Below, in pieces: positions 1 to 33,001 of a DNA stretch of 33,001 bases (positions are counted from its first letter, which is position 1; each line of letters opens with the position of its first letter). The notes under the pieces were generated by a model, which did not search any database, was not told where the DNA came from, and saw only the letters and a program-made list of their open reading frames with translations. Source of the DNA: Atractiella rhizophila (Eukaryota); assembly GCA_021432655.1 (NCBI GenBank), contig MU271199.1, forward strand, positions 142,793 to 175,793, read 5' to 3'. The translations under genes and the position numbers were made by a program.

Positions 1-1103
1 ACGTGAACAGTCCCTCTCCACACTCTAACGTCTGTCGCAACTCCTGCATCCAGTAATAGGCGACCATATTCATACTCGCCAGATGCGAGAGAGTCGAACT
101 CTGCTATATTTATGACTGTTGGAGATCGTCAGGTGCAATTGTTCTTGAGATTTTCAAGAGCTTACAGTGTTCAGGTAAGCGGGAGACGTCGCTCTTCGTC
201 ATGGAGCGAAGAGTGTTTAGTGGTGAGAGGGAGTTCTTTGTGGCTTCCCCAGAGTCCAAATGCACAGCGACATCCCTGTCGTTTTCACTGGTCCATACCT
301 AATTATTCTCAAATCAATGCGAATATTTCCTCAGTCATGCCGACGAGAAGCGTACATGATAATATTTTGCGAATTGAGGTGATTCTCCTCCAAAAGCAAC
401 AGTAGGGTCAGAAAGCATAGCTCTACTTTCTGTATTAGTTTTCGGTGCCACAATTAGTAATTAGCAGTAACATCTCTACATACCCATCCATGATAATGAG
501 CTTTGGCTGTACTGCTCCTGGCTTTCCAATAAGGCGCTGGGCCAGTCCTCCAGCCAGGAAACCGCCAAAACTGCTCCCGAGCAAACCCAGTTTATCGCTA
601 TCGATCTGCAGCTCCTCTGCTCCTCTTGCAGATGTTACATACTCCCACGCTGCATCTGCATCTTCTGGAGAAGCAGGAAGTCGATGTTCGGGTGCCAGAC
701 GGTAGTCGACGGAAATGATGGTGATTCCACGTTGTGCCATAAACGAGTAAATGCCAGCATTAACCCTTGCCTCATCTCAGTCTCCTTGCATGATAAAATG
801 TGGAGCAGCTCACTCAGGAGACTTGGACACTCCTCCTCCCGCGTGAAAGCTCACAAGCGCCTCCGTCTTCTTCTCACCGCCGCCCACTGGTCTGACGACC
901 AAGAGACGAAGTTTATGCCCATTTGTGCTCTCGATGAACACGTCCCTAACTAACGCAACATTGGCATCGATGGGTGGAGGATTGGAACCCTTCGCTCGCA
1001 TGTTCGATGACGGATGCTCTGTCAAGGGGGTGGGCCAACCGTTTGACCAGCCGCGAGAATACCATGCCCTTAACTCGGGAAGGAGACGTGTGTATTCAGA
1101 CAT
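1..1103 (-). CDS. Alpha/beta-hydrolase fold-3 (HSL-like esterase/lipase), multi-exon, 3' end runs off the window
   Basis: ATG at 1103 (MSEYTRLLPEL). Successive exons carry FHAGGG (oxyanion motif), VDYRLAPEHRLP, GSSFGG (nucleophile elbow), then AEFDSL (Asp) and WRGTVH (His) near positions 1-115. GT-AG introns separate the exons. Confidence 0.85.
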
Positions 1104-1444
1104 GGCGGGAGTAGCTGTTGGTTCGTTTTGCGGCACGGGTTTAGACTGGTTAAATAACTGTTTGTCGTACCGCTCAAACCACTCTGTACCACCCTCGAGA
1201 ACCACTTGGACCACCAACACCACTTTGGTATTCATTAGATGGTGTAGAAGAGAGAATATGGGGCACGACGCAAGATCAGAAGGAGGCGGGCCTGTTCTGC
1301 AATATCCTTCTAGAGCGACATGGTGCTAACCCAATGGAAGAAATATTGCAGGAACCAAAAGAGATACTGCTAGACTGAGAGCAGACGAACCAGCCCACCC
1401 ATGAACATGCATGAACAGCCAGATGGGTTGGAAAATGAGCAAAA

Positions 1445-1516
1445 TGGAGAACTGGGGAATCGAACCCCAGACCTTTCGTATGCGAAACGAATGTTATACC
1501 ACTAAACTAGCTCCCC
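1445..1516 (-). tRNA. tRNA-Ala(CGC), intronless
   Basis: Reverse complement reads GGGGAGCTAGTTTAGTGGTATAACATTCGTTTCGCATACGAAAGGTCTGGGGTTCGATTCCCCAGTTCTCCA. It has an acceptor stem with the G3:U70 Ala identity pair, anticodon arm TTCGT-TTCGCAT-ACGAA and T-loop GTTCGATTC. A TTTT Pol III terminator follows. Confidence 0.96.
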
Positions 1517-1882
1517 GACAGACCACGAGTTAAAAGGCATTAATACTTTATCACATTGCGAAAAAGCTTTTTTAGCCAATTATTGGGTAGATCTATATCT
1601 TCTTGCTAGATCTATCAACCTTTTCCAATGTGAAGTAAATGAGATATCTCGTCATATATTTCGCCAACTAGTAACAGGTCTCCAAGTCTTGCCGTTATTC
1701 TGGGACTAATCCACCATTGAATGTGGGCGGGAAAACGCTTCCGCTTTCACCTGGACATCTCCAAATTCACGAAGTCCAAACAGCAACTCCTTGCCCTGCA
1801 TCTCCTCCAAACGTCCTCTTCCGTTTACCCATATCCTCCTCCAGCATAGGTTTAGAGTACTTACAATAGACCTCTTGCCAAA

Positions 1883-4800
1883 ATGCCAGCGAATGACCGT
1901 CGACCGGCAACTTTGAAGCGCAAGACGAGCCTGCGGTCTGGTGCTGGGAAGGAAAGGGAAAGGGAAAAGCGACCTATGTCTCCTTTATCAGACGCTAAGA
2001 GTATAGAAACTGGTAGGCCTTCGCATGATAATTTGAAGAGGTGCTAGCGTCGTTCAATTTACTTCATAATGCAGTGAGAGAGAGGAACCACATTCACTCC
2101 TCCAAGCGAAGGATCCTGATCAAGCTGAGGACGCTGCTACCCCTCAAGATCCCTCACTCGCATTCTCATTCTCATTCGCAACACGACCACCAGCATGGCA
2201 GACAGAAGAATCGCCATACCCCTCATTTGTCACTCCCTCACTTCCCTCCCAAAGACTTATTTACCCCTACGAGCGTTAGACTTCCAAGTGTACAAGAGGA
2301 GAAAGAGAAGGAACCTCCTGTGCGGCCTAATATCAAGATTCGTGTGGTAACTTGGAGTACGTTTCCGTCTGATCATAAGATGAAATACAACGGTTGATCA
2401 AAAGCCACAAAGATATGCATGACTCTCTCCCAACCGGAGACCTTTCAGACCTTCTTGGAGAAATCCCTGAACAATTCCACGAGCCTTTCCAGCAAGTTCC
2501 CACCCCTACCTCTCAACGAGCTGCCTCTTCTGGCTCCACATCCGATTCTGTACCTCCGACTCCTCATTCACATGCCTCGACCTCCTCCTCGAGAGGGAAC
2601 CGCACAAACAATTCCGCGCCTTCACCACCGGAGAAGGAAAACGGTATCCCCCTCTTTCCGTACGATTCGAACCACCCATACCATATCGTCGTTATAGGAG
2701 GACAGGAGTGTCCATCTATGCCTTATCACGATCTAAGAGGTCGGAAGGGGTGGACGGACATTCTAGAGGACTGGTTGTCTTCTGGCCCTACCAAACCCCC
2801 CGAACGAAACCACTCCCAACCCTTCGTCGCTTCTCCCGTCTCTCAGCACTCCCGCCTCTCGTCCAGTGGCGGCGGAGAGGCAGCTCCAAGGTCTAGTTTC
2901 CAAGAAATTCGACCGGTGGTTCGGGAGGCAGCGGCGTCTATCAGGAGCTCGTTGAGCGTCAGGAGCATCTTGCAGAAGCGGAAGGAGAGGGAAAGCGAGC
3001 ATAGGGAGGATGAGGAAGATCGGGAGAGTTTGAGGAGCTTCAGTAGCGATAGGGATCCGGACGGCGACAGCGAGAGCAGTAGCAGCGAGAGTGAGAGTGA
3101 GGAGGATAGTGTGAGGAGGAGGAGGAGGAAGACACCCTATGTTTTGGTTGCCAAGGAGAGACTTATGGGCATATATCTTGCCGTATTCGTTTTTCACGAA
3201 TGCCGACATCTCGTGCAGAAGATTTCGAAGAGTAAAGTTACCTCTGGGTTGTTGGGAGGGAGGGTTGGGAATAAGGGATCTGTTGGCATTAGCGTCAACT
3301 TTGCAGATTCGCGCCTCCTTTTCATGTCGACCCACCTCGCAGGTCAATCTCATTCTAGCAAGTTGGATTGGTTGTATTAATGGGTTGCTTGGGGGACAGC
3401 ACACCAAGGCGGGGTGGCTATAAGGAAGGCAAATGTGGAGAAGATCAAGCACGAGCTCACTAACAACGACTTTCAACCTGGAGAATCAACTAGTAAAGAT
3501 ATAACGGACCGCTTTGACCAGGTCTTCTTCTTTGGTGATCGTGCGTCTTCTCTACGGTAACCCTGCTGTCCTGCTTTCTCACTGCCTTCTCCGGCGGTAG
3601 TCAATTTTCGACTCAATATTTCAAGGTTACATGCGGATTGGCTTCTCAAGGCGAAAGACTACGATAATGCGCTCAAGTTCGATCAGCTTAAGGAGATACT
3701 CAATCAGCAAGAATCCTGCTTGAAAGGCTTCAATGAGGCTCCCATCAAATTTCCTCCTACCTACAAGTGCTTCTTCCATATACATTTCAGAGACTGCAGC
3801 TAAGAGCAGTGCAGGTACGACCTCCTCAAGCTCACACGACGAAAAAGTTACACCAAGGCTGGTAAGAAGGTGAAGCGAGGAATGGACGACGGGGACAACG
3901 ATGATGCCCTTTCCTTCCTTTCTTCCCGCACATCAATGGAAGATCCCGACCGTCCAGAACTCCCCAGTCCCCTTCCGTCTTCGCAACAAGTTCCCAAATT
4001 ACCTCCAGTTACAGAAACGGACCAATCCCTCGCCCCCGTCCTCCAGAAAGCCAAACTCAAATTCTTGACGCTCGTGCGATCCCGTAGTGCTCTCCAACTT
4101 GCCTCTCGGGCGAGAGAGCAAACCAACGAGACGAACGAAATAGAGATCATTGTGCCCGACAAAGGGACTCTGTCTATTGACCCTGAAGCCGAAGGCCGCC
4201 TCAGATTACCGAGTATAAGAATGGCGAAGAGCGATATTGCCCTTCCTTTGACTGAGAATACGCCTAAACTGAAAATGGTTGCCGATGCCGTGTTCGATAG
4301 CAGTAGCAAGCAGAGAGTGCAGAGCTGGACAGGTTTGTATCTCGGCCTCTCTATTAGACAAGGATATTGAAGGTGGACTAGATCGTATCTTATTCAAGAC
4401 CAATGTTCGAAGCAAGGAAAAGTCTGAAGAAGTCGAACATGGCGCGACGACTGTAGCCTTTACGCTCTCACCATTTCCTACGCCATCTTCAATTGCGACA
4501 TCTCTTGCACCAACTGGCTCTCCTTCACTAACGGTCTCCACTCCACTTTCAACTTCTACCGTTCTTTCTCCGTCAACACCTCGCCCTCCAGTTTTCTCGA
4601 CCACGCTAGAAACCGTCTCATTAGAACAGTCCTCTGGCGTGAAGACACCTTTGACCGCACGTCCGACAGCGCCGTCCGATCTTCTTGGATATCCTACAGA
4701 AAGCGCGGTTACACCGTTGACCGCACGACCTATACCGCCTCCAATCCAGCTTGGGTACGGTGCTCCTCACGAAACACCCAAGAGATCCCCTCATACTCCA

Positions 4801-5499
4801 AGGAAACCAAATCGCTCATACACATTACCAGTGCCTGCTCAACCTCCAGCTGATCCTCCAGGTCAACCCCCGCCTTTGAACGTACGGCCGTCCAAAACTG
4901 GTCTCTGGGCCAGGTTTAAGCTGCATTCGCAGCCACCCGCACCAATGCAGGACGCCCATGCCCCCGCAACGGAACCCAAGATTCTAGAAAGGACCGAGCA
5001 AAGTACCACAATGGGCACTCGTCATAAACGTGGCCGTTCGCACACTATCACGGGCACTGTTACCCCTACGACCGCTTCCCAGAATCTTACTGAACTTGAG
5101 CCTCAGCCTGTCCAAATCACGGACTCACCTCCTTCCCTTCTCCCGCGCACCTCCAGCAGGAACCCAGGGCGAAAGAACACGCGCATCGTCTCTCTCGACT
5201 CTGGACCAACCTCTCCATCCATCCGCTCCGAGGCACAAGCAGCCACACTTCCAAATCCAAGTATCGCTCGTCCAGGCGGCTTCTCTCTTGGAAATCTTAG
5301 AGCCTTCTTCATGCGAAGGCAACACTCGATCAATCCTGTCATGGAGCCTGGGCCAGAAGAGCTGAAGGAACCTGAACCACTTGGCCCAAAGAGGGGAGAG
5401 ATAGAGTGTCTACTTTACGACAGCGTTGCAGACTTGAGGAAGATGGAAGCGTACTCAGATCATCGCCCAGTCATCGGTGTGTATCTTGTTGGTATTTGA
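1883..5499 (+). CDS. Inositol polyphosphate 5-phosphatase family protein with long low-complexity insertions
   Basis: Splicing reconstitutes IPPc motifs: IRVVTWN, VIGGQEC, GNKGSVGIS, HLAAH, FFFGDLNFR, FPPTYKYD, QSWTDRILFK, YSDHRPV. Introns include 2013-2074, 2358-2412 and 3767-3814. The start at ATG 1883 is inferred from an in-frame first exon. Confidence 0.88.
4645..4765 (+). repeat. Imperfect in-frame tandem duplication (66-nt period) in the 5-phosphatase
   Basis: ACACCTTTGACCGCACG at 4645 and ACACCGTTGACCGCACG at 4711. The peptides are TPLTARPTAPSDLLGY and TPLTARPIPPPIQLGY. Confidence 0.75.
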
Positions 5500-6420
5500 T
5501 GAACATTTCTTAGTTTTTCCCATCGACCAGCAAAGGGCACCAGTAAAGGGCACACCGTTACTTTTTAATATATGTCCTTCATTGATGTTGTTTTGCCAAT
5601 CATTGTTGCCAGTGAAATATCTCAGTGTTCACGCAGTTAGTGCCTTATCTTATTGCTTATTTGAACTCTGCATTCTTCCCCTTTTACCGGATCTTACCAG
5701 CAAGCCCAATGCCTAATATTAATGCCGAAAAATCGACATAAAGCCTTGATAAAGTTGATCATCCCCGTTCCCAACAATCAATCACATAACTTTAATTAGT
5801 GATTGCTTGCATGAAACAACGGGGGACCTTCCTGCTTTGAGCTGTGTCTAAGCCTCGCCTTCAAATGGCTCAGCTTCAGAATTTTCTTCTCGACAAGACC
5901 AGCCACCTGAGAGGAGAACTGAGAAAGTGAGCCGCTAAGTTAGGAGTCTGGGCTGGGAGCATACGTTGTCATTGTCCAGAAAATGAAATATCACCATTGA
6001 TAGTTTCCTCCAAAAAGAATCGACTAGTACCACAAGCAGAACTTGAAGAGGATATAGATTCGCGCGTCATTCTAGAAACACAATATTTCCAGTGGTTTCT
6101 TCGAGAAGGTTGAAGATAGATTGTTCTAATGCTCTTTCGCGGTTTCATGTACACTTTTGAGATACAGTAAAAACTTTTTCAGCACTGATCCGTTTAATAT
6201 GCTATTCAGTATTTCTTGAGCTCTTTAGTTCTTCACTATGCGTAAGTTTCAAATTGAAGGAGAAAGGGAGAGTATCGAACAGACGGGAGAGATGAGAAGA
6301 ACGTGCGACAGTGTGAATCATCGAAGTGTCACGAAGGTTCAAAGCACCAGTTCCAACACGACTCTTCAACCTAGTGACAGCACTGGCTGGCGAGACATTT
6401 GGTTCAACAACCTGAAATCT

Positions 6421-7995
6421 TCATTTCCCCTCCAACCAGGCTTTAATCTCTCTCACCACCGCCTGCAAGACTGGTCTCTCTGTCCCGTTCTCACCTTGAC
6501 CCTCACTCATTGGAATCCACACCATACCCTCCGCCTCTTTGAACACGCCATGATCCCTAAATTCTGCCACCAAAGTCTGAAATTGTTTCTCGCTCAAACT
6601 CAGGAAGAGTTCTTCTGCCATTGCCAAAAGTTCCGCTGCAGGTAGCGAATAAGGAGGAATGGGAGATTTGCTCGGTTTCTTTGACGGAGAGACAGAGAGT
6701 TGGGATTCAGCGAGGAGGAGGAATATATGCTGTGATCTTGCGGTCACGGAGCGGAGGATAGAAAGCAGCGACGATTTCGATTGACTCCCTTCGACTCGTG
6801 CAGATACTTCTTCCCCTTCTTCCTCCTCATCCGAATCTCCTTCCCTTCCGTCTTCTTCGATGCGGATTGTACCCCGAGACTTAAGACCTTTCTTCTTGCT
6901 GAACAAACGTGAAGTGGGAAAGTCGTCGATAGCGAGAATATGACCTGAGGGGAACAGAGAGGCGAGGAGACCAGAATGAAAGGCTTCCAGTGAGAATGGG
7001 GAAAATGTAGGGATATGATGATGGACGAAATTGAAAGATCGACCGTATGAAGCTGAAGAGGAGTTCAAAGATTCGTCGTGCTCGTCTTGCTCGTCTTGCT
7101 CCTCTCCCAACAACGTCTCATCCGTGACGGCGGAGTCTGGCGAAAAAATGCTGTAATGAGGAGCATAAGAGCCGAAACGATGCCGCGTATCAAAGAGGTA
7201 GGCCCATTTGCCTTGAGCGTTGTCCACGCTGATGATGAGGCGGAACCCTTTACAATTTGCCAGACGGAGAAGAGTTTCCAAGCCAAAAGGAGAGGTGAGG
7301 TTTTGAGACAGCGTCAAGGAGTGAAAGAAGAGATAAATCGGAGTCCCGTAGGCGTTCTCGGAACTGAAGTAGTCGATCAAGGCATGCAGCCGACGTGTCA
7401 ACACGGCTACGGACTGGTTCGGATTTGGGAGTGTGAAGAGAGGTGGAATGTCAAGTTGCTCTGGCTGCCCGTCTTGCGCCGTTGCTTTTCCCTTTCCCTT
7501 CACCTTCTTGTCTCCCTCCCATCGCTGTCGCACCATTTCAAGTCCCCTTAAAATCTCCTCCACCCCCAAATCCACATCATTTCGGAATGCCTCAAAGACT
7601 AAAACCTCCCCTCTTTCTCTCAGTACCCCAGCAAAGTCATTCACCGTCTCCCTCTTGCTCCCAACGCCATAGAATAATAGGTTAAACCCGCTATCTAGTT
7701 CAACAGTCCACTGATGATATGATCTCTTGTACGATGACGCGTGTTCCGCTGGTGCTTGAGGAAGGGATGCGAAAAAAGTGGATTTCGTAAACGGTTTGCT
7801 GACGAGGTCGGAAAACTGGGAATCTGAGATTTTGGCTTTCCGGAATGTGAGGGATTGGTGTGTCAGGTACCGATCCGCCGCTGTAGCTTGCACGAAATGA
7901 CGAGAGCTAGAACCAAGTTCTTCCTCGCCATCTGACGGTTGAGGAGCGCGTTCGACGCGAATCTCGGATGCCTTTCTTTTGCGTGGACGCGCCAT
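6421..7995 (-). CDS. ORC2: Origin recognition complex subunit 2
   Basis: 524-aa single-exon ORF containing QWTVELDSGFNLLFYGVGSKR (ORC2 signature), LIISVDN and HHIPTFSPF, plus a C-terminal winged-helix-like FQTLVAEFRDHG segment. Confidence 0.9.
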   Translation of the reverse strand: MARPRKRKASEIRVERAPQPSDGEEELGSSSRHFVQATAADRYLTHQSLTFRKAKISDSQFSDLVSKPFTKSTFFASLPQAPAEHASSYKRSYHQWTVELDSGFNLLFYGVGSKRETVNDFAGVLRERGEVLVFEAFRNDVDLGVEEILRGLEMVRQRWEGDKKVKGKGKATAQDGQPEQLDIPPLFTLPNPNQSVAVLTRRLHALIDYFSSENAYGTPIYLFFHSLTLSQNLTSPFGLETLLRLANCKGFRLIISVDNAQGKWAYLFDTRHRFGSYAPHYSIFSPDSAVTDETLLGEEQDEQDEHDESLNSSSASYGRSFNFVHHHIPTFSPFSLEAFHSGLLASLFPSGHILAIDDFPTSRLFSKKKGLKSRGTIRIEEDGREGDSDEEEEGEEVSARVEGSQSKSSLLSILRSVTARSQHIFLLLAESQLSVSPSKKPSKSPIPPYSLPAAELLAMAEELFLSLSEKQFQTLVAEFRDHGVFKEAEGMVWIPMSEGQGENGTERPVLQAVVREIKAWLEGK

Positions 7996-8137
7996 CTAGC
8001 TGTAGCTTACTAAAATGGTGAGAATGCAGTAATGAAGTTCACACAAACTCACAATCTCTTCAATGGCAGTCAGAGGGAGGGTGAAGCATTATTGACACGT
8101 GCGCCATTTTGACACTGACACTTGACTGACAGAAACG

Positions 8138-9057
8138 ATGAAACCGAAACGAGCTCTTGCGTCCATTTTCTTCTTTGCGGGCATTGCAAGTGTCAAATCA
8201 GTTAGTGTTTGCTTGATTTCAGTATATACAAGCTAATGCGGCATTGAAGGACATTGCTTTCGAAGTTTCGTTGTACCACCGTATCCTTCCTCGTTCAGCT
8301 CTCTCCGAGTCTTCCACCACTTGGATAAAGCGCGCAGAAATTAGCGCTATCGACAAGGATGGATCTCAAGGTGTTTACACTGCTGTCGATGATACGTTAG
8401 ACGTTCCGCAAGCTGGTGACGAAGGTGAGTACTTCCTTGGGCTTGCTCACACTTTGGCAAAGACAAATGGGATTGTGTTTTCTGAGCAGAACTCGTTTAT
8501 CAACTTACAACTGGTGGGGACGAGAATGTCCTCACTTTGCCTCTGTGTACCGTCATCCCTTCTCCAGGGACAATACTGGAGGATACGGTCCAAATTTTTC
8601 GCTCCCTTCCTACCATGGACGCCATCTTGCAGGGACCCTTCAAATTAGGGTGAGTGATTGATTTTCATTCCCTCTCGTGACATAGCTCCAACAGTGATAC
8701 TAGATACCACACGAACGCCTACCCAAACTGCCTTGCCCAAGCATTGAACAGTACCGCTCCACTTTTTATCCCACCCCAGCTTCGCTTCACAAGCACGAAA
8801 GTCTACGTTGCCGGTGGAAGAAAGGCACCTGAGCCAACCTTGAAACAGCCTCCAAAAGTCGTGGTAGACAATACCGGGAAGGTGAAGAAGGAAGAGCCAG
8901 AAAAAAGCTTCATAGCTAAATATTGGATGGTTCGTGCTACTGTTTTGGTTGGAGTTCGCAAGCTCATTTACACATGTCACGGGAACAGTACATCCTCCCT
9001 ATCGTCGTCCTGTTTCTACTTCAAGGTCCTGCACCGGAGGGAGGATCAGGTCGATAG
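8138..9057 (+). CDS. EMC10: ER membrane protein complex subunit 10-like, multi-exon
   Basis: Signal peptide MKPKRALASIFFFAGIASVKS. The spliced C-terminus is [35 protein letters not shown], matching the EMC10 'SF..KYWMYI' transmembrane motif. Confidence 0.8.
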
Positions 9058-9211
9058 GTTTTCAGGCGATTGGAATGACAAAACCTACTCATTTGCACCA
9101 ATACCTTGTGTCACTGCCCACGTGAGGGCAACTCGCGCTTCAGGATGAATAGATGCGTTACAGGAACAAACATATAGGTATACTTTATACACATGGTCAT
9201 ATCCACAAAGA

Positions 9212-9897
9212 CTACTCTTCGACAGAGATGGTAGAGTCGATCAAGATAAGCTTTCCGTTCGAAGCCTATCCGATCTTGAGCCAATACAAAAACGTCAGAA
9301 TGAAAAGCTCACCGTCCTAGTATCAACTGCCTTAGCTCCTTGGACAATCCAGTGCTCGCCGTCCTTCCGAACCTCAATATTTCTCCCCTGCAAAGTCTCA
9401 TACTCCCTCTTCTCCTCAATGTCTTCTACCTGTCCCGGAATGACGTGAACTTTCACCCATTCTTCCAAGTACTTCTTGTTTTCTTCCTCCTTCTGAATCT
9501 GCGGCATATCTTCTGTTCCTGAACGAGATGGAGGTCCCTGATGCGGTTTGCGTGGAAGAGCGATGATGGCATGATTGATAGGGACGATAACAGTGGATAG
9601 CAGAGTGGAGTCCGAAATGCGGGATACCTTCTCCGCTCATCAGAAGTCTGTGAGCACGTAAAATAGAAACAAGCATACTACATCCTTGAACTCCCTCAGA
9701 TAGTCGTAGAATATGTTTCCCCTCCTCTCAATCGTGAGTATATCCTGGAGGTTTGGTCCCTTCGAGGCAACAAAAGGATCACTCTCTACTGACATCTCGA
9801 TATTTTGGGACGAGAAAACAAGCTGATCTGCTTCAACTGGCTCTGCTTTTGAAAATGCTGAAAGCACACAAGCTGCAAAAAGTAAGAGTGACTTCAT
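9212..9897 (-). CDS. Secreted FAS1 (fasciclin)-domain protein, 3 exons
   Basis: Signal peptide MKSLLLFAACVLSAFS, then LQDILTIERRGNIFYDYLRE, TVIVPINHAIIALPRKPHQGP, WVKVHVIP and terminal ASNGKLILIDSTI (FAS1 H1/H2-like motifs). Confidence 0.8.
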
Positions 9898-9988
9898 GGT
9901 TGCCTCCTTTCGCGAAGATTGGTTGGCCAGATTTGGAGTCCTGTCACGGTGGAGTTTCGGGGGACCAAGTCAGCTGCTGCGAAGAAGC

Positions 9989-10000
9989 TGCCACGTCGAC
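9989..10000 (+). promoter_or_regulatory. UPRE-like element TGCCACGTCG in the FAS1/HAC1 divergent promoter
   Basis: TGCCACGTCGAC lies about 120 nt upstream of the bZIP ATG. It contains the CCACGT core bound by Hac1/Xbp1-class bZIP factors. Confidence 0.5.
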
Positions 10001-10117
10001 AAAAAACGACGACCGCCCTAATCAGTACTTATCAATAAAAAGGACTTTTGAAACGACTTTTCCCTCTTTTCTTCAACGAATTTTCATTCCAGACCAACAT
10101 ATTTCATCCCAACAACC

Positions 10118-11640
10118 ATGTCTAACAAGAATCTCAAGAGATCAAGGTCGTCGACCGAGGACGAAGATTTTTCACTCGCCCAAGATGATCAATTCATCGA
10201 TCCCACCCTCCCTGCCCCTAAAAAGGCAAAGAACGGTGGTGGAAGGCAGAAGGCCACGGAGGATGAGAAGGCTGCCAGAAAAGCTGCCAGGATGGCTAGG
10301 AATCGAGGTATTTTTTTCTCGGTCATAGTTGAGGGTCTGTGCGCAGTTTTGACTGATCCATCTGATGGACGCAGATGCCGCCCAGGCCAGCCGAGATCGT
10401 AGAAAACAATACATCACGGAACTCGAATCCAAAGTCAGATCTCTCGAAACCCTCCTTTCATCCTCCGGTGGCTCCAACACCGACTCCCCTCTCGCTGTCC
10501 TCGAAGAGTCGAGGAACCTGAAGGAGGAGAACGAATCCCTTAAATCCCGTCTCGACATCATGGCCCACGAGTCACTCGAACTCAAACGCCGCCTCCAAAC
10601 CCTCGAATCCAAGTTCTCCTCCGTCGCCCCGTCCCTCTCCCCATCCTCTCCCCATTCATCCATCGGTTCATCCGTCCCAGACTTCAGCTACCCTCTGTTT
10701 CCCACGAACAGTAGCTCGATTGGGAGGTTCTCCAGCCCCGACAAAGATGCTAACCGCCTCGTAGCACGCGAGGTCAAAGTTTCCCTGCAGCGGAAAACAT
10801 CTTTGAAGGATTGGACTTCTCCTTTCAGTCACCGACCGAAGGTCATGGTGTCGGATCTCAGATCTTCACCGAAGGAGGATCCGGAGATGGACAACAATTA
10901 TGGGCTTCCATCCCCGGAATCAGTGAAGGAAGTCAGTTTGGGGGAGCCACCGGGAACGGTGCCGGATTTGAGAGCTTAAACTACTTCATTGGGAGCGGTG
11001 TGGAGGGGGAGGTGGCGGGAGGTGTGGAGGAGTTGTTTGGGGTTGGTGGGGAGAATGTCTTCGGGGTTGGACTTGGGAGAGAAATGATGGGTATGGATGG
11101 AGTGGTGAATCTGTTTGGGAATGAGGTTGCGGTTGGAAGCGGAGTGGGAGAAGATGTTAGTTTCGGTGGAGCGATGTTGGGAGAAGGGGACGTACTTTTG
11201 AACGGTTCTGGTTCTGAAGAGGCAAGCGGATCGATCGTGATCGAGGATTTCAAGATGGAGGGAACTAGTATAGATAAGAAGGTGGATGGGGTGTTGAGCA
11301 CGCCGATCCTGGATCGTAATTTGGGAAGGGAGATTAAGAGTGAAGGACAAGCGGACGACTGGAATTCCTTTTTCCAGGAATCATCGATCTTCTCGGACAC
11401 CGATAATATCTACGATGTCCTTTCGATCAGTTCGTCGAGTAGTCCAAGAAGCGAAGACGACACGGGTATGTTTGGAGACGGCCTCAAGATGTTGGGATTC
11501 ACAACTTCCGAACTCGAAATCGACAACCTTGGAGACGGAGGCATGGGATCTCTTACCCTAGGTTTGTCCTTCGCGGTGTTTCATGTTCGTCTCCTGACGT
11601 TTGGGTTATGACTGTAGCGAATCAACCAGCATCCTCGTGA
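10118..11640 (+). CDS. HAC1: UPR bZIP transcription factor (HAC1/HXL1/Cib1/XBP1 type): unspliced form 264 aa (stop 10979), IRE1-spliced form about 458 aa (stop 11640)
   Basis: Basic region EKAARKAARMARNR-DAAQASRDRRKQYITELESKV spans canonical intron 10308-10374 and is followed by a leucine zipper. Removing 10765-10787 joins it to the acidic ORF 10811-11611. A final canonical intron lies at 11562-11617. Confidence 0.88.
10742..10805 (+). other. IRE1 substrate bifurcated stem-loop containing a 23-nt unconventional intron (10765-10787)
   Basis: The basal stem is CAAAGATG (10742-49) paired with CATCTTTG (10798-805). Hairpin 1 is CCTCG-[TAG^CACG]-CGAGG. Hairpin 2 is TTTCC-[CTG^CAGC]-GGAAA. There are no GT-AG ends, and excision gives the needed frameshift. 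Confidence 0.85.
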
Positions 11641-12252
11641 TGCCCAATCGAATTCTTTCGCCCCTTCTCGCCCTGGAACAGACCGAGCCCTCTCCAAGTT
11701 CTCCTTCGGATCGTTCATGTCTCCTTTGTTGACGACGTGAATGTTTCCTTAGTTTGACGAGCTGGGAGGGGATTTCGATGTTCTCAGTCTGGCACTCGAA
11801 GCGTTTGACGACAAGTACAACGTTTGGTGCATCACCGTTGGGCGTTGGTTGATTTCGTTGGATCTCAATGGAGGTTCGAAGTTAAGTTAAATTGGTTAGT
11901 TGGATGGGTGATTGGGGGTATTAAGTAGAAAGTGGATCTGTGATCGTTATCTTGAAAGTATCTCTAGATGTCCCGTTTATTCTTCTTCGTCTTTATAATC
12001 TTGTCTGACAATCTTCTTTCCAAGAATATATGATCCTATGTTCCTATGGTCGGTTCTCAATTACATTGTACTGTACACCTCACTAGTCCTTTATGGAAAT
12101 TTCATAAGTTTCCTCCATAATATTGCTCCGTTATGTCCCTGCAATATACCCTTTCTTGTCTGCTACGGCGTTCTGCCGCGATTTCAAACATTTGAAATGA
12201 GGCCGACAAGTCGTGATGATCTCGTCTTACCGTCGCAATCTTGAGCAATACC

Positions 12253-12260
12253 TATAAAAG
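12253..12260 (+). promoter_or_regulatory. TATA box of the carboxypeptidase gene
   Basis: TATAAAAG begins 66 nt upstream of ATG 12319. Confidence 0.5.
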
Positions 12261-12318
12261 CCTCGTCCCGATCGTAAAGTCCTCCTAGACGTGACGTTAA
12301 ACCTCAGCGTAGCGTACC

Positions 12319-14673
12319 ATGTCAGAAAAGCGGTCAGCAAACGATCAGAAGGCGGCGGCATATCGCGACTTCGATGAGGAGGCACAACTTGGGCACAATG
12401 CAGAACCAACTTCGTCTGCAGTCAGGCGACGTCTCATAGCATCTGGGATTCACGTTCTCCTCTTCCTAGCCATCTGGAAAGGATTTATGCACCTTTTTCG
12501 ACCTTCGCATCCGACAGCTTCGTCTGCCGTCTTTCCGTTCTCAAAACTCGTGAATCACGAGGATGCCTATGCGTCAATCTGCCCTCAATACGACGCTTTG
12601 AAACCGCCTGCTTATGATGAACTGGACGCGAATGTGGAGCTTTTGAAGACCCCGCAGTGGAGGAAGGACAGTGCAAGGAGGCTGAGCGGAGCGGTCCAGG
12701 TGGAAACTCAAAGTTTCGATGACTTAGGACAAGTTGGAGAGGACGAGAGATTTAATAAACTTTTCAAGGTACGCTATTTCGTTCCTTGGTCGGTTTTAAC
12801 TGATACATCTAGGATGTAGTTTGAGAAATATTTGGAGGACACCTTTCCATTGATGTCCGTTCTTCTTACCGTGGTGCTCAAAATGCACTGACTCTCAAGC
12901 CTATCAGTCACGAGAAGCTCGAGAAGACCAACATCAACACCCATGGCTTGTTGTTTAAATGGCAAGGCAGCGATCCCTCTCTCAAACCTATCTTGCTCAT
13001 GGTGAGCTTCTCCCAATTTGTCATTCGAACGAGCAGTTCACAGGATTTTACAGGCTCATTACGACACGGTACCGGTGCTCACGGATACTTTGGATCAGTG
13101 GACTTATGGTAAGTTATTCCGGTCTCCTTGAGTAGTCGAGTTCCGCTATAGTAATGATCAGAGCCATGGTCTGGGACATACGATGGAACGTACGTTTGGG
13201 GACGCGGAGCAGCGGACTGCAAGACTTTGCTCATTGCAGAGCTTGAAGCAGTCACGCTCCTTCTCGGCACTTCTTTCACCCCGAAACGTTCTATCTACAT
13301 CCAATTCGGATTTGACGAGGAAGTCGGTGGTCTGCGAGGGGCGGGAAATATTGGAAAGTACCTGGAAGAAACACTCGGAAAGGATTCCTTCGAGCTGGTG
13401 ATTGATGAAGGAGGACTGCCTTTGATGGAATTCTATGGAAGCAACTTTGTGCTTCCAGCAAGTGGAGAGAAAGGATCCATAACTGTCAACGTAAGTTGAC
13501 TCGCTGCCGTTAACATTGTTCAACGTTCAATGTCCAGGTCACCTTGAGCACCAAGGGAGGTCATTCCTCAGTTCCTCCACCGCACACTGGCATTGGAATC
13601 ATCTCTAAGGTGGTCACAACTCTAGAAGCGAACCCTTTCGAGTCCAATTTGACCATCGACAATCCATACTTCTCCATGCTTCAATGCGCGGCTACTCAGT
13701 CCAAAGACATGCCTGATTCTCTTAGGGAAAAGGTCCTTAGAGCCGCAGATGATGACGAGCTTCGACAGCAAGTTGCCAAACTCGGTGCCCTGGATCGAAG
13801 AAGCGAAATGCTCTACACAACCTCTCAAGCAGTAGACATCATCAAAGGAGGAGTCAAGGTCAACGCTTTGCCCGAATTTGTCTACACTGTGGTGAATCAC
13901 AGAATAAGGTATGATAACTTCACTCTTCAACCTTCGACATTGATACTAAACTGTTATCCAGGCCAGGGAGCACGGGTGAGGTCGGTGTGGATACTTATAT
14001 CATCAGGGCAATCCTAAAATGCACGACAGGATGTCAAAGATCACTATGTTAATGTTCTCTCTCCCCTCGCCCAAGAATTCAATCTCGACCTCAACGCCTT
14101 TGGACAATGGTACAACTTCTCCACTACTTCACAAAATGGTGGCCAGCTCAATTTTGTGGCGCCGCGGTGAGGAACCTGCCATCGTCTCACTCATTCGAGC
14201 ACTGACTCCAGGACAGCTACCTTAATCCCGCCCCAGTTTCCCCAACTGCTGATCCATCGAACGAGGTTTGGAAAAAGCTTGTTGGAACCATCAAACATAT
14301 CTATGATGAACCAGAGAAACCGGCAGTTGTTGCCCCATCTATCATGACTGGCAATACGGACACAGTAAGCCCTTACAGACTGCCGACGCTATCAGAGTTG
14401 TCTAACGTCCTCTTCCAGCGTTTCATGTGGAATCTCTCCAAAAACATTTACAGGTAAGTTGCTCGTTGTAGACTAAAAGGGGGGTATCTGAAACTGCTTA
14501 GATTTGGGCCGGCGAGGAGCAACGGTGAAGGCGGCGCGCATACAGTCGATGAGTTCGCAAGCATTGATGATCGTGAGTTCGACGCTTTTCTTTCCAAAAC
14601 GACATGCTAATTGAAGCTACCAGATATCGAATCGACCAAGTTTTTCCACGAGCTTATTCGAAACTTCGACTGA
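12319..14673 (+). CDS. CPS1: Gly-Xaa carboxypeptidase (peptidase M20A, vacuolar carboxypeptidase S-like), many short exons
   Basis: N-terminal TM segment, ICPQ, RLSGAVQVETQSFD, KPILLM-AHYDTVPV, GRGAADCK, FGFDEEVGG, IDEGG, GGHSSVPPPHTGIGI, GGVKVNALPE, IMTGNTDT and AHTVDE. Stop TGA at 14671-14673. Confidence 0.92.
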
Positions 14674-15203
14674 AACGGATGAAGAGCTTTGTTGTACAAC
14701 AGGTTTGGTAGAAGCCTTTGACTTTGGCTCAAGCGCCAGCTGCAACCTCATTTTAAGCGGCATAACTTGCCGGATAACTTTCCAGTTAGAGGGGCGAGCC
14801 AAAGTCGTGTGAGTCGATAGGTGATTGTGCCCAAAGCATCAACCTACTTGTAATGGAGCGATTCAATCGTCGCTAAAGAATGGGACTGCCAGGGCAGTGT
14901 AAGAGCATATAATATCGAACAATTGGAATACGATTGCCCAGAAGAGTCGAACATACTACATAGTTCCAAAGCTAAGCTGGGTGAGATAATCACTAAGCAC
15001 TTATGTCAGAGCTGAATAGGAGTCGAGGTTTTGGATGCGGAGGCTGCAGGAACGAAGTTATGGTAAGCAAGACGACAGATAAACACAAGGGATTCCTTTT
15101 TGTGGACGATTCCGCGAACAGTTTGGGCTAGATTAAACAAGGGAGACAGTGCTGTGGGAGTCTGATCAACACAGAAGGATAGGAAGAGAGAAAGGACGCA
15201 CCA

Positions 15204-15491
15204 TTACCAACCCATTTTGGTCAGTTCCTGATCGATGAATGCGTCCTTCGCAAGAAGGTATTCCACCAACTCCCTGTGAACCAAAAGCATTCTTTCCCTC
15301 CTCATCTGTTCCTCTCTTTCCGCTCTGAACGATCCAAATTGCTCGACAGTCATCTCTCCAAGCCCTGCTTCGACAGGATGAAAGTCTTCGTAATGAGGGA
15401 GCTCCTCGTTGGTTTCATGATCTTCAGGAAGGGGAGGGTCGAAGTGCACGATCCACGCGAGTCCGGAGGGAATAGCAGAGATGGCGTTCAT
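15204..15491 (-). CDS. Small hypothetical protein (95 aa)
   Basis: ATG-initiated ORF with protein-like acidic/helical composition. TATAAA (15594-15599, minus strand) and a CT-rich leader lie upstream. No family recognised. Confidence 0.5.
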   Translation of the reverse strand: MNAISAIPSGLAWIVHFDPPLPEDHETNEELPHYEDFHPVEAGLGEMTVEQFGSFRAEREEQMRRERMLLVHRELVEYLLAKDAFIDQELTKMGW

Positions 15492-16001
15492 CCTTCTAGT
15501 TGGTATAACTCCTGGTTATAGGGCTGACGGTCTGAGAGGTATCGACCAAAGAATGGTGGTGAAGAAGGGAAGTGAGAAGGAATGTGAATGCTGTTTATAA
15601 GGGAACAGAAAGCTTTGGGCTTTGTGACCGATGCGAAGGCAATAAAGAGATGGAGCTAGCCCTTTAACAAAAGAGCTCAAGGAAAGTTTGTTTGGATCAG
15701 TTGTGTAAGAAGACAAGATCTATGCAGATGAGCCCTGCAGAACACAACAGCACTGAACCTTGTAATTGATCAATTGAGACGCGCCGTGACGAAATGCGAT
15801 CACGTGTGGTCGATTTTAATAGAAGATAATCTGAGAAGTCGAGAATACTTGAAAGAATGTGATGGGATGCTCAAGGAACGGCAGAGCAAGAGAGCAAGAG
15901 CTTTTTAACGAGTTAGCTCAAGGAACGAAGGGCAGGGTTTGTGGTGTGCGTGAAGTGAACAAGGAACAACCTAGTCTTTTGTTTTGTCTATTTAACCCAA
16001 A

Positions 16002-19000
16002 TCACAGTAACAATCTCTGAGCCAAACCAATCTACACCAAATGGTTTCAGTTTTCTATAACGGGTAAGGAAAAAATGGAGTGCTGACCTTATCTCCCAGC
16101 GCCAGCGCAATACCCTGAGTCTTGCTTCTTATCCTCACATGCCCCTGAATCGAATCTTCCGTCTTTTCGATCGACAGGTTGGCCAACGCATCCTCTCCTA
16201 GAGCGGGGAATCAGTACGCATTAAAACGATGGATGGGACTATCTACCAAATAATGAACGGGCGTAAAGGTTGGCAGAAAGGAAGCCGCAATCTCCTTCAA
16301 GAGCTGCTTCGGGTGTTAAGCACGCCATATTTGTTGCTGTCAGGATGTGCTGTAGATCTGCGAAAGTATCCCGTCAATTCTAAATAACTGAAGAGAGCAG
16401 AGCCACATACAAGTTTTTAGACTATCGATTGTGGTGTTAACGTTCACCCTATTCTCCCACTCGAACTCTGTCCACATATTCCTAAAGGTTTGTTCCGGAC
16501 ACTTTGCGGGTTGGATATAGTCGAGGATGTCAATGTGAATGTCGTTTAGCACCACCGCATGAGAATCTTGCGTTGTCAATGATGCATCGTAGAAAATGTT
16601 GCCAAAGATGACACCTGTCTCTGTGGACGAGACCTTCACCGTCGCTTTCATCGATTGGAATGAGTGCGGCCCTAACGTGTAGGTGATGGGTTTCTCGATG
16701 AGCTTCAGATCTCCCAACGTTGCGAACTCGAGAGTGAGGTTCTGTAGGGTCTCAGTCGTTTGGTTGACGATGAGGACGTCTAGGAGGATGTCGAACTGTG
16801 CCACCTTGACGTACGCCTCAGCATAAACCGGATCCGAAAATCCTGCTCACTTCTCAGTATCGCTATCATCACCCAAGTCAGATATAACGCACCTGTAAGC
16901 TGTACGACTCTACTCAGTCGATTAACAAAGTCTTCCTTCTGCTCCGCCCCGGTCGCACCCTTCAAATCGGCCTCCTGCTCATCGACTCCTTCCGCTCCTT
17001 TCTTCGCGAAACCCCTGAACGAGATCATATCGTCAGGCTGGACCTTGACGTCTTTCTTCTCTTTCGACTTTTGTTCTTTTTCCACCCGCTCTTGTTGCTT
17101 CAACATCGTGACGTAAGCATCTTGGGTCTCCTCCAGGAAGATCTTTCGCATCTCGAGGTTGTTGGGTGTGGAGAGGATGGTGAGGCAGGAAAAGATTCGT
17201 TCGGTGGTGTCTTCGTCTATTGGGACGGCTGTTATGGAGGATTGACCGATGCGGACTATCGAGGTCATTATCAACATTGCCTAGCATCACACGCGTCAGG
17301 ATTTCGAAATTTAAGCTGAGTAGGGGGGAGAAGAGACAGACCTCGGCTCGTAAAGAGTTCATAAACTTGGGGTCCTTCTCCACCCCCTCCATCCTCAACA
17401 CCAACTTGGTGATGGTGACTGACAGCACAGCAGCTGTAAAAAAGTCACCACCAAGGATCAATCCCCTCAGAGGGGGTTTATTGGCCAACTTATCAGCCTT
17501 CTTCTTCTCCTCCACCACGGTCTCAGTCACATAAGTTCCATCCTCCAACACCTTCGTCTTCGTCGTGACCTTTCCCTCTCCGACTTCTTCTGATGCTTCC
17601 TCTTCCTGCCTCTCTTCTCGAATAGGCACTTCCCCGATCCCCTCCCTGATACCCCTCCAAGCATCTTTCACCTCTTCTCGCGTCTCCGCATACTCTCCAA
17701 TCACCCACAACGCTCCTCGCAGCGCTTTTCCACTCTTCATCGTCCCCACCCCCTCGCTCAGTTGTTTCAGGATGGGACTTCGGAGGTCGTGGAACTTGTG
17801 TACTGCTTCTCGAACGAAGGAGATGACCTCCGTCATCGTGGCTGAGGAGGTCGTGGAAATAGGATCTTGGAGGACGGGGAGGAGGTGGAATATGGTCGAT
17901 GAGGCGATCGAAGGGTGAGAGAGGGAGAGAGAGTGAATCGTGGAAATCAAAAGTTGACGGTATTCGTTGTTCTACTCCCTCTATTCAGCCACCTTATCCA
18001 GAAACCATCCAAAGGATATAGCAAGAGTGAGGGACGGAGAGACAGACCTTATCATTCTCCATCGGTTTCGACAACTCCTTCTTCAAGACTCCCACGACCT
18101 CTTCCACATTCCTACTATTAACAAGCTTCATGCCCATCTCCAAAGCCTTCTTCTTGACCTCCAAATCCGTCCTTCCAACCAACCGATCCATCAGTCTCCT
18201 ATTCACATGACGAAGAAGATAGTGGCCGGGAAGCTCACGAGCTCAAGACGGCGAGTAAATCGACGACGAGTGCTTCCAAGACTCCCTCGCCTTCAAATCG
18301 TTCGCGAAGGGCATCCAATCGCTCGAGGACGATGAGCTTGACATTGTTGTCGCTCTCCTTCGTGATGAGCGATATATAACAGTTAGCCGCAGCTACGCCA
18401 TTCCATGAGCAGTTACAAAGTATTCGAAGCGATGACACGAACCTTGGACGGCGGATGGGTTCCCTGTCAGTCCGGTCAACGTGGTCGCTGCTTCGTATTT
18501 CACGCCTCGGGAGTTAGAAGAGAGAAGCTCGAGGGCGAGACGGATGTATTTCGCCTTGTGATCATGAGCAATTCACTCCCTTGGAATGGGAAAGGAGGAG
18601 GTCTGCATACCTTGTCGGCGGCGGAGACTCGCGGTCCTTCCTTCCGAATAACCTCGACGATGGAAAGTTGCAAGACCTCGTCCATGCCCGCGACCTAGCA
18701 TCGTCAACATTGATCACCATCCAACTAAGGTACATGAGAGTGATAGGAAAGAAGCATACACTGTCCAGATTGGATTTGAGCCATTGAAGTGCAGTCGGGG
18801 GTGAGATCGTGGACAGCGCCACGAATGCGTTTCTCAGACAGGTCGGATCGCTTTCCTGCTCCGTCTTCGATCAACGTGGAAGGACAAGGAAGGAATGAAA
18901 TGACAAACGGCGGCTAGGAAGGTTTCTAACAGTTCTGCAGCATCGGGTACAAGGTGTTCTGCTACTTTGTAGATGGAAAAGATCGCAAAGATGGCGTTTT

Positions 19001-19558
19001 TGCGGACATATTGATGTCGATGTTCCTGCGTTTAAACCGTCTCAACGCACCTCCCTTTGCAACGTTTGAGGACATAAATGATGGGATACGCACGAGACAA
19101 GCCCTGGCTGTAGGAACGAGAGGTTCGAGCAGCTCAACCTCCCTAATCTTCTGCAAAAACCTCAACGTAGCCCCCCTTATGTACTCGTTCGGGTGCTGCA
19201 GATCGTTCCTGATAGCATTACAAACGAGGATCATTTCCTGTCTCAGCGTTCCTTCCTTTCCATCCTCATATTTCGGGCAAACTTCCCAGTAAAAGTGTAC
19301 GAGCTTCTTCAGCTGCTTGCTCTTCGACGGCAACACATATTGGATGACTGGCATAAGCAACCCCGAGGTATTGCTCGACCCCGAGAGAGTCTGGAGGATG
19401 AGATGCTTGAGGGCGAGCACGCGGAGGGAGTCTGGACCCTTTTGGAGGGCTGAGCGGAGGTCAGAGGTGGAGGGCGAGTCGGAGAGGCCGCCGCCTGAGG
19501 AGGAGGAGAGGGAGGAGAGGAAGCTGTCGGATATGAGGAAGTGGATTGGCTGCTCCAT
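16002..19558 (-). CDS. SEC26: Coatomer (COPI) subunit beta, multi-exon
   Basis: [107 protein letters not shown] and [16 protein letters not shown]. The last exon is IGLAQRLLL*. Confidence 0.97.
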
Positions 19559-19796
19559 CGCTCGTCGTCGCTTTGGAGTGATGGAAGACTGGCGAAAGTT
19601 GGCTGAAGTGATGCAGCTGTCGATGTGGAACTCGATAAAATCGTTGCGGCTATTCCCGTTGATACTCACTGCACCAGGCAGTCGCCGACACACGTGACTT
19701 AAGAACGCCACTTTTCTAGCGACCAAGAAACTCATCATCTGCCCTGTCAGCCACTCCCCCGCTCTCGCTACTTCTCATCCGATAAGAATATTCGAA

Positions 19797-21204
19797 ATGG
19801 TCCGTGTTTTTATGCTTTACAGCTGGTTTAGGACCTGACGATCTACGGAACGCAGCCAACTGCAGCAGCGCTGAAGAAGATAGCTCGTGATCTCACCAAC
19901 CTCGCTCGCGCTCCTTCAGAGGGTATAAGGGTGTGTGACGGATGGGATGAGAATCTGGGGGAGGACGTGTTGTGTTGGGTGGAAGGGCCCAAAGGAACGG
20001 CTTACGAAGGTGCGCACCGTTCTTTGTTGAAGAAGCAAAATGTGCCGTGTTGGGTTTGGATGTGGAAAATCGCTGCTCATGCCTTTTCTGCATGTCGACA
20101 GGTGGCTTCTTCAAAATATCATTCCAATTCGGAGACGACTTTCCAGCCGCTCCTCCAAAAGGTCAGTCGATCCCTTGCCTCCATGTTGAATGAATTTCTA
20201 CTCACCTTAATCTGACAGGGTTCTTCCGGACCAAGATCATGCACCCCAATGTCTCTCCATCCGATGGAGCGATATGCGTCTCGACGTTGAAGAAGGACTG
20301 GAAGTCTACGCTCACGATTGCAGACGTGCTCATAAACATCAAGGGCCTGATGTTCTGCCCTAATGCGGAATCGGCACTGAACGAAGATGCGGGCAGACTC
20401 ATGCTCGAAGACTGGGACGCATTTGTGGGTAGAGCGAGGATGTTTACGAGCATCAACGCGATCCCGAAGGAGAAACCGGTCGAGTTTCGTCGAGTCAAGG
20501 ATCGTGTAGATACTTCGACATCTGCTTCAGCTTCCACCTCCACCTCCGCCTCCACATCAGCAACCAGTTCGATGCCGGCAACAAGTACAAGTACAGCTCC
20601 TTTAGTCCCACCACCAACATCTCACAAGAAGAAGCGCGGCGCATCTCCCATCCCCTTCCCACCATTACCCAAAGATGCTCCCACCTCCCTATCTCTCACA
20701 ACATCCATCGAAAACGGTGCTTCATCACCCATTTCAACCATGAGGCGACGGGAACGATCAACTTCTGGACAACCTCTCGTCGCCCCAGCCGGGAACGGGA
20801 TAGGCACGTCAGAATCAGAGACGGACGGCATGTCGAACGCTCCTTCAGTACCTATCAGGCCACCGTCCGGTGGCTTCACTCCCATACCCTCCCCAGTCAA
20901 CTCTTCATTTCCAACCTCTGCCGTTGCAACTCCAGGTCAAGAAAACACGTCTACCTTCCCAAGTCAAGAAACGGGTGCAAAGGGAGGAGAGGATGTGGAG
21001 ATGAAGGATACTGCTTCGATGTCCAACGTCACCGTCATAGCTGGACTTGTGGGGAATGGAACGGGAAGGAAGAGGACGTTAACTAGCACGCTTGTGGATG
21101 CGGTGGGTGGTTCGAATGCTTTGAAGAAGGAAAGGAGGGACGGAGGAGTCATCGGTGGCTTGCGACCAGTCATTAAGCGGAGAACGGGATTGAAGAGACT
21201 TTGA
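19797..21204 (+). CDS. UBE2S: Ubiquitin-conjugating enzyme E2 S-like with long Ser/Thr/Pro-rich C-terminal extension
   Basis: Exons are ATG (19797-99), 19856-20009, 20102-20161 and 20219-21204. Motifs: GPKGTAYEGG, FPAAPPKG, KIMHPNV, ICVSTLKKDW (catalytic Cys), PNAESALNEDAG and C-terminal KRRTGLKRL. Confidence 0.85.
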
Positions 21205-21462
21205 CCTCGTTCTTTGCGGTACAACTTACTGTTCCTCCTCCTGCCTCAATTTTTTATTGATGCTTTTGTGTTGATGTTCGAATACCTTGGTCCTGCCAAA
21301 AAACCGCCTTGAAACGGCAATTTTTAACAAAAACCCGAACCGAAAAACCCTCGATAATTTCTTTGGCACAAGATCGTCTGATCTGCAGGTCATCATGCTA
21401 ATTACTCCTCCCAGAAGAGGCAAGAGTATCGCAAGAACTAGCATCATGTGACCTGGGAGAAG

Positions 21463-24400
21463 ATGGACAAATATCAGCAACTATTTGAGGACGCGACTGA
21501 GGCGACAAAAATGACAAGCAAAAGGAAACGCGCTTCGCTGGTCGAAAGGGTAGAAACGAGAAATTCAAAGAAGGCGAAACACAAACAGCATGACCTGGAT
21601 GCGTTCGACACCTTTCTCTTCAACAACATCGAATACTTCAATCCCCTCGTCAATCACCCAAAGTCATACCTCTCCGATCCGCCTGCGAATATACCTGAAC
21701 CTGTACAATATGTCCTGGAGGAGCAACCGGATGAGATTAAGGGAGAAATGAAAGGCTACCAGCTAGAGGGATTCAGCTTTTTGACCTGGATGGGGAGGAA
21801 TCGGTTTCCTTGTATTTTGGGAGACGAGTGAGCTCTTCCTTCCATTTTCCTTCTAGGTCATGACGGGTTGGAAAGGATGGGTCTGGGGAAGACGTTGCAG
21901 ACCATCGCATTCTTGCAGCTCGTATATTCGAGGCAAGGCGGACCAGAACTAGCATATCTAAAGAAGAGACCAGCACTTGTCATTTGTCCGTTGTCTGTAC
22001 TCAATTCCTGGTCCCAAGAGGTTGCGAGATGGTCATCTCTCAAGGCCATGCCAATGCATGGTGCGGTCTCCGAGCGCACGCGCCTCAAGGAGGTCTTCCG
22101 GACAGGCAAGTTCAACATTCTGTTGACGACTTACGATGTCTACCGCTTCGAAAGCGGATGGTTCAACAACAAACTGTGGGGAACCATCATTCTCGATGAG
22201 GGACATAAAATCAAATGCCCCGATACCCAGTTGACGAAGGTGATTCAAGGGTGTGGTGGATTGTGGAGGTTGATTTTGAGCGGGACGACCGTGCAGAACA
22301 ACATGGTAGAGCTTTGGTCTCTCTTACATTGGTACGTCCCCTGCATCGTCCAGTAGACTTACCCTTTATGTAAATGATATTCAGGCTATATCCTCGAATA
22401 TTCACACCAACTACTCTTTCAACCTTCCAAACCTCTTTCAGTCTTTCCGAAGGCACCTACGACCCCAAGTTCATCTCTCAGGCGGGCAAGCTTCTTTCCC
22501 TCATTATGCGCCGTCGGACCAAAGCATCTCTCGGCCCAGACGTCTTCCCCGTCCCACCCAAGGTCGAGATGACACTGACAATCCCTCTCTGTCCCGCTCA
22601 AAGGTTTTGGTACCTCGCCTTGCTGAAACGGATCGACCTGACATTGCTGAGTAAGACAGAAGATGGAGCAGGAGAGAACAAAGATGCCAATAGATACAAG
22701 ACTCTTATGAACCTTTTGATGCAGCTCAGAAAGGTTTGCAACCATCCGTATGTCCACTTCCCACAGTACAGCTCTTCGTTGATTGTTTTCAGATATACAA
22801 TCATGCATGCTGAACCAGACCCGTACCAAATCGGTGAACACATCGTAGACGTCTCATCAAAGCTTCAGCTACTTGATAAACTACTACAGTCTTTGAAACC
22901 AGAACAAAAAGTACTCATCTTTTCTGGCTTCACTTCGTGCGCGTTCACTTCCCAGCTTGGTCTAATGCAAAATTGTTGATATTGATGTAAAGGATGCTCG
23001 ATTACGTCGAAGACTTCTTGGCTCTGCGTGGCATTAGCCATGCTCGATTAGACGGATCTACACCTCGAGCGAGGCGAACTTTAGACATGAAACTCTTTCA
23101 GCAGGAAAAGAACAGGTGTGTTCCTCTCTCGCATGTGGATGGTATTGTAACCATCTCAACAGCCCATATCGCGTATATGTAATATCTACTCGCGCTGGTG
23201 GTCTCGGTATCACGCTCACTGCAGCAGATACTGTAGTAATGCTCGGTGCGTATGAATCACTTCTTGAAAACAAGGCTTAACTCCCTTCTAGACTCGGATT
23301 GGAATCCACAGGTTGATATCCAGGCAATCGCAAGGGCACATCGCATTGGGCAAACGAAGTCGTGCGTCACTTCCTTTCCTTAATTCTTATCTCATACTTT
23401 TACTGCTAGCGTGAATGTCTACCGATTTGTCATTCAAGGCAGCGTGGAGGAGCAAATGCTCCGTCGCGTGCGGAAGAAGCTTTACCTAGCGACAAAAGTC
23501 GACTCTTCCTTCAGTCACACCCATTCAACAGGCGGAGATGAGGTTGAGCGGATGACTTTAGAGGAGCTGCGTCGAGTCCTAAGTGCTGGAAAGCAAGCTG
23601 TTGGGAAGTGGAACGAAGAAGGAGAAGCAGAGCAGGAGCAGGTATTTGCCGAATGGCAGAAGAGGGAATTTTCGGATTTTGTCCGAGAGGCACAGCAGAA
23701 GGAAGAAGAAGCAGCGAGGAGACTTGAGCTCTCCGTGGCTGAGGAGAGGACGGTTGAAGAGGAAGAGGGGGAGTTTTTCAATCACGTTGAGAGGGTGGAA
23801 ACTACTCTGTTTGAGGGCAAGAAGGTGGAACAGGCAATAAAGGACATAGCGAAGGGTGAGTGTCATCTCTTTCGCTTGAGCGTTCGTTGATGCGCGAACA
23901 AATAGAGTTTTGGCAAGTCGAAGGAAAACGGCGAAGGCAAGAGAGGGTCGTAATGGTCAATGGATATGCTGTCGCGGCGGAAACTATTGTTGGTCATATC
24001 TAGATCCAATTTTCTTGCCTCAATCTTTTCATAGGGTTGTTCACGATGGGAAGCTGTCAAAACAGTGACCTCCGATCCCGAAGCAGCTGCACGGTTTAGC
24101 AACAAGAAACGCAAAAGCCAGAGCTGGGAACATGAAAGCTGGTGCATATACTGCCGCGACGGCGGTAAGTTTTTCATTCAAAGAGTTCCATAGCTGAATG
24201 TCTATAGGTGAACTGCACACTTGCATGCACTGTCCTAGAGTGGCACACCTCGAATGCACAGATTGGAGCCTATCTGACGTGAACAGAAGTATTCGTTGGA
24301 GATGCCCTCAGTCAGTCCCTTCCCCCCGCTGTTGTTCATCGCTGACTTTCTGGCAGACATAGTTGTACTACGTGTCTCAGAACAGCAGCGGAATGCGGCG

Positions 24401-25031
24401 GCCTCATTTTCAGGTTCATTGTCTTGCTTCATGTCTTTAGATTCACTCAGTCCGTGATAGATGCCAGACATGTCCAGACTCCTTCTGCGAAGATTGTCTA
24501 CCACCTGGCGATCTCTTTGCCTTAGGCGAAGAATCACCAGAGTTCTCCAAACTCGGATTTCCACCTCGTTCGTCTGCGTTTTACATCCGCTGTGATCAAT
24601 GCGTATCCCGTTTTGAGCTCGAAGGACGGGGAGCACACGCAGCGTGGTTTGGGGATGACTTGGATTGGAGAGACGATCCCATCGTTGGGCTGCCGCACGA
24701 AGAAATCGCAAGCGACCCCACATCGCAGAAACAAATAAAGGTGGATGTTGCCGAGTTTGAACGCAAAGTGAATATGACCAACGAAGATTCGCTGACATCT
24801 ACAACCACGAAGCTTTCTATCTCTACCGCAGAGACGGAGGCGGACTTGCTACCGTGCAGAGTCAAAGCGGAACTTGAGGAAGAGATCGTCTTCGTTGGCT
24901 ACGGGTCTGTGGGCAACAGCAAAAAGGGAAAGAAGAGGAAGAGAAGGACCGAGATCATTTCTACAGAGTCAAGCTGCACTCTAGATTCTTCTCCATCGAC
25001 CAAAGTATCCAGAGCGTCATCCCTATTTTAA
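21463..25031 (+). CDS. SNF2-family (ISWI/CHD-like) chromatin remodelling ATPase with C-terminal PHD/C5HCH-like fingers
   Basis: [64 protein letters not shown] and [19 protein letters not shown]. The C-terminal region has [18 protein letters not shown] and [23 protein letters not shown]. The start codon is uncertain. Confidence 0.9.
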
Positions 25032-25601
25032 TACAACGTTTTTTGTTGCTTGCTGTTTCTAGCTCATGTGAGTTTCACCAGGAGAGAGCGACTTATTTTG
25101 TCACCTTAGTTTCTTGGTTCTGTGCATCGTGGAATGACTATTAGCAGACAACTTCGGAACCACAGAGCTATGTCGATCTTTGCATTCATTGCTTCCTTCC
25201 ACTGCTAATTGAGAATGAATCCCCTGATGAAGGAAGAAGACGTGAAAAACGAGTTCAAAGCAACCGAAATAAGTTGAATCATACAGGAAAACTCTCAAGC
25301 ACCATGTGAAGCATAACTGCATCAACTCCAGCGTTCAGCGAATACCAGCTGAGCAACGAAGCAGAAACCGGCGCTGAAAGGATGACAGCGAGACAAGAAA
25401 CTAAAGTGAATTCAATATGTATACAACTCTGAAATGGAAAGAAGGACAGAAATGGGAATAAATGAGGGATTTCTCTGGGTTCACCGTAATTTTAAACAGA
25501 CAAAAAAAGGTGAGGTCAGATGGGAGCGATGCGAGGGTACTGATGTTCTAGCGAAAAAGTCGTTCAAAGTTCGTCACGTGTGCGTTGTTTGACTGCAAGG
25601 G

Positions 25602-28600
25602 TCATCGTTGCAGAATCAACTACCACGGCATGAGCAGCTGAATCAATCGAAGAGGAAGATACTGGATACTCACATTCCTAATATCCCACAAATGATCTCT
25701 TTCTCCTCTGGCTCTTCTACCTTCCGAGCCCTCAATTATCCATCCTCCCTCTTCAAATTCTTTCGTTGTTCTCGCTTCCCCCTCCTCGCACTCCTTCCAA
25801 AACAAATCTTCTTCTCCATTTTCACTGCTAGCCGAAGCATCGCTCATGAAGCTCGCTCGATTCTTCAACATCCTCGCTTGCTCCCCTTCCTCCCATTCAT
25901 CGAACTCATCATCATCCAGCACAAGGTCGAGGTCAAGGTCATCCTCTTGGTCGTCGTTGGAATACCACTTCATCTGGATGGGATCGAAGATCATGTTGCC
26001 GACGACCCGAACACCGTTGGGAAGTTTCGCCGATGCGATTGTGGACGGCGAACCAACCCTTGTAGGGGAAGGTGAGAGGGTGGACGCAGCTGAGTAATTT
26101 GTGATGAGGGCAGGGCGAACCGAGGTTCCCATTGCACGCTCGAAATCTTTGAGCACCGATTCATTTCCCTCCCAACGATGAGCGATGGGGTTCCACATCA
26201 TTTCTCCTTGAACTACGCAAAATCCTTTAGTCACCAACCGCACACTGACGAATTTTAGGACAGATTAACTCACCTTTAGCCAAGGAGGAAGCATTGAGGC
26301 TTCTAATCAACTGCGGCTTCTTAGCCGTCACCGTTCTCTTCTTCTTCCCAATCGTACTAGTCGAACCACCAGCGCTCGCTTTCCTATCATTTAGCCTGCT
26401 TGCCGTATTCGTAGATGTAGCAGGAGCCCCTTTACTGCCACCAGAAAGCACGGTCTCTCCACTTCCATTCCTCTCGCTCCTCATTACTCCGCTCACTCTT
26501 CTCAAGCTCTTCGAGTTCCCACTGCTCCCCAGGAACTTTCTCTCATCGTCCCGATTCGTAGGTAAATCATCGAATGCATCCAGCTCCGTTCCATCTCCAT
26601 AATTCCTGACCCGCTTCGGGCGCTTCAATACGTGCATGTTCGGCATCGTACTCGATCGACTCGGAGGTCGAGTCTTAGCAAGACTTGAAGCGGTCGGTTG
26701 AGTGAGCGTGGAGGGGGTGGAGGGACGATGGGATGCCATGACGTTAGAGAAGTAGCCTAGACTTGTCGATCGTCCATGAGAAGGATCCGCCACGGCACCA
26801 TTCCCATCATCTGATTGTCCACGCCGCTTGGACATGCTACTCAAGGTGGGAGCTGCAAACCTGGAGGCAGTAGCAGACTGAGATCCGGAGGCGTAGGAAC
26901 TTATTGACGGCGTCGAAAAAGTAGATGCAATGGTACTCGTCGTACTCGTCGTCGTCCGCGATCGTGGACCTGGACCAGTAGCTCCAACAGGACTTGGCGA
27001 GATCTTTCCATCTCTTGCCGCATTGATGGAAAGCGAAGGCATGGACCGCTTTCGACTGAGCGTCGGCGCGTTCGATCCTGATCCACTGTTCAAGTTCGAT
27101 GCGGAAGCCTTCTTTCTCAAGCCTGGACCTGTGGGAGCAGCAGAAGGGGCGCCTCTTCCGATTCCAGTGCCCGTCGAGGCAGTAGGGGGAGGTGTGACCT
27201 TTCCAAAAGCGCTCAGGGTCCTTGCACGTCCCGCACCAGAAGAAGGAGCCGCGGGAGGAGCGTTAGGATTTCTGAAGCTGCTCGGGATGGGAGAGCGTCG
27301 ACCAAGGCCACCAGCAGCCGCTGCTATGCTCTTCGCTTTCAACCCTCCTAGCGTGGGAGAAATCGTGGACGCCATTCCTGCGACGCTTCGAGGTCTTACT
27401 TCCTTCCCCTCGCTAGCCGACTGCTTCCGAAACCCAGATATGGGGGATCGGACGCCAGCACGTCGCGTCGGGTCACTGATGGGTGTAACAGTAGACTGTC
27501 CTAGACGAGCAGCAGCGCTATTGTGGCGACCTCTTGAGCGTTCCATCTGATTCATGAGGTTCACCCTATTCCTACGATTCACACTCGCCTCCCGCATCCG
27601 ATCCGTTCCCAATTTCACATCCCCAAACACCAACCCATCCGTATCCCCGGACGGGGCTTCCCTGAAGGCATCCAGCGGGTTTTGAAACGTTTTCGGTGCT
27701 GTCACCGTTCTTTTGCGTGCGCCGGCACCAAGGGGAGGACGAGAAGATGTCGAACCCGCCGAAGGGGATTTTGAGTGTGCAGAACCGTTCGAGCCGACCG
27801 ACGTCTTCGCGACTCTCGTATGTTGCTGTGAAGATGGGATCGGTGTGCTATACTGTGGGCCTTGTGGGGTCGGAGGTGAATGAGGGAGATCAAGTTCGAG
27901 CCGGCTCTCCATCTTGCGCTTGAGGTAACTCTGAAGGTCGAGTTTGGCACCGAAAATATCGAATCCATCACCATCCATGTCCTCCCCTGCACTGCTTCCT
28001 CCCGTGCTAATCTTCCTCCCTCCCCTCAGCCCACCGAAAGGAGGGAGCACAATGTCTTCGAAGAACTTGTCGTCGTCATTTTCCGAATCGAGCTCCATCG
28101 AAGAGAGGGAGGAAGAGCGGGAACGCCCAGTCGTTAGACCTGGTTGGGATGCATGAGAAGAGCGGGTGTTCGTCGCACTTGTCACCGCGGAGGTGGAGTT
28201 GGGGGAAGTGGGAGTAGTTGGCGTTTGCGGAAAAGGTAAGGTAGAAGAGGGAAAAGCGTTGCTGGATCTCTCCTTCTTCAGCTGAGGCGAGAGCTGGAAC
28301 TTGGAGACAGAGATGGGGAGGTCGAAGGAACTCTCAAAGTCCTCATCGTCCGCTTCAATGGCTGAACTTCCGGAGGAGAGCTTGGGGAGTAGCTTCTCTT
28401 TCCTGGGAAAGTCGACCGGGAGACCTTTGATGGTGTTCTCCTTCACCTCGCTTTCCCCTTCCGACACATTCACAGTCACGCCCGCTCCTCCCAGCTCATC
28501 TCCCTTCCCCGACTCCGCCACCTTCTTCTCCGGACTCTTGAAATCACCCAGTCCAAACTTAGCACGGATGGTATCACCTTTACTCGAGTCTCCACTTTCA

Positions 28601-28923
28601 TTCCCATCCCCACCCTCAAGACCCATCTCCGCCGCCCAATCCTCGTCCTCCTCATCCCAACTTTCCTTCACATTCGACAGCGTCGGTCGTCCCTCGTCCG
28701 AAGACAAAGGTTCCAGTGAACTTTCCCGTCCTAGGTGGGAGAAGATAGAGTCAGAGCGGGAGGAGAAGGAGGAGGGGTCGAGGTTGTATAGCGCTTTCGG
28801 GTTCAGGTCCAATGGACCTGAAGGGAGCACAAAATCGGCATCCAGGTCCCAGTTCTCGTGGGATACCGCGACGGTAGGCGTAGGAGTAGGCGTCTGGGAA
28901 GGGGTCTGATCTGTGGTGGCCAT
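25602..28923 (-). CDS. byr4: Byr4/Bfa1-like scaffold of the SIN/MEN two-component GAP, 3 coding exons
   Basis: Long disordered N-terminus, then YGDGTELDAFDDLPT, KKPQLIRSL, GEMMWNP..RWEGNE..LKDFE, RPALITN and VVGNMIFDPIQMKW. Introns at 26273-26213 and 25673-25620. The last exon is LILQR*. Confidence 0.78.
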
Positions 28924-29342
28924 TTTTGATTGAGAAGGCGGAAAAAGCAATTAAATTGGTTCCTAGTAGGTAAATTCGTTCGCGTTGCGTTTCAGGAGGG
29001 AGTGTAGGAGGTACTGCTCCACGACCGACGTCCAATAAAGAATAAGGAAAAGATACTCTGGAAAAGGGGAGAGACAAGGCGGGATCCGTGCATACCTCTC
29101 TGAGTCTAACAATCTCGAATTCTGTCGAAATCGGATCAAGTAAGCCTCGACCACGCTGGGTCGGACTGGTTTGGCGGTGGCTGAGGTGAAATCGTAGGGA
29201 GGGCGAGGTGGAGGTGGTTGGGGGAGGTAATCGTCGTGGTAATTGGGCAAGTCCCGCAACGCAAGCCTCAATTTAGGGTTAGGGTTCTCTATTTGGCGGT
29301 GCTTTTTCCAGGCAACAGACGGAAGCAAACATTATCCTTGTT

Positions 29343-29374
29343 TTCAACTTTCAACGTTCAACCTTCAATTCAAC
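29343..29374 (+). repeat. Short imperfect tandem repeat of TTCAAC (about 5 copies)
   Basis: ttcaac-tttcaac-gttcaac-cttcaa-ttcaac. Confidence 0.6.
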
Positions 29375-29634
29375 AAATTGTTATTAACGTCGACGTGGAA
29401 GAGTAAATTTTTTTCTAGGGCGTTTTAATGTTATTTCACGCTCTGCATTTCCCTTTCGATTCCTTTAACCATGTCAGTACGGAAGTGAACATCTCAATCT
29501 CTGAACCGCTTCTGCGTCGGCAGTGCTGGTTGAAGATCAAAGATCAGTGTGCGACCAGGATACGAAACAAACATATTGAGCCCAGAAGAAATCATTAAAG
29601 CGCCATCTCATCCCTGTCAGCAAGCTTGGCCCCA

Positions 29635-31454
29635 TCACCAGTAGAATCGCTTGGGCTCCCTGAAGCCCTCCTCCACAAAATAGAAATCCATATCCCGAAA
29701 GTGAAACTGCAAAGTTTCCTCATCAAAAATCGTGCCTTTCACCTCTGGATCTAGAGTTGTGAGGTTAATCATAACCTGGTCGATTTCTGGGTCCCCAAAG
29801 AGTGCACTCCAAATCAGCATGAAGTCTGTTGACCTTCTTTTCGAGGCGATTCTGTACCAGTCGAGCATAGCACTCGATGGAACATCGCATGCGTAAATCT
29901 GGAAAATAGAGAGATTGGGACAGGCAGTGTTCAGGTTGTTGAAGAGTGCAGGAGAGATGAGATTCGAGTCTTCTTTTCCACCATCGATGTGGAGCCACTC
30001 CAAGGCACTGTATGGGATGAGAAAGTAGTCCAGTGTAAAACAGGAAGAACTTACTGACAGGAACAAATAACGTCATTCAATGTTTCACGAAAGCTGCTTG
30101 AAGAATGCAACTTCACATTTTCCCTCGTAGTGGGATCATGACTGATAGAAAGCTGAGTTAAGGTATCCTTTGAACCCGAAAGAAAGCGTGACAAACTGGC
30201 AGATTCATATGTCGGCGTCGGCCAGAAGGATCCGAAGAACAGAGACTTTATTTTTGGAGCAAGACGGTTGAGCCACTCAAGAAAGGAGTCTGCGAATTTA
30301 CAGTCGTTAATGTTTATGCGCTCCAGATTCGTACTCGGAGGTTCAAGAGATGTCGTATAGTCGTAATCAAGCAGATCCCATCCTTGTAACCATATTATTA
30401 AAAGGTTCTGGAGACTGCGATCCTGAAATAAAGTCTGAAGGTCCTTGAAATTCCAACGGAAATGACCGTGCTCCTTGATACCAGCGAGGACTAGACAGTC
30501 AAGCTTGGGAAGGCTTGAAATAGTCTTCATAATCGCGTTTCGAAGAGACGTTTGCTTGGGGGGACACAGGCCCAGCCCTAAAGTGCGCACGTTGTTGGCG
30601 CGACAACAGATGTGGAGTGCGATCGACCATTTGTTCCGAGGGTTCCAAAACGCAGAAAAATGCTCTTGGCGAAGGTGGAGTTTCTTCATCCAAGGAAGCA
30701 CTGAGTCCCCGTAGCGCATGAAATATTTAATGACGTTGACGTGCTTCAAGTTTGCGAAATAAGGCTCGTATTGTTGAAACCTGCCAATCTCTCGAAAAAG
30801 ATCCTTTCGCCCTATTTTCTCGAATTGTCGACAAACGAGCCTGAAGTTCTGAATACGTTGGAGATTCCCTTCCTTGTGTCTGTCAAATGGAGCGAGCAGT
30901 GCCGCGAGACAAGAATGAATGAGCTCGACGGGTAAGTTACGAAAGGGATCTTGTTTCCACCCGAGGAAAAATTGCATTTTGATGTGGAACGAAGGTGCAT
31001 TCGCGGACATCAAGGTACTATCGAAGGAAGATGTGACCTCTGATCGAGATGTAGCAAGATCAAGTTCAGTCAAATGCTGGCTCTCAACGCATTCCCCGAT
31101 ACTGCAAATAAAACGCTGCAATGCCAAATAACTCGAACGGACAACCAAAATGATGGGAGATGACAACTCTGGTTCGAACGCATCGTAGGTAGCATCGCTG
31201 TCGGCAGACATGTTTCGCTCAAGAGAACTAAACCGACGGATCTTCCACGATTCATTGTCGTTCATCAAGGTCAATGGCAGCGATAAAACTCCATTGTTGG
31301 CGTTCTGATGTCCCAAATCCGTCACACAAACCTTCAAAGTTGCCCATTTGGATGCGAGTAGTTCCTTCGCCTCTTGGCTGCAAGTGACAGAAAGACTGGA
31401 AACAGCTCCCGCCGATCCTGAACAGGCGGAAGTGATGCGAGCGATCAGCGACAT
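29635..31454 (-). CDS. F-box-like / degenerate LRR (RNI-like) protein, 2 exons
   Basis: The 467-codon ORF is spliced via intron 30054-30008 (GTAAGT..TACAG) to the 29635-30007 exon. It has an F-box-like DPFRNLPVELIHSCL...NFRLVCRQF followed by LxxLxL repeats (LPKLDCLVL, NLERININDC, LTQLSIS, LEWLHID, CPNLSIFQI). Confidence 0.65.
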
Positions 31455-32360
31455 GTGCGACGAGGTAGATTGTCACAGGGATCAGGAGAACAACTATAAG
31501 TATTGGCGGACTTGCTTTGGATCCGAAGCCCGCTGCATTCGATCCGCAAGGAGCGGCACTCAATTACGACTTGAAAGGAGGGGATCGTGGAAAGGTGTAA
31601 ATTCCATCTGGAGATCTTTCGTCCAAGTAACTCGTAGTATTCAAATTGTCAACCGAGTCTCTCTGGTAATTCAGTTTGTGGAATCATTAATAATCGTCTT
31701 GCTAAGCTATACATACTCAGCAAAATTGGGTGATAAGTACTCGATACGTTGACATATATGCATCAGAATCTTTGGTCCTTCATATCACAATTGTCAGAAA
31801 TTGTGCGCACCGAAGATTGGTCAGCACAATGTAGTACTAAGATATAGACAAGGTAACGATGATCTCTCTCTACTTCCACTCAAAGCAACAAGTATTCGAC
31901 GCGCGTCGATACATCTTGTAAGTAAATGACATCGGACAGTCCAGCACGCAGCTAAAATGCCAATGCTTGTTGTTCTCATCAGCTTGATCGTAATAGTTCA
32001 ACGATTCAATATTCAAGAGCGGCAATCGTACAAACACAATTAATAGGATGGTAACACGTTACACATCAATAGTTTGTTTCGTATCAATATAAAACCATGC
32101 TTACCGTCCAGCTCGATAGATCAGTCATTCTCAGTAACCCATTTACATCTTGGGGATATATAAGCCTGTTAGTATATTTGTCTGGAAAAGTGCCCTACCG
32201 TCCAATGCCTAAGTTGGGCAGCATTCCAATATTCAATTGCGATATGGACATTGGCAAACGTTGGTAAGAAGGCTGGTTTCAACTTTGTGGGAAACGAGAA
32301 AACGACCAGAAACCACAACCACGACACATTCCCATTTCTGCCCCAACACATTTCTCAACC

Positions 32361-33001
32361 ATGGACGACGAAGATGCCTTTCTGTACGGCGTCTCAGAGG
32401 ATGCTCCTCAACCTGCTGCTGCCCCCGCAGTGACCGGCACTGAGAAAGCGGCCTTGGCTGACTTCCTGTATGCATTGGCCGTTTGTCCAAGTTCAGAGTG
32501 ATTTGGCTCATGTGTTTGCTGCAGAAACGCACCTGTGGATGGCGGTACAGAGGAAGAAGGGAGCGCTATGGAAGAAGACGCAGAAGAAGGGGCAGAAGCG
32601 GAGGAGGTACAAGAGGAGTCCGAAGATGTACGTTTTTTATTTATTTTCAGGGAAGCGGATGTGGATGCTGGGAAGTGCTGCTGCTTGCGTGTAAATTTGG
32701 CAAGCTGTTATGCAAGGCGAACAGAATGAGATACAGGGGAGGTCGCAACCTCAGGATGAGAATGTTATCTTTTTCTGTATTTCCTCTCCCTAGAATAAAA
32801 CCCGATGCAATGGAACCTAACTTTCCCTCTTCATTCTGTCAAGGAAATCGAAATCGTGTTAAATAACACCGCCGAAGCGAAAGCGCCAGCGCGTCCCTCA
32901 GTGTGAGCACATTGGCCTCTAGAGTTGAAGAACAAACCAACATTGTTCTTGCGTGCAGGAATCGAGTTCTTTCTGTGCAAGCCCCAGCGGCGGCGACGGC
33001 G
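32361..33001 (+). CDS. FIP1: Probable pre-mRNA polyadenylation factor Fip1, 5' exons only
   Basis: Not a single ORF in the track. Exons 32361-32467, 32525-32627, 32844-32902 and 32959->end give MDDEDAFLYG...acidic tract...EESED-EIEIVL, the N-terminal pattern of fungal Fip1. The diagnostic Fip1 motif would lie beyond the window. Confidence 0.6.

Follow-up and report, generated by a model that had tools for sequence, protein, structure and literature searches.

A locus split between two gene models

Atractiella rhizophila, a member of the Pucciniomycotina, is a root fungus and an endophyte of poplar roots. In the window analysed here, the whole stretch of 33,001 nt from contig MU271199.1 of its genome assembly, a plus-strand locus at 10118-11640 raises a simple question: do two overlapping reading frames, one encoding a bZIP domain and the other a long acidic sequence, belong to two genes or to one? 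The NCBI annotation splits the locus into two unrelated hypothetical proteins, P0002 for the bZIP part and P0001 (165 aa) for just the last part of the acidic frame, and no NCBI model unites the bZIP half with the acidic half. P0002 furthermore begins at an internal Met (10292), and the first 58 codons are missing from this model. The original prediction, made from the letters of the window, had called the locus mis-annotated, and the two NCBI genes are just such a case.

[quoted passage not shown] With similarly high confidence, we would place the locus in the known HAC1/XBP1/Hxl1 class, as a new member that had escaped annotation. In the mechanism that we propose, the spliceosome would remove 10308-10374 and 11562-11617, and the mRNA left would code for a bZIP protein of 264 aa whose tail is short and neutral. 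In this mRNA, the stretch 10742-10805 would form two hairpins with 7-nt loops, seated on a basal stem. During ER stress, Ire1 would use its RNase activity to cut both hairpins 3' of loop G3, after 10764 and after 10787, and the ends would be joined by an RNA ligase. The 23-nt deletion would shift the frame and give a protein of 458 aa, presumably the active transcription factor, of which 264 aa form an acidic tail. Ire1 cleavage, the exact cut positions, the stress dependence, the ligase and the activator role of the tail are predicted elements of this scheme. A full-text search of a limited collection of the literature returned no description of such an intron in Pucciniomycotina.

If this reading holds, BT69DRAFT_320201 and BT69DRAFT_1276593, both listed as 'hypothetical proteins', would become one UPR regulator in a corrected public annotation, and A. 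rhizophila would gain an identifiable UPR switch that could be assayed as a 23-nt size shift.

Gene model and consequences of the predicted excision

The gene model comprises the following features, in which a caret in quoted sequences marks a join or a predicted cut:

10118-10307, plus strand: exon 1 (63 codons + 1 nt), from the start codon to halfway through the bZIP basic region; in-frame model
10308-10374, plus strand: intron 1, canonical GT-AG, 67 nt (GTATTT...GCAG), within the basic region
10375-10764, plus strand: exon 2, with the remaining bZIP domain, leucine zipper and linker, ending ...NRLVA at the predicted 5' cleavage site
10765-10787, plus strand: predicted Ire1-type unconventional intron, 23 nt, whose removal connects the frame that stops at 10979 with the one that stays open until 11611
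10788-10979, plus strand: dual-coding stretch; unspliced, it closes a neutral tail of 70 aa (stop 10977-10979); spliced, it opens the acidic tail
10788-11561, plus strand: exon 3, read after unconventional splicing, encoding an acidic, Gly-rich and aromatic-rich tail, a putative activation domain
11562-11617, plus strand: intron 3, canonical GT-AG, 56 nt (GTTTGT...TGTAG)
11618-11640, plus strand: exon 4 and stop codon of the spliced form; the 458-aa product ends in ANQPASS

Both canonical introns agree with joins already present in the NCBI proteins: removal of intron 1 yields MARNR^DAAQASRDRRK, identical to P0002, and removal of intron 3 yields ...GSLTL^ANQPASS before the stop, the same join as in P0001. 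The '...EKAARKAARMARNR' stretch of exon 1 matches the segment of P0003, a protein of a relative, that lies upstream of the basic region. That the gene encodes a bZIP protein, as first proposed from its translation, is borne out by Pfam, where an exon 2 query (10377-10976) matched bZIP_1 (E 6.7e-6) and bZIP_2 (E 1e-3); the bZIP_1 score of 26.6 bits falls slightly below the 27.6 cut-off because exon 1 is absent from this query, and both domains are present among the precomputed domains of P0002. The predicted intron lies about 125 codons downstream of the basic region, past the bZIP domain. Relatives of the protein carry the UniRef name 'X-box-binding protein 1', and the homologues with names come from Rhodotorula, Rhodosporidiobolus, Sporobolomyces, Microbotryum, Meredithblackwellia and Galerina. 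In a protein atlas, one basidiomycete cluster has been automatically given this same name, which we regard as a lead only.

With cuts after G10764 and G10787, 10765-10787 is removed, and ...NRLVAREVKVSLQRK..., which runs to a stop at 10977-10979, is replaced by ...NRLVAAENIFEGLDFSFQ..., just as the original prediction had it. The new reading continues in the ORF that is open from stop to stop over 10754-11611. The product would thereby lengthen from 264 aa to 458 aa, with a change of frame and a swap of the C-terminal tail. This tail is indeed acidic, with 44 D/E against 9 K/R in the 264 aa of the spliced form. The 23-nt register is fixed by the rule that Ire1 cuts 3' of loop G3, and four registers (shifts of -1 to +2 nt) yield an identical mRNA because both sites read G^CA.

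The two frames overlap by 226 nt. In a codon test trained on 7 ORFs (3293 codons), the acidic frame had a log-odds score of +0.26 over 10980-11561, compared to -0.24 and -0.45 for the other frames; in the overlap, scores were positive for both the unspliced (+0.29) and the spliced frame (+0.09). The acidic frame is without an in-frame ATG before 11084, such that about 110 codons stay open ahead of its first ATG. When the acidic tail was used as a search query, the single match among 2186 candidates was its own NCBI fragment, and pairwise comparison of this tail with those of P0003 and of L001, a related metagenome locus, gave no significant similarity. L001 and P0003 share a weak 13-residue match (E 0.004).

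A twin-hairpin structure at the frame overlap

The predicted intron sits within a fold of three helices, each of which lies where it had been proposed in the original prediction (two hairpins and an 8-bp basal stem within 10742-10805):

10742-10749 / 10798-10805, plus strand: basal stem, 8 bp, paired in both the MFE and the centroid structure
10757-10773, plus strand: hairpin 1 at the 5' splice site, with a 5-bp stem (10757-10761/10769-10773) and the 7-nt loop UAG^CACG (10762-10768); predicted cut after G10764
10780-10796, plus strand: hairpin 2 at the 3' splice site, with a 5-bp stem (10780-10784/10792-10796) and the 7-nt loop CUG^CAGC (10785-10791); predicted cut after G10787

Using RNAfold on 78 nt, the three-helix fold was both the MFE and the centroid structure (-23.9 kcal/mol, z -2.58, 4 of 200 shuffles as good), and it was kept when 211 nt were folded (z -2.36, 7 of 200 shuffles). 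Overall, the z-scores of the fold are moderate, ranging from -2.1 to -2.6. The proposed 7-nt loop is recovered for hairpin 2; for hairpin 1, the MFE structure adds a G-U and a U-G pair, and a 5-nt loop is drawn instead. Taken as 7-nt loops, both carry C-A directly after a G at position 3.

Such structures can also arise by chance. We scanned both strands of the window for a pair of 7-nt loops, each having G as its third base and one or both of them canonical, on stems of 5 bp or more and above a basal stem of 6 bp or more. The scan found 2 sites; of 200 windows simulated with a first-order Markov model, 26 contained at least one. The probability of a chance occurrence of the structure alone is not negligible, and we judge the site at 10742-10805 to be non-random because of its position in the 226-nt frame overlap, its correct length class and its conservation. 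The second site, on the minus strand near 4724, lies antisense to an ORF and has no frame logic; we treated it as a chance occurrence. The Rfam search suggested at the outset, run on 4001 bases with E up to 10, returned just three chance-level matches to unrelated families, a result that is informative only if Rfam has such a model.

Conservation of the hairpins in relatives

The hairpins encode the peptide RLVAREVxxSLQRK, and no block outside the basic region is better conserved among relatives. In an alignment of 5 proteins (A1), R-L-V-A-R-E-V and S-L-Q-R-K are invariant and the flanking linker is variable. Hairpin 1 encodes LVARE, found in 64 of 173 related proteins, and hairpin 2 encodes SLQRK; the broader pattern L[VP]A[RQV]E occurs in 66 of the 173, and 62 of these 66 have [LQ][QP]R no more than 14 aa away. 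An LVARE-type peptide is absent from 107 of the 173 related proteins, each of which would be a truncated model, a different gene model or a paralogue. LPR replaces LQR in 23 of the 62 proteins, a substitution that would leave the 3' loop unchanged except at its free 'N', provided that the codons match those of the window. Intron lengths implied by the peptides range from 17 to 32 nt; that all are 2 mod 3 is not evidence, because they were computed from in-frame peptides. With the signature RLVARE-(0-5 aa)-SL[QP]R, this mis-annotation could easily be found and repaired in many genomes of Rhodotorula, Sporobolomyces and Microbotryum.

At the DNA level, L001 has the same three helices built on a different basal-stem sequence. 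In this comparison of two DNA sequences, pairing is retained with 5 of the 18 pairs changed on both sides: 4 of the 8 pairs of the basal stem, together with the closing pair of hairpin 1, which is G-C in the window and C-G in L001. Across the helices of the two loci, 97% of cells pair, compared to 36-53% when the partners are slid. Excision from L001 would likewise link a bZIP frame to an acidic frame.

Related proteins diverge at the predicted junction

Database proteins of relatives include pairs whose members are identical as far as 'RLVA' or 'RLPA' and differ beyond it, behaving as unspliced and spliced forms would. P0081 and P0088 are identical at 80 of 80 positions upstream of RLVA and at 6 of 60 after it, and P0066 and P0069 at 79 of 80 before the junction and 3 of 60 after. 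Likewise, in Rhodotorula toruloides, P0130 matches P0142 at 70 of 80 and then 6 of 60 positions, and P0143 at 70 of 80 and then 8 of 60. The junction of P0055, RLVA^AEAV, is of the type predicted in the window, RLVA^AENI.

Alternative explanations for the joined frames

A spliceosomal intron, constitutive or alternative, might join the two frames instead, an explanation that we regard as improbable. Candidates are easily found, as 380 GT/GC-AG pairs of a suitable length class leave the frame open, among them GT-AG 10779-10828 (50 nt, donor GTTTCC, acceptor ...CCTTTCAG) and GC-AG 10768-10790 (23 nt). A pyrimidine tract is present at acceptor 10828, the donors of this gene's two confirmed introns, GTATTT and GTTTGT, are weak as well, and R. 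toruloides P0142 and P0143 read RLVA^PEAV, as would be expected from a GC-AG call shifted by 3 nt. However, none of the candidates has a strong donor, and the spliceosomal introns of fungi are usually far longer than 17-23 nt. Excision of 10779-10828 would moreover retain 'REVK', while the joined proteins of relatives drop everything past RLVA/RLPA. Splicing of this kind leaves the conserved hairpins and basal stem unexplained, and annotators called introns 1 and 3 yet left the two halves separate.

Alternatively, there could be two independent genes, as annotated, in which case RLVAREV..SLQRK would serve the bZIP protein as a functional peptide, and the RNA fold would be a by-product. Besides the two models in the NCBI annotation, this explanation could draw on the coding-like character of the unspliced frame in the overlap (+0.29) and on the conservation of the peptide, which taken alone fits a constraint on RNA or on protein equally. 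Against it, some 110 open codons precede the first ATG of the downstream frame, and the basal stem, part of which extends beyond the conserved peptide, still pairs after the 4 double changes in L001. The peptide, in addition, varies precisely at the free spots, in the xx spacer of 0-5 residues and as Q/P at the N position of the loop, and the proteins of relatives have the frames joined at the same point. On this evidence, two separate genes appear quite unlikely.

Programmed -1 ribosomal frameshifting from the bZIP frame into the acidic frame, stimulated by the hairpins, can be dismissed as highly improbable: moving from codon phase 0 into phase 2 amounts to a -1 shift, and there is a stable structure at this point, but no in-phase X XXY YYZ slippery heptamer lies just upstream of the structure, which straddles the switch point instead of following it, and the joined proteins of relatives are without the 6-10 inter-loop residues that frameshifting would retain.

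A non-consensus 5' loop

Returning to the Ire1-type intron, the two predicted cleavage sites differ in their relation to the published Ire1 loop motif, CNG^(C/A)NGN. The 3' loop, CUG^CAGC, fits this motif, as originally claimed. The 5' loop, UAG^CACG, departs from it at two of the three conserved positions, with U at -3 and C at +3, and keeps only G at -1; S. cerevisiae Ire1 is known from published work to require C at -3 and G at +3. No CNGNNG site is present at 10750-10775. The 5' loop of L001, CAG^CACA, again has C at +3. We do not file the locus as a strict-consensus substrate of the S. cerevisiae type, because its 5' loop retains only G at -1.

These observations lend themselves to a broader, tentative reading, in which Pucciniomycotina, and possibly all Basidiomycota, may use asymmetric Ire1 sites, the 3' loop being canonical and the 5' loop following UNG^CNCG, together with an intron that in places has been compacted to 17 nt with abutting hairpins. 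Recognition by Ire1 might in that case be unlike that in yeast and human, because UNG^CNCG is without two of the three 'invariant' bases. The 17-nt arrangement with abutting hairpins is seen in L001 and in 9 of the 62 cases deduced from peptides, and the shortest such intron that we found in print is 19 nt. Conserved as it is, the non-consensus 5' loop would provide a natural test of how strict Ire1 substrate recognition is.

Comparison with known systems

The HAC1 gene of Saccharomyces cerevisiae belongs to the same mechanism class, in that Ire1 cleaves a pair of stem-loops, the ends are sealed by tRNA ligase and the protein receives a different C-terminal tail. It differs in having a 252-nt intron that pairs with the 5'UTR and blocks translation, and in both of its loops being strict matches to CNG^(C/A)NGN.

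Within the same phylum, HXL1 of Cryptococcus neoformans and cib1 of Ustilago maydis resemble the window in having a conventional intron within the bZIP region or close to it and an unconventional one further downstream, in the alteration of the C-terminus by Ire1-dependent splicing, and in an unspliced mRNA with an open frame. At 23 nt, the predicted intron is shorter than the published 56 nt of HXL1 and 65 nt of cib1, as had been foreseen, and falls outside the 56-65 nt of this basidiomycete type, with which it was compared by length and description. The Hxl1 and Cib1 proteins were not identified among our matches, only part of which carry names.

XBP1 of animals, bZIP60 of plants and hacA/hac-1 of filamentous ascomycetes differ from the window in their 5' loop (CNG^CNGN, compared to UAG^CACG), and the A. 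rhizophila protein is distant from them outside the basic region, the relatives that we retrieved all being basidiomycetes. The unconventional intron is 26 nt long in animals and 23 nt in plants. Published lengths are 20-26 nt in filamentous ascomycetes and 19-29 nt in other fungi. Like the window, these systems combine a bZIP gene with adjacent twin hairpins with 7-nt loops and a short intron, and they have in common with it a 3' loop fitting CNG^CNGN, a frame shift to an activating tail (a predicted role in A. rhizophila) and an arrangement that leaves no room for 5'UTR-intron pairing of the S. cerevisiae kind.

Gene model and reading frames

The bZIP gene is laid out below, together with the RNA elements around the predicted unconventional intron and the neighbouring genes, which are ordinary housekeeping ones.

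Features of the bZIP locus and its surroundings in the window
10118-10307, +, exon 1: start codon, first half of the basic region
10308-10374, +, GT-AG intron 1: 67 nt, within the basic region
10375-10764, +, exon 2: remaining bZIP, zipper, linker
10742-10749 with 10798-10805, +, basal stem: 8 bp
10757-10761/10769-10773, +, hairpin 1 (5' site): loop TAGCACG
10765-10787, +, predicted unconventional intron: 23 nt
10780-10784/10792-10796, +, hairpin 2 (3' site): loop CTGCAGC
10788-11561, +, exon 3: acidic tail
11562-11617, +, GT-AG intron 3: 56 nt
11618-11640, +, exon 4: stop codon
2379-3377, endonuclease/exonuclease/phosphatase-family protein
6424-7995, ORC2
17036-19774, adaptin N-terminal-region protein, two ORFs
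20194-21201, ubiquitin-conjugating enzyme

The canonical joins reproduce exactly the NCBI proteins P0002 (MARNR|DAAQ) and P0001 (GSLTL|ANQPASS), which model the bZIP and acidic halves of the locus, and exon 2 matches Pfam bZIP_1 and bZIP_2. Without excision of the 23 nt the product has 264 aa and ends at the stop 10977-10979, its 70-residue tail holding 11 D/E and 11 K/R. Excision leads into the acidic frame, as the original prediction had claimed, and gives 458 aa with the junction ...NRLVA|AENIFEGLDF... and a 264-residue tail containing 44 D/E, 9 K/R, 21 aromatic residues and 51 Gly. Open from 10754, the downstream frame has no ATG before 11084; over 10980-11561 it scores codon log-odds of +0.26, compared with -0.24 and -0.45 in the remaining frames, on a small training set of 7 ORFs (3293 codons). 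Neither the query search nor pairwise comparisons detected similarity between the acidic tail and those of relatives; activation domains are commonly without detectable similarity of this kind.

Divergent from the bZIP gene lies a small ORF (9640-9969, minus strand) with a signal-peptide-like start, MKSLLLFAACVLSAFS..., and no Pfam match, which may encode a small secreted protein.

RNA structure

The twin hairpins and basal stem described earlier for 10742-10805 of the plus strand are all present. With RNAfold, the three-helix fold is both the MFE and the centroid structure at 78 nt (-23.9 kcal/mol, z -2.58; 4 of 200 shuffles reach this stability) and again at 211 nt (z -2.36, 7/200); the loop of hairpin 1 is drawn with 5 nt owing to two extra wobble pairs in the MFE. 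The Rfam search that had also been proposed gave no match around the site. Taken alone, the hairpin structure is no rarity. When the window was scanned for paired hairpins on a basal stem, with 7-nt loops carrying G at position 3 and at least one of the loops canonical, 2 sites came up; 26 of 200 Markov simulations contained at least one. The case beyond chance rests on position, frame logic and, most of all, conservation.

The second site, on the minus strand near 4724, has loops GCGGTCA and CGGACGT 59 nt apart on an 8-bp basal stem. Antisense to ORF 4273-5496 and without frame logic, it is consistent with the simulated chance rate.

Conservation in related proteins

Searching with the unspliced ORF yielded 5 proteins among 400 candidates. 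In the 5-protein alignment the Ser/Pro-rich linker is poorly conserved except for two invariant peptides, R-L-V-A-R-E-V and S-L-Q-R-K, encoded by hairpins 1 and 2 respectively. With a profile, 127 matches at E up to 1e-3 came from 1.84 billion representatives; a word-indexed search gave 82, the named ones mostly from Microbotryomycetes. The peptide L[VP]A[RQV]E occurs in 66 of 173 related proteins (as LVARE in 64) and is followed within 14 residues by [LQ][QP]R in 62 of the 66, the 3' loop peptide being LQR in 37, LPR in 23 and QQR in 2. Among these relatives hairpin spacing varies by whole codons, with implied introns of 17 nt (9 proteins), 20 (8), 23 (40), 26 (3), 29 (1) and 32 (1); since these lengths are computed from peptides, all are 2 mod 3, which is no evidence in itself. 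Among the 107 proteins lacking an LVARE-type peptide are models that are truncated or have other introns, and probably also paralogues.

In several Rhodotorula genomes two close bZIP gene copies share a contig, their locus tags a few numbers apart (P0134/P0137, P0142/P0143, P0131/P0153, P0139/P0157 and others), which suggests local duplication of this UPR regulator.

Among the relatives' proteins are pairs of an unspliced-type and a joined form, which agree up to RLVA/RLPA and diverge after it.

Identities between unspliced and joined forms upstream and downstream of RLVA/RLPA
P0081 unspliced, P0088 joined: upstream 80/80, downstream 6/60
P0066 unspliced, P0069 joined: upstream 79/80, downstream 3/60
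P0130 (R. toruloides NP11) unspliced, P0142 and P0143 (R. toruloides) joined: upstream 70/80, downstream 6/60 and 8/60

After the junction the joined forms have acidic tails, as would be expected of proteins translated from spliced mRNAs or of gene models guided by RNA. Judged from the protein sequences, their junction is at the position predicted by the Ire1 rule; that of P0055 reads RLVA|AEAV. P0142 and P0143 read RLVA|PEAV, which we infer to be a gene caller's forced GC-AG intron of equal length, 3 nt downstream; the window counterpart of this GC...AG option is 10768-10790.

Conservation of the RNA at a second locus

A scan of metagenome contigs reduced 598 pattern matches to 1 confirmed locus, the related bZIP locus L001. 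Its 10-bp basal stem is unlike the window's in sequence, the closing pair of hairpin 1 is inverted (loop CAGCACA), and the hairpin 2 loop, CUGCAGC, is identical. The hairpins (L001:2445-2500) abut directly with zero spacer; the fold has z -2.14 (6/200). In a MAFFT alignment with the window, 5 of 18 pairs have changed on both sides, and 97% of cells pair, as against 36-53% with partners slid by 1-3 columns. Cuts after each loop G would remove 17 nt (predicted intron L001:2467-2483), taking the bZIP frame (L001 ORF 1989-2807) into an acidic, aromatic one (ORF 2441-2800). The predicted architectures are in complete agreement, on two sequences only.

We conclude that the original observation is confirmed and its interpretation supported: 10765-10787 is very probably an Ire1-type unconventional intron. 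A spliceosomal intron joining the frames is very unlikely; the best candidate, 10779-10828, has compatible terminal dinucleotides, but it would retain residues lost from the relatives' joined proteins, and such an intron leaves both the hairpins and the basal stem unexplained. That the locus holds two separate genes is highly improbable, as this conflicts with the open frame lacking an ATG, with the compensatory changes and with the relatives' joined forms. Frameshifting by -1 is scarcely credible, as a slippery site is absent and the inter-loop residues would be retained.

Public annotation

NCBI proteins with BT69DRAFT locus tags match each ORF half at 99-100% identity. NCBI splits the locus into two models, P0002 (206 aa), running from an internal Met at 10292 to the unspliced stop, and P0001 (165 aa), starting at 11087, so the forecast that gene callers would mis-annotate it was correct. 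P0002 is N-terminally truncated too, since ...EKAARK.ARM.RNR upstream of Met 10292 is retained in homologues; it lacks 58 codons (window 10118-10294), including the conserved start of the basic region.

Comparison with known systems

In full-text searches of mostly open-access literature, we found no description of this intron in Pucciniomycotina or Atractiella. The host gene belongs to the Hxl1/Cib1 kind of basidiomycete genes, while its predicted intron would work like the short ones of XBP1, bZIP60 and hacA. At 23 nt it is, as had been predicted, much shorter than the HXL1 intron of Cryptococcus neoformans (56 nt; PMC3154848) and the cib1 intron of Ustilago maydis (65 nt; PMC8071499).

In the 5' loop, UAG|CACG, the G at -1 is in place, but position -3 is U and position +3 is C; the motif is given as CNG|(C/A)NGN for S. 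cerevisiae Ire1 (PMC8104961) and generally as CNG'CNGN (PMC8071499). The window sequence offers no alternative consensus site near the 5' loop. L001 likewise has C at +3. Read back from protein, the nearly universal V-A-R peptide implies that U at -3 and C (or A) at +3 extend across the clade. The peptide HLARVA...SLQRV in agaricomycete-like homologues (P0118, P0126, P0173; one from Galerina marginata) implies the same UNG|CNCG-type loop, with longer introns of some 38-50 nt. The departure from consensus may thus be shared by basidiomycetes in general, in which case the short form would represent a Pucciniomycotina-specific compaction. Two features could set this intron apart from the known class: the conserved non-consensus 5' loop, and the relatives' predicted 17-nt forms (L001 and 9 of 62 peptide-inferred lengths), which are shorter than the published 19-nt minimum (PMC6222058).
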